This document shows, piece after piece, positions 1 through 64,000 of a DNA stretch of 64,000 nt; positions within the stretch are counted from its first letter, which is position 1; each line of letters starts with the position of its first letter. The DNA is from Minisyncoccia bacterium (GTDB taxonomy: Bacteria; Patescibacteriota; Minisyncoccia; Phycocordibacterales; GWA1-40-21), in assembly GCA_049287185.1 (NCBI GenBank), contig JBAQFI010000004.1, positions 8,125 through 72,124 on the forward strand, in the 5' to 3' direction. The notes beneath the pieces were generated by a model, which was not told the DNA's origin, ran no database searches, and saw only the letters and a list, made by a program, of their open reading frames with translations. The position numbers and the translations under genes are program-made.

Positions 1-591
1 TCCAAAACACCAGCTTTTAAAATTCTCTGCAGGGCATGATAAAACCAGTTGGAGGTGACACCTTTGCTTTCCGGGTAGACTGGATAAAGCTGAAAGTCAT
101 CAGCTTCACCACCAAAGAGAGATTGGCCAACTCCCTCGGGAATCTTTTGAATAGTCTCCACTTTGGGATTACTTAAATATAATTCACCCCTAGTAGTAGA
201 GCCAAGCTCACTACGGGACTTCGCCTTACGTTCAGATACTTTTCCTTCTAGCCGAACAAAAGAACCTGGGTGAAGCATCTTGGCGAGATAGGCCTGATGA
301 AACCAAACTATTTTTATCTGCCCAGATTCGTCTTCGGCTACTGCTTGAGACATCGGGATTTTTTTAATATAAGCTTTGGCAGTTTTTATACTATTAAGAC
401 GGGCATAAACCACAGTATTTTCTCCGGCTTTTAAATCGGCAATATTTCTAATTTCTGCTGTATCACCATAGCGAACAGGAAAGTGATATAGCAAATCCCC
501 AGCTGTAAAAAGGCGCAGTTTGGCCAGGGCAGCTTTCTGACTCGGTGCTAGGCGGAATATTTCACTCAGTGGTGTTTGCCAATCTAACATA
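1..591 (-). CDS. recG: ATP-dependent DNA helicase RecG, N-terminal part (gene continues past window start)
   Basis: Reverse-complement translation from ATG at 591 reads MLDWQTPLSEIF...LRLFTAGDLLYHFPVRYGD...PVYPESKGVTSNW. This matches the RecG N-terminal wedge region (E. coli ...LLLHLPLRYEDRT..., PVYP). No stop before position 1. Confidence 0.7.
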
Positions 592-611
592 ATGCTATTT
601 TAGCCTACTTA

Positions 612-1148
612 TTGAGAAAAATACATTTTCTAAGCTTTGCTTCTTATATAGAAAAATATTATAATAATCTTATTATGGATATACAAAATATATTAGCTTT
701 TTTACCCCCACTTCTCACAGCGATGATTTTAGGTGCAATTATTGGTGTTGAAAGAAATATGGCTGGACGACCTGCCGGCATGCGAACCTTTGCCCTCGTA
801 TCTATGGGTTCGGCTCTTTTTGTTACTATTTCAAATTCGCTTGGCAATATTCCTGGTCTACAAACAGTGGATGCTTTACGTTTGACACCACAAATTTTAG
901 TTGGCATTGGTTTTATTGGAGCTGGTTTGGTTTTCTTTCAGGATAATAAAATCAGTGGATTAACTAGCGCCGCTGGCCTCTGGGTGGCCGCTGGTATTGG
1001 TATGGCCTGTGGTTTTGGGATGTATAGCCTAGCTGTCATTGTTTCAATTTTAACCCTAGCTATTTTTTCAGTCCTCTGGATTTTTGAAGATAAATATCTT
1101 TTGAAAAAAGTTCATTATCCTCCAAAGAATGATGAACTAAAGAAATAA
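612..1148 (+). CDS. MgtC/SapB family membrane protein
   Basis: Multi-TM protein with the MgtC-family core LTAMILGAIIGVERNMAGRPAGMRTFALVSMGSALF...GIGFIGAGLVF...AAGLWVAAGIGMACGFGMY. The true start may be the internal Met at 675. Confidence 0.7.
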   Translation: MRKIHFLSFASYIEKYYNNLIMDIQNILAFLPPLLTAMILGAIIGVERNMAGRPAGMRTFALVSMGSALFVTISNSLGNIPGLQTVDALRLTPQILVGIGFIGAGLVFFQDNKISGLTSAAGLWVAAGIGMACGFGMYSLAVIVSILTLAIFSVLWIFEDKYLLKKVHYPPKNDELKK

Positions 1149-1162
1149 TTTAATGTAAAAGA

Positions 1163-1189
1163 AAATCCGCTAAAATAGCGGATTTTTTA
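1163..1189 (+). terminator. rho-independent terminator
   Basis: aaaatccgc-taaaat-agcggatttttt hairpin plus T-run immediately after the MgtC stop. Confidence 0.7.
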
Positions 1190-1298
1190 ATTAGGAACGC
1201 ATTAGTATAATGGGAGACTAAATTTGTTTTAAAAATTAATAATTTTAATTTGATGAGATTATTCCTTTTTTGTTTTTTTACTGGTATAGTTAAATTAT

Positions 1299-3521
1299 AT
1301 GATGAAAAATCTAGTAACTAAGTATTTTTTTCTATGTGTGGTTATTCTTGTTGGGGCCTCATTCTTTTACATTTGGAATCTTAATTCAAGACTGGATTTA
1401 CAGAGGGTTAACTTACAAAATGATTTGAATTATAGAACCAACAATCTAGCCGATAATGTTCTTGAAAATATAAGTGATAAGTCATTCGCTATAAATAACA
1501 TAGGCCAAACTCTTGATAGAATTTCAACTTACGAGAAAATAGTTGACGTTTCTTTTTATGATAAAAACGGTTTACTTTTGATTTATAAAAATAATCAGAA
1601 GAACGAAATTAAGAATGCTGGAGCGCCTGATATCTCTGGGCTGATTACCAAAAAAGTGGAAACAAATATAGAGACTCTCCCTGAATTTACAAGATATCTT
1701 TATACGGTTAAAAACTTGGATGAAACCAAGGGGTATATTGTTATCAGTCAGGACCAAAGATACATCAATGAAAATCTTAGAAATTCATTTGTAAATGGAC
1801 TTGTGAATTTTTATATCATAATGTTTTTGCTATTTACTTTTATTTTTCTTTTTATTTATCTTTTAATTTTGAGGCCAACAAATAATGCCATAGAGATTCT
1901 TAGAAAGATAAGAAAAAGCGTTGATGATCATATAGATCTTCCTGCTAGTTTTCTGTCTTTTTCTAAAGAACTCAAAAAAGAGGTCCATCTAACTATCAAA
2001 AGTTTTTTAAGTGCTAGACAAACCGCTAGGGATGAAGCCAGTCTTAGACAAATCATTGTAGATTCCCCTTGGACGGAAGCCAGGTTAGAGCAGTTTTTCA
2101 TTCAAAGAATGAAAGATAGAGATGTTGTCGTTGTTTCAAATAGAGAACCGTATGTTCATTTTTCGGAAAATAAAAAAATAAAAGTTGGTATGCCAGCTCA
2201 CGGATTAATCACTGCCTTAGATTCCATAATGAAGGCCTGTAAAGGAACATGGATTGCTCATGGTAGTGGTGAAAAAGATGCTGATTTTGTTGATGAAAAT
2301 AACAAAATCCGAGTCCCTGTAGATAAGCCGGAATATTCTCTTAAACGCGTCTGGCTGACAGAAGAGGAGATCAAAGGATTTTACGTTGGTTTTTCTAATG
2401 AGACGATGTTTCCGCTTTGTGTCATGACTCACAATCGTCCAATCTTTAGAGATTCCGATTGGGAAATATACAAAAAAGTAAATGAGAAATTTGCTAATTC
2501 TGTTCTTGAGGAAATTAAGGATAAAGTCAGGCCAATAGTTTTTATTCAGGATTTACATTTTTCTCTTTTACCTGAATATATTAAAAAGCAAAGACCTGAT
2601 GCTGAAGTTATTACTTTCTGGCACCATCCTTGGCCAGCTGCGGAAATATTTAGTATTTGTCCTTGGAAGAGAGAAATTCTCAGAGGTTTATTGGCCTCAG
2701 ATTTGATGTGTTTTCATATTCCTCATTTTGGTAATAATTTCATCGAGACTGTAAAAAGAGAATTAGAAATAAGATTCAATAATGAAAATAATGAAATTTA
2801 TCTGCAGGGTAATAAAACATTGATAAGATCATTTCCAATATCAATACCTTTTATAAATCAAAATAAGAAAAATAGACCAGAAGTAGATATTTCAAAAATG
2901 CTGAAGCATAATTTTAATGACAAAAGAATCATCCTAGGTGTTGATCGATTGGATTATTCAAAGGGATTAATTGAAAGACTGAGGGGCGTAGAGAGTTTTT
3001 ACGACCTTTACCCGGAATATAGAAAGAAAACTATCTTTGTTCAAGTAGCGGCCCCAAGTAGAGAACAGGTTAAAAAATATCGGGAATATGCCAAGGAAAC
3101 AATTGACGAAGTTGAAAGAATAAACAATAAACTTCAAACATCAAGTTGGAAACCAATACTTTTCATTCATAAACAGCTGACTCATGCTGAACTGGTTCCT
3201 ATTTATTCAAAGGCGGATGTTTGTTTGATTACTTCCTTGCATGATGGAATGAACCTTGTGGCTAAGGAATATGTTGCTGAACAAGAGAAAGACGGAGTTT
3301 TAATTTTGAGTGAATTTACTGGTGCCGCCAGAGAAATGACATCTGCCTTGCTGGTCAATCCTTATAGCCCAAGAGAAATCGCAGATTCAATAAAGAAAGC
3401 TCTTGAAATGTCATCTGAAGAAAAACAAGCCAGATTAGAAATCATGAGAAATAAAATAAGTCAGTATAATGTCTACAGATGGGCAGCGGATGTTTTTAAT
3501 ACAGTATTAAATAAATTCTAG
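1299..3521 (+). CDS. otsA: alpha,alpha-trehalose-phosphate synthase (GT20) fused to an N-terminal two-TM sensor-like domain
   Basis: C-terminal ~490 aa has GT20/OtsA hallmarks: REPYVHF, GTWIAHGSG, VWLTEEEIKGFYVGFSNETMFPLCV, FIQDLHFSLLP, VDRLDYSKGL, ITSLHDGMNLVAKEYVA. The N-terminal ~250 aa has a TM helix (aa 9-26), a ~140-aa extracytoplasmic region, a second TM (aa ~168-190) and a HAMP-like linker. Confidence 0.8.
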   Translation: MMKNLVTKYFFLCVVILVGASFFYIWNLNSRLDLQRVNLQNDLNYRTNNLADNVLENISDKSFAINNIGQTLDRISTYEKIVDVSFYDKNGLLLIYKNNQKNEIKNAGAPDISGLITKKVETNIETLPEFTRYLYTVKNLDETKGYIVISQDQRYINENLRNSFVNGLVNFYIIMFLLFTFIFLFIYLLILRPTNNAIEILRKIRKSVDDHIDLPASFLSFSKELKKEVHLTIKSFLSARQTARDEASLRQIIVDSPWTEARLEQFFIQRMKDRDVVVVSNREPYVHFSENKKIKVGMPAHGLITALDSIMKACKGTWIAHGSGEKDADFVDENNKIRVPVDKPEYSLKRVWLTEEEIKGFYVGFSNETMFPLCVMTHNRPIFRDSDWEIYKKVNEKFANSVLEEIKDKVRPIVFIQDLHFSLLPEYIKKQRPDAEVITFWHHPWPAAEIFSICPWKREILRGLLASDLMCFHIPHFGNNFIETVKRELEIRFNNENNEIYLQGNKTLIRSFPISIPFINQNKKNRPEVDISKMLKHNFNDKRIILGVDRLDYSKGLIERLRGVESFYDLYPEYRKKTIFVQVAAPSREQVKKYREYAKETIDEVERINNKLQTSSWKPILFIHKQLTHAELVPIYSKADVCLITSLHDGMNLVAKEYVAEQEKDGVLILSEFTGAAREMTSALLVNPYSPREIADSIKKALEMSSEEKQARLEIMRNKISQYNVYRWAADVFNTVLNKF

Positions 3522-3524
3522 TTT

Positions 3525-4670
3525 ATGAAGATACTGACTAACATTCAGAATAAAGAGATGGGGGGAATAAATAGATTAATGTTTTCTGTTTTGAATTATT
3601 CTCAAAAAAATGAGAAAAATATAGATTTCGTGCTGGTAAGAGTTGATAGTCGATTAGAAAAAATGTCAGATACGGCGAGATTCTTAGGCGACGAAAGTAT
3701 TTTTATGGGGTATAAATGTTATGACAGAAGTTATTCCAAAGAGTATTTTTTAGATGCTCTTGAAAAGGCGGACTCCGTCGAATCATTAAAGGTTAGTTTA
3801 ACTGAATTAATCAATTTTTATAAAATTGTCCTTAAAAAAGAAAAACCAGATTTAGTTTATATAAACGGTACCTATTATAGACCGTGGTGTTTATTGCAAG
3901 CAGCTAAAGATTTAAAAATAAAATATTTAGTTCATTTTCATGGTTCCGCATATCTAGAAAGCTGTGGCTTGGACATTAAAAAAAGACAGATTATTGGTGA
4001 CATGGAAGCTGATTTTTATGAGGAAAATGCAAAATTTATTTTTCCTTCACGGCTAGCTCTAGAAAAATCTCTAATTTTTCAAAAACACCCTAATTTAAAT
4101 TACAGAATTATTTTTAATGCCTTAAATGAAATGCATTTTATTAATTCTAAAAAAATATCTTTGAATAGTCGTAAAATCGCTTTCATCCTCAGATGGGAGG
4201 AAATTAAAAACACCGACTTTGTACTTAGGTTTGCCAAATATAATTCAGTGCAAAATAATCCTTATCAATTGGTAGTTGTCACTGACAAAAACAAAGAATA
4301 TATATTAAAAACTGACATACCTTATATGGAATTCCTTAAACCTATGCCGTTTGAAGAGATTGTTAATTTTTATAAACAGGTTGATTTAGTTATTAACCCA
4401 TCTCATTTTGAAACTTTTGGATATGTACCGGCTGAAGCTATTGCTTGTGGTACACCAGCCTTGATCTCTGAACAACAAGGTGTAGCGGAAGTTTTTAGGA
4501 AAATAGGAATTGATAGACTGATTGTCGATTTTAGTAATGAATCCAAGGTCTTTGACGGAATTAATGAGATTGTTAAAATTGGTATCAGTGAGGAAGAAGT
4601 TTTAAATTTAAAGAAAACAATTATAGACATTAAACTAATCAGAAAAATTTTCGAATATATAAAGAAGTAA
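3525..4670 (+). CDS. glycosyltransferase family 4 (Glycos_transf_1)
   Basis: C-terminal GT4 motif NPSHFETFGYVPAEAIACGTPALISEQQGVAEV. Starts 4 nt after the otsA stop, so probably the same operon. Confidence 0.65.
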   Translation: MKILTNIQNKEMGGINRLMFSVLNYSQKNEKNIDFVLVRVDSRLEKMSDTARFLGDESIFMGYKCYDRSYSKEYFLDALEKADSVESLKVSLTELINFYKIVLKKEKPDLVYINGTYYRPWCLLQAAKDLKIKYLVHFHGSAYLESCGLDIKKRQIIGDMEADFYEENAKFIFPSRLALEKSLIFQKHPNLNYRIIFNALNEMHFINSKKISLNSRKIAFILRWEEIKNTDFVLRFAKYNSVQNNPYQLVVVTDKNKEYILKTDIPYMEFLKPMPFEEIVNFYKQVDLVINPSHFETFGYVPAEAIACGTPALISEQQGVAEVFRKIGIDRLIVDFSNESKVFDGINEIVKIGISEEEVLNLKKTIIDIKLIRKIFEYIKK

Positions 4671-4728
4671 ACTATTTTATCAGTATTTAATGTCACCAAA
4701 GCACCACATCAAGTAATAAAAAATAATC

Positions 4729-5664
4729 ATGACTATTTTATTTGACACACTAATTCTTCTGCTATTGTTTATTGTCTTGGGTTGGTCGGCAGACTTTACT
4801 GTAAAGAACATCAGGTATCTAGGTTCTGTTTTAAAAATTCGATTGTTTGCGTTTGGAATTTTACTTGGTCTTATTACCAGTCTACCAGAGCTTTCTTTAG
4901 GTATAACTGCAACAATAGAGCAAGTTACGATTTTGTCAGTTGGTAATCTACTTGGTGGAGTAATCCTCATGTTAGGCTTAATTTTGGGAACAAGCTTAAT
5001 TTTTAATAGAAAAATAGTTACTGATGGTCGGTTGGCATCTTTGATTCCAACAGTTTTGGTTATTTTTTCTCCAGTCCTATTTGGTATTGATGGAAAATAC
5101 GGTCTGCTTGATGGGTTGGTGATGATAGGTTTGTATATTGGCTTAATCTTTTATTTGTATCGTCTTAACCAATTTATTAATCATAGACACATTGAAATTG
5201 CCGACAGTAATCAAACTGGGAAATCAATTATCCTAGCTATAGCCGGGATTATAGGTATTATTATTTCTTCAAATTGGATAATGGAAATAACCCTGAACCT
5301 ACTTAATTATATTCAAGTTAGTCAATTAATAATTGGAGCGGTGATTTTTTCGATTGGCACAAATTTGCCAGAAATAAGCATTGCCATCACTTCATGGCAT
5401 AAAAAAACGTCCGAACTTTCCTTGGGGCATCTTCTTAGTTCATCCTTCACCAACGTTTTAGTTTTAGGAATTCTTTCTATTCTCAAACCGATTATCTTTG
5501 ATGTGAATTCAACATTTTGGATAATTTCTTTGTTCATGGGAGTTGTTCTGACTTTGTTTTCATATTTTTATTACAGTGGTAAAAAAATGGACCGAAGAGA
5601 AGGAGTAATTTTATTGGTCACATATATATTATTTATAGTAGTTAGTATTTATTTCGCCAGGTAA
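4729..5664 (+). CDS. Ca2+/Na+ antiporter (CaCA / YrbG family)
   Basis: Ten-TM protein with two alpha-repeat signatures (GNLLGG...; GTNLPEISIAITS) typical of cation/Ca2+ exchangers. Confidence 0.7.
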   Translation: MTILFDTLILLLLFIVLGWSADFTVKNIRYLGSVLKIRLFAFGILLGLITSLPELSLGITATIEQVTILSVGNLLGGVILMLGLILGTSLIFNRKIVTDGRLASLIPTVLVIFSPVLFGIDGKYGLLDGLVMIGLYIGLIFYLYRLNQFINHRHIEIADSNQTGKSIILAIAGIIGIIISSNWIMEITLNLLNYIQVSQLIIGAVIFSIGTNLPEISIAITSWHKKTSELSLGHLLSSSFTNVLVLGILSILKPIIFDVNSTFWIISLFMGVVLTLFSYFYYSGKKMDRREGVILLVTYILFIVVSIYFAR

Positions 5665-5782
5665 AAGAGACCCGAAATTGCATGAATAACAGAACACAAA
5701 ATAAATAAATAAATAATTTAAACGTCGACCAGTTGAAGCTGGCTTGCGTTTATGTTAATCTAAACGAGTCTTAATAAGTTTT

Positions 5783-5871
5783 GGAGAGTTGGCTGAGTGG
5801 TCGAAAGCGCCTCACTGCTAACGAGGTGTGGGTCTAAAAGCCTACCGTGGGTTCGAATCCCACACTCTCCG
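5783..5871 (+). tRNA. tRNA-Ser (anticodon GCU), long variable arm
   Basis: Acceptor GGAGAGT/ACTCTCC, anticodon loop cuGCUaa, long variable arm, T-arm GTGGG-TTCGAAT-CCCAC, discriminator G. CCA is not encoded. Confidence 0.8.
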
Positions 5872-5882
5872 CATTTAAAAAT

Positions 5883-5906
5883 CCACTGAAACAGTGTGAT
5901 TTTTTA
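5883..5906 (+). terminator. terminator hairpin after tRNA-Ser
   Basis: cactg-aaa-cagtg followed by gattttttat. Confidence 0.5.
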
Positions 5907-5907
5907 T

Positions 5908-6046
5908 GCGGAGAGTAGGAGTGCTGGGGAGCACTCCGTGTGGGATTCGAAGCCTGTTTGAGCATTTTCTTAAGTTTTCTTAAACGAGAAGAAAATCCAA
6001 ACAGGATACTGCTCCTGTAAGGAGAGAAACTCCCACACTCTCCGCC
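5908..6046 (+). ncRNA. tRNA-Ser-derived tRNA-like element (acceptor + T-arm minihelix with an inserted structured domain)
   Basis: gcggagagt...actctccgc pairs like the tRNA-Ser acceptor. An 8-bp hairpin ggagtgct-gggg-agcactcc follows. The stem gtgtggg...cccacac copies the tRNA-Ser T-arm, but its loop (attcgaa) is interrupted by ~80 nt containing nested hairpins (cctgtttg...caaacagg; ttttctt...aagaaaa; ctcc-tgtaa-ggag). Confidence 0.4.
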
Positions 6047-6269
6047 AAATAAAATTCACACGCATGGTGTATATTTTAATAATGAATTTCATTAACCACT
6101 TGAAATAAGTAATTTTTTCTTGTGTATATTGTAAATAAATATTTTTTTAAAAAAACTATGATAGAATGCTCGGGTAATTATTAAGGATTTTATTAACTTG
6201 CCCGAAGAAATTTCATTCTTACGAAATTTGACGGGTATAATCAACCCGCAAAAATTGATGTCTGACTGG

Positions 6270-6305
6270 ATCCCCGCCTGCGCGGGGACGACAATCAGAA
6301 TTGTC
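6270..6305. repeat. REP-like tandem hairpins (family A variant)
   Basis: tccccgc-ctgc-gcgggga followed by cgacaat-cag-a-attgtcg. Same two-hairpin module recurs at 56778-56813 and 56877-56911. Confidence 0.6.
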
Positions 6306-6328
6306 GACTTTACCGGGTAAACAAAACA

Positions 6329-9094
6329 ATGGCAAAAGAAACGAAGTATGTGTATGTTTTTGGAAACAAAAAAGCTGACGGTGATGGTAGTATGAAGCCA
6401 CTTCTGGGTGGAAAGGGTGCTAACTTGGCGGAAATGAGCCGAATTGGTTTACCAGTGCCTCCAGGCTTTACTATTACCACCGAAGTTTGTACTTACTATT
6501 ACAATAATAAGAAAACTTACCCAAAAACTTTAGCTCCAAATGTAAAAAACGGAATTTCCCATATTGAAAAAATCATGGGTGTAAAGTTTGGTGATAAATC
6601 TGCCTTACCACTTCTTGTTTCTGTTCGTTCCGGTGCCCGCGATTCTATGCCAGGTATGATGGATACAATTCTCAATCTTGGTTTGAATGATGAAACTGTA
6701 AAAGCTCTAGCTTTGGCTACCAAGAATGAAAGATTTGCTTGGGACTGTTACCGCCGTTTTATTCAAATGTATGGTGATGTTGTGATGGGAGTGCAAAAAC
6801 GTGAAGGTGAAGATCACGAACCGTTTGAAGTTTTGATTGAAGGTTTGAAACACGAAGTTTACAAGAAAGATATTGATGACTCCAAACTGACTGTTGAGGA
6901 TTTAAAGAAACTCATTACTCGTTTTAAAGCTTTGATTAAAGAGCGTTCTGGTAAAGCTTTTCCTCAAGACCCATGGGAACAACTTTGGGGGGCGACCGGT
7001 GCCGTCTTTGGTTCTTGGATGAACGATCGTGCCAATGTCTATCGCCGAAAATATAATATTCCAACTGAGTGGGGAACTGCGGTTAATGTTCAAGCCATGG
7101 TTTACGGAAATACTGGTGATAATTCTGGTTCCGGTGTGGCTTTTACTCGAAACCCTGCCAACGGTGCGAAAGAATTTTACGGTGAATTTTTGATTAATGC
7201 ACAAGGAGAAGATGTCGTGGCTGGAGTTCGTACTCCAGAGCCTGTCGTTCAGCTCGCCAATTACTTGCCAGCTGCTTTCAAAGAATTAAATAATATTCGA
7301 AATGTTTTAGAGAAACATTTTAAAGATGTTCAAGATATTGAATTTACTATTCAAGATGGAAAAGTTTTCATTTTGCAAACTCGTAATGGTAAAAGAACTG
7401 CGCTCGCTGCCCTCAAGTTCTCCATGGACATGGTGAAGGAAAAACTTATTGATTGGAAAACTGCAGTTCGTCGTAACCCAGCTGAACAACTTGACCAACT
7501 TTTGGCTCCAATTTTTGACCCTAAAGCTGAAAAAAGTGCCAAGGTAATTGCTAAAGGTTTACCAGCCGGCCCAGGTGCGGCTTCCGGAAAAATTTATTTT
7601 AACGCCGACAAAGCTGTTATCGCCGCTGCTAGAGGTGAAAAAGTTTTGCTTGTTCGGGCTGAAACTACTCCAGAAGATTTGCGTGGAATGATTGCCGCTG
7701 AAGGAATTTTAACTGCCAAAGGTGGAGTTAGTTCTCATGCTGCACTAGTCGCTCGTCAAATGGGTAAGGTTTGTGTTTGTGGAGTTTCTGCCTTGTGTAT
7801 TGATTACGCCAAGAAAACTTTGTCCGCTGGTGCTGACTGCCAAGTTTTCAAAGAAGGAGATTCAATTTCTATTAACGGAACTTTGGGTACTGTTTATGCT
7901 GGCCAAATCAAAACTGCTCCATCAGAAATTATTCAGGTTTTGGTTAACAAAACTCTTGATCCAAAGAAAAGCGAAGTTTATCAGATGTTCAGTACTCTCA
8001 TGACTTGGTGTGATAAAGCCGCTAAACTAAAAGTTCGCACTAATGCCGATACTCCTGAGCAAGTCGCTAATGCACTGTCCTTTGGTGCTACTGGAGTCGG
8101 ACTCGTTCGTACCGAACATATGTTCTTCGAAGGCAATCGTATTGACGCTATGCGCGAAATGATTTTAGCAGATAATCTCGAAGCTCGTAAGAAAGCGTTA
8201 GCTAAACTTTTGCCATATCAGAAATCAGATTTCGTTGGAATCTTCAAAACCTTGAAAGGTTACCCAGCTACTATTCGTTTCCTCGATCCACCACTACATG
8301 AATTCTTGCCTCACGAAGACAAAGCGCAAAAAGATTTGTCAGTAAAAATGAAAGTTTCTATTGATAAAATTAAACAACGCATGAAAGAACTCCATGAGTT
8401 CAATCCAATGCTCGGTTTCCGTGGCTGTCGCCTTGGAATTGTTTACCCAGAAATTTCTGAAATGCAGGCCCGTGCTGTTTTTGAAGCCGCAGTTGAAGTG
8501 CAAAAAGCTGGTATCAAAGTTAAACCAGAAGTGATGATTCCTTTGGTTGGTTTCAAAAAAGAATTGGATATTCAAATTGAAGTAGTTAATCGTGTCGCCA
8601 AAGAAGTTATGGCCGAAACCAAAACCAAAATTGATTACATGGTCGGAACTATGATTGAAATTCCTCGTGGAGCCCTGACCGCCGATGAGATTGCCGAAAC
8701 TGCTCAGTTCTTTAGTTTCGGAACTAATGACTTAACTCAGACTTGTCTTGGTATGAGCCGTGATGATGCCGGTTCATTCTTGCCAGCTTATCAGGAGAAC
8801 GAAATTATTAAACAAAATCCTTTTGCTTCTATCGATCAAACCGGAGTTGGTCAGCTTATCAAGATTGCGGTGGAGAAGGGTAATAAGACTCGCCCAGGCA
8901 TCAAGATGGGTATCTGTGGAGAGCACGGTGGTGATCCGGCTAGTATCGCTTTCTGTCACAAGGCTGGACTCACTTATGTTAGTTGTTCACCATTCCGAGT
9001 GCCAGTTGCTCGTTTAGCCGCTGCTCAAGTAGCGATTGAAGAAGAAATTAAAGCTGCCGCCGGAGGAACAAAGAAAGTTGCTAAGAAGAAATAA
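6329..9094 (+). CDS. ppdK: pyruvate, phosphate dikinase
   Basis: 921 aa. Start [12 protein letters not shown]...[28 protein letters not shown], central phosphohistidine domain ([19 protein letters not shown]), C-terminal PEP-utilising TIM barrel. Full-length PPDK architecture. Confidence 0.95.
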
Positions 9095-9106
9095 ACTTAA
9101 CAAATT

Positions 9107-9136
9107 AAAACCACTTTCCTCAGAAAGTGGTTTTTT
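9107..9136 (+). terminator. rho-independent terminator after ppdK
   Basis: aaaaccactttcct-cag-aaagtggtttttt. Confidence 0.75.
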
Positions 9137-9147
9137 GTTGTAAAATT

Positions 9148-9534
9148 TTACCGATATGGGTTTCCTCTCATCTCGTCAGTGACCTCAATGAGCTGTTGGG
9201 GAACGACACCACTGACAATCTCAGCTTCGTTTTCGGCGAAACAAAAATATTGTCCGGCCATTGGGAAATCATGCTCTTTCCACCATTTGGCGGCTTTGGG
9301 TTTCTCCTGACCCAAAATTTGTAGTGCCTGTTTTTGAGGAACACTGAAGCCATAGCGATTGACGCTGGCTTTTTTCTTACTCAGGACACCGCGTTCGCCG
9401 CCACTATCAGGGAAACCTAGATAGTGACAACAGGGAAGGAGAAGTCCTTTCCAAGCTTGGCGAATCTTAAGCGGTGCTTCACCAATAGGAACTTTTATAA
9501 TTCTAATCACTCCGGTTGCTCTGTCTCTTTTCAT
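9148..9534 (-). CDS. conserved hypothetical protein (128 aa)
   Basis: Longest ORF in this interval with good codon periodicity. No motif I can assign. The overlapping + and - ORFs in the track are shorter. Confidence 0.4.
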   Translation of the reverse strand: MKRDRATGVIRIIKVPIGEAPLKIRQAWKGLLLPCCHYLGFPDSGGERGVLSKKKASVNRYGFSVPQKQALQILGQEKPKAAKWWKEHDFPMAGQYFCFAENEAEIVSGVVPQQLIEVTDEMRGNPYR

Positions 9535-9716
9535 AAAATCACCCTTTCTTGTTGTAAGTTTCTGTCTGTCGAAGATATTAGCACAGATTTCAGTATTTAC
9601 CAGAAAATGGGTCCTTAAAAGTCAGCTGTTCCCATAAGGTAGTAGAATATGCTATTATATGAGCTATATTAATAATCACTCTAAACGCGTAAGCGCGAAG
9701 GGTAAACAAAAATAAT

Positions 9717-9974
9717 ATGCCAGCAAAAGCAACCTCAGCCTTTATGAAGCCTATGAATGTCAGCGCCGAATTAGCAGCTGTTGTAGGAAAGGGTCCTATG
9801 CCAAGATCAGAAGTCGTTAAGGCTCTCTGGGTTTATATCAAGAAAGCTAATTTACAAGATCCAAAGAACAAGAGAAACATCAATGCTGATGCTAATCTAA
9901 AGAAAGTTTTCGGTGGAAAGGATGTCGTAAATATGTTTGAAATGACCAAATTGGTTTCTAAACACCTTTCATAA
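9717..9974 (+). CDS. SWIB/MDM2 domain protein
   Basis: SAELAAVVGKGPMPRSEVVKALWVYIKKANLQDPKNKRNINADANLKKVFGGKDVVNMFEMTKLVSKHL matches the SWIB-domain consensus end to end. Confidence 0.8.
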   Translation: MPAKATSAFMKPMNVSAELAAVVGKGPMPRSEVVKALWVYIKKANLQDPKNKRNINADANLKKVFGGKDVVNMFEMTKLVSKHLS

Positions 9975-9994
9975 TTTTCGTTTTTAGAATAAGT

Positions 9995-10023
9995 AAAAAG
10001 ACCCTCATTTTGAGGGTTTTTTT
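9995..10023 (+). terminator. rho-independent terminator
   Basis: aaaagaccctca-tttt-gagggtttttttt. Confidence 0.75.
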
Positions 10024-10145
10024 TAATGCACCCGATGATTTGATTGGGCATAACATAGTGATATAATGAATAAAAGTTGAATAGTCTCATAAATTTAGTT
10101 AATAAACTGAATTTTTTATTAAGTTGATAATTTGTAAATAAAATT

Positions 10146-10919
10146 ATGAATAAAAAAGTATTAAGTATTGTTTTAGTTGCAATTGTAATTGTGGCCGGGG
10201 TCGCATATTACGGCTTTCAAAAAAGCTCTCTTTCTACCGGGATAGATAAAGATAGTGTAATGGGTATGATGAAGGAGAAAGGTGATACTGTTATGGATAA
10301 AGCGGAATATATTAGTAAATGTAAGGAATCTGATTTAGATACACAGGATATGTGTTATGCCTTAGGAGCTCTTTATTATCGAGACGCTAGTTTTTGTGGT
10401 TTGATAAAAAGTGCTGAAACAAAAGGAAACTGTAATGAAGAAAAAATTGAAGAGTGGTATGTCACCATGAAAAAAACTGGGGCCACTGGTTTTGAAAGTC
10501 TAGGTGGTTTGACGGGTCAATTACCAAATGCTGGCGATGGAATTTCTAATGGGGATGAACCATCACCTGCAGATGGTGATAATGAAAAGCCAATAGATTA
10601 TTACAACTCGACTAAGGATATAACGTCACTTTCCTCTGTGGCAAATGAAGTCAAAACCATTCTTGGTGAAGCTTGTGGGGCAGTTAAATTAAAACAAGTA
10701 CTCAAAGATCCAATGTCTAAAGCTGATATCTTTGTTTATGTTTGGAAGGAAGAGCCAACTGCAGAAAATTTAGAGAGTAGCTTTGTAAAAAATGGCTATA
10801 CTATAGAAATGTCTGGCGAGTCGCTTATTGTAAAGAAAGGAGATCTTGCGATCGCTGTTAGTTGGGTGGAAGAAATGGCTAGTCAAGAAATTGGTGTCAC
10901 ACCATTCAGCGACAATTAA
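10146..10919 (+). CDS. hypothetical membrane-anchored/secreted protein
   Basis: N-terminal TM/signal anchor, Cys-containing acidic ectodomain, no known motif. Confidence 0.45.
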   Translation: MNKKVLSIVLVAIVIVAGVAYYGFQKSSLSTGIDKDSVMGMMKEKGDTVMDKAEYISKCKESDLDTQDMCYALGALYYRDASFCGLIKSAETKGNCNEEKIEEWYVTMKKTGATGFESLGGLTGQLPNAGDGISNGDEPSPADGDNEKPIDYYNSTKDITSLSSVANEVKTILGEACGAVKLKQVLKDPMSKADIFVYVWKEEPTAENLESSFVKNGYTIEMSGESLIVKKGDLAIAVSWVEEMASQEIGVTPFSDN

Positions 10920-10936
10920 TTGTAAGAATAATAATT

Positions 10937-11176
10937 ATGACAAAAGAAGAAATATCAAACCTTATTAAGGAATATAATCAAAGACTATTAGCTAGAGGCA
11001 CAACCTTAGAGTTTATAGATTTTGAGGATAATAATCTTGAATTAAAATTTACCTGCCAAGATAAGACAGAGTTTTTAGTTCAAGGGAAAAGAGTGACATT
11101 TGCCGATGAAATTAAAAAAGAAATTGAAAAATACCTCAAAGCCAAGATTAATAAAGCTAAAATAATTTTTTTATAA
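10937..11176 (+). CDS. hypothetical protein (79 aa)
   Basis: Compact ORF tightly spaced with neighbours; K/E-rich. Confidence 0.35.
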   Translation: MTKEEISNLIKEYNQRLLARGTTLEFIDFEDNNLELKFTCQDKTEFLVQGKRVTFADEIKKEIEKYLKAKINKAKIIFL

Positions 11177-11180
11177 AAAT

Positions 11181-12404
11181 ATGATATTCGATGTTCAAAC
11201 CGGGCGTATTGATTTGGCTGTATCTGGAGAAAGTGCTTTTATTGTGAGAAAAGGGAAAAAGATTAAAATTCCTTCAGTTGAAACTAAAGCCAAATTGACT
11301 ACCGAATTATTAAAATCTGATGGCAAGGATATTGTTGAGATGCAAAAGTTTGAGAAAGAATATCCTAAGCTTACGGACGGTGATACGCTTGTGTCCGGTT
11401 CCAAAACCATAATCCGTGTCAGTAGTGATTTTAATGTTGGTAGAGATAAGCCACTAGAAGGTTATAAAAATAATTCTTCAAAAATTGTCAGTATGGGACC
11501 GAACAGTGAAATGGTGGTCAGTGGTTTTGAGACTTGGGACAAAACCGGCAAGGATAAAAAAAGAAATCATGGAGAAATGATAAAAAACATTGAATTAAAA
11601 AAGGGTTTTTTCTCAGTGTCCTATAGTAATACCGATGATATTTTGGTAACACCAATAGCTAATGTAAAATTTCTCGGCTTTGGTGGCTCCGGTGGTGTTT
11701 TTGATGTTTATGAAAATATTTTATATAGCAATGCTGGTGGGGAAAAAGGGGTTGAATACACAAACAAAAGAACCAAAGCTGTATATCTAGCCAAATCAAG
11801 TTCACCACAGGAAATAATTGTAAATGGCAGCGGAATTTATAAAAGAGGGGTGCTGTCAGCTGATGATCTCTTTTCTATTAATAATGGTCTTGGACTCATC
11901 TCATATTTTAGTAAAGTATTAACTAATTCTGCACCAGAAATTGATCCTAAAAAAATGGCGGATTCATATAAAAGCATACCAGATAATATGAATCAGGTAC
12001 TTGGAACATTTGAAATGTTTAGCCAGATGACCCCTGAAGACATGGAGAGGATGATGAAATTAAGTGAGGAGCATGGGGAAAAAATAGATCCTGAAATGAA
12101 GAAAAAAATTCGAGAGCAGATGAAAGAGCTGCCTGAGGCAATGAAAGAAATGCAAAAAGCTGGCTATATGGACCAAATGAAAAAAGCCATAGCGATGAAC
12201 AAAGGTATGATGGAAGGTCTTGGAAATGCCGGTATAGATAGATTAGCCAAGGCCTCTTCTGGCGCCATGAAACAAGTAAAAGATACTCATGGACAATTGG
12301 CGAAAATATATATAGGTGAAGGAGGGAAGTCAGTTGATCTGTCATCATATTTAGAATCACCAAGAAAATACAAGCCTTTAACTGACGCCAAAAAAGTTGC
12401 TTAA
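11181..12404 (+). CDS. hypothetical protein, paralog A (N-terminal beta-rich domain + K/E/M-rich helical tail)
   Basis: 407 aa. N-terminal segment FIVRKGKKIKIPSVE resembles YIKRGTKKVKLPKSS in the downstream ORF. C-terminal 100 aa is low-complexity helical (MERMMKLSEEHGEKIDPEMKKKIREQMKELPEAMKEMQKAGYMDQMKK). Confidence 0.5.
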   Translation: MIFDVQTGRIDLAVSGESAFIVRKGKKIKIPSVETKAKLTTELLKSDGKDIVEMQKFEKEYPKLTDGDTLVSGSKTIIRVSSDFNVGRDKPLEGYKNNSSKIVSMGPNSEMVVSGFETWDKTGKDKKRNHGEMIKNIELKKGFFSVSYSNTDDILVTPIANVKFLGFGGSGGVFDVYENILYSNAGGEKGVEYTNKRTKAVYLAKSSSPQEIIVNGSGIYKRGVLSADDLFSINNGLGLISYFSKVLTNSAPEIDPKKMADSYKSIPDNMNQVLGTFEMFSQMTPEDMERMMKLSEEHGEKIDPEMKKKIREQMKELPEAMKEMQKAGYMDQMKKAIAMNKGMMEGLGNAGIDRLAKASSGAMKQVKDTHGQLAKIYIGEGGKSVDLSSYLESPRKYKPLTDAKKVA

Positions 12405-12413
12405 AATAAAATT

Positions 12414-14057
12414 ATGGCTAAAAAATCTAATGGACAGGAAAAATCTAAAATAGAAAAGAAAACAAAAAGTACTAGCAAAGAAAGTGACGCTGATTTTCTA
12501 AAAAGGATTATAAGTATAAAAGAAAAGGCAATAAAAAAAGCTGGTGAAAATTCGTCGGCTTATATAAAAGAGATGGAAGAAGCCAGGGCTCAAGGAGCAG
12601 GTATCGGGAAAGATTTAGCCGAAAGGGAAGAGTGTGAAAAAATTGTCGAGGAATTCAAAAAGAATCCGCCATTACTAACAATAAGAACCATCGGTGGAAT
12701 ATCAGTGGAAAGATTTTATGATTCTAAAATTCAACCCAAAATAGACTTGCTTAAAAAATATAATTTATCATTTCCCTCTACTCAAAAAAGAACAGCCATA
12801 CAGCCAATTATTTTTGAAACTTTTGGCAACGCCTATATTAAAAGAGGTACTAAAAAAGTCAAATTGCCGAAAAGTTCCGCAGATTTACCTTTTATAATCA
12901 GAGATGGCGACATTATCGGTACTGAAAATAAATCATTCGTCCTGGAATTGAAAGACGAGAATCAGGATGAAGAAAATAACTTCTGGCACATATTTATCTT
13001 CCCTAACAGTGAGTTAAAAATTTCAGTTAAGGAAACTGTCTCACATCCAGCTCCAGCTTATATGATTCCAGAGCAGGTTCCAGAAGCAGTTAAAAGAGGT
13101 TCATCCTCAACCGTTTACGAGCATAAAATTGAAAAAATTGAATTATTAAGCGGACTTTTTAGTGTTAAGGTAAAAAAGAAAGGACGTGATGTAAATAATA
13201 TTGTTAAATTTGCCGCTGGCTTTCCTCAAATAGAATTTCATCAAACTGGTGGGTTAGCCAATGAAATGGTAAAGACTGAAATGGAAAAGGCTGTCAAAGC
13301 TTTGGGTAATAAATATTTAGCTGTCGTTGCCAATCAGCTTAGTGAATTAAAATCTTTTGACAGTAAAAAAGGTAGTGACGAAATAAATGCTCTTATTGAA
13401 TTAAATAAGGATGGTTCTGTCGTGGTGTTTAATACCAGTAATCGTATTTCCATTGGCGGTTCAAATAAACAAACAAAAAAGATTTCGACAGATATGTATA
13501 ATCCAGTAAAAATAACCGCAGTGGGAGGTTCCTTATATGAAACTGACGGCAGTAAAAATCCTGATCCAAGAATATCCGCCATCATGAAAATGTGGTTGAG
13601 CGTTTCTCAATATACTTATTCAATAAACGTAAAAAATGAGGTCGGAATGAAATCAAGTGAAAAATCATTGAACATTGAAGAAGCTGAAAGATTAGCTGAA
13701 TATGCCAAGACACTTGGTGATAAAGACATGGAGAGTGCAGCAAAAGTAATTTTGCAAAGAAAAAAGAATGATGAAGCTATGATGAAAGGTCTGGCTACAC
13801 GGGCAGCTGATAAAGAAGGACAAAGAAGGGAGGCTAAAGAACAATTGAAATTTGCCGAGGAATCTGGTGAAAAAGAATTAATAGAAGTAGCCAAGGCCCA
13901 GCTTAAGGCGATAGATACACCAAATATTGGCCTAAGTGTCGCTAATGCCGAAGCACGAGTTTTACAAATGGCTGAAGACACTCTAAATAAAGTCGGTTCT
14001 TTGGTTGAGGGTAATTTACCTTCATATAATCGTCCGAGTGGAGCCGATGTTGTATAA
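12414..14057 (+). CDS. hypothetical protein, paralog B (same architecture as 11181-12404)
   Basis: 547 aa. Shares the basic N-terminal module and a charged coiled-coil-like C-terminal tail (EAERLAEYAKTLGDKDMESAAKV...EGQRREAKEQLKFAEESGEKELIEVAKAQLKA). Confidence 0.5.
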   Translation: MAKKSNGQEKSKIEKKTKSTSKESDADFLKRIISIKEKAIKKAGENSSAYIKEMEEARAQGAGIGKDLAEREECEKIVEEFKKNPPLLTIRTIGGISVERFYDSKIQPKIDLLKKYNLSFPSTQKRTAIQPIIFETFGNAYIKRGTKKVKLPKSSADLPFIIRDGDIIGTENKSFVLELKDENQDEENNFWHIFIFPNSELKISVKETVSHPAPAYMIPEQVPEAVKRGSSSTVYEHKIEKIELLSGLFSVKVKKKGRDVNNIVKFAAGFPQIEFHQTGGLANEMVKTEMEKAVKALGNKYLAVVANQLSELKSFDSKKGSDEINALIELNKDGSVVVFNTSNRISIGGSNKQTKKISTDMYNPVKITAVGGSLYETDGSKNPDPRISAIMKMWLSVSQYTYSINVKNEVGMKSSEKSLNIEEAERLAEYAKTLGDKDMESAAKVILQRKKNDEAMMKGLATRAADKEGQRREAKEQLKFAEESGEKELIEVAKAQLKAIDTPNIGLSVANAEARVLQMAEDTLNKVGSLVEGNLPSYNRPSGADVV

Positions 14058-14113
14058 TTGTAGTTAAACGGTATAATTTTAAGAGTATATTATTAGTCTA
14101 ATAAAATAAAAAT

Positions 14114-14401
14114 ATGGGATTTCTTGATGATTTAACCGGTAAGATAAAAAATGAAGTAAGTTGGAAAGTTGGACAAGGAGTGTCCACTGGGATTAGTAAA
14201 GTAGCTTCTAAAATTTTTGACAAAAAAGCACCAGAAGCTAAAGTACCAAAATGTCCAAAGTGTAAGAAGGAGATAACTGATCCAGCTCTGAGATTTTGCC
14301 CAGAATGTGGAGCAAAGTTAATTGTAACCTGTTCAAAATGCAACATTGACTATCCAATAGGAACAAAATTCTGTACTCAATGTGGAGAAGTCTTAAAATA
14401 G
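14114..14401 (+). CDS. double zinc-ribbon protein
   Basis: Two CxxC...CxxC ribbons: CPKCKK...CPECGAKL and CSKCN...CTQCGE. Confidence 0.55.
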   Translation: MGFLDDLTGKIKNEVSWKVGQGVSTGISKVASKIFDKKAPEAKVPKCPKCKKEITDPALRFCPECGAKLIVTCSKCNIDYPIGTKFCTQCGEVLK

Positions 14402-15168
14402 ATTTAAAATCAATGTTGATGAAAAACAAACTACTAATTATTGGTACTACATTAATAATATTTCTAGCTGTCATACTAGGTATTAGATTTTTTTCTGGTG
14501 AAGATAATTGGTTGTGTAAAGATGGACAATGGATTAAACATGGTCAGCCAAGTTCAGAAATGCCGTTAGTCGGTTGTGGTGATATTTCAGAACAAAATAA
14601 GTTACCAGATGGTTATACTTTAAATAGCTATAAAATAACCGAAATCTTAAATAAATCCTGTCAAAAAGATACAGAGTGTGAAACACCAGGAGATTATTTA
14701 ATCAGATCAAATTGCCCATACACCTCTTTATGCTTGGAAAAAAAGTGTACAGTGGTTTGTCCGACTCAAACACAAAACTCTGTGAGCAGTAGTACTTTAA
14801 TTGGAGGAGATAGAGATGAACATGGTTGCCTTGGTCCAGCTGGTTATTCGTGGTGCCCGGCCAAGCAAAAGTGTCTACGCGTTTGGGAGGAAACTTGTGA
14901 AGTGAAGGCTGTCGAACCAAAATGTGAGTTGGAAAATTGTCATGGTTTAGACATAAAATGTGGTGCCAATCCGCCAGAAATTTGTAATGAAATGTATGGA
15001 ATAGGTGATAGATGCTTACAATATGCCAAATGTGGTATTCAGAATGGAAGTTGTCAGCAAATCCAAAACTCTCAATTTACCCAATGTAAATCTTGCGTTC
15101 AAAAATGTGTAGATACTAACAGTGGTGATATTATTAAAGCGTTTGAGTGTGAGAGTAAATGTAATTAA
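14380..15168 (+). CDS. secreted cysteine-rich protein
   Basis: N-terminal signal anchor, then ~30 Cys in repeated CxxxxC/CxxC spacing. No catalytic motif. Confidence 0.45.
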   Translation: MWRSLKIDLKSMLMKNKLLIIGTTLIIFLAVILGIRFFSGEDNWLCKDGQWIKHGQPSSEMPLVGCGDISEQNKLPDGYTLNSYKITEILNKSCQKDTECETPGDYLIRSNCPYTSLCLEKKCTVVCPTQTQNSVSSSTLIGGDRDEHGCLGPAGYSWCPAKQKCLRVWEETCEVKAVEPKCELENCHGLDIKCGANPPEICNEMYGIGDRCLQYAKCGIQNGSCQQIQNSQFTQCKSCVQKCVDTNSGDIIKAFECESKCN

Positions 15169-15355
15169 AATTAGACAAAAATATGATTAAGAAAAATTAT
15201 GAAGGTATCATCTCCATCGTTGCCGCTATTCTAGTCTTGTTTTCGGCTGTGGTTGATCCAAAAGTTTCTATGGTTGTAGCAGTGCTCGCCCTATCATATT
15301 TGGCTTACTATAACTTCATGGAAAAATAGTCTTTGAATCTAGTTCATGATTATCT

Positions 15356-16036
15356 ATGGATAAAAGTGTAAAAGAAATAAATATTGAATCGGAGTGGAAG
15401 GAATCACTCCAAGATTATTTCAATTCTGTAAAATTTAAAGAATTGGCGGATTTTGTGCGAAAAGAATACAAAACAAAAAAAGTTTTTCCCAAACCACAAG
15501 ATATTTTTAATGCTTTTTCGTTAACACCTTTTTCTCAAGTAAAGGTAGTAATTTTGGGACAGGATCCATATCATGATGATGGTCAGGCTCACGGGCTTTG
15601 TTTTTCGGTTCCAACTGGTGAGAATCCACCACCATCTCTTAAAAATATCTATAAAGAAATTGAAAATGATCTGGGAATTAAAAAAGATTTTACCAATGGA
15701 AATTTAGAAGCTTGGGCCAGACAAGGTGTTTTTCTTTTAAATGCCATTTTAAGTGTTGTAGCTCACACTCCTGCTTCCCATCGGGGTAAAGGTTGGGAAG
15801 AATTTACTGACACGGTTGTCAAAACTCTCTCCGATAAACATGAAAATATTGTTTTTATGCTCTGGGGTAATTATGCCCGTAGTAAGAAAAATTTAATTGA
15901 TTCTAGTAAACATTTGATATTGGAGGCACCACACCCGTCACCATTTTCCGCACATTCTGGATTTTTCGGTTGCAAACATTTTTCGAAGGTTAATAAGTAT
16001 TTGAAAGAGCATAGGAAGAAAGAGGTTGAATGGTAA
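15356..16036 (+). CDS. ung: uracil-DNA glycosylase (family 1)
   Basis: Water-activating loop ILGQDPYH, GLCFSV, LLNAILSV, and HPSPFSAHSGFFGC (the HPSPLS leucine-loop motif). Confidence 0.9.
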   Translation: MDKSVKEINIESEWKESLQDYFNSVKFKELADFVRKEYKTKKVFPKPQDIFNAFSLTPFSQVKVVILGQDPYHDDGQAHGLCFSVPTGENPPPSLKNIYKEIENDLGIKKDFTNGNLEAWARQGVFLLNAILSVVAHTPASHRGKGWEEFTDTVVKTLSDKHENIVFMLWGNYARSKKNLIDSSKHLILEAPHPSPFSAHSGFFGCKHFSKVNKYLKEHRKKEVEW

Positions 16037-16048
16037 ATAGTATTTTTT

Positions 16049-16130
16049 CTGTCATTCCCGCGCAGGCGGGAATCCAGGATTAATTGCAATATTTAGAAGA
16101 TCTGGATTCCCGCCTGCGCGGGAATGACAG
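16049..16130. repeat. REP-like element: perfect 29-bp inverted duplication of the family A palindrome
   Basis: ctgtcattcccgcgcaggcgggaatccag (16049-16077) is the exact reverse complement of ctggattcccgcctgcgcgggaatgacag (16102-16130). Each arm is itself palindromic around cccgc-NNNN-gcggg. Confidence 0.8.
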
Positions 16131-16174
16131 AAAGTTATATTTCTAGCTTTTGAGTCATTTTTGATATATATTTA

Positions 16175-17842
16175 ATGATAATTATGAAAGATGCCAAATT
16201 AATTGCTGCCAAACTTTTTCCTGAGGTCAAATTAACAATAGAGGAAATCGAAAAAAAATATCCACCTAGAAATCTGCCAGCAGGTGCTATGGTGACTCGC
16301 CTCGGACCTAGCCCAACCGGTTTTATGCATATTGGTCATCTAGCCTCTGCCCTTGCTGATTATCGTCTAGCCAAACAAACTAATGGTGTTTTTTACTTGC
16401 GTATTGAAGATACAGATCAGAAACGTGAAATAGAAGGGGCCAGCAAAGTCATCATTGATTCTCTAACCCGTTATGATCTTTTGCCGGATGAAGGCGAAAC
16501 AAAAGTCGGGGAGGAGATCGGTGCTTATGGTTCATATAAACAAAGTAAGCGTTTAGATTATTATCATACTTATACAAAATGGCTGGTGGAGAATAATTTA
16601 GCTTACCCATGTTTTTTAACTAGTGAGGAATTAGAAAAAATACATGAGTCACAGGAACAGGCAAAAATTCGACCCGGTTACCGTGGTGAATGGGCAATTT
16701 GGCGTGATAAAGAAGATGAAGAAATTTTATCCGAACTTGATGCCAAGACACCTTTTGTCATTCGTTTTCGCTCCAATGGTAATTTTGAAAATAAAATAAA
16801 AGTTACCGATATGATTCGTGGTGAGCGTGAATTGTCAGAAAACGATTTAGATTTGGTTTTACTAAAGTCTGATGGCTATCCAACCTACCATTTAGCTCAT
16901 GTCATTGATGATCATCTAATGAAGACCACTCACGTTTTGCGTGGTGATGAATGGTTGTCATCTCTACCAATTCATTTACAATTATTTAAAGCTTTTGGTT
17001 GGTCTGCTCCGGAATATGGACATCTTTCACCGATGCAAAAAATTGATGAAGGTGGAAGCCGTCGCAAAATCAGTAAACGTAAAGATCCAGAGGCTAACGT
17101 TCAGTTTTATAGTGACGCAGGATACCCACCAGTCGCAATGATTGAATATCTTCTAAATTTATACAATTCAAACTTTGAAGATTGGCGTAAAGCAAATCCA
17201 ACCACTCCCAATTCAGAATTTAAATTAGACGTTAAAAAATTTAGTTTAAGTGGAGCCTTGTTTGACGAAAATAAATTGTTAGATATTAGTAAAAATATAA
17301 TTGCTAGTATGGAAGCCAACGCTGTTAATCATAGTGCCTGGCGCTGGGCGACCATGCATGATCCGGATTTTGCCAAGCTACTTTCTAGAGACATTGAATA
17401 TACCCAAGCCATCTTTGGTATTGAACGTGGCGGACCCACTGGTCGGAAGGATATCGGAAAATGGTCGGACGTAAAAAAAGAAGTTGGTTATTTTTTCGAT
17501 GAACTTTTCTGTTTAAACCCCGAAGATGCTAAAAAAATACTGGGTGATTTTGACTGGGAGACAGTTAAAGAAGCTGGTAAAAAATTAATTGAGGATTACA
17601 ACGAGAATGATATAAAAGATGTTTGGTTTGATCATATTAAGAAGATTGCTGATAGTCTAGGTTATGCTTCAAGCGCCAAGGAATTTAAAAATGATCCAAG
17701 TAAATATAAAGGACAAGTCGGTGATGTAGCGAGAATCTACAGGGTTCTACTAACTGGTAGGACGATTTCACCAGATTTGCATCAGGTGATGAAAGTTTTG
17801 GGGAAGGAGAGAGTAGTTAGAAGACTAAAAAACTTTTTTTAA
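16175..17842 (+). CDS. gltX: glutamate--tRNA ligase
   Basis: Class I aaRS HIGH motif (PSPTGFMHIGHLASAL) and KMSKS-type KISKRK. Glu/Gln-family catalytic core. Confidence 0.85.
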   Translation: MIIMKDAKLIAAKLFPEVKLTIEEIEKKYPPRNLPAGAMVTRLGPSPTGFMHIGHLASALADYRLAKQTNGVFYLRIEDTDQKREIEGASKVIIDSLTRYDLLPDEGETKVGEEIGAYGSYKQSKRLDYYHTYTKWLVENNLAYPCFLTSEELEKIHESQEQAKIRPGYRGEWAIWRDKEDEEILSELDAKTPFVIRFRSNGNFENKIKVTDMIRGERELSENDLDLVLLKSDGYPTYHLAHVIDDHLMKTTHVLRGDEWLSSLPIHLQLFKAFGWSAPEYGHLSPMQKIDEGGSRRKISKRKDPEANVQFYSDAGYPPVAMIEYLLNLYNSNFEDWRKANPTTPNSEFKLDVKKFSLSGALFDENKLLDISKNIIASMEANAVNHSAWRWATMHDPDFAKLLSRDIEYTQAIFGIERGGPTGRKDIGKWSDVKKEVGYFFDELFCLNPEDAKKILGDFDWETVKEAGKKLIEDYNENDIKDVWFDHIKKIADSLGYASSAKEFKNDPSKYKGQVGDVARIYRVLLTGRTISPDLHQVMKVLGKERVVRRLKNFF

Positions 17843-17898
17843 CTCAAAAATCAAAACTTAAATCTCAAAAATTAATATAAAAAATCAAAAGTAAGATA

Positions 17899-17931
17899 AG
17901 ACCGGATTTTCGCGTAGCGAAAATCCGGTCT
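17899..17931. terminator. bidirectional terminator between convergent gltX and comFC
   Basis: agaccggattttcg-cgtag-cgaaaatccggtct perfect 14-bp stem. It is flanked on both sides by ~55 bp of AT-rich imperfectly inverted sequence. Confidence 0.7.
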
Positions 17932-17990
17932 TAAACTTTTAAGTTTTAATATTAAGTTTTGAACTTTGATTTTCGAGTTTTGAATTTATT

Positions 17991-18647
17991 TTAATGTGCT
18001 ACCGCGACACAAATTACCTTTTTAGCGCCAGCCTGGCGCAAGGTATTTTTTGCTTCTTTCATAGTGGCTCCAGTGGTGATCACATCATCAAGTAAAATTA
18101 TGTTTTTTCCTTCAACATCCGAACTGGCCGAAAAACAATTTTTCAAATTATTAAGTCGCTCAGTACGATTTCTAGTATGAGATTGACTATCTGTTGAACG
18201 AACTTTTTTTAGCCAGTCACTATTTAATTTAAAATTTTCCCCTTTGTCAATTTTAACTAATTCTTTAGCTAGCTTCCCAGCTTGATTATAGCCTCGTTCC
18301 CTTAACCTTTCAGGTGATAGGGGTATAGGCACAATAATTGGTTCAGTAAAATTTTGCCAGGTGGATGCCTCGCTGAGTTCTATTAGCAGATAATCATAAA
18401 TTACCAGCGCCATTTTACGTGTGATGGCTCGGTTACCACGATATTTCATCTCCCAAATGGCGGTTCTAGTTAAAGGGTGTTTGTAAGAAAGAATGGCTAT
18501 TGAATTTTTGTCCGGAAGTGAATCAGACCGTGAAATTTCGCTAATAATCTCTTCGACAGACAACCCAATTAGCCTTTGAACTAAAGGTGGTGGAGGGAAA
18601 ACTGTGTCAATTATAAAGGACACTAATAGGTTTAATCTTGATAACAT
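17991..18647 (-). CDS. comFC: ComF family phosphoribosyltransferase (competence protein ComFC)
   Basis: C-terminal PRTase motif NIILLDDVITTGATMKEAKNTLRQAGAKKV and the ComF-type N-terminal region. Confidence 0.75.
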   Translation of the reverse strand: MLSRLNLLVSFIIDTVFPPPPLVQRLIGLSVEEIISEISRSDSLPDKNSIAILSYKHPLTRTAIWEMKYRGNRAITRKMALVIYDYLLIELSEASTWQNFTEPIIVPIPLSPERLRERGYNQAGKLAKELVKIDKGENFKLNSDWLKKVRSTDSQSHTRNRTERLNNLKNCFSASSDVEGKNIILLDDVITTGATMKEAKNTLRQAGAKKVICVAVAH

Positions 18648-18710
18648 TTTAATATGGTTTATGTTATAATATTACGGTAAATTTAGTTTTTTTGCTAAAT
18701 ATTTGTCGCT

Positions 18711-19826
18711 ATGAATAATTTTCTTTCAAAAACATTTGATTCATTTTTTAAAAAAGAAGTTGGCAGTGTCATTGGTTTGGACATTGGCAGTTCTTCTGTG
18801 AAAATTGTTCAACTAAAGAAAAAGAAGGGTAGAGCCGTTCTTGAAACTTATGGAGAAATTGCTATTGGTCCCTATGCCAACCAAGAAATTGGGCGAGCTA
18901 CAAATTTATCCCTAGATAAACTTTCTGAAGCCATATTAGATTTAATCAAAGAGGCCAATGTTACCTCAAATGTTTGTTGTACTTCTATACCGATAACTTC
19001 AAGTTTAATTTCTTTTATAAAAGTTCCAGATCTTGGAGAAAAAAAACTGGCTGAAATTATTCCCCTTGAAGCTCGTAAATACATTCCTGTGCCAACATCT
19101 GAAGTGACAATCGACTATTGGGTAATTCCAACTGAAGAAAGTGCTTTTTCTGAGTTTCAATCTAGTGCCAAAATTTTAGATGAAAAAATTAAGAATGTTT
19201 TGCTGGTGGTTGTTCACAATGATGCCAAATCTAAAAATGATCAGTTGATGAAAATGTCCGGTCTAGTTGCCGCCTCTTCAGAGATTGAATTATTTAGCAC
19301 CATTAGGGCAGTTACTGAACCAGGTTTGGAAACCCAAATGATATTAGATTTTGGTGCCAGAACAACCAAAATATATATTATCGATAGAGGAATCCTCCGA
19401 GCCTCAAATATTGTAAATCGTGGAGGACAAGACATCACCCTCGCTATTTCTCGTTCCCTCGGTTTAAGTTTTGATGAAGCAGAAAGAATTAAGAAATCCA
19501 CTCCCGGCGGAAGTGTTATCAGAGATGTCAGCGATCTTTCCTCAGTAAATTTAGACTTTATTTTTTCAGAGGTTAAGAGAGTCATTGTTAATTATCAAAA
19601 AAATTATAATAAAAACATTAGCAAAGTCTTTTTGACTGGTGGAGGAGCAAATCTCAAGGGTTTAAATGAATCGGTTAAAGTTGCTCTAGATTTACCGGTA
19701 GAGAAGGGAAATCCCTTTGGTAAACTAGAATACCCCGCCTTTTTGGAAAACGTTTTAAAGTCAGTTGGACCAGAATTCACTGTAGCTATTGGTCTCGCGC
19801 TACGTCAATTACTAGACAATGATTAG
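18711..19826 (+). CDS. pilM: type IV pilus assembly protein PilM (actin-like ATPase)
   Basis: N-terminal GLDIGSSSVKIVQL phosphate-1 motif and actin/FtsA-like fold signature. First gene of the pilM-N-O cluster. Confidence 0.85.
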   Translation: MNNFLSKTFDSFFKKEVGSVIGLDIGSSSVKIVQLKKKKGRAVLETYGEIAIGPYANQEIGRATNLSLDKLSEAILDLIKEANVTSNVCCTSIPITSSLISFIKVPDLGEKKLAEIIPLEARKYIPVPTSEVTIDYWVIPTEESAFSEFQSSAKILDEKIKNVLLVVVHNDAKSKNDQLMKMSGLVAASSEIELFSTIRAVTEPGLETQMILDFGARTTKIYIIDRGILRASNIVNRGGQDITLAISRSLGLSFDEAERIKKSTPGGSVIRDVSDLSSVNLDFIFSEVKRVIVNYQKNYNKNISKVFLTGGGANLKGLNESVKVALDLPVEKGNPFGKLEYPAFLENVLKSVGPEFTVAIGLALRQLLDND

Positions 19827-19900
19827 GCACTAGTCTTTTATTTGCTAAAGTATTATAATATTAGTAGTGGGTTTTAAAATCTAACTTTTACAAAGTACAT

Positions 19901-20545
19901 ATGGATAATAATTTTCAAACATCTTTTATACCAAAGAAACCGATGACGGTAGAAAAGTCTACCACTGGTTCCGGTATCAATATTTTTTTGGTAATTTCTG
20001 TTTTTATCTTTATTATTTCAATTATCTCCTCCGCCGGAGTTTATTTTTGGCACACATCCTTAACTGAAGGCTTGGCTGGTAAAGTTGCTGCTCTGAGAAA
20101 ATTACAAGAGGAGCCAACTACTCTAAGTAATATTATTGCTTTCGATAAACAATTAAACCTAACTGAGAAGATTTTAAATAAGCATGTAGCCGTATCCCCG
20201 ATACTAGATTATCTCGGTCAAAATACTGCTCAAGACGTTCGCTTTAAGAGTTTAACTTTTTCTTACAAAGATCCAACTGTCACTAATATAAAAATGTCTG
20301 GTGTCGCCAGAGATTTCAATACCATTGCTGGTCAGTCCGATGCATTTAAAAGAGCTGGTGGTTTTTCAAATCTAATTTTTTCTGATTTCGTTCCAACTTT
20401 AACTGGAGCCGTATCTTTTAGTTTGTCAGCCGATCTAGACCAAAGTTTGACCAATTATAAAACTATCAAAGAGGCAGTTTCAGAAAATCAAAACCCAATT
20501 ATGGAGCAGGGAGCAGCTCCAGTTGAACAAGTAGATAATTTTTAA
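19901..20545 (+). CDS. pilN: type IV pilus assembly protein PilN-like
   Basis: Single N-terminal TM then periplasmic domain. Position directly after pilM. Confidence 0.6.
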   Translation: MDNNFQTSFIPKKPMTVEKSTTGSGINIFLVISVFIFIISIISSAGVYFWHTSLTEGLAGKVAALRKLQEEPTTLSNIIAFDKQLNLTEKILNKHVAVSPILDYLGQNTAQDVRFKSLTFSYKDPTVTNIKMSGVARDFNTIAGQSDAFKRAGGFSNLIFSDFVPTLTGAVSFSLSADLDQSLTNYKTIKEAVSENQNPIMEQGAAPVEQVDNF

Positions 20546-20549
20546 AAAT

Positions 20550-21140
20550 ATGAATTTAATTACCCCCCTAATATTACTTATAGTTTCTGGAGCCCTATTT
20601 TTTGGCTGGATTAATCCACTTTACCAGGGTGAACATCTTGATGCCAATGGTAAAAATGATAATATCATTACCCTCAAGGCTATTAGTGATTCATATGATG
20701 CTGCTACTGCCAATCAAATCAAATTAAAAAATAAAATAATTTCCTTAACTCAAAGCAAATCAGACATTCCCCAAGAAGACATTACTCGTTTGGATAAAAT
20801 GCTACCAAATAATGTTGATAATGTTCGTCTGATTGTAGAAATAGAAGATATTGCCAAAAGATATAGCCAATTAGGTTTTAAGGGGGTAAGTGTTAATAAA
20901 ACTCCAACAGCTGCTAAAACCAATCAGAATTCTATTGTAACCAGTACCGACGAATATAGTACTTTGAATATTAATTTTACTGTTACTATGGCCTACAACG
21001 ATTTTGTTAATTTTCTCAGGGATTTGGAAGACAATCTTCGTTTGGTTGATATAAATAATGTTTCCTTTAGTGCTAATGACCTAGGCACCTATGACTTCAC
21101 AGTTTCACTTAATACTTATTGGTTAAACACAAGTAATTAA
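20550..21140 (+). CDS. pilO: type IV pilus assembly protein PilO-like
   Basis: N-terminal TM, coiled-coil, C-terminal domain. Synteny pilM-pilN-pilO. Confidence 0.55.
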   Translation: MNLITPLILLIVSGALFFGWINPLYQGEHLDANGKNDNIITLKAISDSYDAATANQIKLKNKIISLTQSKSDIPQEDITRLDKMLPNNVDNVRLIVEIEDIAKRYSQLGFKGVSVNKTPTAAKTNQNSIVTSTDEYSTLNINFTVTMAYNDFVNFLRDLEDNLRLVDINNVSFSANDLGTYDFTVSLNTYWLNTSN

Positions 21141-21146
21141 AACTTT

Positions 21147-21476
21147 ATGACAAAAAATAACATTATTTTAGCAGTCGTCATAATCATTCTACTTTCTGTT
21201 GCCGCCTGGTATTTTTTAGGGAATGACGACACCAATAGTAACAGCGCTATTGTTAGCCAGGGTGCAGGTGTTGCCTCAGCCACTTTAACAGATGAAGGCT
21301 CAAAAATTTTAAGTACCCTAAACCGTGTAAATAGCATTACATTAAATACCGGTTTTTTATCATCTCCTGCCTATAGAAGCTTGAAAGAATCTAGAATTCA
21401 AATAATTACTCAAACAACTGGTCGCGATAATCCATTTGCGCCTGTACCTTTTGACGGTAAAGCCGTTGTAAAATAA
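21147..21476 (+). CDS. small membrane-anchored protein, possibly PilP-like
   Basis: 109 aa, N-terminal TM, position after pilO. No motif beyond context. Confidence 0.35.
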   Translation: MTKNNIILAVVIIILLSVAAWYFLGNDDTNSNSAIVSQGAGVASATLTDEGSKILSTLNRVNSITLNTGFLSSPAYRSLKESRIQIITQTTGRDNPFAPVPFDGKAVVK

Positions 21477-21498
21477 GGTAATTTTTGATTAAATTTAT

Positions 21499-23226
21499 AT
21501 GAGTTTTTTAAATATATTAGCCAAAAAAGGCCTAATTTCACAGGATGATATTCCTAAAATTGAGTCAATTTCTGGACAAACCGGTCAATCAATAGAAGAT
21601 GTACTGGCTAAAATGAATATTGCTTCAGATTCTGTTTTGAATGCTAAAGGTGAATATTTAGATATTGCTACCCGAGTCATTGGAGAAGAGGGTGTATCTT
21701 TTGATATTCTAAAATATATTTCAGAAGATTCAGCTAGACACTACAATCTCGTCCCGCTTGATTTTAAGGATGGAGTATTGGAAGTTGGCTTGGTAAACCC
21801 CGATGACTTGAATGCTAGAAACTCACTAAACTTTATTGCCTCTAAACTCGGAGTGCCATTTAAAATCTTCCTTATTTCTAAGGAAGATTTTAATAGAGTC
21901 GTTTCAAACTACAAAGGTATTTCCAATGAAGTAGATAAAGCCCTGGGCAATGTTGATAGTAAACTGATTGAAGAAATATCAGATATTAAATTGGAAGAGA
22001 AAAGTGAAGTTAGAACTGGTAAAAACGGGGAAGAGACAGTAATTATTGAAGATGCTCCAGTCACCAAAGTTGTGGATACTATTTTACGCTATGCCGTTGA
22101 TGGTGTGGCTTCTGATGTTCACATTGAACCATTGCGACAAGTTATTCGTGTCCGTTTTCGCGTTGATGGACTCCTAAATACTAGTTTAGTTTTACCAATT
22201 ACTTATCATCAAGCCGTTGTCGCTCGTATCAAGGTTATGTGCGATATGAAATTGGATGAAAAAAGAAAACCACAAGACGGTCGTCTAACTAGACAGATTG
22301 ACGGTCGCAAAATTGATTTTCGTGTTTCCACTTTCCCATCTTATTTTGGTGAAAAGGTAGTGTTGCGTATTTTAGATCAAGAAAAGGGTGTAAAACCTCT
22401 AAGTGAAATTGGTTTGGATCCAAAGATTGAAGCTTTGGTTCGTGAAGCCATAAAACGTCCCTACGGTTTGATTTTGATTTCTGGTCCGACTGGTTCTGGT
22501 AAAACTACCACTCTCTATTCCATGTTAAATGAACTTGATCGAGAAGGAACAAACGTCTTGTCTTTAGAAGATCCAATCGAGTATAACATTGAAGGTGTTA
22601 GTCAGTCTCAGGTTTTTCCAGATATTGGTTATACTTTTGCCACTGGTCTTCGTACTACTCTTCGTCAGGATCCAGATGTAATCATGGTGGGAGAAATCCG
22701 TGATAAAGAAACTGCCAAGCTTGCCGTTCAGGCAGCTCTTACTGGTCACTTGGTGTTGTCTACCATTCACACCAATAATTCCGTCGGTGTTATTCCTCGC
22801 CTTATCGATATGGGTGTTGACCCGTACTTGATTGGCCCAACACTTATTCTAGCTATGGCTCAACGCTTGGTAAATGTTATTTGTCCAGAAACCAATAAAA
22901 AAGTTCCAGTCGACGGTGCCATAAAAGCTATTATTGATCGTCAATTTGCTGACTTACCAGAAAAATATCTTAAAGAAATCAAAATCCCTGAAACAGTTTT
23001 GGAAATTGAACCAAGTCCAACCTGCCCACTTGGCACAAAAGGCCGAGCTGCCGTTTTTGAAGCTTTTAAGATGGAAAAGGATGTGGAAGAATTGATTCTT
23101 AAAAATCCTACCGAATTGGGTATTTATGAACTTTTGCGTAGTAAGGGAATGCTTATGATGAAAGAGGACGCCATCAGAAAAGCCTTTAAAGGGGAGATCT
23201 CTTTTGAAGAAGTTAACAAGTTATAA
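21499..23226 (+). CDS. pilB: type IV pilus assembly ATPase PilB (GspE family)
   Basis: N-terminal GSPII_E N domain, Walker A ISGPTGSGKTTTLYSML, Asp box, Walker B and His box (HLVLSTIHTNN), tetracysteine motif (CPETNKK...CPLGTKG). Confidence 0.9.
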   Translation: MSFLNILAKKGLISQDDIPKIESISGQTGQSIEDVLAKMNIASDSVLNAKGEYLDIATRVIGEEGVSFDILKYISEDSARHYNLVPLDFKDGVLEVGLVNPDDLNARNSLNFIASKLGVPFKIFLISKEDFNRVVSNYKGISNEVDKALGNVDSKLIEEISDIKLEEKSEVRTGKNGEETVIIEDAPVTKVVDTILRYAVDGVASDVHIEPLRQVIRVRFRVDGLLNTSLVLPITYHQAVVARIKVMCDMKLDEKRKPQDGRLTRQIDGRKIDFRVSTFPSYFGEKVVLRILDQEKGVKPLSEIGLDPKIEALVREAIKRPYGLILISGPTGSGKTTTLYSMLNELDREGTNVLSLEDPIEYNIEGVSQSQVFPDIGYTFATGLRTTLRQDPDVIMVGEIRDKETAKLAVQAALTGHLVLSTIHTNNSVGVIPRLIDMGVDPYLIGPTLILAMAQRLVNVICPETNKKVPVDGAIKAIIDRQFADLPEKYLKEIKIPETVLEIEPSPTCPLGTKGRAAVFEAFKMEKDVEELILKNPTELGIYELLRSKGMLMMKEDAIRKAFKGEISFEEVNKL

Positions 23227-23329
23227 ACCTTCTATTTCGACATTAGTATATAAGGGTTCTGACGACTTCTCCAAAATTTTATTTACTGGTATAATAAATG
23301 TATTATAAATACAGAATAAACTTAAAAAA

Positions 23330-23743
23330 ATGGAAAATAAAACTGCTTTGAAAATAATGATTGTTGATGATGATAAATTCCTACTTAACATGTATGAAGT
23401 TAAGTTTAAAAATAGTGGTTTTGAAGTGGCGGCTGCTTGCGGAGCTGATGATGCCTTAAACCAATTGCGATTGGGATATCGTCCAGATATTTTGGTTTCT
23501 GATTTGATTATGCCTAAAATTACAGGTTTTGAATTTTTGGAAATGGTTAAGAAAGAAAATTTGAAAGGCGAGGCTGTGGTTATTGTTCTCACCAATCAAG
23601 GACAAACTACTGATATCGAGAAAGCTGTAAATCTTAACGTTGATGGTTATATTGTTAAAGCCACCAGTATTCCTTCAGAAGTTGTGGAAGAAGTAAAAAA
23701 TATTTACGATAAAAAACAAACTGCCAAAAATCTTATTAAATAA
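23330..23743 (+). CDS. stand-alone response regulator receiver (CheY/PilH-like)
   Basis: Acidic pocket IVDDD, phospho-acceptor Asp in ILVSDLIMP, Thr in VIVLTNQ, Lys in YIVKAT. Confidence 0.8.
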   Translation: MENKTALKIMIVDDDKFLLNMYEVKFKNSGFEVAAACGADDALNQLRLGYRPDILVSDLIMPKITGFEFLEMVKKENLKGEAVVIVLTNQGQTTDIEKAVNLNVDGYIVKATSIPSEVVEEVKNIYDKKQTAKNLIK

Positions 23744-23760
23744 AATATATTAATTATTCT

Positions 23761-24822
23761 ATGGATTACAAAGCTGAATTAGATGATTTAATAATAACAA
23801 CCATTAAAGAGGGAGCATCAGACCTCCATCTTTCTGAAGGTCGTCACCCGACTATTCGTGTGGCTGGAGTTTTGTTACCTCTAATTCGCAAACCAGTTTT
23901 AACCAAAAAAGATACTTTGGCCATTACTGAACACCTCTTATCCAAAGAAAATATAGAGAAATTTTTAGCTGAAAAAGAAATAGACTTTTCCTACGGAGTC
24001 GAAGGTGGTGATCGCTTTCGTGGTAATGGTTTTTTCCAACAAGGAGCTGTCAGTTTTGCTCTCCGTCTTATTCCTAAAAAAATTCGTAATTTAGAGGAAC
24101 TAAATCTCCCTAAAATTCTAGAGACTTTTGCTGAAAAACAACAAGGTTTCTTTTTGGTAGTGGGACCAGTTGGACACGGTAAATCCACTACATTAGCGGC
24201 TATGATTGATTATATAAATATCAATCGAGTGGAACATATTATTACTGTTGAAGATCCAATAGAATATATTTATGAACAGAAACGCTCAATCATTGATCAG
24301 CGTGAGGTAAGATTAGACACTAAAGATTTCAACGGCGCCTTGGTTAGTATGTTCCGCGAAGATGTCAATGTTGTCCTCGTGGGTGAAATGCGAGATACCG
24401 CTACTATTTCAACCGCTGTAACGGCCGCTGAAACTGGACACTTGGTTCTTTCTACTCTCCACACCAATAATGCCGCTCAAACTATTAGTCGTATTATTGA
24501 CTCCTTTCCAGCTGGACAACAAGATCAGATTCGTTTACAGCTAGCCGGAAGCTTAACAGGTATTTTCTCTCAACGCTTGATTCCACGCATTTCCGGTGGT
24601 CTCATTCCTGCTTATGAACTTTTGATAAATAACAGTGCTATCGCTAACCTAATTAGAGAAAATCGTATTCATGAAATTAACTCTGTTATCGAAACTGGTT
24701 CTGTTGATGGTATGGTGGATTTGAATCATTCCTTAGCTGATTTAGTGAACCGTGGTGAAATTACAGCTGAAACTGCTTATCAATATTCACTGAACGCAAA
24801 AATTTTAGACCGTTTGATTTAA
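23761..24822 (+). CDS. pilT: twitching motility retraction ATPase PilT
   Basis: Walker A GPVGHGKSTTLAAM, ITVEDPIEY, His box GHLVLSTLHTNNAAQTISRIID, PilT-specific AIANLIRE motif. Confidence 0.9.
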   Translation: MDYKAELDDLIITTIKEGASDLHLSEGRHPTIRVAGVLLPLIRKPVLTKKDTLAITEHLLSKENIEKFLAEKEIDFSYGVEGGDRFRGNGFFQQGAVSFALRLIPKKIRNLEELNLPKILETFAEKQQGFFLVVGPVGHGKSTTLAAMIDYININRVEHIITVEDPIEYIYEQKRSIIDQREVRLDTKDFNGALVSMFREDVNVVLVGEMRDTATISTAVTAAETGHLVLSTLHTNNAAQTISRIIDSFPAGQQDQIRLQLAGSLTGIFSQRLIPRISGGLIPAYELLINNSAIANLIRENRIHEINSVIETGSVDGMVDLNHSLADLVNRGEITAETAYQYSLNAKILDRLI

Positions 24823-24835
24823 TAAATTAAAAATT

Positions 24836-26035
24836 ATGCTTTTCAATTATAAAGCCATAGATAATTCAGGAGTTGAGCGCGCTGGTATCATTGATGCTAT
24901 CAATATTGACGCGGCCATTGCTTCACTTCAAAAACGTGGTTTGATTGTTTCTTCGGTTAAACCAGAAGGGGACAAGAAAGGTTTTTTAAATCTTTCTTTT
25001 GGAGGTGTTAAAAATAAAGACATAGTTATTTTGTCACGTCAGATTGCCACTATGTTCGAAGCTCAGATTTCTGCTCTCCGCGTTTTTCGTATGATTGCTA
25101 CTGAAGTTGATAATCCGGTTCTGGCTAGAGTTTTGACCGAAGTCTCTGATGATATTCAAGCCGGTAGTCCAATTTCTGTTTCCTTGAATAAGCACCCTAA
25201 AATTTTTACCCCATTCTATATCAGTATGGTGCGCTCTGGTGAAGAGTCAGGTCACCTTGACAAGACTTTTATGTACCTAGCGGATTACATGGATCGTGCA
25301 TACGAAGTTTCCTCCAAGGTTAAAAACGCTCTTATCTACCCAATTTTTGTTGCTTTCACTTTCTTGGTTGTGATGCTCCTTATGTTCACTATGGTTATTC
25401 CTAAAATCAGTGATATTTTGAGAGATTCTGGTCAAGCTATTCCATTTTACACTAGTATTATTTTGGCTATTAGTAGTTTCTTAGTTAACTACGGTATCTT
25501 CTTGGTAATAATTTTGATTGTCGGTGGATTCTTTTTCTGGCGTTATTCCCGTACAGAGTCCGGCCGTCTAGTAGTTGATAATGCCAAGATCACTACTCCA
25601 TATATTCAGAAACTTTATATGAAATTATATTTGTCTCGTATTGCTGACAACCTAAACACCTTACTAATTTCCGGTATTCCAGTCGTGAGAGCCTTGGAAT
25701 TAACGGCTAGTGTAGTGGGTAATAAAGTTTATGAGGCAATTCTAACCAAGTCAATTGAAGATGTTAAGGGTGGTCAGCCAGTTTCGCAATCTTTGTCTGG
25801 TAAAAGAGAATTTCCTGGTATTTTTATTCAGATGATTAAAGTCGGTGAAGAAACTGGAGAAATGGGAAGTATTTTGAAAACCATGTCCACTTTCTACCGT
25901 CGTGAAGTTATAAACACAGTGGACACTATTGTGGGTCTCATTGAGCCGATTATGATTGTGGCCCTTGGTCTTGGCGTCGGTATTCTTTTAGCGGCGGTAC
26001 TCGTTCCGATTTACAATATATCTGCTTCGATGTAG
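24836..26035 (+). CDS. pilC: type IV pilus platform protein PilC (T2SS F domains x2)
   Basis: Two GspF repeats and three TM segments. Follows pilT. Confidence 0.85.
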   Translation: MLFNYKAIDNSGVERAGIIDAINIDAAIASLQKRGLIVSSVKPEGDKKGFLNLSFGGVKNKDIVILSRQIATMFEAQISALRVFRMIATEVDNPVLARVLTEVSDDIQAGSPISVSLNKHPKIFTPFYISMVRSGEESGHLDKTFMYLADYMDRAYEVSSKVKNALIYPIFVAFTFLVVMLLMFTMVIPKISDILRDSGQAIPFYTSIILAISSFLVNYGIFLVIILIVGGFFFWRYSRTESGRLVVDNAKITTPYIQKLYMKLYLSRIADNLNTLLISGIPVVRALELTASVVGNKVYEAILTKSIEDVKGGQPVSQSLSGKREFPGIFIQMIKVGEETGEMGSILKTMSTFYRREVINTVDTIVGLIEPIMIVALGLGVGILLAAVLVPIYNISASM

Positions 26036-26113
26036 TCCAGTTGTAGAATTTTAACTTAAAAGACCACCAGTTCGTTTAACGAACTGGTGGTCTTATTTCA
26101 AATTAAAATTTAC

Positions 26114-26147
26114 TACCTTTTTTCTGTCATTCCCGCCTGCGCGGGAA
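26114..26147. repeat. REP-like palindrome (family A)
   Basis: tgtcattcccgc-ctgc-gcgggaatgaca: perfect 12-bp stem, same core as 16049-16130. Confidence 0.8.
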
Positions 26148-26391
26148 TGACAAACAGGGAACAATGTAACTCAAGGCAATATATTGGTATTTCTCCATTT
26201 ATCCACACTTTGTCTTGAATATTTTTATTTTAGTTGTGGTATAATTATTTCACTGACTAATACCCCAAGAGGGTGGCTGGTCGATCCGGTTTTCCGGCAG
26301 TCATAGTCAAGGAAAATTTGCTAGCTTCTCCAAGCTAGACAAAAGTTTTTTAATTAAAAAATTTTTAACAATTAATCGTTCTCTAATTTCA

Positions 26392-26413
26392 TTTTCTTTT
26401 GCGCAAAAGAAAA
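26392..26413. promoter_or_regulatory. 22-bp perfect palindrome overlapping the putative pilA promoter (candidate operator)
   Basis: ttttctttt-gcgc-aaaagaaaa lies 22 bp upstream of the pilA ATG. A gatact -10-like hexamer is immediately downstream. Confidence 0.4.
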
Positions 26414-26434
26414 TGATACTTAAAAACATAAAAT

Positions 26435-26827
26435 ATGTCATCTAAAAAAGGTTTTACATTAATCGAACTTCTAGTGGTTATTGCCATTATTGGTATTTTG
26501 TCTGCTGTTGTTCTTGCTTCTCTAAACTCAGCTCGTAACAAAGGTGCTGACGCTGCTATCAAATCAACTTTAGCTAATGCTCGTGCTCAAGCTGAATTGT
26601 TCTATGACAAAGGTCAAATTTATACTGATGTTTGTACAGATGATGAGGGTATCCTAAAAATGGTAAATGCTGTTACTGCTATGGGTATAACACCTACTTG
26701 TACTTCTTCAGCTTCAGATTGGGCATTTAGTGCTCCTTTGAAATCTGCAAATGCAACCTGGTGTGTTGACGGAACTGGTGTTTCGACAAGTACTACTGTT
26801 GACAGTGCGACAGCAAGATGTAATTAA
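26435..26827 (+). CDS. pilA: type IVa major pilin
   Basis: Class III signal MSSKKG|FTLIELLVVIAIIGILSAVVLASL (G-1, F+1, E+5), C-terminal disulfide-bonded region. Strong terminator follows. Confidence 0.9.
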   Translation: MSSKKGFTLIELLVVIAIIGILSAVVLASLNSARNKGADAAIKSTLANARAQAELFYDKGQIYTDVCTDDEGILKMVNAVTAMGITPTCTSSASDWAFSAPLKSANATWCVDGTGVSTSTTVDSATARCN

Positions 26828-26839
26828 TTTTACACTTTA

Positions 26840-26867
26840 AAAACCCCGCCTTGTGCGGGGTTTTTTT
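26840..26867 (+). terminator. rho-independent terminator after pilA
   Basis: aaaaccccgc-cttgt-gcggggttttttt. Confidence 0.8.
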
Positions 26868-26907
26868 GTTTTTTCTTTTTTCTTAAAAATGCTATAATAA
26901 TTGGAGT

Positions 26908-27387
26908 ATGAAAAGTAATAAAAATAGAGGTTTCACCCTAATAGAAATGATTGTAGTGGTGGGTATTATTGGTATTATTACCGGTGTGGTTTTTATGTCA
27001 CTCGACACAGCTCGCTCTCAAAGTCGTGACAAAAAAAGAATTGGAGATGTTAAAAGCATTCAATTGGCTTTGGAAATCTACTATCTAAAAAATAAATCCT
27101 ACCCAGACACCCTAGCGGTTTTATCCACTGGTTCTGACAAGCAATTACCATCTGTACTGACTGACCCAAATGGTGGTTCATATAATTATGTTTCCTATAG
27201 TCCAAAATCAGGCTCTTCAGAGTGTCAGGCCTATCATCTAGGAACTATATTAGAAAATGACAATAAACAGTTTCGTGATGAATCTAGTCAGTTTGATTCG
27301 GCAGATATAACTGTTACTTGTGGAAGTACAGTCGGTTTTGATGCTACAAGCAATGATAGATATTACGACGTAACACCAAAATATTAA
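26908..27387 (+). CDS. pilin-like protein (prepilin N-terminal cleavage/methylation domain)
   Basis: MKSNKNRG|FTLIEMIVVVGIIGI. Confidence 0.8.
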   Translation: MKSNKNRGFTLIEMIVVVGIIGIITGVVFMSLDTARSQSRDKKRIGDVKSIQLALEIYYLKNKSYPDTLAVLSTGSDKQLPSVLTDPNGGSYNYVSYSPKSGSSECQAYHLGTILENDNKQFRDESSQFDSADITVTCGSTVGFDATSNDRYYDVTPKY

Positions 27388-27389
27388 TT

Positions 27390-28190
27390 ATGTTTGATTT
27401 TCTTTGGTCAATTTTTGTTTTCGGTCTAGGCGCCATTATTGGTAGTTTTCTTAATGTGGTAATTTTTCGTTATCAAACCGGTATGTCTATGGTTAAAGGT
27501 CAGTCAGTTTGTCTGTCCTGCACTAAAACCTTAACCTGGTTAGAGCTAGTGCCTATTTTTAGCTTCTTGGCCCAAAAGGGGAGATGCCGTAGTTGTCTGT
27601 CCAAAATTTCTTGGCAATATCCAGCGGTAGAATTTACCACCGCTTGTATTTTCTTGGCCACTTTTTGGCATTTAGGCGGTTTGCAAGCTCCTATTCTTGA
27701 ATTAGTTTTAACTCTCATCATTTTCTGTTTACTAATTGTTATTGCTGTTTATGATCTTAGACACAAAATTATTCCTGACACTTGGTCCTATTCTCTAGCG
27801 GTTTTAGCTTTTATTTTAACTCCCGGTTTATTGTATTTTAATACAGGGAATAATCTTCCTTGGTATGAATGGATTTCCGGTCTTTTGGTAGCTTCACCGT
27901 TTGCTTTTCTGTTTCTTATTTCCCGTGGTCATTGGATGGGCTTTGGGGATGCTAAATTAGCCCTGGGCATTGGTTGGTTTTTAGGTCTATCACTTGGCAT
28001 TTCAGCGATTATTTGGGGTTTTTGGATTGGCGCCGCTTACGGTCTAACTATTATGGCTATCGGATTGAAATATAAGGGTAAAAAGATTACAATTAAGAGT
28101 GAAATACCCTTTGCACCATTTCTTATTATTGGTTGGTTACTGGTTTATTTTGTCGGTTTAGATTTAATCCATTTAAATACCCTATTGTAA
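27390..28190 (+). CDS. pilD: prepilin peptidase (A24 family) PilD
   Basis: N-terminal Cys-pair zinc motif (CLSCTKTL...CRSCLSKI), 7-8 TM, catalytic Asp pair context (AVYDLRHKIIPD...GFGDAKLA). Confidence 0.85.
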   Translation: MFDFLWSIFVFGLGAIIGSFLNVVIFRYQTGMSMVKGQSVCLSCTKTLTWLELVPIFSFLAQKGRCRSCLSKISWQYPAVEFTTACIFLATFWHLGGLQAPILELVLTLIIFCLLIVIAVYDLRHKIIPDTWSYSLAVLAFILTPGLLYFNTGNNLPWYEWISGLLVASPFAFLFLISRGHWMGFGDAKLALGIGWFLGLSLGISAIIWGFWIGAAYGLTIMAIGLKYKGKKITIKSEIPFAPFLIIGWLLVYFVGLDLIHLNTLL

Positions 28191-28242
28191 ATTATGTTAA
28201 AGTTTTTTCAAAATTTTAAAAATAAATTCTCATCATCCTGCT

Positions 28243-28335
28243 CGTCATTGCGAGGGTGTACTCACCCGTGGCAATCCAGGATTTTTTTGAATAATAAGAT
28301 GGATTGCCACGTCGGCAGACCTCCTCGCAATGACG
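28243..28335. repeat. REP-like nested inverted repeat (family B) overlapping the start of a minor pilin gene
   Basis: Outer arms cgtcattgcgagg / cctcgcaatgacg; inner arms gtggcaatcc / ggattgccac; central AT-rich spacer. gtcatt...aatgac ends resemble family A. Confidence 0.7.
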
Positions 28336-28922
28336 GAAAGAGAGGTTTTACTTTGATTGAACTCTTGGTCACCCTATCTATTTTTGTGATTGTTGGTAGC
28401 GTAATTCTTTTTAGTCAAAGTCAGTTTAATGGTTCTATTTTACTTTCCAATTTATCTTACGATTTAGCTCTCACTATTCGCCAAGCACAAACTTTTGGAG
28501 TCGGGGGTAAGTCCTTTGGTTTTGATGATACACAAAAACCGAGGTACGGTGTCCATCTAGATACCACAAACAGTAAAAGTATTGTTTTTTTTGCTGATTT
28601 AGATGGGGGAGGAACCTATGACGTTGGTATTTGTCCTAAATCTACCATAGATGACAACCTCGAATGTTTAGAGACTTATAATATTAAAAAAGGAAACAGT
28701 ATAAAAAAAATCTGTGAATATCAGGGAGAAAATACGTCCTGTACAGATTCTTATAGTTCAGTAGATATTACTTTTGAACGACCTGATCCCGATGCTGTTA
28801 TATATGTTGAGAAAACAAAAGCAGATTTTTCTGCTGTGGAGATTGTTATTGGTGATGATTCAGATTCCCAAACTCGTTCTGTGGTTGTTACTTCAGTCGG
28901 CCAGATTTTCATTAAAAAATAA
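28299..28922 (+). CDS. minor pilin / pseudopilin (start revised to the ATG inside the repeat; the track ORF starts at 28194)
   Basis: Leader MDCHVGRPPRNDGKRG|FTLIELLVTLSIFVIVGSV. The upstream extension from 28194 runs through the REP-like element and lacks pilin features. Confidence 0.7.
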   Translation: MDCHVGRPPRNDGKRGFTLIELLVTLSIFVIVGSVILFSQSQFNGSILLSNLSYDLALTIRQAQTFGVGGKSFGFDDTQKPRYGVHLDTTNSKSIVFFADLDGGGTYDVGICPKSTIDDNLECLETYNIKKGNSIKKICEYQGENTSCTDSYSSVDITFERPDPDAVIYVEKTKADFSAVEIVIGDDSDSQTRSVVVTSVGQIFIKK

Positions 28923-28927
28923 TTGTT

Positions 28928-29503
28928 ATGTCAAAGAATATTAAACAAATAAAAACAAAAAATAATCGAGGGTTCACCCTAGTAGAAACACTGGTGGCTG
29001 TCGGTTTATTTTCTGTGATTATGACTATGGGTGTTAGTGCTCTTATGACTATACTCGGGGCCAATGCTAAAGCACAAAACATTAAAACAGCTGTAAACAA
29101 TGTTAATTTTGCAGTGGAAACTATTTCTAGTGCTTTGATGACCTCAATACCGGGTTCCATTTATTGTTTAAATAGCGGTTCAGACACCAGGATTGATTGT
29201 GAAGAAGGTGTGGGTTATGAAGGAATAGAATTTGAAAAACAAACAAAAACCCCTCCAAATATTTTATATAAAATATTTTTTGATGGAGATAATTTAATGA
29301 TTAAAAAAGGTAATATATTAGAAAGTGTTCTCATCCCGGCTAGTATTAAAATAAATAATAAAGAAATCTTTCATGTCAGTATTCCATCATATTCAGAAAC
29401 CAAGAGAATTGAAATAGTATTGGATGGTACCACCGGAAGTTCTGCTCGGGGGACTGAAACCACTTTTAATTTGCAAACTGGTGTTACTAAACTCGGACAA
29501 TAA
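28928..29503 (+). CDS. minor pilin / pseudopilin
   Basis: MSKNIKQIKTKNNRG|FTLVETLVAVGLFSVIM. Confidence 0.75.
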   Translation: MSKNIKQIKTKNNRGFTLVETLVAVGLFSVIMTMGVSALMTILGANAKAQNIKTAVNNVNFAVETISSALMTSIPGSIYCLNSGSDTRIDCEEGVGYEGIEFEKQTKTPPNILYKIFFDGDNLMIKKGNILESVLIPASIKINNKEIFHVSIPSYSETKRIEIVLDGTTGSSARGTETTFNLQTGVTKLGQ

Positions 29504-29509
29504 AATACT

Positions 29510-30082
29510 ATGAAAAAAATATTTATTAAAATCACAAAAAATAAATTAGCTACAGGGTTCACTCTAGTAGAAGCTCTGGTGGCCATTTCTATCCTAATGA
29601 TTTCTATTGCTGCACCTATGACCATTGCTCAAAATGGTTTGTCTACTGCTTTGTTTGCTAGAGAAGAAATGATTGCTCAATTTCTTGCTCAAGATGCTTT
29701 AGAATATGTTAAATATGTTCGTGATAACAATGCTTTTCCAGAAGATGAAATAACACCAGCAGACTGGTGGTTGGCAGGACTGGAGGACTGCACTGGTGAA
29801 TACGGTTGTGAAATTGATACTATAAATAATGATATTAATCAGTTGAATAGTGACTCTGAATCTAATCCACTAAGATTTAACGACAGTTTAAAAACCTACA
29901 GTTATGATAACAATATGCCGGTCTCAAATTTTGCCAGAAAGATGAAAATCAATGTAGACACAGCAAAAACTGATGAATCAGGTATTTATTATAAGGCCTC
30001 GGCTAATGTTGTTGTTACCTGGAAAAATAAAAATACTGTTGTCCCTTATGAACTTAATACCAATATTTTTAATATACGATAA
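29510..30082 (+). CDS. minor pilin / pseudopilin
   Basis: KLATG|FTLVEALVAISILMISIAAP. Confidence 0.75.
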   Translation: MKKIFIKITKNKLATGFTLVEALVAISILMISIAAPMTIAQNGLSTALFAREEMIAQFLAQDALEYVKYVRDNNAFPEDEITPADWWLAGLEDCTGEYGCEIDTINNDINQLNSDSESNPLRFNDSLKTYSYDNNMPVSNFARKMKINVDTAKTDESGIYYKASANVVVTWKNKNTVVPYELNTNIFNIR

Positions 30083-30084
30083 AT

Positions 30085-30630
30085 ATGAAAAAAATACTTA
30101 AAAATAAACATGGCTTTGCTATTTTGTTCGCTATTTTAACCTCCAGTCTTTTACTAATGGTTGGCTTGTCAATTTTTAACATCTCTATAAAGGAGTTAAC
30201 TATTACCAGTTTTAATACTGAGTCCAAAAAAGCTATGTACGCTGCTCAAAGTGGTATGGAGTGCTTTATATACGGAACGTTCAATGCCAAAAAAATATTT
30301 AATTTTAAAACAGGAACTTTTTTAGAGGACGTTCCAGACGTTAATTGCGGAAGCAATACCGTCTTTAGTACCTTTGGTAAGGATCTGCCTTTTATTAGTT
30401 TCTCATTTACTTTAACTGATGATGAATCAAGTTCCTGTGCCATTGTTAAAATAACTGATGATGGGGAGGAAATAAACACAGTCACGGGCAGCACAACCTA
30501 TAAGATAATAGCTGATTCCTATGGTTATAATGCTAATGATTGTTCAAACATTGATTACCTAGAAAATAATACTCGTTTAGTGGAAAAATCCTTTCAGGCA
30601 AATCTAGCTGTGCCACAAGATACTAATTAG
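30085..30630 (+). CDS. PilX-like pilus assembly protein
   Basis: Non-canonical N-terminus HGFAILFAILTSSLLLMVGLSIFNIS typical of the PilX_N domain. Last gene of the pilin block. Confidence 0.5.
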   Translation: MKKILKNKHGFAILFAILTSSLLLMVGLSIFNISIKELTITSFNTESKKAMYAAQSGMECFIYGTFNAKKIFNFKTGTFLEDVPDVNCGSNTVFSTFGKDLPFISFSFTLTDDESSSCAIVKITDDGEEINTVTGSTTYKIIADSYGYNANDCSNIDYLENNTRLVEKSFQANLAVPQDTN

Positions 30631-32655
<2,025 letters not shown>

Positions 32656-32775
32656 TAGTCTTTAATATATAGTCTTTCCTTGAGGAATATAAGGACGCGG
32701 TCGCTGTCTTATTATCCCCAACGAAGGAGAATTTTTTGGCTTTTATTTTAACTATGTTTTTGCTATGATACCTTT

Positions 32776-33057
32776 ATGATCGACATTAAAGAAGTAAAAA
32801 ACCTAGCTGAATTGTCTAGGATTAAGATGACTGAAGAGGAAATGGCTAGTTTTGCTAGTGAAATTGATCCGATTTTAGACTATGTGGCCCAGATTAAAAA
32901 AGTAGTCGGTGATTCTACCGAACGCGAAGTTCCTCCACTTCACAATATTACCCGTAGCGACAATATGCCAAACCCAACTGGTGCTAATACTGAAGTTATA
33001 ACTGCCGAATTTCCACGTCGGGGTGGTAATCTATTAAAAGTAAAGAAAATACTTTAA
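32776..33057 (+). CDS. gatC: Asp/Glu-tRNA amidotransferase subunit C
   Basis: 93 aa, LAELSRIKMTEEEMASFASEIDPILDYV pattern of GatC. Immediately upstream of gatA. Confidence 0.75.
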   Translation: MIDIKEVKNLAELSRIKMTEEEMASFASEIDPILDYVAQIKKVVGDSTEREVPPLHNITRSDNMPNPTGANTEVITAEFPRRGGNLLKVKKIL

Positions 33058-33093
33058 ATAGCAGTTAGTATAAGGAGGACAGAGAGAAATAAA

Positions 33094-34515
33094 ATGGATA
33101 AATTTAAAAACATTACAATTGCTACCGCTCGAAAAGGTTTAGACCAAGGTGATTTTACAGCGACCGATTTGGTAAATTATTATTTAGATAATATTAAAAA
33201 TAAGGATACAGACATCCATGCTTATCTCGAAGTTTTTGCTGATGCTCTAGAACAAGCTAAATTGGCAGATGAAAAAATTGCCAAAGGCGAGAAAGGGGAG
33301 CTTCTTGGTATTCCATTTTCAATAAAAGATAATATTTTGTTCAAAGGACACAAAGCTTCTGCCTCATCTAAAATGTTGGAGAATTATACCGCCACTTATG
33401 ATGCTACTGGTATTAAAAAACTTAAAGACGCTGGTGTCATTATTTTAGGCCGAACCAATATGGATGAATTTGCCATGGGAAGTTCGACTGAAAATTCCGC
33501 GTTTGGCCCAACCAAAAACCCAGTGGATTTGAGCCGAGTGCCAGGTGGTTCTTCTGGTGGGGCGGCTGCCTCAGTGGCAGGAGATATGACCCTAATGGCC
33601 CTAGGAACCGATACAGGAGGCTCTGTCCGTCAACCAGCTAGTTTTTGTGGAGTGGTGGGTTTGATGCCGACTTATGGAGCAATTTCCCGCTATGGTATTA
33701 TGGCCATGGGTTCTTCACTAGATCAGATTGGACCAGTAGGGAAAACTGTTACTGACGTTGAAACCGTCTTTAAAGTTTTGAAAGGTCAGGATAGATATGA
33801 CGGAACCACTTTAGATTATTCTTTCCCAGAAATTTCTAAAGATAAGAAATTAAAAATTGGTGTACCAACCGAAATTTTAAAAATTGATGGCGTTGATGAA
33901 ACTGTCAGAAAGAATTTTGCCGAGGCAATTGAGACTCTGAAAAAAAATGGTCATGAAGTTAAAGATGTCAGTATGCCAAATCTTTCTTATGCTCTATCCG
34001 CTTATTATATTTTGATGCCAGCTGAAGTATCATCTAACTTGGCTCGTTTTGATGGAGTAAAATATGGACTACACAAGGATGGCAAGAATATGGTAGATGA
34101 TTATTTTGAAACTCGCCGCGAAGGCTTTGGTAAGGAAGTTCGCCGTCGTATTTTACTTGGTACTTATGTTTTATCTTCCGGCTATTATGATTCCTATTAC
34201 AACAAAGCCAATATTGTCAGACAATTAATTTCCAAAGATTATGATCAAGCCTTTGAACAGGTAGATGTTATTATCACTCCCACCACTCCAACCCCAGCTT
34301 TTAAATTCGGTGAAAAAACCGCTAATCCTCTCGAAATGTATTTGGCAGATATTTTTACTGTCCCAGTTAACATTGTTGGTGTGCCAGCCATCTCCGTTCC
34401 GTGTGGTTTTAAAGAAGTAGAAGGCAAGAAATTACCTCTAGGCTTGCAGTTTACCGCTCCGAAGATGCGTGAGGATTTATTGTTCCATATTGGTAAGAAT
34501 TTTCTTAACGAATAA
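33094..34515 (+). CDS. gatA: Asp/Glu-tRNA amidotransferase subunit A (amidase signature)
   Basis: Amidase signature GGSSGGAAASVAGD, Ser-cisSer-Lys context, GTDTGGS. Length 473 aa. Confidence 0.9.
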   Translation: MDKFKNITIATARKGLDQGDFTATDLVNYYLDNIKNKDTDIHAYLEVFADALEQAKLADEKIAKGEKGELLGIPFSIKDNILFKGHKASASSKMLENYTATYDATGIKKLKDAGVIILGRTNMDEFAMGSSTENSAFGPTKNPVDLSRVPGGSSGGAAASVAGDMTLMALGTDTGGSVRQPASFCGVVGLMPTYGAISRYGIMAMGSSLDQIGPVGKTVTDVETVFKVLKGQDRYDGTTLDYSFPEISKDKKLKIGVPTEILKIDGVDETVRKNFAEAIETLKKNGHEVKDVSMPNLSYALSAYYILMPAEVSSNLARFDGVKYGLHKDGKNMVDDYFETRREGFGKEVRRRILLGTYVLSSGYYDSYYNKANIVRQLISKDYDQAFEQVDVIITPTTPTPAFKFGEKTANPLEMYLADIFTVPVNIVGVPAISVPCGFKEVEGKKLPLGLQFTAPKMREDLLFHIGKNFLNE

Positions 34516-34565
34516 CTATTTGCATATTCGCATCTTTGTTTAAAAACTGATAAAATATACACAAT

Positions 34566-35189
34566 ATGTTTCCAGGCATTGATACCTTACATTCATATGA
34601 TCTTGTCAGTTTAATTAAGGCAATTTTAGACTGGCTTAGGAAATTTTTGAATGACCCGTCTTGGCTTAAAGCACTGGCAGAGTGGTTTAACATCAACTTT
34701 CCTGAAGTTAGTAATACTATTTTAAACCTAGCCCTCTTTATGTCCCTAGTTTTTTTGTGGGGTGTTATTTATTACTCCTCAAAAATTTATAATTTGCATA
34801 AACACGATAATCTTTTGAAGTATGCCGTGCCACCGGCTGATGAAAATCATGGTCTTAAATTAGCCCCTGATATTATGAAGCAACGCTGGAGCAGGGTAAT
34901 GGAACACATTTCCTCACCGGCTGATAATGACTGGAAATTGGCTATTCTCGAAGCTGATATAATGCTCGATGAGATGTTGGATAGACAAGGTTACCACGGC
35001 GAGAGTATCGGGGATAAGCTGAAGAAAGTAGAAACAGCAGATTTCGATTCTATTAATGAGGCATGGGAGGCACACAAAATTCGTAATCAAATTGCTCACG
35101 AGGGTTCAGCTTTTATGTTGAGTCAGCGACAGGCCAAAGAAACCGTTGCTATGTACGAGAAAGTCTTCAAGGAGTTTAGGATGATTTAA
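34566..35189 (+). CDS. hypothetical membrane protein
   Basis: One central TM (LALFMSLVFLWGVIYY). No motif. Confidence 0.4.
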   Translation: MFPGIDTLHSYDLVSLIKAILDWLRKFLNDPSWLKALAEWFNINFPEVSNTILNLALFMSLVFLWGVIYYSSKIYNLHKHDNLLKYAVPPADENHGLKLAPDIMKQRWSRVMEHISSPADNDWKLAILEADIMLDEMLDRQGYHGESIGDKLKKVETADFDSINEAWEAHKIRNQIAHEGSAFMLSQRQAKETVAMYEKVFKEFRMI

Positions 35190-35202
35190 TCAAAATAATA
35201 GA

Positions 35203-35226
35203 AAATCCCCATGGTAGGGGATTTTC
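35203..35226. terminator. bidirectional terminator hairpin
   Basis: aaaatcccc-atggt-aggggatttt, T/A runs on both sides. It sits between a + CDS and a - tRNA. Confidence 0.65.
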
Positions 35227-35235
35227 AAATTTGTT

Positions 35236-35303
35236 GCGGGGCCTGGAATCGCACCAGGGTCTAGAGGTTATGAGCCTCTCGAGATACTGCTTCTCTACCC
35301 CGC
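35236..35303 (-). tRNA. tRNA with CAU anticodon (Met/fMet/Ile2-type), compact
   Basis: Minus-strand read: GCGGGGU acceptor pairing ACCCCGC, anticodon arm AGAGG-cuCAUaa-CCUCU, T-arm CCUGG-UGCGAUU-CCAGG. Only ~68 nt, with an atypical T-loop and 3-bp D-stem, so boundaries are uncertain. Confidence 0.55.
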
Positions 35304-35407
35304 TATATAACTGCAATATCATATCGCAAAAAAACAAAAATGGCAAGGGACTGAAAATAAGGTTGTTTTTCCTCAAAAAAATGTTATATTAGTTTGGTTC
35401 AAGATAT

Positions 35408-35481
35408 GTCGGCGTAGCTCATCTGGCTAGAGCGTGGGACTCATAAGCCCAAGGTAGATGGTTCAAGTCCATCCGCCGACA
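35408..35481 (+). tRNA. tRNA-Met (CAU) (elongator or Ile2-lysidine type; G1-C72 paired)
   Basis: GUCGGCG acceptor/CGCCGAC, D-arm GCUC-AUCUGGCUA-GAGC, anticodon loop cuCAUaa, T-arm GAUGG-UUCAAGU-CCAUC, discriminator A. Confidence 0.8.
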
Positions 35482-35585
35482 CAATTGCAATGTAAATTTT
35501 CGTGTTTTATTTAAACCTTCCCCTAAGAATTTTTAGTCCTCGAAAGTGGTTAGTATAACTGCCTGTCACGTGATATAATAATTAT

Positions 35586-36260
35586 GTGCCAATCTTTAAA
35601 GATGTTAACAAGGATTTTTTCAAAAAATGGACACCCAATATGTCATATGTTTTGGGTTTTTTCGCAGCTGATGGTTATATTACTTTGAATAAAAGAAATG
35701 CAAATTTCTGGTGTATTCAAATTAAGGACAATAAACTTTTGCAAGAAATAAGAAAAGCAGTTGGCTCAAATCATAAAATTAGCGAGAGGTTTAATAATAA
35801 ATATAAGACTACTTTATATCGTCTTCAGATTGGTAGTAAAGAAATGTGTGATGATTTAAGAAAATTAGGATTTTATGAGGGTAAAACAAAGAACCTATCA
35901 GTACCAAATGTCCCTAGTAAATACTTCAAAGATTTTATTAGGGGATATTTTGATGGTGATGGTAATGTTTGGTCTGGACTTGTACATAAGGAAAGGGCTA
36001 AACCATTATTGACTATACGTTGTGTTTTTACTTCCTGTTCAAAACAGTTCCTTCTCGATATTCATGAACGTTTGTTGTGTTTCGGTGTTTCAGGTGGTGT
36101 TTTGAGTAAGGGTCAAGGTAACTATTATAGACTCACTTATAGCGCAAAAAGTACTTTGATTTTTTATGATTTTGTGTATAATGGTATAGTCAAAGATTCG
36201 AGCGGTTTGCACCTTGAACGAAAAAAAAGAATTTTTGATAAATATAGAATGCAGTTGTAG
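35586..36260 (+). CDS. LAGLIDADG homing endonuclease (double-motif, single-chain)
   Basis: Two LAGLIDADG motifs: LGFFAADGYI and RGYFDGDGNV, about 100 aa apart. The track uses a GTG start at 35586; an in-frame ATG (MSYVLGFF...) at 35640 is an alternative. The stop codon lies inside the tRNA-Asp 5' acceptor stem. Confidence 0.8.
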   Translation: MPIFKDVNKDFFKKWTPNMSYVLGFFAADGYITLNKRNANFWCIQIKDNKLLQEIRKAVGSNHKISERFNNKYKTTLYRLQIGSKEMCDDLRKLGFYEGKTKNLSVPNVPSKYFKDFIRGYFDGDGNVWSGLVHKERAKPLLTIRCVFTSCSKQFLLDIHERLLCFGVSGGVLSKGQGNYYRLTYSAKSTLIFYDFVYNGIVKDSSGLHLERKKRIFDKYRMQL

Positions 36261-36545
36261 CTCAATTGGTTAGAGCACTCGCCTGTAGACGTACGTGCAG
36301 CTTTCCTTCTGAAAGGGGGATTGAAACTCTCTGGGATAACGGTGGAGGCTAAGTTCATCAATTTGGTGAATAAGCGAATACCGTGGGAACCTCAATAATT
36401 TGTTGAGGGCGCCGTAGAGACTAGATACCGGAGTACCTAAATTTGCTTTTAGCAAATATGGTAAAGATATAGTCCACGCCATTATGAAAATATTGGAATT
36501 AGTGCACGCGAGAGGTCGCGGGTTCAAATCCCGTCAACTGCGCCA
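36251..36545 (+). tRNA. tRNA-Asp (GUC) interrupted by a group I intron in the anticodon loop; CCA encoded
   Basis: 5' exon 36251-36286 (GCAGUUG acceptor, D-arm GCUC-AAUUGGUUA-GAGC, CUCGC + cugu). 3' exon 36505-36545 (cac + GCGAG, var AGGUC, T-arm GCGGG-UUCAAAU-CCCGU, CAACUGC, G, CCA). Spliced loop cuGUCac. The arms closely match E. coli tRNA-Asp. Confidence 0.8.
36287..36504 (+). ncRNA. group I self-splicing intron (218 nt, no internal ORF)
   Basis: Exon ...CUGU pairs with IGS gcag (U·G at the 5' splice site, P1). The adjacent cgtg pairs with 3' exon cacg (P10). Conserved R-like gccgtagAGACUAgata and S element AAGAUAUAGUCC are present (P7 strands). The intron ends in G (omega G) at 36504. 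Confidence 0.8.
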
Positions 36546-36583
36546 AAATTAAACCGCCTTGTGCGGTTTTAATTTTGGCGCAG
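36541..36583 (+). terminator. long terminator hairpin incorporating the tRNA-Asp CCA end
   Basis: gcgccaaaattaaaccgc-cttgt-gcggttttaattttggcgc (18-bp stem). Confidence 0.7.
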
Positions 36584-36824
36584 TAAAACCAGTTTGAGAA
36601 AACTGGTTTTGTTCATTTGAAAATGAACTGACGGGATTTGAAAGACGGAACGCACCGAACGAAGTGAGGTCTGAATCTAGCAAGATTCAGAAGTGAGTCG
36701 GGGTCGAGAGTTCTGACGAGTGACGACGAGGAAGAAACTCGTGACCAATCATCCCGTCACTATTATCCTAATTACAAAATATCCAAAGAAGGGACTGACC
36801 CTGTAAGGGTCAAATCCCGTCAAC
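36546..36824 (+). other. structured ~280-bp insert downstream of tRNA-Asp, closed by a direct repeat of the tRNA 3' end
   Basis: gggtcaaatcccgtcaac (36807-36824) matches tRNA-Asp 3' end gggttcaaatcccgtcaac (36519-36537) with one deletion. The interior has multiple hairpins (aaccagtttgag...ctggtt; ctgaatct...attcag; tgacggga...tcccgtca closing a ~115-nt domain). Confidence 0.5.
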
Positions 36825-36893
36825 CTGTTATTTTCAAAATTCCACATTTAATTTTCATCTCGTCAATATTTTTCTTAAACTATTTACGTTATA

Positions 36894-37193
36894 ATGCTTT
36901 CTGTTATGTTTAATTTCTTTAAGAAAAAAACCCCGAAGAGTATTGTTAAGAAACAAATCAAATCCGGTCTAATTTCTGCCGAGCAAGTTATTAATGAAAT
37001 ACCTAAAACAGATTTAGATAAAATGGGTGGTATAAAAGGTCTACTAGATCAAACAAAAGTTAATATTGCTGATTCCTTGGCCACTTATGGTTTTACTTAT
37101 GAATCTAAAATCATTATCAGTTTAGATACTAAATCATTTTCAAATATCAAGCAGTTTGAGCGCAATATCTGGAGAGCAGTTGGAACCTGCTAG
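36894..37193 (+). CDS. hypothetical protein (99 aa)
   Basis: ORF with RBS-like spacing. No motif. Confidence 0.35.
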   Translation: MLSVMFNFFKKKTPKSIVKKQIKSGLISAEQVINEIPKTDLDKMGGIKGLLDQTKVNIADSLATYGFTYESKIIISLDTKSFSNIKQFERNIWRAVGTC

Positions 37194-37431
37194 ATCTCCC
37201 CTGCTTATTAATAGGGAATAGTATGTAATTGACGGTTTTTTGTTGTAGAACACATATTTATAGGTGTCAATATATCTATTGACAAATAAGGTAAACTATG
37301 CTACCATTAATTTAGATTGCCATTTAACATATATAACTAAAATATCAACGAACTTATGAAAGGCTGAGAAATACGGCTCTAATTCAAAACCAATCCACAT
37401 CTGGGGTTGTGGACAAATAGAAGAGGCTAAT

Positions 37432-38016
37432 ATGAAATTGTTTACTATGCTGGTAATTATCGTTGCCATGATGTCCACAAACATCTGGGCGAAACCAACA
37501 AATGAAACAAATGAAAAGCTATCTTCCGATACAGTGTATCGGATGGGAATAGTCGAATCAGGATGGAAGGATGGTAGTGTAGGTGACAAAAAGCTTAAAG
37601 AAAAAGCCTATGGTGCCCTCCAGATCAGACAGCCAGCTCTCACTGATGTGAATAAGAAGCTTGGGACGAAATACACGAGCCTTGATTGCATCAATTCGAG
37701 AGAGGTTAGTATCACGGTCGCTATAGAATATACTTCTAAGTATGCGACTGAAAGTCACTTGGGTAGAAAACCTACTCAGAGAGATATGGTGCTTATCTAC
37801 AATGGTGGACCGTGTGCAGCGTTTGAAAACGGTGCAATTGATAAACTTGGCCACCTACCGAAAGATCCTAAGATGGCGGCAAGGGTAAAACTTTGTCAGA
37901 GAAACGCCAGGATCTACGCTCAGAAAGTATTCAGTGTTCCATTGTCTTCTGAGCGAATGGAAAGAGAGGTTCTATGTTACGTTGGTATAGAAAAATTTGG
38001 AAGACCGAAATCATGA
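37432..38016 (+). CDS. secreted lytic transglycosylase-like protein (SLT domain)
   Basis: Signal peptide MKLFTMLVIIVAMMSTNIWA. Catalytic Glu context GIVESGW and AYGALQIRQ (SLT family-1 GLMQ-type motif). Confidence 0.5.
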   Translation: MKLFTMLVIIVAMMSTNIWAKPTNETNEKLSSDTVYRMGIVESGWKDGSVGDKKLKEKAYGALQIRQPALTDVNKKLGTKYTSLDCINSREVSITVAIEYTSKYATESHLGRKPTQRDMVLIYNGGPCAAFENGAIDKLGHLPKDPKMAARVKLCQRNARIYAQKVFSVPLSSERMEREVLCYVGIEKFGRPKS

Positions 38017-38157
38017 ACTTCCAATAAAAACGCTAAAGACGCATCTCCTCAAGGGTGCGTCTTTTTTAATTATTAAAGATTGAAAAAATTTAAGAAATAG
38101 GCTATTATCATCACGTACCAAATTACTGATTTTATATTAGTAAAACTGCCGTTGTAG

Positions 38158-38206
38158 CTGTCTTGGTAGCTCGATAAGTCGCACGCCGTTGTAGCTGTCT
38201 TGGTAG
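38158..38206 (+). repeat. two tandem partial copies of the tRNA-Thr 5' end
   Basis: gccgttgtagctgtcttggtag at 38158 and again at 38185, versus the genuine 5' end gccgttgtagctcagttggtag at 38224. Each copy is followed by ~..gtcg(a)..cac. Confidence 0.6.
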
Positions 38207-38223
38207 ATAAAGAAGTCGATCAC

Positions 38224-38299
38224 GCCGTTGTAGCTCAGTTGGTAGAGCACGTCATTGGTAATGACGAGGTCACCAGTTCAATCCTGGTCAACGGCTCCA
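38224..38299 (+). tRNA. tRNA-Thr (GGU), CCA encoded
   Basis: GCCGUUG/CAACGGC acceptor, D-arm GCUC-AGUUGGUA-GAGC, anticodon arm CGUCA-uuGGUaa-UGACG, T-arm CACCA-GUUCAAU-CCUGG... discriminator U, CCA. Confidence 0.85.
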
Positions 38300-38344
38300 A
38301 AAATAAAATCGCTCAATAAGCGATTTTATTTTTGGAGCCGTTGA
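38288..38344. terminator. 26-bp perfect inverted repeat that includes the last 12 nt of tRNA-Thr (terminator / inverted tRNA 3'-end copy)
   Basis: tcaacggctccaaaaataaaatcgct (38288-38313), caata loop, then agcgattttatttttggagccgttga (38319-38344), the exact reverse complement. Followed by hairpin gtatgcaaat-tt-atttgcatac and ccaggattgaa (reverse complement of the T-loop region). Confidence 0.7.
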
Positions 38345-38539
38345 AGTATGCAAATTTATTTGCATACGTCCAGGATTGAAAGGCACAGCGATGTTTTTCG
38401 AACCACCAGCGAGAAAAACCGCGAGCCGGGGTCGCGAGCACCTACATATTTTGACAGAATATAATTCTGTCAAAATATTTAGTGACTCGAGACCAATCAG
38501 ACGAGTCTTCGAGTCTCCTGGTCAACGTTTTATCTGTTG

Positions 38540-38612
38540 AGCCAAGGGCGAGGATCGAACTCGCGACCTGCTGATTACGAATCAGCTGCTCTACCAACTG
38601 AGCTACCTTGGC
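38540..38612 (-). tRNA. tRNA-Thr (CGU)
   Basis: Minus-strand read GCCAAGG-UA-GCUC-AGUUGGUA-GAGC-A-GCUGA-uuCGUaa-UCAGC-AGGUC-GCGAG-UUCGAUC-CUCGC-CCUUGGC-U. Confidence 0.85.
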
Positions 38613-38856
38613 GGTCGTGACTGATTAGAATAATAAACAATAACACCAGTTATTGCAAAGAAAAATTGCAAAAAACATATATTAATTATATTATCAAATT
38701 CTACCGCCCCTGGAATGATAGTTTTTTGTCAGGTTCAAGTCCCTTTGTTATTTTTTATGGCTGTGCCTAAGAGGAGTTTAACTCTTCTGAACAAAATCAC
38801 TTCCTTTCCAGGGGTGGTTTTTTGTTGAGATATAATTTGCTATACTCATAATCAAC

Positions 38857-39738
38857 ATGGACGACAAAAAACAAAGAATTACGGAAATTGAAAACTTGAT
38901 GGTCCAAACTGACTTCTGGACCAATAAACACCAGGCGCAAGCTTTGATTAAAGAACTCCAGGATTTAAAAGAAGAACTAGCTGGCGTTGGTAAATATGAC
39001 AAAGGTGGAGCAATAATGACTATTCTCTCTGGTGCCGGTGGCACTGATTCGGAGGACTTTTCTAGTATGCTTTTGAAAATGTATTTCAAATATTTTGATA
39101 AGCGGGGTTGGGCGTATCATATTGTGCATCAAAATGAAAATGATCATGGTGGATACAGAAACATCACGATAGAAATTGACGGTAAAAATGTTTACGGTGA
39201 CCTTAAAGGCGAGTCCGGAGTTCATCGTTTAGTCAGGCTTTCACCTTTTAATACTAAAAGTTTGCGCCACACTTCTTTTTCGATGGTGGAAATTATTCCT
39301 AAGTTTGAAAAAGTGAATATTAATGATATTGAAATACCGGATGAAGAAATTCGGGTAGAATTTTCTCGGGCTGGTGGGCCAGGAGGACAGAACGTTAATA
39401 AGCGTGAGACCGCAGTACGAGTAGTCCATATCCCAACCAACTTGTCTGCTCATTCAGAGAATGAAAGGGCTCAAGCTCAAAATCGGGAAAAGGCCATCCA
39501 GATTTTAAAAGGTAAAATTTATGCGGCAATGGAAGCTGACCGTGTAAAAAAAGAGCAGGGAATGTATGTTAGTAAGACTATGGATATTGAATGGGGAAAC
39601 CAAATTCGTTCCTATGTTTTGCATCCTTATAAACTTGTCAAAGATCATCGAACAGATGTTGAGAGTCACGATCCCGAGGCTGTTTTTGATGGAGAACTCG
39701 ATGAATTTATTGAGGCAGAGAAAAAATTAGATAAATAA
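38857..39738 (+). CDS. prfB: peptide chain release factor, RF2-type (SPF tripeptide), compact 293 aa, no frameshift
   Basis: SPF (VRLSPFNTKS), GGQ (SRAGGPGGQNVNKRETAVRVVHIPT), ILSGAGGTDSEDF. Continuous frame from ATG. Domain 1 is shortened relative to E. coli RF2. Confidence 0.85.
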   Translation: MDDKKQRITEIENLMVQTDFWTNKHQAQALIKELQDLKEELAGVGKYDKGGAIMTILSGAGGTDSEDFSSMLLKMYFKYFDKRGWAYHIVHQNENDHGGYRNITIEIDGKNVYGDLKGESGVHRLVRLSPFNTKSLRHTSFSMVEIIPKFEKVNINDIEIPDEEIRVEFSRAGGPGGQNVNKRETAVRVVHIPTNLSAHSENERAQAQNREKAIQILKGKIYAAMEADRVKKEQGMYVSKTMDIEWGNQIRSYVLHPYKLVKDHRTDVESHDPEAVFDGELDEFIEAEKKLDK

Positions 39739-39839
39739 TTCCTTTTAATAGCTATAATTAAGTATATTTTCTGGCTGGCTTTATCATTTTTTTAGAAGTA
39801 TAATTAGAGAATAAAAACAAAAGTTAATTTTAATTACCA

Positions 39840-40520
39840 ATGATATTTTTTGATAAAGTTTCCAAAATATATAACGAAGACTCTATTGCTCTAAAGGATA
39901 TCAATCTTACCATCAAGCCCAAAGAGTTTGTTTCGATTGTCGGCCACTCTGGTGCTGGTAAAACTACGCTTCTAAAAATGATCCTAGCTGAAGAAAAACC
40001 TTCAGAAGGCACAGTTTTTTTTGAGTCCGTAAATATACACGGTTTAAGAAAGAATGATATTAATAAAATTCGTCGTCGCATCGGAACAATTTTTCAGGAT
40101 TTTAGACTTTTGTCCAACAAAAATACCTACGAGAATATTGCTTTTGCCATGGAAGCAGCCGGACGTACTGATGATGAAATAGCCGCGGATGTACCCCATG
40201 TTTTAGAATTGGTTGATCTAAGTTCCAAAGCTTTTAGTTTTCCTCATGAACTTTCTGGCGGAGAAAAGCAAAGAGTAGCGATTGCTCGAGCGATTGTTAA
40301 TCAGCCGGATATTATTATTGCCGATGAACCAACCGGAAATCTGGATCCTGTTAACACTTTGGAAATTATCAAGATTTTAAAGAAAATTAATGATTTGGGT
40401 ACAACTATTATTCTAACGACTCACAATAAGGGGGTAGTAGATTCCTTGGAAAAAAGAGTCATTACTATGGAAGCAGGGAAAATCACTCACGATAACAAAG
40501 ATGGACGTTATGTTATATAA
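39840..40520 (+). CDS. ftsE: cell division ATP-binding protein FtsE
   Basis: Walker A GHSGAGKTTLLKMI, ABC signature LSGGEKQRVAIARA, Walker B IIIADEPTGNLD. Followed by ftsX. Confidence 0.9.
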   Translation: MIFFDKVSKIYNEDSIALKDINLTIKPKEFVSIVGHSGAGKTTLLKMILAEEKPSEGTVFFESVNIHGLRKNDINKIRRRIGTIFQDFRLLSNKNTYENIAFAMEAAGRTDDEIAADVPHVLELVDLSSKAFSFPHELSGGEKQRVAIARAIVNQPDIIIADEPTGNLDPVNTLEIIKILKKINDLGTTIILTTHNKGVVDSLEKRVITMEAGKITHDNKDGRYVI

Positions 40521-40531
40521 TATAAATTAGT

Positions 40532-41464
40532 ATGATGTGGATTAATACAAAAAGAATAGTGAGAGCAGGTTTTATAAATTTTTGGCGTAATCGCTTTGTG
40601 TCTTTAGCTGCCGTTCTGGCTATGACCCTAGCCCTTCTCGTTATTAGTACCATCCTATTTCTGTCAGCTATTTTTAATTTCACTTTGGTTCAAGTTAAAG
40701 ATAAAGTAGACATCAGTGTTTATTTTGTTACTTCAGCCACTGAAGAAGATATATTATCTATTAAAAAATCTCTCGAAAGTTTGCCAGAGGTTTTAACAGT
40801 TAGTTATTTAAGTCGAGAACAAGCTTTAGCTGATTTTCGTAATAAACACATTAAAGATGATGAAATTTTACAAGCTTTAAATGAATTACCTGATAACCCG
40901 CTTGAAGCCGCTATCAATATTAAGGCTAAGGATCCGTCACAATATGAAGGTATTGCAAATTTCCTAAAGAGTAATGATGTCTTATCGAAAGATAGCACAC
41001 CGATTATTCGAAAGATAAACTTTGAGGAAAATCAACTAGCTATTGAAAGACTAAACAAAATTATTGATTTGGCTAATAAATTTGGCTTTGGTTTGGCTGT
41101 AGCTTTTATAATCATTTCTATTATCATTACCTTAAACACTATTCGCTTGGTTATTTATATTTCGAAGGATGAAATCTCTGTCATGAGACTAGTTGGTGCT
41201 AGCAGTAAATATGTTAAAGGTCCTTTTATCATTTCCGGTTTAATTTATGGAGTATTTTCTACTATTCTGGTTCTTTTGATATTATTTCCAATTACTTATT
41301 GGCTTTCGAGCGTAACTGGTCGCTTTTTTGCCGGGTTAGATTTGTTTGCCTTCTACGTCAATTCCAAAAATTTCTTACAGATATCCGGAATTCTTTTAGG
41401 CTCGGGACTCTTGGTTGGAGCCGTCTCATCCTTTATGGCCGTTCGTCGATATTTGAAACACTAA
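40532..41464 (+). CDS. ftsX: cell division permease FtsX
   Basis: TM1, large extracellular loop, then three C-terminal TMs (FtsX-like permease topology). Synteny with ftsE. Confidence 0.85.
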   Translation: MMWINTKRIVRAGFINFWRNRFVSLAAVLAMTLALLVISTILFLSAIFNFTLVQVKDKVDISVYFVTSATEEDILSIKKSLESLPEVLTVSYLSREQALADFRNKHIKDDEILQALNELPDNPLEAAINIKAKDPSQYEGIANFLKSNDVLSKDSTPIIRKINFEENQLAIERLNKIIDLANKFGFGLAVAFIIISIIITLNTIRLVIYISKDEISVMRLVGASSKYVKGPFIISGLIYGVFSTILVLLILFPITYWLSSVTGRFFAGLDLFAFYVNSKNFLQISGILLGSGLLVGAVSSFMAVRRYLKH

Positions 41465-41517
41465 AGTTAAACCGGCTAACGCCGGTTTTTCTCTGGTCAT
41501 TATAAGTTAATAATTTT

Positions 41518-43170
41518 ATGAAGAAGAAACATAAATATATATTTGTGGTTGGAGGAGTGATGTCAGGAGTAGGTAAGGGTATTGCCGCTTCTTCTTTGGG
41601 AAGGATTTTGCAGTCCAAAGGTTACAAGGTTAATCCAATTAAAATTGATCCTTATTTAAATGTTGATGCCGGTACTATGAATCCGGTTGAACATGGAGAG
41701 GTTTTTGTCCTTGATGCCGGAACGGAGTGTGATCAAGATATGGGTAACTATGAGCGTTTTATGGAAGTCACTCTAACCCCAGAAGACTATATGACCAGCG
41801 GTATGGTTTATAAACATGTAATTGATAAAGAAAGGGCATTAGGCTATGGTGGCAAGTGTGTAGAGGCCATTCCACACATTACCGGTGAAATAGTTCGAAG
41901 AATAAAAGATTCGGCCGAGAAAAGCGGATCCGACATAACTCTGGTAGAAATTGGTGGCACCATTGGCGATTATCAAAATGTGCTTTTTATTGAAGCAGCG
42001 CGAGCGATGAAACTTCATAGTCCAGAAAATATTCTGTTTGTGATGGTAAGTTATTTACCAGTGCCAGGAACGCTTGGTGAAATGAAAACCCGTCCAACTC
42101 AAAATGCTGTGCGTCAGTTAAATTCTTATGGTGTTCAGCCAGATATCATCATTGCCCGTGGTACAGTAGCTCTCGATGAAAGGCGTAAAGAAAAAATTGC
42201 TTCTGCCTGTGCCATCAAACCAAATCATGTTATTTCGGCCCCGGACATTGAATCTGTTTATGATGTACCGATTAATTTTGAGAGGGATAATATTGGAAAT
42301 ATTGTTCTCAAAGCCTTACACCTACGACCGAAAAATTTGGAAGCAGATCTCAAAGATTGGAAAAAGTTTGTCGAAAAAACCAAAAATTATCGAGGGGACA
42401 TCAACATTGCCGTGGTTGGTAAATATTTTGACTCTGGAGATTTTGTTTTTTCTGATGCTTATGTTTCTGTTATTGAAGCGATGAAATATTCTTGTTATTG
42501 GCTCGACCGCAAGGCAAAATTAACCTGGATTAATTCTAAATTAATTGAAACTGGAGAAGTAAAACTGACCGACCTAGATAAATTTGATGGAGTACTCGTT
42601 CCGGGAGGTTTCGGTTCATCGGGTATTGAAGGTGTAATATCCAGTATTAAATATGCTCGTGAAAATAATATTCCATATTTTGGCTTGTGTTACGGTATGC
42701 AACTTATGGTAATTGAATATGCCAGAAATGTTTTAGGTTGGAAAGACGCCAATACAGCAGAAATAAATCCAAAATCAAAACACTTAGTAATTGATGTTAT
42801 GCCGGATCAAAAAAAGAAAATTGCCGATGGTAATTACGGTGGTAGTATGAGACTCGGCGCCTATCCAGCCAAAATCAAGTCTGGAACCCTGGCTAGGGAA
42901 GCCTACAAGGAGGAAATCGTTTCTGAACGTCATCGTCACCGCTACGAAGTGAATCCAGAGTACATTAAAGATATAGTAAAAGCTGGTTTGGTTTTCTCTG
43001 GTACTTCACCTGATGAGCTTTTGATGGAAATTGCCGAATTACCAAAGAATAAACACCCGTTCTTTTTAGGCACTCAATTTCATCCAGAATTTAAAGCAAA
43101 GCCATTGAACCCCCATCCACTTTTTACGGCTTTTGCTAAAGCCGCCAAGAAGCGCTCGGAAGAAAAATAG
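41518..43170 (+). CDS. pyrG: CTP synthase
   Basis: N-terminal KYIFVVGGVMSGVGKGIAASSLG, C-terminal glutamine amidotransferase with GLCYGMQ catalytic Cys and HPEF. Confidence 0.95.
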   Translation: MKKKHKYIFVVGGVMSGVGKGIAASSLGRILQSKGYKVNPIKIDPYLNVDAGTMNPVEHGEVFVLDAGTECDQDMGNYERFMEVTLTPEDYMTSGMVYKHVIDKERALGYGGKCVEAIPHITGEIVRRIKDSAEKSGSDITLVEIGGTIGDYQNVLFIEAARAMKLHSPENILFVMVSYLPVPGTLGEMKTRPTQNAVRQLNSYGVQPDIIIARGTVALDERRKEKIASACAIKPNHVISAPDIESVYDVPINFERDNIGNIVLKALHLRPKNLEADLKDWKKFVEKTKNYRGDINIAVVGKYFDSGDFVFSDAYVSVIEAMKYSCYWLDRKAKLTWINSKLIETGEVKLTDLDKFDGVLVPGGFGSSGIEGVISSIKYARENNIPYFGLCYGMQLMVIEYARNVLGWKDANTAEINPKSKHLVIDVMPDQKKKIADGNYGGSMRLGAYPAKIKSGTLAREAYKEEIVSERHRHRYEVNPEYIKDIVKAGLVFSGTSPDELLMEIAELPKNKHPFFLGTQFHPEFKAKPLNPHPLFTAFAKAAKKRSEEK

Positions 43171-43205
43171 TTCTAAAATACTTTACTATTTTTTTAGGAA
43201 AAAAG

Positions 43206-43232
43206 AAAACCGAGTTTTTTAAGCTCGGTTTT
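43206..43232 (+). terminator. rho-independent terminator after pyrG
   Basis: aaaaccgag-ttttttaa-gctcggtttt. Confidence 0.75.
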
Positions 43233-43250
43233 AAAATTTGAAACAATATT

Positions 43251-43490
43251 TCAGGCGGCCAGGAACTTGGCATCGGTCTTCTTTTCGACAGGGAAAAGGA
43301 TTTTTTTGTGATTCACGTCGGTGATGTCCGTGATTCTTACGATGTCGCCAAAGCTTATCTCGACACCACTGCTGTAGGTCAAAAAGCTTTTACCCTTTTT
43401 GTACAGATTACCTTTGTAGAAAATCTGTTCTCTCTTCAACTCAATGACGAACTCACCTTTAAACGCCTCAAAGTCTTCTGGTTTATCCAT
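43251..43490 (-). CDS. hypothetical protein (79 aa)
   Basis: ORF starts MDKPEDFEAF. No motif. Confidence 0.35.
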   Translation of the reverse strand: MDKPEDFEAFKGEFVIELKREQIFYKGNLYKKGKSFLTYSSGVEISFGDIVRITDITDVNHKKILFPVEKKTDAKFLAA

Positions 43491-43602
43491 TCTGGACCCC
43501 TTTTGTTTCAGGCTGACACATCAGTGTCTATTGCCTTTTTGTTATAAAATAAATGAACAGGACCAAGAAAAAGGATACTACACTATTAAAAATAAGTCAA
43601 TA

Positions 43603-44121
43603 CTAGAGTTTACGGCTATCATAGGCCCAATGAAGGACTGCTTGGCGTTGTTTTCTGTGGCAGAAGAAGTCACCCACGCGACAATTTTTTGAGATTTGAG
43701 CAGTATGTCTGGTCATGGCTAGCCAACGTTTTATCTGCCGTTCATCTTCCTTTGGTAGCCGTCTGCCCATGTAATAGCGACAATACCATTGAAACCAGCC
43801 TCGAGGATCTTCTTTGTAAATCCAGCCTTTCTTGCGCCAGACTGACAATGGCTGACTAGCATTAACTTTGAATAGATTAATTTTAGGATCGTGAATATAA
43901 CTATCCTTCTTTTGGAATTTAGCTTTAGTAAACCAATTTTTAGGAAACTCTTCAGTACAATCACGCAGATAGACTCCACCAAAAACACCCAAGGCCAGCA
44001 TTTCTTTAGGCGTAAGTTCTGGTTTAAACCTTGGGTCAAAATTGTTACCAATGGGAGCAGAAAGAACATATTTATAGTTCCTTTGCATTTTGTCGTTTAC
44101 GGTAATAATTTTGCTTCTCAT
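43603..44121 (-). CDS. conserved hypothetical protein (172 aa), Trp/Tyr/Arg-rich core
   Basis: Distinctive segment DPRGWFQWYCRYYMGRRLPKEDERQIKRWL. No family assigned from memory. Confidence 0.4.
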   Translation of the reverse strand: MRSKIITVNDKMQRNYKYVLSAPIGNNFDPRFKPELTPKEMLALGVFGGVYLRDCTEEFPKNWFTKAKFQKKDSYIHDPKINLFKVNASQPLSVWRKKGWIYKEDPRGWFQWYCRYYMGRRLPKEDERQIKRWLAMTRHTAQISKNCRVGDFFCHRKQRQAVLHWAYDSRKL

Positions 44122-44143
44122 AAAAAACTTCTAATATTTCACC

Positions 44144-44299
44144 CTACATACTAAAGAAATTTCCGAGATAGTATGGCCAGATGACTAGCCCAAGAACACC
44201 AGACCAGAATGATAGGTGAAGGTAGCCAATAGTAAACAGCCAACCAATAATCCAGATAAAGCAAACACAACCACTTTGTTCAATTTTAATCTTTTGCAT
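44144..44299 (-). CDS. small two-TM hydrophobic protein (51 aa), possibly Pmp3/YqaE-like
   Basis: Minus-strand translation MQKIKIEQSGCVCFIWIIGWLFTIGYLHLSFWSGVLGLVIWPYYLGNFFSM. It falls below the ORF-track length cutoff. Confidence 0.3.
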   Translation of the reverse strand: MQKIKIEQSGCVCFIWIIGWLFTIGYLHLSFWSGVLGLVIWPYYLGNFFSM

Positions 44300-44359
44300 A
44301 ATATTAAAATTACCTATTAATGAAATAATTGTAGCACATTTATAGTCCTGATCTGCAAA

Positions 44360-44433
44360 GCTGGGGGACCTGGACTCGAACCAGAATACCCGCCTCCAGA
44401 GGGCGATGTCCTACCATTAGACGATCCCCCAGC
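44360..44433 (-). tRNA. tRNA-Gln (CUG)
   Basis: Minus-strand read: acceptor CUGGGGG/CCCCCAG, anticodon arm UCGCC-cuCUGga-GGCGG, T-arm CUGGU-UCGAGUC-CAGG. The exact 5' end is ambiguous by 1 nt. Confidence 0.7.
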
Positions 44434-44568
44434 TTTATAGACCAATATTATTGTGTACAAAAATAATACTAACTCACTTAGAATAGCAGAAAACGCCGTT
44501 TTTTCAAGGTAATGCTTTTTGACTATATTTTTGTTAATAGTATGATTCAAACATAACTTAAATATAAT

Positions 44569-44898
44569 ATGTCAAAAATAATTAATGTTAGTCAAAATGA
44601 CTTTGTAGAAATAGTTTTGAAATCAGAAACTTTAGTTCTGGTGGACTTTTGGGCACCATGGTGTGGACCGTGCAAGATGATGGGACCGGTTTTGGAACAA
44701 TTAGCAGAAATGATGGGGGAGAAGGCTAAAATTGTAAAAGTTAATGTGGACAAACCAGACAATCAAGGTCTAGCCAGAGACTATGAAGTTTTTAGTATTC
44801 CAAGCTTAAAAATCTTTAAAAACGGTCAAATAATCCATGAATTAGGAGGTTTTATTCCAGCTCAACTACTCAAGAAAGAACTAGAAAACTTTCTCTAG
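44569..44898 (+). CDS. trxA: thioredoxin
   Basis: FWAPWCGPCKMMGP active site (WCGPC), 109 aa. Confidence 0.9.
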   Translation: MSKIINVSQNDFVEIVLKSETLVLVDFWAPWCGPCKMMGPVLEQLAEMMGEKAKIVKVNVDKPDNQGLARDYEVFSIPSLKIFKNGQIIHELGGFIPAQLLKKELENFL

Positions 44899-44951
44899 AC
44901 GGCCTGTTCTACAGTGGTATAATATGATAAAGGTCGTTTACTATTTTTAAT

Positions 44952-45164
44952 ATGAAAAATATGAAACTTCTCAACATTACTACATTAATCCTAGTTATCG
45001 TTGGTGCTTTGAACTGGGGTCTAGTCGGTGCTTTAGATTTTAACTTAGTATCATTCCTACTTGGAATGGGTATGTTAGCTAACACCGTTTACGTTCTTGT
45101 TGGTATTTCTGCTGTATATCAAGCTATCGTGGCTTTCAAAAAGCCAGCAGCTCCGATGATGTAG
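44952..45164 (+). CDS. DUF378-family small membrane protein
   Basis: 70 aa, two TM, LILVIVGALNWGLVGALDFNLVSFLLG matches the DUF378 pattern. Confidence 0.6.
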   Translation: MKNMKLLNITTLILVIVGALNWGLVGALDFNLVSFLLGMGMLANTVYVLVGISAVYQAIVAFKKPAAPMM

Positions 45165-45199
45165 TAGTTTAATGATCATGATCATTACGCAAAATCCTC

Positions 45200-45901
45200 T
45201 TATATAAGAGGATTTTGTTTTGGTAGACCGGGTAAGCGGGGAAATTCGTCCGGAGTTTCCCTAATTTTTTCAATAATGATGAGTTGACGGTCAGTTAGAC
45301 CTGCTACGTCTATTTTAATAATCTCTTTAATTTTTCCACCCAAGATTTCAATAGCTCTTTTAGAATCTTCCACTTCACTATCACTAACAGCTTTTTGAGC
45401 AATAAAAATTCCACCAACTCTGACCAAGGGGAGTGTATATTCACAGAGGACAGGTAAATAAGCAACGGCACGGGCGAGTGCGACGTCAAATTTTTCTCGG
45501 TAACGATCGCTCTGGCCGATTTCTTCCGCCCGGTTGTTTATAGCAATAGTCCCTTTTAAGCCGAGTTTTTGAATTACATTATTTATAAAATTTACTTTCT
45601 TGCCAGTCGAGTCGGTCAAAGTCATATTTAACTCCGGTTGAGCAATCTTGATAGGCAGACCTGGAAAACCAGCCCCTGAACCAATATCAATCACTTTTTT
45701 AGCGTCTTTTGGTAGGTAGGGAATAATAGTCAAAGAATCGACAAAATGTTTCTTTAAAACCTCATCTTTTTCTTTAATTGCTGTAAGATTAAATTTTTCA
45801 TTCCATTCAGTTAACTCATTGAAAAAAATATCAAAAGATTCTAATTGTCCTTTTGATAGTCTGATACCCATTTTTTCGGCTTCAACACGTAATTCTTCCA
45901 T
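45200..45901 (-). CDS. rsmG: 16S rRNA (guanine527-N7)-methyltransferase RsmG (GidB)
   Basis: SAM-binding IDIGSGAGFPGLPIKI, FDVALARAVA, overall GidB length and layout. Confidence 0.85.
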   Translation of the reverse strand: MEELRVEAEKMGIRLSKGQLESFDIFFNELTEWNEKFNLTAIKEKDEVLKKHFVDSLTIIPYLPKDAKKVIDIGSGAGFPGLPIKIAQPELNMTLTDSTGKKVNFINNVIQKLGLKGTIAINNRAEEIGQSDRYREKFDVALARAVAYLPVLCEYTLPLVRVGGIFIAQKAVSDSEVEDSKRAIEILGGKIKEIIKIDVAGLTDRQLIIIEKIRETPDEFPRLPGLPKQNPLI

Positions 45902-46244
45902 GAAGACTATCTTAGCATAAATCCTGAAATTTTGAAGCTAAGCTTGCTATTTACAGAGTCTATCCAAGATTTAACCAGAATTAAAAAAGAATTTTATATA
46001 AAAACACCTTGTCTGATAAAACATTAAAATTTTGGCTGCAAATCTGCAAATTATTCGTCAAGAGAGGAATCTATCCTTCCTCAAAATTTTTTCGTTTTAT
46101 CTAGACATTAAATCTTGGACAGACTCTTAATTTTCTGTTAGATTTAAAAAAGAAAATGAACATTAAAAACTAAATTGAAAGGAAAGGAGATCAAACCAGC
46201 ATTTTGTCTTAGATTCTAAACAAAACTAAAGCAGGAGACTTAAA

Positions 46245-47621
46245 ATGAGTAATTATATCCAACCGACAGTTAAGTTATTAGATTGTACACAAATCGACCC
46301 GGCAGTTCTCGCATCACTAGCTGGTAAAACAGCCTACAACGCTGAATTACCGGCTCTTGACGGGAAAATGCTTGATGTAGAAGGGAAGTTGTTTGGCACT
46401 GGCCATCATACCACCCTAGAACACGCATCGTTTGTTTTTGCCATTGATGGTCTATCAGTTTCGGCTGTAACTTTCGGGCTTCATCTGAATCATCCGTTTT
46501 ATAATACGGATCAGAGAAGTGGTCGTTATTGTGCCAAAATGTTTCTCGAACCAAATTTTGAGAACATTGAGGGTTACCTCCGATATTTCTGGCCGGAGCT
46601 TTCCGAAGAAAATGTGAAGCTTGCGATGGATTACGTCAAACAGTCAGTAGCTGTGTATCATAAAAATATTTCGGCGGCTGAAGAATTGGCCCAGAAATAT
46701 TTTGCTGTTGAGAGGCCATTTGCCTCAAAAACGGTAAAGGATAATGCTAAAAAAATTGCCCAGGAGCAGTTGCGGATGTTTATTCCGACGATTTTTCCCA
46801 CTGGGTTACAGTACACTTGTGACTTAATCACAATTGTCAGTATGTGGCTCGTGGCCTGGTCGCCGGAAATGCGTTTTGTCACGGACAAGATGAAGGATCT
46901 GGTTTTGGGAAAATATCCCAGCCTGGGATTCATATTCAATGAATCTGAGCGCTTGAAAGTTGATTGGCATCCAAAGATTCCTCTGTTCGTGGTAGGAGTC
47001 AAACATAAGCCAGAATGTTCAATTCTGGAAAAATGTGATGCCATGAGTGTCGACATTGATCCAGCTCATTTGGGTCCGACCGATCTTTTACCTTTTGCGC
47101 CACAGTATATGAATAATAACGTTGCACTTTTGAAAACGTCAGTTCATATTTCTGTGGCGACTATGGGGCAAGATCAACGCCATCGAACGATTCATCGTTG
47201 CAGTCCGGAATTTTCTGGTTCCTTCTATCTGCCACCTCTATTAGACGAGATGGGACTGGAAGAAGAAATGATGAAAATGTCTTCACAATGGATTGACGTG
47301 TTGCGAAAAGTCTTACCGAAGACTTTGCTTACCGCCTTGGCCCCCTATGGAGCGATGGTACGGTATCGTAAGTCCACTAATCTCAATGCCTTTGCGCACG
47401 AGCAGGCTAAGAGACTGTGCTGGTGTGCGCAAGAAGAAATATACCATCTCAATAGGATATTATATTTTATTGCTGATACCAAAGCACCAGGAATCAGAGA
47501 ACTTATGATGCCACCGTGTTCTAAAGGTAAATGTGCTGAAGCGAAGGGTGGTCGTTATTGCGGACGTTGTCTAAGTAAGGTCCGCAAGTCTGGCGAGTTC
47601 CTTCTCGAAAGAAAAGTATAA
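46245..47621 (+). CDS. tandem ThyX-like protein (two flavin-dependent thymidylate synthase-like halves + C-terminal Cys4 zinc ribbon)
   Basis: N-half GHHTTLEHASFVFAIDG...LNHPFYNTDQRSGRY aligns to ThyX GHETPFEHIVFTFHVKA...FRHRIASYNELSGRY, but RHR is replaced by NHP. C-half has QRHRTIHRCSPEFSGSFY (RHR...SG), RKVLPKTLLT, NLNAF and AQEEIYHLNRIL (the ThyX LP..T / N.R / AQ.EI pattern). It ends in CSKGKCAEAKGGRYCGRC. Confidence 0.55.
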   Translation: MSNYIQPTVKLLDCTQIDPAVLASLAGKTAYNAELPALDGKMLDVEGKLFGTGHHTTLEHASFVFAIDGLSVSAVTFGLHLNHPFYNTDQRSGRYCAKMFLEPNFENIEGYLRYFWPELSEENVKLAMDYVKQSVAVYHKNISAAEELAQKYFAVERPFASKTVKDNAKKIAQEQLRMFIPTIFPTGLQYTCDLITIVSMWLVAWSPEMRFVTDKMKDLVLGKYPSLGFIFNESERLKVDWHPKIPLFVVGVKHKPECSILEKCDAMSVDIDPAHLGPTDLLPFAPQYMNNNVALLKTSVHISVATMGQDQRHRTIHRCSPEFSGSFYLPPLLDEMGLEEEMMKMSSQWIDVLRKVLPKTLLTALAPYGAMVRYRKSTNLNAFAHEQAKRLCWCAQEEIYHLNRILYFIADTKAPGIRELMMPPCSKGKCAEAKGGRYCGRCLSKVRKSGEFLLERKV

Positions 47622-47645
47622 ACCAAGGTTAATTAACCTTAAACA

Positions 47646-47670
47646 AAGCAGCTTGAAAGGGCTGCTTTTA
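47646..47670 (+). terminator. terminator after the ThyX-like gene
   Basis: aaagcagc-ttgaaagg-gctgctttta, preceded by palindrome aaggttaattaacctt. Confidence 0.6.
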
Positions 47671-47691
47671 TTATTCTATATATAGTTTATA

Positions 47692-49227
47692 ATGTCTCTA
47701 TCTATGGATTTTTTGTTAAATTTTTTATCTGGTATTCAGGCGATAGGGCACTGGGGTTATCTCGTGGCTTTTCTTTTTGCCTTCTTGGAATCATTGGCGA
47801 TGGTAGGTGGTTTTATTCCTGGTTCAACGGCAGTAGTTTTTTTGGGCTTTATGTGTTTCCAGGGTTATTTGAATATTTACATATTGCTACTTGTTGTCGT
47901 CATCGGGGCAATCTCTGGGGATAACATAAGCTATTGGCTCGGTACTAAAGGCAAGGGATACTTTAAAGAGGAGAACAAAATTCTTAAGACTCAGCATTTG
48001 CAAGTCAGTGAAAAATTCTTTGCTAAGCATGGAAATAAAAGTATTATTCTAGGACGTTTTATTGGAGTGATTAGGCCAATGGTTCCTTTTACGGCTGGAC
48101 TTTCCAGGATGAAATATAAAATATTTTTGTTTTGGACTGTAGTCGGGGGTATTATTTGGGCCACGTTCCATATTTGTTTAGGTTACTTCTTTGGTGGTGC
48201 TCTAGAATTAATTAGATTTTGGACTCACCGAATTGGTCTCGTGGCCTTTATTTTAATTGTGGCTGTGGCTATTGGTTGGTATCTGCTTAAAAAGGCCAAG
48301 CCAACCGCCATGGCGGTGGTTAAAGTTCTGTCACTTGAAGAAAAATATCTAGACAATACTTCCTTTGTTAGATTGTGTTTTGATTATTTTTCTATCTCGA
48401 ATATAAAAAATAATTTTTATGGTTGGCCATTAGTCGTTCTTGGTTTTGTTGTTTCCGGAGCAGTCATTTTGTTTACATTGTTAGCCGATAATTTCTTAGA
48501 CTCTAACACCCTAAACTATTTTGATGATTTAGTTTCTGGTTTCTTTTATTTTATAAGAGACCCATTATTTGTTGATATTTTTGTTTGGATTTCCTTGTTA
48601 TGTAAGGCCGAGGTTATTATTATTCTAGCAGCTTTTATTGCCTTGGGTTTTTATATATATGATAAAAAATACATAATTCTGCCTTTCTTGCTAAGTGTTG
48701 GAGGTAGTGCTGGTCTCGGTTTATTTATAAAAACATTGATTGATCGCCCAAGACCACTGTTTTTTCCTCCAGTTTATTTTGAGCCAAGCTGGTCTTTTCC
48801 AAGTGGTCACTCCATACTCGCAGTTACTCTTTATGGTTTCTTAATCTATTATTTTTTGCGTTTCTGGTCACAAACCAAGAGTTATCTTTATAATCTTTCG
48901 TTAACTTTATCGGGTCTAATTGTCATCGTTGCTATAGGTTTTAGTCGCCTTTATCTCGGTGTTCACTACTTTTCTGACGTTGTCGGTGGTTATATTATTG
49001 GTTTCTTGATACTAGCCACAGTAATTGTAATCAATGAATGGTGTATATATCGAGGTTTGGATAGAAAAATTAATGACTATTTATTAGATCACACGATTTG
49101 TTCGAATGGTGTGAGAAAAAATACTATATTTATCTTGATTGGTATTTTTATTGTTTTCTTTATAATTTTTGGTCTGTATTTTTATCATCCTATCTATTTA
49201 GTAGATCCAGGTTTGGTTTTGTTTTAA
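47692..49227 (+). CDS. DedA-family (SNARE-associated) domain fused to PAP2 phosphatase (undecaprenyl-diphosphatase-like)
   Basis: N-terminal DedA-type TMs (GYLVAFLFAFLESLAMVGGFIPGS). C-terminal PAP2 motifs KTLIDRPRP, SFPSGHS, SRLYLGVHYFSDVVGG. Confidence 0.7.
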   Translation: MSLSMDFLLNFLSGIQAIGHWGYLVAFLFAFLESLAMVGGFIPGSTAVVFLGFMCFQGYLNIYILLLVVVIGAISGDNISYWLGTKGKGYFKEENKILKTQHLQVSEKFFAKHGNKSIILGRFIGVIRPMVPFTAGLSRMKYKIFLFWTVVGGIIWATFHICLGYFFGGALELIRFWTHRIGLVAFILIVAVAIGWYLLKKAKPTAMAVVKVLSLEEKYLDNTSFVRLCFDYFSISNIKNNFYGWPLVVLGFVVSGAVILFTLLADNFLDSNTLNYFDDLVSGFFYFIRDPLFVDIFVWISLLCKAEVIIILAAFIALGFYIYDKKYIILPFLLSVGGSAGLGLFIKTLIDRPRPLFFPPVYFEPSWSFPSGHSILAVTLYGFLIYYFLRFWSQTKSYLYNLSLTLSGLIVIVAIGFSRLYLGVHYFSDVVGGYIIGFLILATVIVINEWCIYRGLDRKINDYLLDHTICSNGVRKNTIFILIGIFIVFFIIFGLYFYHPIYLVDPGLVLF

Positions 49228-49275
49228 CCCGATTCCACGACTTCTTTTTTAGTCAATTTCTGCTAGAATTAGCCA

Positions 49276-50055
49276 ATGAGATTCATTAAAGAAAACCTAT
49301 GGTCTATAGTTGGTGCTTGTTTCTTACTTTTTTTGTTTCTAGCCGTGGAGTTTCGATGGTTAGAGGCTAGTTTACCTACAGGAGACAATATTTATGTTCC
49401 TTTCACTATTGGTTTTGCTGCCCTATTAGACAGTGTTAATCCCTGTGCTTTTTCTATCCTTTTTCTGACTATCGCTTTTCTTTTTAGCTTGGGACACAAC
49501 CATCGGTATATTTTAACAATTGGTTCAATTTACATATTGGGAATTTTTTCCACATATTTTCTGATTGGTCTAGGTGTTCTTAAAGCCTTGAGTTTTTTTA
49601 ATATTCCCAACGGCCTATCAAAAGTCGGGGCTATTTTTATAATTATTTTTGGTTTGATTGGTCTACTTGAGGTGCTAATTCCAAATTTTCCGATTAGTCT
49701 AAAAATACCAGCTTTTGCTCATAAAAAAATTGCTCCACTTATAAACGAAGGAACCAAAGTGGCAGCACTATTTCTTGGAATAGTGGTGGGTTTATTTGAA
49801 TTTCCTTGTACCGGTGGACCATATCTCTTTGTCTTGGGAATACTACAGGATCAAGACAAGTTATTATCTGGTCTCATTTATCTTTTCATTTATAATGTTA
49901 TTTTTGTATTACCACTAGTTATTATTTTGCTAATATCGAGTAATAATAAAATTGCTTCTGTTATTGACCGAGCCCGTCGAGCTGAGACTAAAAAAGCCCG
50001 TATTTGGCTATCTTTATCAATGATGGCCCTGGGTTTTGTAGTTTTGAATTTATAG
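49276..50055 (+). CDS. ccdA: CcdA/DsbD-family thiol-disulfide transporter
   Basis: 6 TM with Cys in TM1 (LDSVNPCAFSILF) and TM4 (FEFPCTGGPY), the CcdA pattern. Confidence 0.7.
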   Translation: MRFIKENLWSIVGACFLLFLFLAVEFRWLEASLPTGDNIYVPFTIGFAALLDSVNPCAFSILFLTIAFLFSLGHNHRYILTIGSIYILGIFSTYFLIGLGVLKALSFFNIPNGLSKVGAIFIIIFGLIGLLEVLIPNFPISLKIPAFAHKKIAPLINEGTKVAALFLGIVVGLFEFPCTGGPYLFVLGILQDQDKLLSGLIYLFIYNVIFVLPLVIILLISSNNKIASVIDRARRAETKKARIWLSLSMMALGFVVLNL

Positions 50056-50114
50056 TGTCATACGAGACTTTCCCGGTGGTAAATACCGCTTTTATAACAT
50101 ATAATTAAACCGTT

Positions 50115-50642
50115 ATGGAAAATACAAAAATAGATAAAACAAAATTTGAGGAGATTATTAAGAAAATTGAGGACTTGAAAAAAACTGGGGAAGTGGATAT
50201 TACTTCAGAGGAAGATTTGAGTTTAGCCGTTATGAATCTGATTGGAGTAGAAGAACATTTATATTTTACGGCTGAGAAAACCAAAAAACCTGTTTACTTT
50301 GAAATGCTTCATGAAGCTCGTGAGGAACGTAAAAAGTTAATGAAGAAGTTGTTGCCAAAAAATGAGGGAGAAAGCTGGTGTTTGTCCAAGCATCTCCTAT
50401 CTACCACAATGCGTATGATGGAAGTGGGAACTAAGCTTTTTACTGATGGTAAAAAAGATGAAGCAAAGGAGATGTTTGACGGCGCTTACAAAATCTATTC
50501 TATGTTTTGGGCCCTACGATTTGGAATTATGAAAGCTCATGAAATACAAGCCTGTGCTATTCCAGGAACAGAGACAGATGAAAATAAACCAATGACTATG
50601 GAAGACATTGTTAGTAAATTAGTCGATTGTTGTAAAGAATAA
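50115..50642 (+). CDS. hypothetical protein (175 aa)
   Basis: Helical, Cys pair near the C-terminus (DCCKE). No family. Confidence 0.35.
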   Translation: MENTKIDKTKFEEIIKKIEDLKKTGEVDITSEEDLSLAVMNLIGVEEHLYFTAEKTKKPVYFEMLHEAREERKKLMKKLLPKNEGESWCLSKHLLSTTMRMMEVGTKLFTDGKKDEAKEMFDGAYKIYSMFWALRFGIMKAHEIQACAIPGTETDENKPMTMEDIVSKLVDCCKE

Positions 50643-50653
50643 AACCAACATAT

Positions 50654-51043
50654 ATGGAAAACAGTAAAACTCAGAAAATGGTGATGACTATTGTTGGAAT
50701 TTTAGTGACAGTTTTTGTCTTTGGAGGAATCTATTGGACGATTAGTCATCAAGCTAAAACAACTACAGGAGAAGAGCTGAAGCCATTTGCCCAGTGTTTG
50801 TCTGACAAAGATTTTACTATGTATGGTGCCGAATGGTGTTCACATTGCAAGGATCAAAAAATATCTTTCGGATCAGCTTTTAGTTTAATTAATTATGTCG
50901 AGTGTCCTGATAATGAAGCACTCTGTACAGCTAATGGTGTGGTTGGTTTTCCAACTTGGCTAAGTAGCACCACGGGCGTTAAACTAGAAGGTTTCCAAAG
51001 TTTAACCAAACTCGCAGAGGTTAGTGGTTGCGTTCTACCATAA
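50654..51043 (+). CDS. membrane-anchored thioredoxin-fold protein (CxxC)
   Basis: N-terminal TM then FTMYGAEWCSHCKDQK (WCxxC). Sits adjacent to ccdA. Confidence 0.65.
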   Translation: MENSKTQKMVMTIVGILVTVFVFGGIYWTISHQAKTTTGEELKPFAQCLSDKDFTMYGAEWCSHCKDQKISFGSAFSLINYVECPDNEALCTANGVVGFPTWLSSTTGVKLEGFQSLTKLAEVSGCVLP

Positions 51044-51052
51044 GAAACTGAT

Positions 51053-51637
51053 ATGAAAAAAATAATTTTAATTATACTGACAGTTATTGTTTTAATTGGG
51101 ATGTTTTGTTCAATTTTTATATTTGATTTATTCAGAGATAGAAAAGTTTCTGTTGATTTCGAAGATTGTTTAAAGTCGGGTTTCCCAGTGATGGAATCTT
51201 ATCCTCGACAGTGTCGAGATGACGCCGGGCGAACTTTTATAGAAGAGATAGGTAATATTTTAATTAAGACAAATTTAATTAATCTAAGTAATCCCAATCC
51301 AAATAGTGAGAATATTTCACCACTTAAAATTACTGGCCAAGCTCGGGGTCTTTGGTTTTTTGAGGCCAGTTTTCCCATTAAAATCCAGGATTTAGAAGGC
51401 AAGACGATTGTATCAGGAGTGGCTACCGCCAAGGATGATTGGATGACAGATGATTTTGTTAATTTTGAGGCTGAATTAAAATTTAAGGTTTCTACTACTA
51501 CCAAGGCAGTTTTAATTCTTGAAAAGGATAACCCTTCCGGGTTAGAGGAGAATTCTGACTCATTATATTTGCCAATAGTTTTAATGCCAGAGCCAACAGT
51601 TGATAAAACATCAAAATTGGAGGTTGAGGATAATTAA
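51053..51637 (+). CDS. hypothetical secreted protein
   Basis: N-terminal signal anchor, beta-rich. Confidence 0.35.
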   Translation: MKKIILIILTVIVLIGMFCSIFIFDLFRDRKVSVDFEDCLKSGFPVMESYPRQCRDDAGRTFIEEIGNILIKTNLINLSNPNPNSENISPLKITGQARGLWFFEASFPIKIQDLEGKTIVSGVATAKDDWMTDDFVNFEAELKFKVSTTTKAVLILEKDNPSGLEENSDSLYLPIVLMPEPTVDKTSKLEVEDN

Positions 51638-51653
51638 TATATAATACATACAT

Positions 51654-51941
51654 ATGAAGACATTAATTCATGCTGATATATTCTTTTTTATTACTACTAT
51701 CATTGCTATTTTAATTGGGATTTTTATTATTGCCGTTCTTATTTATATTATAAGGATTTTACGTGATGTTAAAAAAGTTTCCAAGACTGTTCAAGAGGGG
51801 ACAGAAGTAATTGCCGAAGATTTAAAAAGCTTTCAAGGGGCACTTAGAGAGGAAGGTGGACAGTTGCGCAGTTTATTTAAATTCTTAACTAGTTTTTTTA
51901 CAAGAGCCACAAAACGGTCAAAAAAGACTAAAAAAGAGTAA
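51654..51941 (+). CDS. hypothetical small membrane protein
   Basis: One TM (FFITTIIAILIGIFIIAVLIYII), basic C-terminus. Confidence 0.35.
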   Translation: MKTLIHADIFFFITTIIAILIGIFIIAVLIYIIRILRDVKKVSKTVQEGTEVIAEDLKSFQGALREEGGQLRSLFKFLTSFFTRATKRSKKTKKE

Positions 51942-52025
51942 TTATTATTAGCTAATCAACCCGTAAAAATTTTGACTGAAAAATCTCCGATTTTTAACTA
52001 GTCAAAACTTTACCGGGTAAATATT

Positions 52026-52370
52026 ATGGCAAAAAAAGTAAAAAGTCATGTTGGTGGAAAAGTCGCTTTAGGTTTAGCGGTTCTCGCTGCTGGAGCCGCA
52101 GGTGCCTATTTCCTTTATGGAACCAAAGAAGGGGCCAAGATGAAGAAACAAATTAAAGGCTGGACCGTTAAAATGAAAGGTGAAATTCTTCACAAGATGG
52201 AGAGTATGAAAGACGTCAGTGAGGTAAATTATCACAAACTTATTGATGAGGCTCAAAAGAAATATCGTGGAGTAAAAAGTATTGATCCAAGAGAATTAGA
52301 TAAATTAGTCGCTGAATTAAAGAGTCACTGGAAGAATATCAAGAAGGAGTTTGAAGCAGGACAAAGATAG
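52026..52370 (+). CDS. hypothetical membrane-anchored protein
   Basis: N-terminal TM GGKVALGLAVLAAGAAGAYFLY. Terminator downstream. Confidence 0.4.
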   Translation: MAKKVKSHVGGKVALGLAVLAAGAAGAYFLYGTKEGAKMKKQIKGWTVKMKGEILHKMESMKDVSEVNYHKLIDEAQKKYRGVKSIDPRELDKLVAELKSHWKNIKKEFEAGQR

Positions 52371-52410
52371 TATGTAGTATAAAGTATTTAGTATATAGTA
52401 TAGAAAAGAT

Positions 52411-52454
52411 AAATTCCCAGTTTCGTTTTACGAAACTGGGAATTTATATTTTTT
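52411..52454 (+). terminator. rho-independent terminator
   Basis: aaattcccagtttcg-tttta-cgaaactgggaattt + T-run. Confidence 0.75.
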
Positions 52455-52473
52455 AGATTTTAAACTTTGAGTT

Positions 52474-53259
52474 TTGGTTTTATTTTTGTATACTTGCTTA
52501 ATGAATGAAAAACGCACGTCATGGAATAAAGTAGCTACTTGGTATGACACTTTATTGTCTTTGGATGATACCTATCAAAAGGAGGTAATTTTGCCGAATT
52601 TACTGAGAATATTAGATCCCAAACCCGGAGTTAAGATTATTGATATCGCTTGTGGACAGGGCTATTTTGCCAAGAATTTCGCTAATTTGGGTGCAGAAAT
52701 AGTCGGTGTGGACATTTCCTCTAATTTGATTAAATTTGCCCAAAAGGATGCTAATAAGAATGAAAAATATTATGTGTCTTCAGCCGATAAATTAAGCAAG
52801 GAAATTCCAAGTAATTACTTTGATAAAGCAGTAATTGTCCTGGCCTTGCAGAATATTGAAAACATTGCCGGCGCTTTGGCAGAAGCAAGCAGAGTTCTGA
52901 AAACGGGCGGAAATCTATGTTTAGTTTTAAACCATCCGGCCTTTAGAATTCCTAAACAGAGTAGTTGGGGTTATGATGAAGTTGCTCAAGTCCAATATCG
53001 TCGAGTTGATGCCTATTTGTCAGAAGCAAAAATTGAAATCGAAATGCACCCAGGGCAAGAGAAAAGTGAAAGCACGATTTCTTTTCATCGACCACTTCAA
53101 TTATATTTTAAAAATCTAGCCAAAAATAAATTTGTCATTACTCGTCTGGAAGAGTGGACATCACACAAGAAAAGTACGAAGGGACCGCGGCAAAAAGCGG
53201 AGGATAAATCTCGTCATGAAATCCCTTTATTTATGATGATTGAGGCTAAGAAAGAATAA
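52474..53259 (+). CDS. class I SAM-dependent methyltransferase
   Basis: Motif I IIDIACGQGYFAKNFANLGAEIVGVDIS, post-I acidic, motif II region. Confidence 0.7.
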   Translation: MVLFLYTCLMNEKRTSWNKVATWYDTLLSLDDTYQKEVILPNLLRILDPKPGVKIIDIACGQGYFAKNFANLGAEIVGVDISSNLIKFAQKDANKNEKYYVSSADKLSKEIPSNYFDKAVIVLALQNIENIAGALAEASRVLKTGGNLCLVLNHPAFRIPKQSSWGYDEVAQVQYRRVDAYLSEAKIEIEMHPGQEKSESTISFHRPLQLYFKNLAKNKFVITRLEEWTSHKKSTKGPRQKAEDKSRHEIPLFMMIEAKKE

Positions 53260-53273
53260 ATCATCATATTGTA

Positions 53274-53317
53274 CACCTCCCCAAATAAGCCATGGCTTAT
53301 TTGGGGAGGTTTTGTTT
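53274..53317. terminator. bidirectional terminator
   Basis: cctccccaaataagcc-atgg-cttatttggggagg, 15-bp perfect stem between convergent genes. Confidence 0.75.
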
Positions 53318-53335
53318 AAGGCTATTAAAAATTTT

Positions 53336-54505
53336 CTACTTCGTATCCTTAAGAGTAATGGCAAATCTTAGACCGTATAACATTATAAGACCCAGAACAA
53401 AAAACATAATTCGTAAATCGAAAAATAGCAGGAAAGCAGTGGCTGTGAGTGGTGCAATAACGCTAGCGAGCGGTGCAATAGAACGGTAAGCACTGATTAA
53501 ATTGGCATTATCCCCATTAACCTTTTTAAAGAAGTAAGTTTCGGTCATCATTTCAATTGTGGCGGCACCAATACGAGTGGTGAAAAGAATAACGGCCAGA
53601 ATTATCATGCTTGTTGTGTTTAGAAAAGTCAGCGAAGCAGTACTCAGTGCAATTATTACTAGTCCGGCAATCAGCATCTCTTTTTCACCAAGCTTTTTAT
53701 CCGCTAAGCGTCCTAATGGGTAATCTAAAATAACAAAAGGAATTAACATAAAGATAAGGACAATACTAATTTGCCCCCAAGACAAGTGTATATAATTATG
53801 AAGATAAATCGGAGTATAAATAACCATCCAGGTATAAAAGAAGCGAAGCAGAAAGTTAATTATATATATTCTTCTTAAGTTGAGATTATTCCAGATTTGT
53901 TTTCCAGCTAAAAAGAGGGAAGGCTCAGTATATTTAGGATCAGAAAAATCACTAAATTTAAAATAAATAATTAAAATAATCGGAATCAAAGGTATCGCTG
54001 AAATTAAAAATATTTTCCAGTACTCATTATTTGTTAGCAGAAAGGCGGAAACCAGTGGTGACAGTACCCAGGCCATGTTAATACTAGTTAAATAAAAACC
54101 ACGGATTTGCCCAGTCGCTTGATTGGCCGAATATTTTTCCAAAAAAATATCAATACTGAAGGATAATAAGCTTATGCTTATTTGATTAATAATAAAGAAC
54201 ATTATTAGCATAACTGGATCTTTGCTAAGTACTATGCCAATTAGTGACAAGAAGGCAATGATGGAAAGAGTTAGGGTGGTTCGATAATTTCCAAAGCGTC
54301 GTAAAAAAGTTGGAATGACAAAAAAGGCAATCAAAGTAATTAGCGCTGAAAATGAATATATTAGACCAACGGCTTGTTCGCTAGAGAGATAAGAGAGAAA
54401 AGTTGAAGTAACATAGGCGGGAATAGCCACCTGTAAGGAAAAGAGAAAACCCAATATATAAACGGTATAGAGATTATTGGATAGGATATTGATAACGCGT
54501 TTCAT
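53336..54505 (-). CDS. MFS transporter
   Basis: 12 predicted TM; MFS-like loop motif LGRLADKKLGEKEM between TM2 and TM3. Confidence 0.6.
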   Translation of the reverse strand: MKRVINILSNNLYTVYILGFLFSLQVAIPAYVTSTFLSYLSSEQAVGLIYSFSALITLIAFFVIPTFLRRFGNYRTTLTLSIIAFLSLIGIVLSKDPVMLIMFFIINQISISLLSFSIDIFLEKYSANQATGQIRGFYLTSINMAWVLSPLVSAFLLTNNEYWKIFLISAIPLIPIILIIYFKFSDFSDPKYTEPSLFLAGKQIWNNLNLRRIYIINFLLRFFYTWMVIYTPIYLHNYIHLSWGQISIVLIFMLIPFVILDYPLGRLADKKLGEKEMLIAGLVIIALSTASLTFLNTTSMIILAVILFTTRIGAATIEMMTETYFFKKVNGDNANLISAYRSIAPLASVIAPLTATAFLLFFDLRIMFFVLGLIMLYGLRFAITLKDTK

Positions 54506-54648
54506 GGTTTGTTAAATAATGTAAAATGTAAAAATCAAAATGTAAAATGACAATTTAAAATAAAAAAATATAAGAAATAGAAGAAAAGAAATAATTTAGT
54601 CTTAATCCCATAATTTTGATATTTGATTTTTGCATTTTGATATACTTG

Positions 54649-56757
54649 CTATACCCCGATTAGAACTGGAATTACCATTGGGCGCTTGTTAGTCTTTTGG
54701 TAGAGGAATTTACTCACATTGTCTGTTAGATTATTTTTAACATAATCAAAGTTAATCGGATTCATACCGTGTGTGCTTTCTTCTATGGTCTTTTTAATAA
54801 TGTTTCGAGTTTCTTGCAGGAGTTCTTGTGATTCACGTAAATAGACAAAACCACGAGAGATAATGTCCGGAGATTTACGAATCTTACCAGTGCTTGGGTT
54901 AATACTAGCAATAATCACGAACATGCCGTCTTGAGCGAGCATCTGGCGGTCTCGAATAACTACCTCTTGAATATTTCCAACAGAAAAACCATCCACCAAA
55001 ACCAAGCCTGATGGAGCCTTTTCTTTTAATTTAACAATTTTCTCACCCTGATCCTGAATTTCAATTACCGTACCGTTGTCGGGAATAATAATATTTTTTT
55101 CAGGCATACCTAGTCCAAGCGCAATGTCAGTGTGAACGCGTAGTGAATGGTGATAGCCGTGAATTGGGATAAAATATTTTGGATTAATTTTCTTATGAAC
55201 CCAAATAATTTCATCGCGATTAGCGTGTCCTGACGAGTGAACGGCCTCCATTTTGTAGTGGATGATTCTGGTACCATGACGGGAAATATTGTCTTTCAAT
55301 TTTTGTACCGCCATTTCGTTACCTGGCACGACTGAAGAGGAAAGAACAATAGTATCTCTCTTGGTTAGTTTAATATACTTGTGGCTCTTGGTAGACATTC
55401 TCATTAGGGCGGCAAATTCATCACCTTGAGCCCCTGTTGCTACCACCACTATCTTGTCTGGTGGATAACTTTCGATATTATCAACTGGAATAATGGTGCC
55501 CGGTTTAGCTTTGAGAACACCCATCTTCTTAACAATCTCAATATTGTTTTTCATACTGCGGCCTTCAATCACAACTTTCTTGCCATATTTTTCAGCAATT
55601 TCAATTATTTTAATTATACGCTCCAAAAGGGAAGAGAAAGTACCAACAATCAGTCGTCCTTGAGCCTCACGAATAATTTTTTCGAGATTTTCAGCTACCA
55701 CTCTTTCGGGTAGAGTAAATCCGGGATTTTCGACGTTGGTAGATTCAGCCAAGAGCAACAAAGTTTTTTCCTTTGTGAAACGAGAAAATTCTGCTTCTTC
55801 TTTCTCTGTCGGCTTGCCGTTTTCAGTATCAACCTTAAGGTCACCGGTGTAGATAATATTTCCATAAGGAGTTTTAATAATGAGGCCCATGGCATCGGGG
55901 ATAGTGTGGGTGACTTTAAAAAAGCTGACAGATATACTTCCAAAAGTCACAATACTTTCCTCATCAACCACTTTGTAATTGATGTCTGCTAAATGAGGAA
56001 ACTCTTCCTGACGTTTCTTGAGCATCAAACTGGTAAGCTCTCGAGTATAAATTGGTGGATTACCTATGAGGTCCATAATATATGGTACAGCCCCGATATG
56101 GTCTAAGTGACCATGAGTAATAAACAAACCACGAACCCGACCCTTATTATTTTCGAGATACTTAGTATTAGGCAAAATATAATCGATACCTGGAGTTTCA
56201 TCTTCTTGAAATTGAAAACCGGCATCAATAACAATAATATCCTGACCAATTTCAATCATCGTCATGTTCTTACCAATCTCCTCAACTCCTCCGAGTGGAA
56301 TAATACGGATATTTCCAGGTGCCAAAGGTGGTATTTGTTCTTCTCTTTTACCATGAGGAGCACTCGATTCGGATAAATTAAAAGTTGTCGGGTCCTTAAA
56401 AGCGCTCAAAGCGTCATTGTGAGAGTTCCTGTTTATTCTTTCAGATTGTGGACGAGAATGATGTTGGTTTGGTTGGTAAGGTTTTTTATTAAATGAGGAA
56501 CCTGGAAAGCCACCAGTATTGGTTCTTGGTCTATTATAATTGCTAAATCTTTTGTGGTCAGTCTGGGGCTGTCCAGGATGAAGATGTTTAGCTGGGGTAG
56601 TGTGACTCGGCACATATGGACCAGTATTTCTAGTTTGAGGGTGAGCGGGATGAGAATGCATTGGTAAAGTAGCACCTGGTGTTTTAGGACGTAAACTAGC
56701 AAAGATGCTAGAGCTATTATTCGTACGGCTTGGAGTTCTTTTTGTATATCTATTCAT
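54649..56757 (-). CDS. rnj: ribonuclease J with ~150-aa basic low-complexity N-terminal extension
   Basis: Metallo-beta-lactamase HxHxDH (LFITHGHLDHIGAVPYI), beta-CASP and RNase J C-terminal domain. The N-terminal 150 aa are rich in P/H/N/R/K/S (RTPSRTNNSSS...HPAHPQTRNTGPYVPSHTTP...NQHHSRPQSERINRNSHND). Confidence 0.8.
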   Translation of the reverse strand: MNRYTKRTPSRTNNSSSIFASLRPKTPGATLPMHSHPAHPQTRNTGPYVPSHTTPAKHLHPGQPQTDHKRFSNYNRPRTNTGGFPGSSFNKKPYQPNQHHSRPQSERINRNSHNDALSAFKDPTTFNLSESSAPHGKREEQIPPLAPGNIRIIPLGGVEEIGKNMTMIEIGQDIIVIDAGFQFQEDETPGIDYILPNTKYLENNKGRVRGLFITHGHLDHIGAVPYIMDLIGNPPIYTRELTSLMLKKRQEEFPHLADINYKVVDEESIVTFGSISVSFFKVTHTIPDAMGLIIKTPYGNIIYTGDLKVDTENGKPTEKEEAEFSRFTKEKTLLLLAESTNVENPGFTLPERVVAENLEKIIREAQGRLIVGTFSSLLERIIKIIEIAEKYGKKVVIEGRSMKNNIEIVKKMGVLKAKPGTIIPVDNIESYPPDKIVVVATGAQGDEFAALMRMSTKSHKYIKLTKRDTIVLSSSVVPGNEMAVQKLKDNISRHGTRIIHYKMEAVHSSGHANRDEIIWVHKKINPKYFIPIHGYHHSLRVHTDIALGLGMPEKNIIIPDNGTVIEIQDQGEKIVKLKEKAPSGLVLVDGFSVGNIQEVVIRDRQMLAQDGMFVIIASINPSTGKIRKSPDIISRGFVYLRESQELLQETRNIIKKTIEESTHGMNPINFDYVKNNLTDNVSKFLYQKTNKRPMVIPVLIGV

Positions 56758-56777
56758 TATTGTTTATCCGATTAAAT

Positions 56778-56911
56778 CGACAATCCTGATTGTCGTCCCC
56801 GCGTAGGCAGGGCTCCAGTCAGTTTGTCTTCTTTTTTTCGGGTTGATTATCTATTAATATTTTTTAAGATTGGATCGTCTCCTGTGCGGGGACGATAATT
56901 AGAATTGTCGA
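56778..56911. repeat. pair of REP-like two-hairpin modules in opposite order flanking a 63-bp AT-rich spacer
   Basis: 56778-56813 cgacaat-cctg-attgtcg + tccccgcgtaggcaggg. 56877-56911 cgtctcc-tgtgc-ggggacg + ataatt-ag-aattgtcg. Same module as 6270-6305. The second copy abuts the stop codon of the SBP gene. Confidence 0.6.
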
Positions 56912-58666
56912 TTATTTTATTAAAATTTTCCAAACATTTTCAGTTTCCACATACCACTTACTAACATCAAGAAAGCGTTCAGAAGGAGTCGTCATCGTAG
57001 TCATATAAAAGTTTTTTAATTTTGTCGGAGTAACATATAAATATTTATGTGAGTAAGCAAAGATGGCCGGCAGATCTTTTTTGATTTCTTTTTCGAACTG
57101 CAAATATTTCTCGGCTTTTTTGGCTTTGTCGTCTAGTTTTCGAGAATCCTCCAAAATTTTATCTACATTTTTATTAGCAAATCCTGAAAGATTTAAACCT
57201 GATCCTGTGCGCTGTGAGGAATGCCAATAACCATAAAAATCTAAATCCCTACCGATAACTTCACCCAAAAGTAAAACATCATATTTTCTGGTGCGAATAA
57301 TGTTTTGGTTTAAATCGCCAATTTCAAAGAATTTTAAATCAACGCTAGCTCCCAGTGCCTCCCAGTTCTCCTTGGCAATATTTGCAGTAACGCGTAATTC
57401 TGGAGTATCAAGAGTCGTGATAGTAAAACTGAATTGTGTAGTTTGCTTACCGACTTTTTTTTCTAAAATTCCGCCCTTATTTAGTTTCCAACCAGCGGTT
57501 GATAATTTTTTTATAATCTCAGTACTAGACGCAGTAGCTACATTTCCTCCACCATTATAAAAGTTCAAGGGTAATAGGGCATTTGGAATAGGACTTTCCA
57601 AAACATCACCATATCCGGCTAGAGCCTCGGTAACTATTCGGCTACGGTCAAGGGAGTCATTCAAAGCCGTGCGTATTTCCGGACTAGTAAATAATTGATT
57701 CTGACTTTGGTTTAGGAAAAAACCATAGATGTGGGTTAGAGGCACTCCCTTAATCTCAAGTTTTTTATCTTTACTTAAAATATTTAAATTATCTGGTGAT
57801 AATCCGCCGGCACTCTCAATCAGGCCAGATTTTATTTCCTCAAAAAGTTTTGCCTCACTAGGATAAAAATGAACATAGAAATTCTTTATATAAGCTTCAC
57901 CCTGAGTGTAATTGTCAAAAGGAACCAAAGCATAATAAGAAATTATACCAGAAGCGTCACGAGTTAGACTTCCAATTTTATATGGTCCAGAACCAACCGG
58001 TTCAGTATTGTAAATACTAAAAGGAAAATTCTCTGCATTCAGATCTTTCCATAGATGTTTTGGTAAAATACCTATGGTTAGATTACTTAAAAATGGGGGA
58101 TATGGTTGAGGTAAGATGAATTCAATCTGTCTATCGTCAACAATATTTACTTTAATATTTTTCCAATTGGCCATTTTAGGACTCTTAATAGTTGGGTCCA
58201 AGACTTTATCAATCGTAAATTTAAGGTCATCAGTAGTTATTTTTACTCCATCATGAAAAATTAAATCTGGTTTTAAAGTAAAAGTATAAGTTAAACCGTC
58301 ATCAGAAACAGTATAATTTTCTGCCAAATCATTTATTAGGTCACCATCAGCGGTATATTTAAGTAATCCAGAGTAAATAAGAGTAGTCATGTCACGGTCG
58401 GCATCAGAGATGGCAATAATCGGATTAATGTAGCGTGGTGTACCAACAATACCTTCATGTAGTGAACCACTATAATTTGGTACTTCAACCATCAAAGCTT
58501 CATTAGCACTTTTTAATATATTTAAACCAGAAAAAACAAAAATAAAAATTAAACTATAAAAAATAATTTTTTCGGTTAAGTGCAAATGTTTAAAAACCTC
58601 AGAGATTTCTTCTAGTTTTTTGATTGTCCATCTTTTTTTAAAAGCTTGCGAGACTATTTCTTTCAC
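56912..58666 (-). CDS. ABC transporter substrate-binding protein, family 5 (peptide/oligopeptide type)
   Basis: N-terminal signal anchor, ~550-aa SBP_bac_5-like architecture. Confidence 0.5.
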   Translation of the reverse strand: MKEIVSQAFKKRWTIKKLEEISEVFKHLHLTEKIIFYSLIFIFVFSGLNILKSANEALMVEVPNYSGSLHEGIVGTPRYINPIIAISDADRDMTTLIYSGLLKYTADGDLINDLAENYTVSDDGLTYTFTLKPDLIFHDGVKITTDDLKFTIDKVLDPTIKSPKMANWKNIKVNIVDDRQIEFILPQPYPPFLSNLTIGILPKHLWKDLNAENFPFSIYNTEPVGSGPYKIGSLTRDASGIISYYALVPFDNYTQGEAYIKNFYVHFYPSEAKLFEEIKSGLIESAGGLSPDNLNILSKDKKLEIKGVPLTHIYGFFLNQSQNQLFTSPEIRTALNDSLDRSRIVTEALAGYGDVLESPIPNALLPLNFYNGGGNVATASSTEIIKKLSTAGWKLNKGGILEKKVGKQTTQFSFTITTLDTPELRVTANIAKENWEALGASVDLKFFEIGDLNQNIIRTRKYDVLLLGEVIGRDLDFYGYWHSSQRTGSGLNLSGFANKNVDKILEDSRKLDDKAKKAEKYLQFEKEIKKDLPAIFAYSHKYLYVTPTKLKNFYMTTMTTPSERFLDVSKWYVETENVWKILIK

Positions 58667-58753
58667 GTTTTTAATTTAGGAGAACTTATAATAGACAGAA
58701 AAGTAGGTAAGAGTAATTAATACTATATATAATATTTAGCCTCGAAGTGCGGA

Positions 58754-58993
58754 CTATCTTATTGCCAAAGCAATTAAAGAGGAAGCAGCAAATAATATGG
58801 TAATAACTAGACCACCAATAAACAAAACTTTTTCAAAACCACGACGAGTATGAAAAGATGAGCTAAAGTTGTCAGAACCACCAAAAACACCACCAGCGCC
58901 GGCTTCTGAACGTTGAATTAATATTACTATAATCAATAAAACTGATAGGCCTATCTGAATATAAGGTAAAATTGCGATTATTGTTTCTTTCAT
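58754..58993 (-). CDS. secG: preprotein translocase subunit SecG
   Basis: 79 aa, two TM, Gly-rich loop LIQRSEAGAGGVFGGSDNFSS typical of SecG. Confidence 0.7.
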   Translation of the reverse strand: MKETIIAILPYIQIGLSVLLIIVILIQRSEAGAGGVFGGSDNFSSSFHTRRGFEKVLFIGGLVITILFAASSLIALAIR

Positions 58994-59227
58994 TGTTTGA
59001 CCATTGTAGCAGATTTGTAATTTTTGAGCAACCCGGTTGTGAGTTTTGGCATCGTTTTTTAAAATTGCACTTTAAAATGTATTTTATTTCAACATCACAA
59101 CGAAGCCTAGCCCCTTCTTTTGATAAATTAATTCAAACAAAAAACCAATTTTAATGCCAAATTCTACAACGGGGCAACCCGGATAGTGGATTTAGTTGTT
59201 AAAATGGAAAGTAAATATAATTAAAAA

Positions 59228-59251
59228 GGCCCCGCTTTACTAAGCGGGGCC
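59228..59251. terminator. terminator hairpin
   Basis: ggccccgc-tttactaa-gcggggcc immediately downstream of the minus-strand gene 59266-59751. Confidence 0.65.
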
Positions 59252-59265
59252 TCGAATCCTTCCTT

Positions 59266-59751
59266 TCAAGAATGATAGAAGAAATTGTAGGCTTTGAGAT
59301 CGATTTTCATATTGGGACTGATTTTGATGATCCTGTCCCAAGGGTCTAAGATCATTTCCTCCTTCTTGCTGGTTGTAAAATATATCTTTCGCCCTTGTCT
59401 GGTGCCGATTGATACATTGTTGCAGGGGAGAACTGTTTTTCCGGTCTTGGTCAGAAGACCCCAGCGACCATTTTCCATCACGCGAATGAAAAACTTGTCA
59501 TCGTTAGGTAAATTTAAAATGTTTACCTTTTGATAATGTTTTTCATTGATCAATTTGCCGTTTACAGCGGAATGGATTGAGAACCTCCCGTTCTTTTCTT
59601 CCTGAATGTAAATACTTTCATTCAGAAATGTTACACCAGCTTTTTTGAAACCCTGTGAAATCTCACGAAAGATTCTCAAAACCTTGATCGTGCCCGCTGG
59701 ATCCTCTTCAGTAGCCGACTTTTTAACTTTCCCCATGACAAATTTAACCAT
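59266..59751 (-). CDS. hypothetical protein with WG-containing repeat
   Basis: ENGRWGLLTKTGKTVLP resembles KWG/WG repeats. Confidence 0.35.
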   Translation of the reverse strand: MVKFVMGKVKKSATEEDPAGTIKVLRIFREISQGFKKAGVTFLNESIYIQEEKNGRFSIHSAVNGKLINEKHYQKVNILNLPNDDKFFIRVMENGRWGLLTKTGKTVLPCNNVSIGTRQGRKIYFTTSKKEEMILDPWDRIIKISPNMKIDLKAYNFFYHS

Positions 59752-59925
59752 AAACCCTCCCTTTGTTCGTTTTAAAATCCTTTCTACTCACTATTATATA
59801 CCTAAATATGAAATTTGTCAATGTATAAAAATTTAGCCAAAAGCCAGCAACATCTTATATTTAGTGTCTTTTTATGGTATAGTTGAAAAACTACTTTAAT
59901 TTTAGTAGTTTAATTTTAATTTAAT

Positions 59926-60480
59926 ATGATTATATACATCCTTTTAGCCATAGTTTTGTTTGTCGGTTTCTTATTTGTGTTCGCTTATAACGGTTTTATT
60001 AAGAAAATCAATCAGGTTAAAGAAGCCTGGGCGGACATCGATGTCCAACTCAAACGTCGTTACGACCTTATCCCAAATTTAGTGAATACTGTTAAAGGTT
60101 ATGCATCTCACGAAAGTGAAACTTTTGCGAAAGTAACTGAAGCTCGAGCGATGGCGATGAAAGCCGGAAACCTAGCCGAAAAAAGTCAGACTGAAAACAT
60201 TTTGACCGATACTCTAAAATCGCTTTTCGCCGTTTCTGAAGCCTATCCAGAGCTCAAAGCCAATGAGAACTTTTTGAGTTTACAAACCGAATTATCTGAC
60301 ACAGAAAATAAAATCCAATCTGCTCGAAGATTTTATAACGGTAATGTTCGCGACTTAAATATTGCCATTGATTCCTTCCCACAAAACATTATTGCCGGTA
60401 TGTTTCATTTCCTAAAAATGGAATACTTTGAATTGGAACAAGACAATGCAGCCAAGGAAGCGGTGGAAGTGAAGTTTTAG
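59926..60480 (+). CDS. lemA: LemA family protein
   Basis: N-terminal TM then QLKRRYDLIPNLVNTVKGYASHE...NENFLSLQTELSDTENKIQSARRFYN (LemA consensus). Confidence 0.8.
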   Translation: MIIYILLAIVLFVGFLFVFAYNGFIKKINQVKEAWADIDVQLKRRYDLIPNLVNTVKGYASHESETFAKVTEARAMAMKAGNLAEKSQTENILTDTLKSLFAVSEAYPELKANENFLSLQTELSDTENKIQSARRFYNGNVRDLNIAIDSFPQNIIAGMFHFLKMEYFELEQDNAAKEAVEVKF

Positions 60481-60639
60481 TTTCAATAATAGTAATTGTT
60501 GAAAATTTAAAATGATAAATTCAAAATTTACCTGTCCTGTAATAAACAGGGAAAACAATTACTCAATTTAAAATTTTTAATGTAAGAGTTTTTAAATTGT
60601 TTTTAAATTTTAAACTTTAAATTATAAATTTCTTTAATT

Positions 60640-61536
60640 ATGGCTACTCTTTACACTCAGCAAAATAAAAACGTTAACAAAACTTGGCTCCTGATGGGGG
60701 CGATGTTAGTTTTGATTGTGGCCATCGGTTTTTTCTTGAGTCAGTATTATAGCGATCCAGGTATTCTGTACGTCGCTATTATTTTTAGTTTACTTTTAAA
60801 TTTTGCGAGTTACTGGTGGTCCGCCAAAATTGTTTTAGGATTGTACCGGGCAAGACCAGCAAGTATAGAGACGGAACATAATCTAATTAATATTGTGGAA
60901 AATTTGGCTATTACCGCCGGACTCCCAATACCCAAAATTTATGTCATTCCTGATCCAGCTCCCAATGCTTTTGCTACTGGTCGCAATGCTAAAAATGCGG
61001 TTGTGGCTGTAACTTCTGGCTTATTGGTGATGTTAAATAAAACCGAACTTGAGGGAGTGATAGCTCACGAGATGTCTCACATTGGTAACCGGGATATTTT
61101 ACTCAACACTGTAGTGGTTGTTCTAGTTGGGTCATTGGCCATTCTTTCTGACATTTTTTTACGCAGTACATTTTTTGGTTCTCGAAGTAATAATGACAAA
61201 GGTGGGGGAATAATCATGATCATTGGTTTAATATTAATGATCCTGTCACCAATTATCGCTCAAATGATTCAACTTGCTATTTCTCGCAAACGTGAATTTT
61301 TGGCTGATGCTTCCGGAGCTCTACTTACTCGTTATCCCGAAGGTTTGGCCGGCGCCCTACAGAAAATTTCGTCTTTTCCCGGACAAATGAAAATGGCCAA
61401 CAATGCCACCGCTCATTTATTTATCTCCAGTCCTTTTGGAAAAGCTGGCAATAAAATATCCAATCTTTTTATGACGCATCCACCGGTCGAGGCTAGAATT
61501 AAAGCCTTGCTGGGAGATCGTGAATATGAAAAATAA
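60640..61536 (+). CDS. htpX: HtpX-like M48 zinc metalloprotease
   Basis: HEMSHI (HExxH) in VIAHEMSHIGNRD, downstream Glu (REFLADASGA), 4 TM. Confidence 0.85.
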   Translation: MATLYTQQNKNVNKTWLLMGAMLVLIVAIGFFLSQYYSDPGILYVAIIFSLLLNFASYWWSAKIVLGLYRARPASIETEHNLINIVENLAITAGLPIPKIYVIPDPAPNAFATGRNAKNAVVAVTSGLLVMLNKTELEGVIAHEMSHIGNRDILLNTVVVVLVGSLAILSDIFLRSTFFGSRSNNDKGGGIIMIIGLILMILSPIIAQMIQLAISRKREFLADASGALLTRYPEGLAGALQKISSFPGQMKMANNATAHLFISSPFGKAGNKISNLFMTHPPVEARIKALLGDREYEK

Positions 61537-62188
61537 AATACTATACATTTGGGGTGAAATAGTAGATTTTGTTTTAGCAAAAAAGGAAAATGTGAGTGCT
61601 TTTCAAGTACCACGTCCAAGATATATCACCAAAATAACTTTTTTTGACAAAATTAATGCGGCTACCGCACTAAAACTTTTTCCCATAGATGTTAAACCAA
61701 ATCATCTAACAGTTTTTCGTTTTTTAATGACCCCAGTGGTTCTTATCGTTTTACTTTTAGATTATAAAGTTTTAGGTTTAGTTCTTTTTATAATTACGGC
61801 TTATTCAGATTCTCTAGATGGTTCAATGGCTCGCACCAGAAATAAAATTACCGACTGGGGTATTGTTTTTGACCCTTTTGCTGATAAGTTGCTCATCGGC
61901 AGTGTAGGTTTTTTGGTTATTACTCAATATTTGAATTTTTATATCGCACTAACTATCGTTTTCTTGGAATTAGCGCTAATTATTTCTTCATATTTACGTT
62001 TTAAAGGGAGAGTTATTCCAGCCAAGACGACTGGTAAAATAAAAATGTTTTTACAATGTTTGGGTATTATTTTTATTCTTTTCTATATGGTAATTGGGGA
62101 TCCATGGCTGCTACCGGCTGCCACCTATACACTTTATTTATCAATTTTATTTTCTATTTTAAGTTTGACGGTTTATCGGTCAGTTTAG
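61520..62188 (+). CDS. CDP-alcohol phosphatidyltransferase family protein
   Basis: DGSMARTRNKITDWGIVFDPFADKL fits D-G-x2-A-R-x8-G-x3-D-x3-D. 5-6 TM. Confidence 0.75.
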   Translation: MNMKNKILYIWGEIVDFVLAKKENVSAFQVPRPRYITKITFFDKINAATALKLFPIDVKPNHLTVFRFLMTPVVLIVLLLDYKVLGLVLFIITAYSDSLDGSMARTRNKITDWGIVFDPFADKLLIGSVGFLVITQYLNFYIALTIVFLELALIISSYLRFKGRVIPAKTTGKIKMFLQCLGIIFILFYMVIGDPWLLPAATYTLYLSILFSILSLTVYRSV

Positions 62189-62210
62189 TGTTTTATTTTG
62201 CAAAATAATC

Positions 62211-62286
62211 TGTCATTACTACGCAGACAGGAATGACAACGGGCCACGCATCGTGAGGCAAGGCCTCACGATGAGTTGCCTCACGA
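62211..62286. repeat. REP cluster upstream of the transposase: family A-like inverted repeat + family C 25-nt palindrome + extra half-site
   Basis: ctgtcatt...aatgaca (62211-62240). catcgtgaggc-aag-gcctcacgatg (62249-62273). gcctcacgatg again at 62276-62286. Confidence 0.7.
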
Positions 62287-62311
62287 TGTAGAAAAAGATA
62301 ATATTATTCAC

Positions 62312-62977
62312 ATGTCTGCCAGATCAAAAAAATTTGTCTCAGGTGAGTTCTATCACATTTATAACAGAGGAAACAGTAAACAGAAAATTTTTCATGATGA
62401 GGAAGATTATCAGAGGTTTACTTCTTTACTCTTTCTGTCAAATAAGATGAAAAAATTCGATATTTTCGATCTTCGAAAATATAAAAATAAAAATACATAC
62501 AAGCATGAAAACAATAAGCCGATTGTAAGTATTGGATCGTACTGTCTAATGCCAAATCATTTTCATATTCTGATTACTCAAGCTGAAAGTGAAGAGAATG
62601 GTATCAGTAAATTCATGCATAAATTGGGCACTGCCTATTCAATGTATTATAATAAAAAATATAAGAGAACGGGTGGATTATTCGAAGGTAAATTTAAATC
62701 GCAGTATATTGAGACAGATCGACACCTAAAATATTTATTCTCATATATTCATTTAAACCCGATAAAACTTATTCAAAAAGATTGGAAAGAAAAGGGAATT
62801 GTAAATAGGAAGGAAGCTATTAGTTACCTAAATAACTACTTATTTTCAAGCTATATAGATTTTATGGGGGAAAAAAGGTTTGAAAATGAAATCATAGACA
62901 CCTGGGCGTTTCCAAAATATTTTCCTAAAAAAGAATCATTTATTAAAGAGACTTTAAATTGGTTAAGTTATAAATAG
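62312..62977 (+). CDS. IS200/IS605-family Y1 (HUH) transposase, REP-associated tyrosine transposase (RAYT)-like
   Basis: From ATG MSARSKKFVSGEFYHIYNRGN. HUH motif CLMPNHFHILI, catalytic Tyr helix YLFSYIHLNPIK, GGLFEGKFKS. The track's TTG start at 62276 lies inside the palindrome. Confidence 0.75.
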   Translation: MSARSKKFVSGEFYHIYNRGNSKQKIFHDEEDYQRFTSLLFLSNKMKKFDIFDLRKYKNKNTYKHENNKPIVSIGSYCLMPNHFHILITQAESEENGISKFMHKLGTAYSMYYNKKYKRTGGLFEGKFKSQYIETDRHLKYLFSYIHLNPIKLIQKDWKEKGIVNRKEAISYLNNYLFSSYIDFMGEKRFENEIIDTWAFPKYFPKKESFIKETLNWLSYK

Positions 62978-63005
62978 TTTACTAGATTTTTATAGTTGTT
63001 TAAAA

Positions 63006-63030
63006 CATCGTGAGGCAAGGCCTCACGATG
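63006..63030. repeat. family C palindrome, identical copy downstream of the transposase
   Basis: catcgtgaggcaaggcctcacgatg, identical to 62249-62273. Confidence 0.8.
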
Positions 63031-63103
63031 TTTTAAATTTAACGATATATTGCTTAATTTTGATTGATAATTAAACCATTGATTGGTATAATAATCAGTA
63101 ATA

Positions 63104-64000
63104 ATGCCATTTAAAAAAGTTTCAAACTTATTCAGAACCACTTTGATTGTCTTAACGTCCCTAGTTTTGTTTTTTTCAGCTGTTAATTTAGTTTCTGCTG
63201 AAGAACCAGTGTCTTGGGGTATAATCCCAACTCAACCCCTATCAGTAATTGATAAACTATTAAATTATTTTGGCGCGGGGACTATTCCAATTTCTGGTGC
63301 CAACCAACTCGACTCAAGTAGAGGAATAATCGCCGATCTTTTTTCTCAACTTTCTAAACAAGATGACGTTTGGGTAAATATTCCAAGTGGAGATTATGTT
63401 CGAGCCACTTTTGAACGTGAGTTAACCAACAAAAACGATATTACTGTCTACGCCAAAGGCGCGGGTTCTATCGAAGTCTATAGAAAAGATTCCACTGAAA
63501 AAATAATGGACATTAATATTGCAGGTGAAAAAACTTATCGTAAACTTTTAACCAATCTCCAGGGCCCTGAAATTATTTTCGATCTAAAAATTGTTGGTGA
63601 TATTCAGCTGGATTATGTGACGGATCCAACTTGTTCTGCAACAGGAGGTACTATCACTCAAGTCAATGGTTATTGTATTCACACCTTTACATCTAACGGA
63701 AACTTTTCTCTTCCTGGTGAATCTACTATTGATGTCCTGGTTGTTGGAGGAGGTGCTTCAGGTGGAAATAGAATCGGTGGTGGAGGAGGTGCTGGTGGTG
63801 CCGTTTATCAACAAAATAAAACTATCCAAGGTAGTACTTATCCTGTAACCATCGGCGCTGGTGGCGCAGCAGTTACTGGTTGGGGCGCGGGAAATAATGG
63901 TCAGAATTCAATTTTTCATGATGTAACTGCTTTTGGTGGTGGCGGTGGTGGAGTTTATGCTGGTCATCAAAATGGATTTGATGGAGGTTGTGGAGGTGGA
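63104..64000 (+). CDS. secreted glycine-rich repeat protein (5' part; open to window end)
   Basis: ATG at 63104 with signal peptide MPFKKVSNLFRTTLIVLTSLVLFFSAVNLVSA. Open frame to 64000 without stop. Second half VLVVGGGASGGNRIGGGGGAGGAVYQ...TIGAGGAAVTGWGAGNNGQ...FGGGGGGVYAGHQNGFDGGCGGG. It is absent from the ORF track because no stop falls in the window. Confidence 0.55.
   Translation, partial: MPFKKVSNLFRTTLIVLTSLVLFFSAVNLVSAEEPVSWGIIPTQPLSVIDKLLNYFGAGTIPISGANQLDSSRGIIADLFSQLSKQDDVWVNIPSGDYVRATFERELTNKNDITVYAKGAGSIEVYRKDSTEKIMDINIAGEKTYRKLLTNLQGPEIIFDLKIVGDIQLDYVTDPTCSATGGTITQVNGYCIHTFTSNGNFSLPGESTIDVLVVGGGASGGNRIGGGGGAGGAVYQQNKTIQGSTYPVTIGAGGAAVTGWGAGNNGQNSIFHDVTAFGGGGGGVYAGHQNGFDGGCGGG

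Follow-up and report, generated by a model that had tools for sequence, protein, structure and literature searches.

Within the window, by which we mean the whole 64-kb stretch of DNA that was analysed, a tRNA-Met(CAU) gene, a LAGLIDADG homing-endonuclease gene and a tRNA-Asp(GUC) gene split by an intron follow one another on the forward strand (Table 1), in the company of housekeeping genes (NAD-dependent ligase, GatA, RF2, FtsE/FtsX and CTP synthase). A phage origin was rejected given these housekeeping genes alongside and no similarity to phage records. The split tRNA-Asp gene is not called by default ARAGORN or by the Rfam tRNA model; in intron mode ARAGORN reports tRNA-Asp(gtc) i(37,218) on the native sequence, and the spliced exons form a canonical 77-nt cloverleaf with anticodon GUC and loop CUGUCAC. 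The first-pass annotation had proposed this host with a 218-nt intron between nt 35 and 36, unambiguous exons and a cuGUCac loop after splicing, all of which agrees with the sequence and with ARAGORN to the exact base, the exon stems being intact. The 5′ exon ends in ...CCUGU in 24/24 homologs, and intronless tRNA-Asp genes occupying the same syntenic slot (loci L254 and L256) carry the loop CUGUCAC, identical to that of the spliced window gene.

Table 1. Features of the tRNA-Met to tRNA-Asp region, in positions of the window
Feature	Position	Strand	Description
tRNA-Met(CAU)	35408–35482	+	Conserved upstream neighbour; the endonuclease gene sits in the tRNA-Met to tRNA-Asp spacer
LAGLIDADG homing-endonuclease gene	35586–36260	+	Free-standing, double-motif; 224 aa, GTG start
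tRNA-Asp(GUC) 5′ exon	36251–36286	+	36 nt, terminating ...CGCCUGU; ARAGORN intron mode and spliced cloverleaf; acceptor 5′ strand, D arm, anticodon stem 5′ strand, loop nt 32–35 (CUGU)
P1	36283–36300	+	CUGU|A (36283–36287) with UGCAG (36296–36300)
P1 loop			GACGUACG, 8 nt; commonest homolog loop GACG, 4 nt shorter
Group I intron	36287–36504	+	218 nt, without ORF; AGACG first, ...UUAGUG last
P2 hairpin	36304–36320	+	UCCUUC / GGGGGA; 6/6 pairs compensatory; MFE-recovered
P3 5′ strand	36329–36334	+	CUCUGG, partner 36428–36433; 99% of cells paired
P4, P5, P5a	36339–36384	+	ACGGUG/UACCGU, GCU/AGC, UUCAUCA/UGGUGAA; agrees with the covariance-model alignment
P6 hairpin	36390–36408	+	CCUCAA / UUGAGG; 4/6 pairs compensatory; MFE-recovered
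R element	36414–36427	+	GUAGAGACUAGAUA; holds P7 5′ strand GACUA (36419–36423); aligned to the RF00028 R consensus
P3 3′ strand	36428–36433	+	CCGGAG; closes the P3/P7 pseudoknot
P8	36435–36462	+	Outer ACC...GGU, inner AUUUGCU / AGCAAAU; compensatory changes; MFE-recovered
S element	36464–36475	+	AAGAUAUAGUCC; holds P7 3′ strand UAGUC (36470–36474)
P9 hairpin	36479–36496	+	CCAUUAU / AUAUUGG, GAAA loop, one U-U mismatch; MFE-recovered
tRNA-Asp(GUC) 3′ exon	36505–36545	+	41 nt, opening with CACGCGAG; C36-A37-C38, anticodon stem 3′ strand, variable loop, T arm, acceptor 3′ strand, discriminator G, encoded CCA

A covariance-model search and a fold of the intron had been proposed as checks on the group I assignment, with the lack of both a covariance hit and a P3–P7 pseudoknot, or transcripts that retain the insert, named as grounds for giving it up. 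The Rfam Intron_gpI model (RF00028) matches the insert over its whole length (1–253) with 43.5 bits (E = 6.9e-10 locally and 8.8e-8 over the 64-kb window), which falls short of the gathering score of 50, and this is the sole group I match in the window. Bacterial tRNA introns have been accepted below this gathering score in earlier surveys (Williams 2020, 10.1101/2020.01.27.920355; Nakagawa 2026, PMC13011429). The minimum free energy (MFE) fold of the single sequence gives P2, P3, P4–P5a, P6, P8 and P9 with a z-score of –2.9, and 0/200 shuffles fold as well. In an alignment of 17 tRNA-Asp introns, the window copy included, 91% of cells are paired as compared with 35–41% when the partners are slid, a percentage inflated by taking the structure from the window sequence; the compensatory counts are free of this inflation, and changes on both sides are seen in 32 of 61 pairs, including P3 of the P3/P7 pseudoknot. 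The observed pairing and compensatory values were reached by 0/500 shuffles. The covariance model, the fold of the single sequence, the covariation and the homologs all speak for a group I intron in tRNA-Asp(GUC).

The individual elements bear out most of what had been read from the letters. P1 is invariant in 17/17 aligned introns and in all 24 homologs, as is the wobble pair U36286·G36297 at the 5′ splice site (24/24), which lies inside P1 (CUGUA/UGCAG) and had been noted before together with the terminal G, the omega-G (G36504) of a UG that ends the intron in 24/24 homologs. The P1 loop of one homolog (L258) is similarly long. Both sides of P3 have changed in 3/6 pairs, pairing in P4 is complete (100%), an A-U pair being swapped to U-A in 7/17 introns, P5a covaries, and P9 has 5 compensatory pairs. 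The R-like and S elements of the first-pass annotation are present, and P7, which they form, is invariant in 17/17 sequences, its S side lying outside the homolog search pattern. Hairpins P7.1 and P7.2 usually lie between P7 and the 3′ strand of P3, and as the gap between these is only 4 nt here, there is no room for them. The one helix that did not survive is the P10 proposed between cgug and the 3′ exon cacg: the last G of cgug is already engaged in the U·G pair of P1, the CGU it needs is found in 13/24 homologous introns, and the helix spans at most 3 bp, offset by one nt. Despite this, the 3′ exon CACG is invariant in the homologous introns. Many group I introns can do without P10; in tRNA introns its job falls to the anticodon stem (Zaug et al. 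1993, cited in PMC3984707).

An Asp(GUC) host with an insertion at 35/36 had been thought uncommon, a view that is out of date. The number of bacterial tRNA intron types was raised to 21 by Williams (2020, bioRxiv), and group I introns at 35/36 of tRNA-Asp(GUC) and tRNA-Asn(GUU) in Patescibacteria were reported by Nakagawa et al. (mSystems 2026, PMC13011429; preprint 10.1101/2025.07.03.662931). In a metagenome scan we found the same intron family at least 120 times, the 19-mer GCCGUAGAGACUAGAUACC of the R region being common to at least 120 loci. This kind of intron is already known, having been described and shown to splice in 2025–26. Among the loci compared, the family sits at 35/36 in 35 Asp, 34 Asn and 11 Tyr genes, with CUGU in all. 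Our genome-scan pattern (ATAGTC...GGTC..GGGTTC) picked up L051 and L075 among the homologs, along with many Asn introns, and is loose in that it matched ordinary tRNA genes too, because ATAGTC occurs in D arms.

The window intron shares host tRNA, site, phylum, U-1 and omega-G with the introns of Nakagawa et al., which are likewise ORF-less and about 200–250 nt long. The Paceibacteria tRNA-Asp intron of GCA_023898525.1 (their Table S3) shows 86% identity to it across the aligned columns, and the two have P1 and the R and S elements in common. The window copy differs from theirs in belonging to a different genome, a draft Minisyncoccia MAG (84.8-kb contig), and in its P1 loop, which is 4 nt longer. 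With the classical set, i.e. tRNA-Leu(UAA) 34/35 and tRNA-fMet 33/34 of cyanobacteria, tRNA-Ile of Azoarcus and tRNA-Arg(CCU) 36/37 of alpha-proteobacteria, it shares a compact ORF-less ribozyme in the anticodon loop, a P1 that uses anticodon-loop nucleotides and an anticodon stem that assists exon alignment, but the classical introns differ in host tRNA and insertion site. Williams (2020) places them in subgroup IC3, and the class given by Nakagawa et al. to introns at 35/36 is IA in 25 of 28 cases.

We consider it highly probable that the locus holds a functional Minisyncoccia tRNA-Asp(GUC) gene with an ORF-less self-splicing group I intron at 35/36, and a separate selfish LAGLIDADG element upstream. 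Beyond the exon/intron boundaries, the group I fold, the covariation and the family membership, which are directly documented above, we infer splicing of the window intron by analogy with the published in vitro assay of a less closely related tRNA-Asp intron, also at 35/36. Other Patescibacteria have tRNA-Asp and tRNA-Asn introns at 35/36 for which guanosine-initiated self-splicing was demonstrated in vitro (PMC13011429); the spliced tRNA-Asp intron, from the Microgenomatia genome GCA_001029755.1, belongs to a more distant branch and aligns poorly, with about 75% identity over aligned columns. In such a mechanism the guide GCAG would pair with anticodon-loop nt 32–35 (CUGU) to form P1 with U35·G at the 5′ splice site, and exogenous guanosine would attack after U35. 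Next, the terminal G36504 would enter the G-binding site of P7, the exons would be aligned mainly by the tRNA's own anticodon stem and not by a P10 helix, and their ligation would yield the loop CUGUCAC.

The protein encoded upstream is identical to NCBI MFZ2038382.1 and is matched in two stretches by Pfam LAGLIDADG_3 (PF14528, E 3.4e-15); a protein search returned 3323 homologs. Each of its two LAGLIDADG motifs has a catalytic acidic residue, D29 (GFFAADG) and D125 (GYFDGDG), both invariant in 138 sequences that are 41–72% identical to the window protein. The reading frame enters the tRNA, its last three codons and TAG stop (36258–36260) reaching over tRNA-Asp nt 1–10, such that the stop is U8-A9-G10 of the tRNA; the stop falls inside the tRNA in 20/21 loci. 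The tRNA-Met to tRNA-Asp spacer shows presence or absence of the gene, measuring about 715–770 nt with it and 49–393 nt without it, with partial copies at three loci (L159, L169 and L215). A consensus promoter scan detected nothing promoter-like on the + strand ahead of either the endonuclease gene or the tRNA, and promoter-like sites were not more numerous than in shuffles. A free-standing LAGLIDADG gene abutting the 5′ end of a tRNA was not found in the literature searched, and Nakagawa et al., who scored endonuclease genes only inside introns, leave the adjacent LAGLIDADG gene unmentioned (PMC13011429). A maturase role appears unlikely as the gene also stands beside intronless tRNA-Asp, its catalytic Asp are invariant and a related intron splices protein-free.

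A rival reading joins the intron and the endonuclease gene into a single mobile unit that spreads by 'collaborative homing'. In favour of this, the gene adjoins 18/24 Asp-hosted introns versus 0/32 Asn-/Tyr-hosted ones (Fisher 6e-10), it lies only 36 bp from the intron, and phages offer a precedent (Zeng et al. 2009; Bonocora & Shub 2009; both reviewed in PMC3984707). However, intact endonuclease homologs with the same tRNA overlap stand beside intronless tRNA-Asp in two lineages and, for each of these, in independent assemblies (L254/L255, Kaiserbacteria, GCA_001779585.1; L256/L257, Yonathbacteria, GCA_002771015.1), and some intron-bearing loci are without the gene. The two elements therefore vary independently, strict collaborative homing is disfavoured, and we regard a single unit as improbable. 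Moreover, joining the exons of the intron-bearing L051 reproduces exactly the anticodon arm of the intronless L256, where an enzyme targeting this junction would therefore cut its own genome; with the gene beside intronless tRNA-Asp, its target probably lies elsewhere than at the site of intron insertion.

The nearest parallels to the endonuclease gene are F-CphI at psbA of cyanophage S-PM2 and mobE with I-TevIII of T4 (PMC3984707, PMC2790892, PMC6083498), free-standing homing endonucleases that adjoin ORF-less introns and act in collaborative or trans homing. The window case is unlike these in that it concerns a cellular genome, a tRNA gene and the LAGLIDADG family, and in that the frame ends inside the tRNA and is also found beside intronless tRNA-Asp. 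We tentatively entertain, as a possibility somewhat short of even, that the gene belongs to a large, active free-standing family in Patescibacteria (more than 3,300 sequences) that homes to the 5′ edge of tRNA-Asp and uses the universal U8-A9-G10 of the tRNA as its stop. Given the 36-bp gap, gene conversion triggered by the endonuclease could carry the ORF-less intron along (trans homing). If so, the 2026 survey, whose conclusion was drawn from the lack of intron-internal endonuclease genes, would have underrated the mobility of these tRNA introns, and the RNase P cut at tRNA +1 would remove the stop codon of the endonuclease mRNA, coupling tRNA processing to expression.

Two further readings concern the tRNA itself. 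A decaying pseudogene, whose insert splices no longer and whose function is served by another tRNA-Asp elsewhere in the genome, would fit the sub-threshold RF00028 score, the 4-nt insertion in the P1 loop, the U-U mismatch in P9 and a view of the genome that is one 64-kb window. We judge it very unlikely, as the window copy departs from the family at none of its invariant columns (17 aligned, itself included), the exon stems are intact, the P1 loop of L258 is similarly long, and split genes are usually the sole copy for their anticodon (Nakagawa et al., PMC13011429). The low score, the P1 insertion relative to most homologs, the P9 mismatch and the weak P10 also stand against the explanation we prefer, as do the failure of default tools to call the gene and the poor alignment with the intron spliced in vitro.

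Least credible of all is a host other than tRNA-Asp, in which a 2-nt shift of both boundaries would give tRNA-Ala(UGC) with the intron at 33/34 and a 1-nt shift tRNA-Tyr(GUA). ARAGORN accepts the spliced Asp, Ala and Tyr versions alike, and published tools mis-call such genes as Ala(UGC) (PMC13011429), as ARAGORN did for L150 and L182. The Tyr register would put A at –1 and C at the end of the intron, which excludes it; the 33/34 register, like 35/36, has U at –1 and a terminal G, so this criterion excludes only Tyr. P1 separates 35/36 from 33/34, since CUGU/GCAG with U35·G is invariant in the family, and on inspection no guide complementary to ...CGCCU was seen in the first nucleotides of the intron. 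The discriminator G73, G10 and an E. coli tRNA-Asp-like T arm fit the established identity elements for Asp. The syntenic intronless tRNA-Asp genes carry the very loop that the 35/36 register produces, and in the introns of other Patescibacteria the 35/36 junction was confirmed by sequenced in vitro products (PMC13011429).

Read as a functional split tRNA-Asp with a separate endonuclease gene upstream, the locus adds one more lineage in which default tRNA finders miss essential tRNA genes of ultrasmall bacteria, and genes missed in this way distort the completeness estimates of their genomes. It also presents the CUGU shared by tRNAs with GUN anticodons as the docking site for one intron family. 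An active endonuclease would make this a cellular case of a free-standing homing endonuclease stationed on a tRNA gene, one that could mobilise an ORF-less intron in trans, and such mobilisation, if true, would bear on the origin of composite mobile introns and on the persistence of introns in strongly reduced genomes.

The exon and insert boundaries proposed for the split tRNA-Asp gene in the first-pass annotation agree exactly with the window sequence (see the table below). The gene is missed by default ARAGORN and by the Rfam tRNA model; ARAGORN's intron mode recovers it as tRNA-Asp(gtc) interrupted by a 218-nt intron. Once spliced, the exons fold into a canonical cloverleaf whose anticodon loop is CUGUCAC, a loop also present in intronless tRNA-Asp genes of related genomes in the same syntenic slot. 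Shifting the boundaries also yields a formally acceptable tRNA-Tyr(GUA) or tRNA-Ala(UGC) in ARAGORN. An A at –1 and a C as the last intron nucleotide rule out the Tyr register. The Ala register, which puts the insert at 33/34, likewise ends the intron in G and places U at –1, and these nucleotides therefore cannot separate 33/34 from 35/36; it is disfavoured by the family-invariant P1, in which CUGU pairs with GCAG with a U35·G pair, and inspection of the intron's first nucleotides in the window revealed no guide complementary to ...CGCCU. The CUGUCAC loop of the intronless syntenic genes also speaks for 35/36. Tools have been documented to mis-call such genes as Ala(UGC) with the intron at 33/34 (PMC13011429).

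Coordinates of the split tRNA-Asp gene, its intron and the neighbouring features
Feature	Position in the window	Remarks
tRNA-Met	35233-35304 (-)	
tRNA-Met	35408-35482 (+)	
LAGLIDADG ORF	35586-36260 (+)	directly 5' of tRNA-Asp
End of LAGLIDADG frame	36258-36260	TAG, tRNA U8-A9-G10
tRNA-Asp 5' exon	36251-36286	GCAGUUGUAGCUCAAUUGGUUAGAGCACUCGCCUGU, 36 nt
tRNA-Asp insert	36287-36504	218 nt
tRNA-Asp 3' exon	36505-36545	CACGCGAGAGGUCGCGGGUUCAAAUCCCGUCAACUGCGCCA, 41 nt, CCA encoded
P1	36283-36287 with 36296-36300	U36286·G36297 at splice site
P1 loop	36289-36296	GACGUACG
CGUG	36294-36297	
RF00028 match	36298-36496	whole model, positions 1-253
P3	36329-36334 with 36428-36433	
P7	36419-36423 with 36470-36474	
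Hairpin at tRNA end	36538-36583	CTGCGCCAAAATTAAACCGC / GCGGTTTTAATTTTGGCGCAG
Second hairpin	36585-36610	A/T-rich

With the insert placed at 35/36 of tRNA-Asp, the group I reading of the first-pass annotation proved structurally correct on the strength of a covariance match, a minimum free energy (MFE) fold and covariation. Although RF00028 (Intron_gpI) reports nothing for the intron at the Rfam gathering threshold, a search by E-value found a full-length match of 43.5 bits (gathering score 50; E-value 6.9e-10 on the local stretch and 8.8e-8 on the full 64-kb window), which is the sole group I hit in the window. The MFE fold of the intron (–60.3 kcal/mol, z-score –2.9, with 0 of 200 shuffles folding as well) independently recovers P2, P3, P4/P5/P5a, P6, P8 and P9, and as to the P3/P7 pseudoknot, about which the earlier annotation had left a question, both helices were located in the intron and together form it. 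The P1 loop of the window is longer than the GACG of most homologs and appears to hold 4 nt duplicated in tandem (ACGU ACGU); a similarly long loop, GACGAACG, occurs in one homologous locus, L258.

Using the R-element 19-mer GCCGTAGAGACTAGATACC as the query, a scan of metagenome contigs found at least 120 loci, and the 19-mer also occurs in five viral-collection contigs; two more genome loci with a homologous intron came from an earlier genome scan. Among the matches listed, the homologous intron occupies the same site in 24 distinct tRNA-Asp genes, all 24 of which read ...CCUGU|AG...UG|CACG... across the splice sites. Seventeen of these 24 homologs were aligned with MAFFT and the window structure was projected onto the alignment. 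With the caveat that this structure derives from one alignment member, standard pairs fill 91% of cells, compared with 35-41% after displacing the 3' partners by 1 to 3 columns. Both sides change in 32 of 61 pairs, and none of 500 shuffles reaches any observed pairing measure. Covariation is seen in P2, P3, P5a, P6, P8 and P9, and in 7 of the 17 sequences a P4 pair is switched from A-U to U-A. P1 and P7 are invariant among the aligned homologs, the R-side strand of P7 being part of the search pattern and the S-side strand lying outside it. The five viral-collection contigs (IMG/VR, L241-L245; 65-485 kb) receive odd host calls from ARAGORN (Ile tat, Gln ttg, 'Stop' tta) and could be phages or mis-binned Patescibacteria contigs.

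An intron at this site of tRNA-Asp(GUC) had been taken as uncommon, a view that the literature has overtaken. The bacterial tRNA types known to be split by group I introns rose from 4 to 21 (Williams, bioRxiv 2020, 10.1101/2020.01.27.920355), and Nakagawa et al. (preprint 2025/mSystems 2026, PMC13011429) reported from 4,934 complete genomes that the 35/36 site is enriched in Patescibacteria (19 of 28 cases), assigned 25 of the 28 introns at this site to subgroup IA, and demonstrated precise self-splicing in vitro with an omega-G to C negative control. Their Table S3 includes a Paceibacteria tRNA-Asp intron (GCA_023898525.1) that shares its P1, R and S elements with the window intron, at 86% identity across the aligned columns; the Microgenomatia intron that they spliced in vitro is more distant. 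The window intron is thus real, and it adds one more case to a kind that is already published and backed by experiment.

The P10 pairing (cgtg/cacg) of the first-pass annotation is weak. The last G of CGUG is also used by the U·G pair of P1, so P10 can have at most 3 bp, offset by one nucleotide; the 3' exon CACG is invariant, and the CGU needed for P10 is present in only 13 of 24 homologs, so P10 is not a conserved feature of this intron family. In tRNA introns, the exons are known to be aligned by the anticodon stem (Zaug et al. 1993, as cited in PMC3984707). The intron guide GCAG pairs with CUGU, anticodon-loop nucleotides 32-35, which is common to all tRNAs with GUN anticodons. Re-deriving the splice sites of the family from P1 and anticodon-stem complementarity resolved 80 loci among the matches listed, with 35 tRNA-Asp, 34 tRNA-Asn and 11 tRNA-Tyr hosts, all at 35/36, and the 5' exon ends in CUGU in every resolved Asp, Asn and Tyr locus (metagenome loci within L124-L240). 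At the sequence level this supports guide pairing as the probable basis of target choice, and we infer that the family spread by reverse splicing or DNA-level transfer.

The ORF directly upstream of tRNA-Asp encodes a free-standing double-motif LAGLIDADG protein (Pfam PF14528). It matches NCBI MFZ2038382.1 at 100% identity; that record belongs to a Minisyncoccia bacterium MAG and carries the annotation LAGLIDADG family homing endonuclease. Around it in the window lie genes for NAD-dependent ligase, GatA, RF2, FtsE/FtsX and CTP synthase, all of them bacterial housekeeping functions. The G+C content is ∼36%. The phylum Minisyncoccota corresponds to Patescibacteria/CPR. NCBI taxonomy places the class Minisyncoccia within it. 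A long, nearly perfect hairpin downstream takes in the last nine nucleotides of tRNA-Asp (acceptor 3' strand, discriminator and CCA), and its inner part was flagged as terminator-like; a second hairpin follows. Unlike the window hairpin, the downstream terminator of a related locus, L256, leaves out the tRNA end.

By tblastn against the fetched loci, full-length homologs of the protein (40-65% identical) lie immediately upstream of split tRNA-Asp on the same strand. Loci with a LAGLIDADG gene upstream of tRNA-Asp are the window, L051, L075, L122, L143, L172, L180, L188, L193, L222, L223, L229, L234 and L246-L258. Among the matches listed, counting distinct introns whose upstream flank extends to 700 nt or more, the gene adjoins 18/24 introns in tRNA-Asp, 0/22 in tRNA-Asn and 0/10 in tRNA-Tyr (18/24 vs 0/32, Fisher's exact test, p = 6e-10). 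A conserved tRNA-Met precedes tRNA-Asp, and the gene lies in the spacer that separates them, which measures ∼715-770 nt with the gene and 49-393 nt in intron-bearing loci without it, and only partial copies remain in three loci; a homing-endonuclease gene would be expected to show such presence, absence and decay. At E ≤ 1e-5, 3,323 homologs are present in the protein database. Both motifs keep their catalytic Asp in all of 138 sequences that share 41-72% identity with the window protein, in line with a likely active endonuclease. In related genomes, a small GIY-YIG domain ORF (73-85 aa), possibly left over from a different homing endonuclease, lies between the two tRNA-Met genes of this tRNA cluster, in L250 (1038-1295) and in L256/L257 (1059-1280). 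The window lacks this ORF, and ∼100 nt separate its two tRNA-Met genes.

In 20 of 21 loci the LAGLIDADG frame lacks its own stop codon and continues into tRNA-Asp, ending in most of them at the U8-A9-G10 TAG and in five at a D-loop TAG; L075 alone stops before the tRNA, with a TAA one nucleotide upstream of position +1. As the stop codon lies inside the tRNA, RNase P cleavage at +1 would sever it from the mRNA. Nakagawa et al. sought endonuclease genes only inside introns and concluded that mobility is limited; the text of PMC13011429 makes no mention of an adjacent LAGLIDADG gene, nor was such a gene next to tRNA-Asp described in the literature searched. The adjacent gene and its overlap into the tRNA may be the only new part of this locus.

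Under strict collaborative homing, intron and upstream gene form one mobile unit and the enzyme targets the intron insertion site. The genomic context of six family proteins from the protein search was sampled, and four of the genes (P0020, P0093, P0107 and P0088) adjoin an intron-bearing tRNA-Asp. The other two, P0095 (Kaiserbacteria, GCA_001779585.1) and P0098 (Yonathbacteria, GCA_002771015.1), adjoin an intronless tRNA-Asp(GUC) with the same overlap (L254 2169-2244; L256 and L257 2178-2253), each arrangement being found in independent assemblies, and the anticodon arm of the Yonathbacteria tRNA equals the ligated exons of the intron-bearing L051. Endonuclease with intron, endonuclease alone and intron alone were all seen, every combination short of the double-negative. 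Presence of the endonuclease gene is thus independent of presence of the intron, which is evidence against strict collaborative homing. The arrangement favours instead a free-standing endonuclease with a predicted insertion site of its own at the 5' edge of tRNA-Asp. Because only 36 bp part its gene from the intron, it is plausible that endonuclease-driven repair could co-convert the intron, a form of trans homing for which T4 mobE / I-TevIII (PMC2790892) offers a precedent.

Follow-up and report, generated by a model that had tools for sequence, protein, structure and literature searches.

Patescibacteria keep many group I introns despite their tiny genomes, and the lack of endonucleases encoded within their tRNA introns has been read as a sign of limited mobility (PMC13011429). 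In the 64,000-nucleotide stretch of Minisyncoccia DNA analyzed here (the window), a gene for a LAGLIDADG homing endonuclease lies next to, and not within, an open reading frame (ORF)-less group I intron that splits a tRNA-Asp gene. The locus raises the question of whether an endonuclease gene lodged outside such an intron could be what moves it.

The endonuclease ORF occupies positions 35586..36260 (on the + strand, as are all the features located below), starts with GTG, ends with a TAG stop codon at 36258-36260, and encodes a predicted protein of 224 amino acids. It matches the Pfam family LAGLIDADG_3 (PF14528) with an E value of 3.4e-15 (56.5 bits, against a cutoff of 22.5), and its two motifs, VLGFFAADG (residues 22-30) and IRGYFDGDG (residues 118-126), contain the acidic residues D29 (35670-35672) and D125 (35958-35960). 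Across an alignment of 30 homologues, D29, G30, D123, D125, and G126 are invariant, and the N-terminal extension MPIYKKVNKDFFKKW is also kept, which argues that the GTG start is real. A look-up of the exact protein sequence in the contig index gave no match. Because a sequence search of the PDB gave weak matches (E ~1e-4), we turned to fold comparison. The AlphaFold2 model (pLDDT 86, pTM 0.85) has the element order H-E-E-H-E-E-H twice (a double alpha-beta-beta-alpha-beta-beta-alpha arrangement). A Foldseek search of the PDB with this model ranks I-Tsp061I first (E 2.3e-10), ahead of I-AniI, E-DreI, and I-DmoI, and all of the top matches are LAGLIDADG enzymes. Together, the profile match, the invariant acidic residues, and the predicted fold support an intact, single-chain, double-LAGLIDADG endonuclease, as a previous sequence-only reading of the locus had supposed, with both catalytic Asp residues in place. 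Enzymes of this kind make site-specific double-strand cuts within targets of 14-40 bp and leave 4-nt 3' overhangs. The dN/dS ratios among relatives, 0.07-0.17, show the gene to be under purifying selection, with dS saturated even in the closest pairs (identity ≤79%), and it is intact in most carriers. The ORF has its own start codon and lies outside the intron, which begins 26 nt past the stop codon; the enzyme gene is thus free-standing, also as that reading had it.

The split tRNA-Asp gene and its intron were missed by default ARAGORN and by Rfam at its gathering threshold and came to light only in ARAGORN intron mode and Rfam E-value mode. ARAGORN in intron mode places tRNA-Asp(GTC) at 36251..36545, with a 5' exon (nt 1-36, ending in CCTGT) at 36251..36286, a 218-nt intron between anticodon positions 35 and 36 at 36287..36504, and a 3' exon (CACGCGAG...GCGCCA) at 36505..36545 that was also placed by alignment to the related locus L201; the spliced 77-mer adopts a canonical tRNA-Asp fold. 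A hairpin resembling an intrinsic terminator, at 36551..36569, would end the tRNA-Asp transcription unit. The Rfam group I model (Intron_gpI, RF00028) matches at 36298..36496 with 43.5 bits (E 2.2e-9), and the default scan passed over it because the gathering threshold requires a score of 50. Compensatory changes affect 33 of the 50 predicted pairs in an alignment of 34 homologous introns, and the U.G pair at the 5' splice site and the terminal G are both present. The window intron has no + strand ORF of ≥40 amino acids, in agreement with the sequence-only reading, and at 218 nt has no room for an endonuclease gene; among the 34 complete introns, of 194-260 nt, ORFs and ORF remnants are likewise absent.

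This intron belongs to the 35/36 class of Patescibacteria tRNA-Asp and tRNA-Asn introns described by Nakagawa et al. 2026 (PMC13011429): it occupies the same site in the same tRNA-Asp(GTC) and shares its sequence type with their Paceibacteria tRNA-Asp entry GCA_023898525.1. Two further published tRNA-Asp genes with an intron come from Microgenomatia. The same study demonstrated protein-free self-splicing in vitro of a Microgenomatia tRNA-Asp intron, from a lineage different from that of the window, and reported that most tRNA introns carry no endonuclease gene and that transfer is therefore probably infrequent (PMC13011429). Endonuclease genes were sought there only inside introns, and the free-standing LAGLIDADG gene upstream goes unmentioned. 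The intron is thus already published; its link to an endonuclease gene is absent from the literature that we searched.

The link begins with shared nucleotides. The last 10 nt of the endonuclease ORF are exactly nt 1-10 of tRNA-Asp, as had been noticed from the sequence. The stop codon had then been assigned to the acceptor stem, but TAG corresponds to U8-A9-G10, just 3' of the stem, and it is the codons ahead of it, (AT)G-CAG-TTG, that span acceptor nt 1-7. Such an overlap is far beyond chance: among the readable GTDB loci (one per species, 43-71% identity), the endonuclease gene is directly upstream of tRNA-Asp in 78 of 78, and its ORF ends within tRNA-Asp in 66, at nt 8-10 in 47 of these. 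Every relative examined was thus found at tRNA-Asp and none at an unrelated locus. On the other side, tRNA-Met(CAT), found by ARAGORN and Rfam at 35408..35482, forms the left flank of the insertion site, so that the ORF indeed sits between tRNA-Met and the intron-split tRNA-Asp; a + strand tRNA-Met(CAT) lies upstream of the gene in nearly all of 80 related loci, at a distance of 35-400 nt in most and of 0.5-1.3 kb in ~8. The order gatA-p207-tRNA-Met-[endonuclease gene]-tRNA-Asp is conserved. These genes form a large clade specific to Patescibacteria (Paceibacteria/Parcubacteria) and spread over hundreds of species, whose fixed home is the tRNA-Met/tRNA-Asp spacer; their final two to three codons and their stop come from the tRNA. 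The best 80 homologues on viral contigs (26-41% identity) are not near tRNA genes and therefore give no outgroup context for the tRNA link.

Comparison with L201, the closest relative found (flanking protein 81% identical, tRNA-Asp exons 100% identical), reveals what was inserted. By BLASTN, homology covers tRNA-Met, stops at 35499/35500, and resumes at 36249, 2 nt before tRNA-Asp +1, which delimits a 749-bp cassette of leader plus ORF at 35500..36248. L201 has neither the cassette nor the intron and carries 180 nt of unrelated sequence in the place of the cassette. The endonuclease gene is thus an insertion of ~750 bp that is missing from the closest relative. Further empty alleles were found at L195, L197, L198, L200, L203, and L298 and endonuclease pseudogenes at L033, L055, L066, L071, L050, and L124 (~6% of carriers), so that intact, decayed, and empty states all occur at one precise site. 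This combination of insertion, absence, and decay is what the life cycle of a selfish homing element should produce. Endonuclease identity scarcely follows that of gatA, the host marker (Spearman 0.06; some pairs are discordant), in a comparison with deep divergences and a poorly resolved neighbor-joining tree. Near-identical copies in distant hosts were not found among the loci compared, no recent transfer being caught, and long vertical residence of the gene is possible. The distances of the tRNA-Met and tRNA-Asp exons had also been tried as host markers and were dropped for gatA because they were uncorrelated with each other.

What might the enzyme recognize? The cassette leader contains a motif, GGTTAGTATAACTGCCTGTCACG (35548..35570), that is a copy of intron-less tRNA-Asp from D loop to anticodon loop. 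It has the form GGTTAG-N8-CCTGTCACG, matching tRNA-Asp nt ~17-39 with the same 8-nt spacing, and its core, CCTGT|CACG, is centered on the intron insertion site; the leader consensus can be aligned to nt ~14-46. At ≤2 mismatches the motif is unique within the 64-kb window (0 expected), and in 890 kb of related loci it appears only in endonuclease leaders and intron-less tRNA-Asp genes. Its end lies exactly 15 nt upstream of the start codon in the window and in 25 of 80 loci (≤1 mismatch), and ~50 of the 80 have a version of it at ≤2 mismatches, mostly in the same register. One -10-like box, TATAAC, lies inside the motif (35554-35559), and an extended -10-like box, TGATATAAT, follows it at 35571..35579, 6 nt upstream of the GTG start, a position at which TATAAT is conserved in the leader consensus. 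A simple sigma-70 scan called no promoter in the leader because no -35 box was recognized; TGATATAAT may nevertheless be the promoter of a leaderless or near-leaderless mRNA. Inspection by eye of the 3' end of the endonuclease gene yielded no properly spaced internal promoter for tRNA-Asp, and no terminator was seen between the two genes. That the motif is simply a native tRNA promoter was considered and rejected, since L201 lacks it and the empty allele L198 shows only a faint resemblance. We infer that it is a mimic of the target or an operator, or else a fossil of the original target; flanks of endonuclease genes that resemble the enzyme's target (Loizos et al.) are described in PMC3984707.

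The proposed target spans the intron site. Among endonuclease-linked tRNA-Asp genes, 37 of 78 contain the intron and 41 do not, and intron presence is scattered over the endonuclease tree (a neighbor-joining tree with very short internal branches). In 12 loci sampled without reference to the endonuclease gene, both elements were present in three, the endonuclease gene alone in two, neither in seven, and the intron alone in none (one-sided Fisher p = 0.045); that is, three of the five carriers have the intron, and all seven endonuclease-free loci examined lack it. Throughout the loci examined, the intron was seen only beside the endonuclease gene or an endonuclease pseudogene. When metagenomes were scanned for a tRNA-Asp 5'-exon pattern, most hits were high-GC tRNA-Asp genes of other phyla, and ~8 Patescibacteria-like loci were usable; because the pattern selects the canonical D-arm, these empty alleles are uninformative on whether endonuclease-free genomes have a canonical D-arm.

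The sequence-only reading had offered two origins for this arrangement, one being the expulsion of an originally intron-borne endonuclease gene from tRNA-Asp into the upstream spacer. A leader core centered on the intron site is what the target of an intron-encoded enzyme would look like, and movement of homing endonuclease genes between free-standing and intron-borne states has been proposed (PMC3984707). We nonetheless judge expulsion very improbable: none of the introns, the 34 ORF-less ones included, was found to encode a homologue; about half of the carriers are intron-free; two unrelated intron types share the 35/36 site beside the same endonuclease family; the best 80 viral homologues are located away from tRNA genes; and the cassette boundary falls at the tRNA 5' end. 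The other origin, a free-standing gene that mobilizes the intron and tRNA region in trans, may be correct and fits the comparative data, in that the intron was seen only in the vicinity of the gene or its pseudogene and the target-like leader spans the intron site.

The fixed locus with its deep synteny, the strong purifying selection, and the conserved, binding-site-like motif in the leader might instead point to a domesticated LAGLIDADG protein with a host function, either a DNA-binding regulator that controls a tRNA-Met/tRNA-Asp operon through the leader motif or a maturase of group I introns in tRNA or rRNA; bifunctional or maturase proteins, I-AniI and bI3, are among its PDB neighbors. 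A needed host function is made unlikely by the absence of the gene from the closest relative and six other syntenic loci and by its decay elsewhere. Moreover, both catalytic Asp residues are invariant, and endonuclease identity does not follow gatA. A maturase would be encoded by its intron or always accompany it, but the adjacent intron is missing in 41 of 78 carriers, and the Microgenomatia member of this intron class needs no protein to splice in vitro (PMC13011429). We regard domestication as quite unlikely, if less so than expulsion.

A stronger challenge is that the endonuclease gene and the intron occupy the locus as independent tenants: the enzyme would home to the junction between the spacer and the 5' end of tRNA-Asp, or to the 5' region of the tRNA, the intron would have arrived separately (e.g., by reverse splicing) and confer no immunity, and their association would reflect hitchhiking by co-conversion or the prevalence of both elements in the same lineages. 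The right boundary of the cassette at tRNA +1 favors this explanation, since the insertion site of a LAGLIDADG gene is usually near the cut, as do the abundance of intron-free carriers and the scatter of the intron on the endonuclease tree. Phage tRNA genes, too, contain introns of the same core, with no homologous endonuclease gene in the neighborhood, and other tRNA genes of the same loci have ORF-less introns of their own (Met 33/34, Thr 36/37). Yet the sequence upstream of tRNA-Asp is unconserved in empty alleles and would therefore make a poor half-site, and independent tenancy leaves unexplained both the leader copy of tRNA nt 17-39 across the intron site and the lack of endonuclease-free, intron-containing alleles in our sample.

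It also leaves unexplained the state of the tRNA genes themselves: beside an endonuclease gene, a canonical D-arm is found almost exclusively in genes that the intron splits. Of the endonuclease-linked tRNA-Asp genes, 27 of 38 with the intron retain the canonical site, versus 4 of 41 without it (Fisher p = 1.5e-8), an association that is confounded by shared ancestry. Informative discordant sister pairs link the canonical site with the intron in nine of nine cases (p = 0.002, on the same neighbor-joining tree with its very short internal branches). The four intron-less genes that retain the site are those of L041, L063, L070, and L076, and L063 combines a canonical, intron-less tRNA-Asp with a perfect leader motif; nine intron-containing alleles have a short D loop, CGGTAG instead of GGTTAG. 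Variant D-arm alleles of tRNA-Asp include 'GGTTAGTAGC' and GTGT/ACAC. Weighing these points, we consider independent tenancy unlikely, though clearly more plausible than domestication.

We lean, if not by much over even, toward a free-standing homing endonuclease that targets intron-less tRNA-Asp, with the intron or D-arm variants protecting the carrier and the intron mobilized in trans. The enzyme would recognize ~23 bp of intron-less tRNA-Asp from the D loop to the anticodon loop (GGTTAG-N8-CCTGTCACG), and chromosomes without the endonuclease gene would be cut there and repaired by copying the cassette from a carrier. Carriers would avoid self-cutting in one of two ways: the 35/36 intron would split the right half-site, or D-arm changes (an altered D-stem, a 1-nt insertion) would spoil the left half-site or the spacing. 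With no more than 36 bp of exon between them, the intron and the endonuclease gene would be co-converted, and the ORF-less intron would therefore be mobilized in trans, in what has been called “collaborative homing.” The leader copy of the target, in which both stems are replaced by TATAAT-like boxes, could be an uncleavable operator for autoregulation or else a fossil target. Finally, the endonuclease gene and tRNA-Asp may be cotranscribed, in which case RNase P, by cutting at tRNA +1, would strip the mRNA of its stop codon and limit enzyme output.

A broader version of this scheme, which we put forward tentatively as possible but doubtful, is a chromosomal arms race at a tRNA gene: the enzyme would cut canonical tRNA-Asp, escape would come through an intron (recruited at least twice, from unrelated types) or through remodeling of the D-arm, and the operator and RNase P would hold the enzyme in check. 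If so, the intron would be an immunity device, and a selfish nuclease would be driving the unusual diversity of the tRNA-Asp D-arm in Patescibacteria. For the more restricted proposal of mobilization in trans, the endonuclease link probably explains the spread of the ORF-less tRNA-Asp intron, with target and immunity as its predicted components. A conserved endonuclease gene 36 bp from a tRNA-Asp intron, in hundreds of species, would offer ORF-less introns a concrete route by which to move and persist, and collaborative homing, so far described in a few phages, would then also operate on cellular chromosomes and in tRNA genes. The locus also provides a small (224-amino-acid), monomeric LAGLIDADG enzyme for which a 23-bp target, natural resistant alleles, and an operator are predicted, and a stop codon supplied by the tRNA would tie synthesis of a selfish protein to tRNA processing.

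The window protein has the same predicted fold as I-Tsp061I (its best structural match), I-DmoI, and I-ShaI, the last of these from CPR (PMC11270868). CPR genomes are rich in LAGLIDADG genes. Those three enzymes are encoded in archaeal and CPR rRNA introns or insertion sequences, whereas the window gene is free-standing and linked to a tRNA gene, and I-ShaI is a single-domain homodimer (PMC11270868), in contrast to the two-domain protein predicted here. In arrangement, the closest parallels are the cases of collaborative homing known from phages, namely F-CphI with the ORF-less psbA intron of cyanophage S-PM2, an HNH enzyme with the DNA polymerase intron of T3/T7-like phages, and mobE with the defunct I-TevIII intron (PMC3984707, PMC6083498, PMC2790892). 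There, as at our locus, a free-standing endonuclease gene adjoins a gene split by an ORF-less, self-splicing group I intron, and the proposed target overlaps the intron site; the intron would shield the carrier and be transmitted together with the endonuclease gene. The locus differs from the phage systems in lying on a bacterial chromosome, in a tRNA gene and not a protein gene; in having a LAGLIDADG enzyme, with cleavage predicted, and not an HNH or Endo VII-like one; in the overlap of the ORF with its proposed target gene; in the roughly one-half of carriers that are intron-free and have variant tRNA D-arms; and in the copy of the target in the endonuclease leader.

A free-standing homing endonuclease gene among tRNA genes is also said to be exemplified by T4 SegB, a GIY-YIG enzyme encoded in the tRNA cluster of T4 that, in work ascribed to Brok-Volchanskaya and colleagues (2008), reportedly promotes inheritance of the tRNA region. 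The resemblance ends with that placement, as SegB is of another enzyme family, in a phage setting, with no intron and no overlap with a tRNA. For the leader, the parallel is I-TevI, which, reportedly according to Edgell and colleagues (2004), represses its own synthesis through an uncuttable operator that resembles the homing site. The role proposed for our motif is similar, a target-like sequence over the gene's own promoter with the central part altered, but the enzyme family is different, and the motif could equally be a fossil target. Lastly, in fungal mitochondria, free-standing LAGLIDADG ORFs abut or are fused to the ends of host genes and, like the gene described here, sit at the extreme edge of a conserved host gene with which they share nucleotides. 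The fungal ORFs are fused to the 3' ends of protein genes, whereas here it is the 3' end of the endonuclease gene that overlaps the 5' end of a tRNA gene, and the tRNA that provides the stop codon.

The open reading frame at 35586-36260 (+) starts with GTG, encodes 224 aa and is already named a LAGLIDADG endonuclease in the NCBI annotation. A profile search placed it in Pfam LAGLIDADG_3 (E 3.4e-15), and it carries the motifs VLGFFAADG and IRGYFDGDG, whose terminal Asp-Gly pairs are invariant in an alignment of 30 homologues. The AlphaFold2 model built from these homologues is confident (pLDDT 86, pTM 0.85) and contains an alpha-beta-beta-alpha-beta-beta-alpha unit twice over; its top Foldseek matches in the PDB are all LAGLIDADG enzymes, I-Tsp061I first (E 2.3e-10), then I-AniI, E-DreI, the bI3 maturase, the I-OnuI family and I-DmoI. 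Sequence likeness to solved structures is weak (E ~1e-4). The protein is thus a single-chain LAGLIDADG endonuclease, as the sequence-only reading had it; it is divergent and keeps both catalytic Asp residues.

That reading had also placed the gene correctly between a tRNA-Met and an intron-split tRNA-Asp. The tRNA scan finds tRNA-Met(CAT) 103 nt upstream of the ORF, and tRNA-Asp(GTC) occupies 36251-36545 (+), where a 218-nt intron (36287-36504, +) separates anticodon positions 35 and 36. Neither the split tRNA nor its intron showed up in tRNA and Rfam scans at default settings; ARAGORN with introns allowed recovered them. The intron matches the Rfam group I model at 43.5 bits (E 2.2e-9), below the gathering score of 50, and the joined exons take a canonical tRNA-Asp fold. 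The proposed 10-nt overlap of ORF and tRNA is exact, but the stop codon does not lie inside the acceptor stem as claimed: the two codons before it span the acceptor strand, and the TAG itself is tRNA nt 8-10, just 3' of the stem. We found no terminator between the ORF and tRNA-Asp, so that RNase P cleavage of a putative co-transcript at tRNA +1 would strip the stop codon from the endonuclease mRNA.

Relatives of the protein number >3,300 in public data (90%-identity clusters), the best being ~60% identical, and all named ones are from Patescibacteria. Their C-termini end in KMRL, KMRS or KMRP, or run on into VAAVAQR, the translated 5' end of the tRNA. We compared 80 loci, one per GTDB species, encoding proteins 43-71% identical to that of the window, and found tRNA-Asp(GTC) immediately downstream of the endonuclease gene in all 78 with readable downstream DNA, with no unrelated sites among them. 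The stop codon lies at tRNA nt 8-10 in 47 of the 78, at another TAG or TAA within the 5' exon in 18, and past that exon in 1; in the remaining 12 it precedes the tRNA by 5-298 nt. Upstream, tRNA-Met(CAT) is present on the + strand in nearly all 80 loci, mostly at 35-400 nt (~8 loci at 0.5-1.3 kb), within a conserved wider order of gatA, a gene for a 207-aa protein, tRNA-Met, the endonuclease gene where present, and tRNA-Asp. The 80 best homologues on viral contigs, which are distant (26-41% identity), never adjoin a tRNA, and the tRNA-Asp link therefore defines the clade of the window endonuclease. In a few of the related loci, designated by L-numbers (L032 1466-1560, L124 ~560-636, L035/L036), a decayed second copy of the tRNA-Asp 5' end (e.g. 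GCGGTCGTAAG...) forms the end of the endonuclease gene, and the functional tRNA-Asp begins 60-100 nt further downstream, which suggests repeated rearrangement at this junction.

An intron of 194-260 nt occupies the 35/36 site in 37 of the 78 endonuclease-linked tRNA-Asp genes and is absent from 41. Aligning 34 introns revealed compensatory changes in 33 of 50 predicted pairs and a U.G pair at the 5' splice site. The common type has the core GCGCCGTAGAGACTAGATACC; L042, L049, L056 and L057 carry a second, unrelated group I type (core ...GGCAATCAGCAGCCAAGCC...GAAGGTTCAGAGACTAT...), which may resemble the IC3 introns of cyanobacterial tRNA-Leu. With 41 intron-less loci and two intron types, the link between endonuclease and tRNA-Asp is independent of the intron. 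This argues against the earlier suggestion that the gene was expelled from the intron, for which we found no supporting observation. Phage tRNA-Ile(TAT) and tRNA-Gln(TTG) genes on IMG/VR contigs (L206-L209) have 210-nt introns that share the core GCGCCGTAGAGACTAGATACC, with no homologue of the window endonuclease nearby. ORF-less group I introns interrupt neighboring tRNA-Met (33/34) and tRNA-Thr(GGT) (36/37) genes in the flanks of L005, L007, L017, L018, L021, L024, L028, L043, L047, L075 and L076, at sites listed in PMC13011429; L017, L018 and L028 have ~0.8 kb between the intron-containing tRNA-Met and the next tRNA-Met.

To find relatives independently of the endonuclease, we used the neighboring 207-aa protein. 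The closest relative with DNA on file, L201, has the same gene order, an 81% identical neighbor protein and 100% identical tRNA-Asp exons, and has tRNA-Met, a 199-nt spacer and an intron-less tRNA-Asp with no endonuclease gene. Homology with the window ends at 35499/35500 and returns at 36249, 2 nt before tRNA +1, which defines a 749-bp cassette of an 86-nt leader plus the ORF; window junction 36286/36505 corresponds to L201 2137/2138, so the intron is precisely missing. Further syntenic empty alleles are L195, L197, L198, L200, L203 and L298. Decayed copies have one in-frame stop each (L033, L066, L071), a frameshift (L055), a lost N-terminus (L050) or several frameshifts (L124), and a dN/dS of 0.07-0.17 (dS being saturated) shows that purifying selection acts on the intact ones. 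Endonuclease identity hardly follows that of the host marker gatA (Spearman 0.06), as in the discordant pairs L069/L054 (gatA 0.71, endonuclease 0.45) and L010/L023 (0.48 and 0.64); no recent transfer was caught among the compared loci. The fixed locus and purifying selection would suit a domesticated regulator or maturase, but that reading would leave empty alleles, pseudogenes and invariant catalytic residues unexplained, as well as the self-splicing of introns of this class. Taken together, the empty alleles, decay, selection and gatA discordance are better accounted for by a homing element than by a host gene. At the 5' edge of tRNA-Asp sits an inserted, free-standing LAGLIDADG gene cassette that is polymorphic among relatives and under selection.

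The leader contains the motif GGTTAG-N8-CCTGTCACG (window 35548-35570), which matches intron-less tRNA-Asp from D-loop to anticodon loop. It precedes the start codon in ~50 of the 80 loci at <=2 mismatches, mostly ending 15 nt before the start (at <=1 mismatch, 25 of 30 leaders are in this register); in a distant subgroup it is shifted and abuts the ATG. It occurs once in the 64-kb window (0 expected), and in 890 kb of related loci it is confined to endonuclease leaders and intron-less tRNA-Asp genes. Since L201 lacks it, the motif belongs to the cassette. In its consensus form (aatTGGTTAGtatAAT.tCCTGTCACGtGgTATAAT) the leader can be aligned to tRNA-Asp nt ~14-46 (AACTGGTTAGAGCACYCGCCTGTCACGCGRGAGG), keeping both loop segments and their spacing, with the stem segments swapped for TATAAT-like boxes; because the stems are destroyed, the conserved feature is not tRNA-like RNA folding, and a protein that reads DNA sequence would fit better. 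Endonuclease-gene flanks that resemble the enzyme's own target have precedent (PMC3984707), and from the leader copy we infer that the enzyme probably recognizes ~23 bp of intron-less tRNA-Asp, including the intron insertion site CCTGT/CACG.

If carriers have to escape self-cleavage, the endonuclease gene should seldom have an intact, unsplit canonical site next to it, and this is what we see: the site is present in 27 of 38 intron-split versus 4 of 41 intron-less endonuclease-linked tRNA-Asp genes (Fisher p = 1.5e-8, with shared ancestry among loci as a caveat). Four intron-less genes are exceptions in having the site (L041, L063, L070, L076), and a further caveat is that the D-loop is short in nine intron-containing alleles. 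Intron-less variants have a 1-nt insertion (GGTTAGTAGC) in 9 cases, a short D-loop in 7 and a remodelled D-arm or D-loop in 21 others (D-stems GTGT/ACAC, GTTT/AAAC and GCTT/AAGC, for example), 11 of which differ at a single one of the 15 specified motif bases. The extra variability of the intron-less class is concentrated in the D-arm and variable loop; in the acceptor, anticodon and T arms the two classes are similarly variable. The two kinds of allele are interleaved on the endonuclease tree, and the canonical site is on the intron side in 9/9 informative discordant sister pairs (p = 0.002, on a weakly resolved tree). Among 12 loci chosen by flank protein or 5'-exon pattern, blind to the endonuclease, 3 have both gene and intron (L294/295, L112 and L124, the last with a pseudogene), 2 the gene only (L292/293, L296), none the intron only and 7 neither (one-sided Fisher p = 0.045 in this small sample). 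Were endonuclease and intron independent, with the enzyme targeting the spacer/tRNA 5' junction, the cassette boundary would be accounted for, but neither the leader motif nor the pattern of canonical sequence and intron would be. In 13 species (L002, L004, L009, L015, L017, L018, L021, L024, L030, L033, L034, L040, L078) a short D-loop accompanies a tRNA-Asp 3' exon with a non-canonical T-arm (GGGGTCAGCACCC, without TTC), on which ARAGORN fails if an intron is present.

Other elements share the tRNA cluster. An element of ~130-180 nt follows the tRNA-Asp terminator (window 36585-36765; related elements at L201 2210-2352 and 1920-2055), and is also downstream of tRNA-Asp in L195, L197, L200, L103, L004 and L030, a minority of loci that includes both carriers and non-carriers of the endonuclease gene. 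At its start is an inverted copy of the tRNA 3' end (window CTGACGGGATTTGAA, the reverse complement of T-loop, T-stem and acceptor) and at its end a direct partial copy (ATCCCGTCAC), and these copies track the tRNA sequence of each locus; in L201 a related element after tRNA-Met closes with a copy of that tRNA's 3' end. In the window, the element has a closed, multi-arm fold (-48.8 kcal/mol, z -3.5) and matches no Rfam family beyond a weak hit to IS605-orfB-II (E 1.2). Possible identities are a miniature tRNA-targeting mobile element and a novel small RNA. Small GIY-YIG ORFs (87-89 aa, PF01541 in precomputed Pfam) lie between two tRNA-Met genes in L203 (4915-5184) and L292 (4750-5013), one of which lacks the LAGLIDADG gene. 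This tRNA cluster looks like a hotspot of endonuclease-like genes. In L203 a serine-recombinase island also adjoins the tRNA-Asp 3' end.

We propose that the enzyme would cut canonical intron-less tRNA-Asp in endonuclease-free chromosomes and that repair would then copy the cassette; the intron, 36 bp away, would be co-converted with it and would also shield the carrier, a role that D-arm variants may fill instead. The leader copy would be an uncleavable operator, or else a fossil of the first target. The intron and the ORF annotation were already known. Group I introns at 35/36 of Patescibacteria tRNA-Asp and tRNA-Asn were reported in 2026 together with in vitro self-splicing (PMC13011429), the assayed tRNA-Asp intron being from a Microgenomatia genome and of a lineage other than the window's. 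That study sought endonuclease genes inside introns only, found most tRNA introns to lack them, concluded that tRNA introns probably undergo horizontal transfer infrequently, and does not mention the free-standing LAGLIDADG gene, of which we found no account elsewhere in the literature searched. Within that literature, neither the conserved endonuclease/tRNA-Asp arrangement nor its connection with the intron seems to have been described. The predicted mechanism resembles homing in trans, or collaborative homing, as described in a few phages (PMC3984707, PMC6083498, PMC2790892). Unlike those systems, this one resides in a bacterial chromosome, its enzyme is of the LAGLIDADG family, its putative target is a tRNA gene that the ORF physically overlaps, and its family has a copy of the target in the leader and probably an alternative means of protection without the intron.

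Follow-up and report, generated by a model that had tools for sequence, protein, structure and literature searches.

A tandem ThyX from a Minisyncoccia bacterium divides its conserved catalytic residues between two diverged domains

The window analysed here, a 64-kb stretch of DNA from a Minisyncoccia bacterium, carries an open reading frame with an ATG start that encodes a protein of 458 aa (ORF listing). This protein is identical to one that NCBI lists as [quoted passage not shown] (Patescibacteria/CPR); a search for contigs encoding the exact 458-aa protein found none on record. Seen within this window alone, the gene encodes an ordinary housekeeping enzyme that is already annotated. ThyX is an antibiotic target, and its textbook active site is common to three subunits. 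The gene, its parts and the adjoining features are located as follows.

45902..46244, no strand: AT-rich divergent intergenic region of 343 bp between rsmG and the tandem thyX
46233..46237, plus strand: Shine-Dalgarno-like AGGAG, 7 nt 5' of the ATG (direct sequence reading)
46245..47621, plus strand: two-domain (tandem) thyX, whole gene (ORF listing, Pfam Thy1 match in two stretches, NCBI identity)
46296..46856, plus strand: N-half Thy1 domain, residues 18-204
46401..46424, plus strand: GHHTTLEH, residues 53-60, in which His54 corresponds to Tm His53 and Thr56 to Tm Thr55 and Mtb Ser71
46488..46496, plus strand: RHR position of the N-half, here Asn82-His83-Pro84 with both arginines gone (phmmer alignment to TM0449)
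46518..46532, plus strand: Ser92-Gly93-Arg94-Tyr95-Cys96, corresponding to Tm Ser88-Gly89-Arg90-Tyr91 (dUMP phosphate, catalytic loop; phmmer and hhalign)
46752..46775, plus strand: Lys170...Glu174...Arg177 helix, corresponding to Tm Glu144 and Arg147 (hhalign)
46941..47126, plus strand: segment between the domains plus the vestigial N-terminus of the second one, residues 233-294
47139..47489, plus strand: C-half truncated Thy1 domain, residues ~299-415
47169..47186, plus strand: Gln309-Asp-Gln311-Arg312-His313-Arg314, corresponding to Tm Gln75 ... Arg78-His79-Arg80 (flavin and dUMP binding)
47412..47441, plus strand: Arg390-Leu-Cys392-Trp-Cys394-Ala-Gln396-Glu-Glu398-Ile, corresponding to Tm Arg174-Ala-Asp-Ser-His178-Ala-Gln-Trp-Glu-Ile
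47511..47570, plus strand: C-terminal cysteine tail, Pro423-Pro-Cys425-x4-Cys430-x8-Cys439-Gly-Arg-Cys442 (conservation in 344 proteins)
47645..47668, plus strand: terminator-like hairpin with a T-rich stretch after it, 3' of the stop codon (consensus scan only)

Upstream of the tandem thyX lies rsmG, a minus-strand ORF at 45200-45901 with a Pfam match to GidB. What the initial annotation called a 340-bp leader is the divergent intergenic region that the gene shares with rsmG. Rfam searches found no riboswitch or leader element in the whole window at the gathering score, and nothing but a chance match to HIV_GSL3 in the 343-bp intergenic region at E<=1; promoter-like matches in this region were weak only. 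A tblastn search of the 64-kb window for E. coli ThyA and T. maritima ThyX found no second thymidylate synthase, neither a thyA nor another thyX (of the two queries, that of ThyX was checked against the PDB), and an hmmsearch with the profiles of both halves against all six-frame ORFs of the window likewise found no second ThyX.

The protein consists of two fused, diverged ThyX domains in a single chain, as the initial annotation had proposed. The whole protein matches Pfam Thy1 (PF02511) at 68.6 bits (gathering score 24.8) in two stretches, and each half does so in isolation: the N-half scores 46.6 bits over positions 8-165 of the 191 in the profile, and the C-half scores 25.7 bits, barely over the cut-off, over positions 62-190. 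The N-half also aligns with T. maritima ThyX over 203 columns (hhalign, E 7.6e-7). The late start of the second domain in the Pfam profile, at position 62, and the secondary structure of the models both place it without the helices that bear the His53/Thr55 motif. Modelled whole with AF2, the chain reaches a pLDDT of 90.6 and a pTM of 0.90; a model of the C-half alone has a pLDDT of 81 and matches ThyX structures with E about 3e-7 and prob 1.0, and the structure matches of both models are ThyX and PolB folds only. Aligning the N-half profile with that of the C-half (hhalign) detected no internal repeat, so that the evidence for duplication comes from Pfam and fold only. A search of PDB sequences with the C-half profile returned no ThyX, only chance matches to IFIT1.

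Proteins of this kind are numerous. Thousands of two-domain ThyX sequences, annotated as FAD-dependent thymidylate synthases, are present in databases, and the class is found in Patescibacteria, Chloroflexi, Kryptonia, Armatimonadetes, Bacteroidota and Woesearchaeota; members of its long form likewise have two Thy1 stretches per chain. In sequence space the architecture is therefore not unusual, contrary to the initial annotation, and a duplication of the ThyX domain was noted in 2009 and called uncharacterised (PMC3224940). That remark was all that our literature search returned for tandem, fused or duplicated ThyX, for ThyX of Patescibacteria, for ThyX with Fe-S or zinc and for the architecture of chlamydial ThyX (PMC3224940).

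To describe conservation we used 344 full-length tandem proteins of 25-100% identity, drawn from five similarity tiers. The ThyX core that had been read in the N-half, with a GHxTxxEHxxFxF...SGRY pattern and NHP in place of the RHR triad, is borne out at residues 53-60, 82-84 and 92-95. His54 and Thr56 are invariant or nearly so; their counterparts, Tm His53 and Tm Thr55 or Mtb Ser71, are on the side of the active site that faces flavin and folate (PMC6514825, PMC11940539). At the former RHR position, the tandem family has Ala, Thr or Val at residue 82 and Pro at residue 84. Ser92 and Arg94 are invariant (344/344), as is Arg177, and Glu174 is nearly so; Tyr95, the counterpart of a tyrosine reported as critical (Tm Tyr91), gives way to Phe in roughly one close homologue in three. 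The RHR-x9-SG and AQ.EI segments assigned to the C-half are also where they were placed, with RHR at residues 312-314, SG nine residues on (the family has T-G-N in place of SGS) and AQEEI at 395-399. In practically every one of the 344 proteins, Gln309, Gln311 and the Arg312-His313-Arg314 triad are unchanged. Arg390 is conserved in every one; alignment to Tm identifies it as the uracil-activating arginine, and in the long class the position aligns with Mtb Arg199.

Equivalents of Tm His53, Gln75, Arg78, Ser88, Arg90, Tyr91, Arg147 and Arg174 are thus all present, divided between the halves. The initial annotation had suggested complementary retention of motifs, and indeed the split is invariant across the 344 full-length tandem proteins: the equivalents of His53, Thr55, Ser88, Arg90 and Arg147 are in the N-half, and those of Gln75, RHR and Arg174 are in the C-half. 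The contiguous signature RHRxxSxxxxSxR is absent from either domain (NHP...SGR in the N-half, RHR...SGS in the C-half) and is complete only across the two. Some contacts with cofactor and substrate must differ in detail from those of known enzymes, since neither half has an Arg at the position of Mtb Arg190 (Tm Arg165), which contacts the flavin phosphate from subunit role B, and Val72 stands in for Mtb Arg87 in the compact subfamily to which the window protein belongs.

It might be argued that one half is dead, regulatory or scaffolding and that the other catalyses alone, for example as an active oligomer of C-halves with regulatory N-halves; the signature RHR motif is indeed in the C-half, and neither of the RHR arginines nor the Arg174 loop is present in the N-half. 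The C-half, however, lacks the whole His53/Thr55 segment, Arg90, Tyr91, Glu144 and Arg147, which are required for handling flavin, folate and dUMP, and the residues missing from it are invariant in the N-half across the 344 proteins. Purely regulatory selection would not preserve exactly what the other half has lost, and we consider this alternative highly improbable. The earlier description of one half as degenerate is for the same reason misleading: both halves hold invariant catalytic residues, and each is degenerate only where the other supplies what is missing. Judged by conservation, neither half is dispensable.

In canonical ThyX, a homotetramer, three subunits make up each active site, of which A contributes RHR and Arg174, B contributes Thr55 (Mtb Ser71) and C contributes Ser88, Arg90 and Tyr91 (PMC6514825); we took these roles from the Mtb and Hp structures as reviewed in section 3.1 of that paper. 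The assignment for PBCV-1 ThyX, with Gln75 and Arg182 from monomer A and Ser88, Gln89 and Arg90 from monomer B (PMC3498832), agrees with it. On this scheme the C-half would keep residues of role A only (Gln309, Arg312-His313-Arg314, Arg390) and the N-half would keep residues of roles B and C only (His54, Thr56, Ser92, Arg94, Tyr95, Glu174, Arg177); the subunit origin of Tm Arg147, the counterpart of Arg177, is our own assumption. Two chains should then form a pseudo-tetramer of N1, C1, N2 and C2, that is, a homodimer mimicking the ThyX tetramer. With C-halves at positions a and d of a D2 tetramer, and roles distributed as (a,b,c), (b,a,d), (c,d,a) and (d,c,b), two sites would be complete and two empty. 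Mapping the residue split onto the three-subunit site therefore predicts a homodimer with two complete sites, each made of one C-half and both N-halves, and two dead sites, each made of one N-half and both C-halves. The two Thy1 domains, the conservation of the split and of the Cys4 set and the gene neighbourhoods are observed directly; from them we infer the dimer, its two live and two dead sites, metal binding and enzymatic activity. The active-site asymmetry that had been suggested is, given the split conservation, the best reading of the data. Overall, we think it probable that the cell's flavin-dependent thymidylate synthase is the product of this gene, with two diverged ThyX domains per chain that are predicted to form such a pseudo-tetramer.

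The enzyme would convert dUMP, CH2-THF and NAD(P)H to dTMP (ThyX/FDTS, EC 2.1.1.148). Among loci that encode homologues, one has the order dCMP deaminase-tmk-[tandem thyX]-dut-glyA-folD (L001) and another glyA-dCMP deaminase-tmk-[tandem thyX]-dut (L003), and in a third (L002) a dCTP deaminase gene adjoins the tandem thyX; of the 53 loci that are 9 kb or longer, 25 have at least one neighbour from dTMP or folate one-carbon metabolism. The recurrence of tmk, dut, dCMP deaminase, glyA and folD beside homologues supports real dTMP synthesis. The tandem thyX of this window has no adjoining dTMP-pathway gene, and when the tmk, dut, dCMP deaminase, glyA, folD and dcd of related loci served as tblastn queries, none of them turned up in the 64 kb. 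One class member carries an intein; inteins sometimes occur in highly conserved enzymes.

Several observations would also fit a ThyX-fold paralogue with another chemistry or substrate, such as a PolB-like UMP/dUMP C5-methylase, a hydroxymethylase or another pyrimidine modifier, rather than the housekeeping enzyme. The protein scores 45.4 bits with the NCBIfam TIGR02170 thyX equivalog model, under its cut-off of 87.9 (long-class members score 84-105 bits), and its similarity to solved ThyX proteins is very low (phmmer, E about 0.3). The chain carries an additional Cys4 site, some of the arginines that bind flavin and phosphate are replaced, Tyr95 is often Phe in relatives, and PolB is among the fold matches. 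We nonetheless consider a paralogue of this kind quite unlikely: besides the repeated association of homologues with dTMP-pathway genes, dCTP deaminase included, and the lack of any other ThyA or ThyX in the window, the residues equivalent to known dUMP contacts (Gln75, Arg78, Ser88, Arg90, Arg147 and Arg174) are all invariant. Furthermore, in Chloroflexi outside Dehalococcoides the duplicated form is reported to be the only ThyX, and for most Chloroflexi it is reported as the sole thymidylate synthase (PMC3224940).

The initial annotation also saw in the base composition of the gene and its long leader a hint of horizontal acquisition. The gene is indeed richer in GC than its neighbours: its value is 0.436, where the ORFs average 0.365 (z = 2.2). 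Its GC3 of 0.416, against 0.299 (z = 2.2), is the second highest among 56 ORFs. However, the tandem thyX exceeds its flanks in GC in 90% of 74 related loci, with a mean excess of 4.0 points; the excess is thus a property of the family, and we dropped the horizontal-transfer reading. Recent acquisition by this genome would fit the position of the gene outside the dTMP cluster known from other genomes and the occurrence of relatives in MAGs labelled Alphaproteobacteria, but many Patescibacteria lineages have homologues at ~50% identity and the adjoining genes include no mobile-element genes, making such an event very unlikely.

The C-terminal tail had been described as a Cys4 ribbon of the form CxxxxC...CxxC. 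The motif is present in this protein, but the assignment of its four cysteines was mistaken. Cys425, Cys430 and Cys439 are invariant (344/344), with Glu432, Gly435 and Gly440 nearly so, whereas Cys442 is found in 3 of 120 close homologues (Asp in 103, Asp or Asn in 115) and the position is variable in the long class. The fourth invariant cysteine is Cys392 (343/344), in the ThyX core 33 residues upstream of the tail and two residues after Arg390. In a zinc ribbon, the terminal segment would hold two Cys pairs, both conserved; here only three tail cysteines are conserved. Cys392, Cys425, Cys430 and Cys439 probably form a metal site specific to the two-domain class, most likely as ligands of a structural zinc by default, with Cys392 as the first ligand; the metal would pin the C-terminal tail to the loop that bears Arg390. 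We also considered that these cysteines bind a redox-active iron-sulfur cluster, and that the two dead sites are reused for donor docking or regulation. Because Cys392 is two residues from the uracil-activating Arg390, a cluster would lie near the flavin and could serve as a built-in point of electron entry, from ferredoxin or flavodoxin, instead of or besides NAD(P)H. We regard this as unlikely; if true, it would give flavin-dependent thymidylate synthases a cofactor and a reductive half-reaction not described for these enzymes before.

The two-domain class amounts to a natural experiment: the domain was duplicated and fused, and each copy then lost precisely what the other keeps. The enzyme should in consequence have half as many active sites and a fixed assembly order. 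We found no description of the split motifs or of the invariant Cys4 site of this class in the literature searched, and no solved structure for any member. For Patescibacteria, whose metabolism is very reduced, the gene suggests that de novo dTMP synthesis has been retained with a non-canonical enzyme. The ThyX of Chlamydia (C. trachomatis CT632), which at about 530 aa is ~2x the canonical length, has been characterised biochemically, and Chlamydia probably falls within the two-domain class; if so, enzymatic activity is already established for the class. Chlamydial ThyX sequences were omitted from early phylogenies because they had too little identity (PMC6171736), which fits membership.

Compared with the canonical homotetrameric enzymes (T. 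maritima TM0449, M. tuberculosis Rv2754c, H. pylori, PBCV-1 A674R), the tandem form has the same fold in both halves, the same catalytic set once the halves are combined, the same expected flavin-mediated methylene transfer to dUMP and, in homologues, similar pathway neighbours. It differs in having two domains per chain, with RHR confined to the C-half and SxR to the N-half, in lacking the N-terminal helices of the second domain, in the predicted loss of two of four sites, in the added Cys4 site and tail, and in scoring under the TIGR02170 cut-off. PolB, the UMP/dUMP C5-methylase of Streptomyces cacaoi (PDB 4P5A/4P5B), shares the ThyX fold; unlike the tandem form, it is a single-domain protein of a natural-product pathway with no link to tmk, dut or glyA. 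The long class of about 515-535 aa (Chloroflexi such as Ardenticatena maritima, Kryptonia, Armatimonadetes, Bacteroidota and Woesearchaeota) has the same domain order, the same invariant residue split, the same four invariant cysteines and the same annotation. The window protein represents a compact, more divergent subfamily of about 450-470 aa and about 25% identity to the long class, with an inter-domain region ~60 residues shorter and a shorter Cys tail (C-x4-C rather than C-x10-11-C). The compact form has SGRY in place of SQRY and the additional, near-invariant Cys96 and Cys394, and it lacks the "GISR" and "TLxR" arginines of the long class, having instead its own basic residues R91, R157, R318, K376, K389 and R441.

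The 458-aa ORF listed at 46245..47621 (+) matches the initial annotation exactly in coordinates and length. The gene and its signals are:

46245..47621 (+): two-domain ThyX gene, 458 aa, ATG start
7 bases 5' of the ATG (+): AGGAG, read from the sequence
47645-47668 (+): terminator-like hairpin 3' of the ThyX gene

Pfam places PF02511 (Thy1) on the whole protein in two stretches (68.6 bits). Searched alone, the first ThyX-like domain (N-half, residues 18-204) covers profile positions 8-165 of 191 with 46.6 bits, and the second (C-half, residues ~299-415) covers positions 62-190 of 191 with 25.7 bits, narrowly above the Pfam cut-off of 24.8 bits; the protein scores below the cut-off of the NCBIfam thyX equivalog model (45.4 vs 87.9). 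With phmmer, PDB sequences gave a weak match (E ~0.3) limited to the N-half core. Because the halves had no mutual similarity at the profile level (hhalign) and the C-half profile did not reach ThyX among PDB sequences, we used structure prediction. The full-chain model (pLDDT 90.6, pTM 0.90) matched ThyX/PolB chains exclusively in Foldseek, each of at most 246 residues, and the C-half modelled alone (pLDDT 81) matched ThyX structures (E ~3e-7, probability 1.0). Together, the Thy1 scans of both halves and these fold matches confirm the proposed fusion of two ThyX-like domains. The second domain is truncated, lacking the N-terminal helices that bear the GH.T..EH motif.

We assessed conservation in an alignment of 344 full-length two-domain proteins from every similarity tier, with T. 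maritima ThyX (Tm; TM0449, whose sequence agrees with the PDB) as the reference for residue equivalences; Mtb denotes M. tuberculosis ThyX.

Invariant or near-invariant residues and their equivalents
N-half His54: Tm His53
N-half Thr56: Tm Thr55 (Mtb Ser71)
N-half Gln90: Tm Glu86
N-half Ser92-Gly/Gln93-Arg94-Tyr/Phe95: Tm Ser88-Gly89-Arg90-Tyr91
N-half Glu174: Tm Glu144
N-half Arg177: Tm Arg147
C-half Gln309: Tm Gln75
C-half Arg312-His313-Arg314: Tm Arg78-His79-Arg80
C-half Arg390: Tm Arg174
C-half Gln396, Glu398: Tm Gln180, Glu182

The N-half has arginine at neither RHR position in both plausible alignments (NHP, 82-84; GLH, 78-80), and its Arg174 loop is deleted. The C-half lacks the His53/Thr55 segment, carries Met or Thr in place of Arg147, and has lost Arg90/Tyr91 (T-G-N-F in the family, S-G-S-F in the window protein), in a loop that hhalign indicates is possibly shortened. 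Set against the residues kept by the other half, these losses make retention strictly complementary. The complementary motif retention first proposed thus extends across the 344 aligned proteins, but the accompanying description of one half as degenerate does not hold, since each half lacks residues that the other retains. The Mtb Arg190/Tm Arg165 equivalent is non-arginine in both halves, and the Mtb Arg87 equivalent is found in 'GISR' in the long class (~515-535 aa) and is Val72 in the compact subfamily (~450-470 aa), which instead has invariant basic residues of its own (Arg91, Arg157, Arg318, Lys376, Lys389 and Arg441). Among 120 close homologues, 39 have Phe in place of Tyr95; the T. maritima equivalent of Tyr95, Tyr91, is reported to be critical (PMC11940539, PMC8316439).

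In solved ThyX tetramers, three subunits build each active site: in Mtb, subunit A contributes RHR (95-97) and Arg199 (= Tm Arg174), subunit B contributes Ser71 and Arg190, and subunit C contributes the Gln103 backbone, Arg87, Ser105, Arg107 and Tyr108 (PMC6514825). The last three correspond to Tm Ser88, Arg90 and Tyr91. Residue origins in PBCV-1 ThyX, where one monomer gives Gln75 and Arg182 and another gives Ser88, Gln89 and Arg90 (PMC3498832), agree with these roles. Given the residue split, the C-half would be limited to role A and the N-half to roles B and C. Every subunit of a D2 tetramer would play A, B and C, each in a different site, such that a tetramer with C-halves in two positions and N-halves in the remaining two would have exactly two sites that are complete (C-half + N-half + N-half), with the two empty sites formed by N-half + C-half + C-half. 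The predicted assembly of two-domain ThyX is a pseudo-tetramer with two live and two dead sites. The Arg190/Arg165 equivalent, Val72 and the Tyr95-to-Phe replacement do not fit this model neatly.

A terminal Cys4 ribbon (CxxxxC...CxxC) had been described. Three of its members, Cys425, Cys430 and Cys439, are invariant (344/344), but Cys442 is not conserved: of 120 close homologues, 115 have Asp or Asn there. Instead, Cys392 (343 of 344 two-domain proteins) completes the invariant set of four, sitting two residues past Arg390 in a loop that corresponds to Tm Arg174-Ala-Asp176. Single-domain ThyX, unlike the two-domain class, has neither the cysteine tail nor a Cys392 equivalent, making the Cys4 set a hallmark of the class. 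Most simply, the set is a putative structural metal (zinc) site tying the tail to the Arg390 loop; a less probable reading is an iron-sulfur cluster near the flavin. Our literature search found no paper connecting ThyX with zinc or iron-sulfur. In the compact Patescibacteria subfamily, Cys96 and Cys394 are also near-invariant; these positions are Val and Asn in the long class. Cys96 adjoins the Ser-Gly-Arg-Tyr loop (Tyr95-Cys96, window 46527-46532), Cys394 (window 47424-47426) is equivalent to Tm His178, and the two flank the predicted live site.

In related genomes, the gene is part of dTMP clusters: L001 has the order dCMP deaminase - thymidylate kinase - [gene] - dUTPase - SHMT - FolD, and L003 has SHMT - dCMP deaminase - kinase - Tmk - [gene] - dUTPase; in L002, a dCTP deaminase adjoins the gene. 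A dTMP-pathway-type neighbour lies within 6-10 kb in 25 of 53 related loci (those of at least 9 kb). In most Chloroflexi, a duplicated ThyX is reported to be the sole thymidylate synthase (PMC3224940). From this report, the dTMP-cluster context and the invariant dUMP-binding residues, the best reading is that two-domain ThyX carries out genuine dTMP synthesis. Neither ThyA nor another ThyX occurs in the 64-kb window, and tmk, dut, glyA and folD are likewise missing from it. Neighbours there (pyrG, a tRNA, thioredoxin, divergent rsmG, a VTT/DedA-PAP2 fusion and a DsbD-like protein) are unrelated. Other features of the window are:

9148-9534 (-): 128-aa ORF, no Pfam match, opposite in strand to most adjoining genes, highest GC in the window (0.465)
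41518-43170: pyrG
43603-44121 (-): 172-aa ORF between pyrG and the tRNA gene, no Pfam match, relatively GC-rich (0.405)
47692-49227 (+): 511-aa membrane protein directly 3' of the ThyX gene, VTT/DedA domain (residues 42-165) fused to a PAP2 phosphatase domain (residues 330-449)
50115-50642, 50654-51043, 51053-51637 (+): three ORFs, the first two without a Pfam match and the third coding for a Gmad2 (immunoglobulin-like) domain protein

L001 also has a Gmad2 protein (18665-19129), ~7 kb from its ThyX gene.

The 340-bp leader noted initially is about that size (343 bp) but is a divergent promoter region shared with rsmG; it has no Rfam match. The gene is indeed richer in GC than its neighbours (GC 0.436, GC3 0.416, each 2.2 SD above window ORFs), which had been taken to hint at horizontal acquisition. 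However, the gene exceeds its flanks in GC in 90% of 74 related loci (mean +4.0 points), so the excess reflects the composition of a conserved protein rather than recent transfer.

An NCBI entry titled 'FAD-dependent thymidylate synthase [Minisyncoccia bacterium]' has the same sequence as the window protein, which places the window in a Patescibacteria (CPR) genome. Homologues of 440-480 aa at ~50% identity number at least 784. Our scan of species-representative genomes found compact two-domain ThyX at 116 loci, the majority in Parcubacteria-type lineages (Moranbacteria, Paceibacteria, Portnoybacteria, Wolfebacteria, Nealsonbacteria, Campbellbacteria, Magasanikbacteria). Gut/rumen MAGs labelled Rickettsiales, Alphaproteobacteria or Ca. 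Enterousia also carry it, at 42-45% identity (including L022, L025, L031, L033, L041, L046, L048, L071, L076 and L077), which suggests either that it moved between Patescibacteria and reduced Alphaproteobacteria or that the bins are mislabelled. Searching 1.84 billion representatives with a profile yielded 1011 matches at E<=1e-3, falling into tiers, the lowest comprising 490-560-aa proteins at ~25% identity. Seeded with that tier, a further search returned at least 4594 proteins of ~515-535 aa from Chloroflexi (e.g. Ardenticatena maritima), Kryptonia, Armatimonadetes and Bacteroidota; a member from Woesearchaeota was found separately. The annotation is FAD-dependent thymidylate synthase or ThyX in every case, and Pfam shows two Thy1 stretches in these proteins. 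With so many already annotated long and compact members, the rarity first ascribed to fused ThyX was overstated. One metagenomic member, P0269 (840 aa), is split by an intein (Pfam Intein_splicing, residues 116-408) within the N-half; its intein-free cluster mates are 531 aa long.

Among PDB chains, none of more than 258 residues matched the class profile, so there is no solved structure of a two-domain ThyX. The window gene encodes an already annotated housekeeping enzyme and is a new compact, divergent member of a known, uncharacterised two-domain ThyX architecture. Three features of the class as a whole appear to be undescribed: its exactly complementary residue split, the pseudo-tetramer predicted from it and the invariant Cys4 set. 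Chlamydial ThyX is ~530 aa. Its sequences were too divergent for early phylogenies (PMC6171736). If chlamydial ThyX belongs to this class, enzymatic activity of a two-domain ThyX has already been published.
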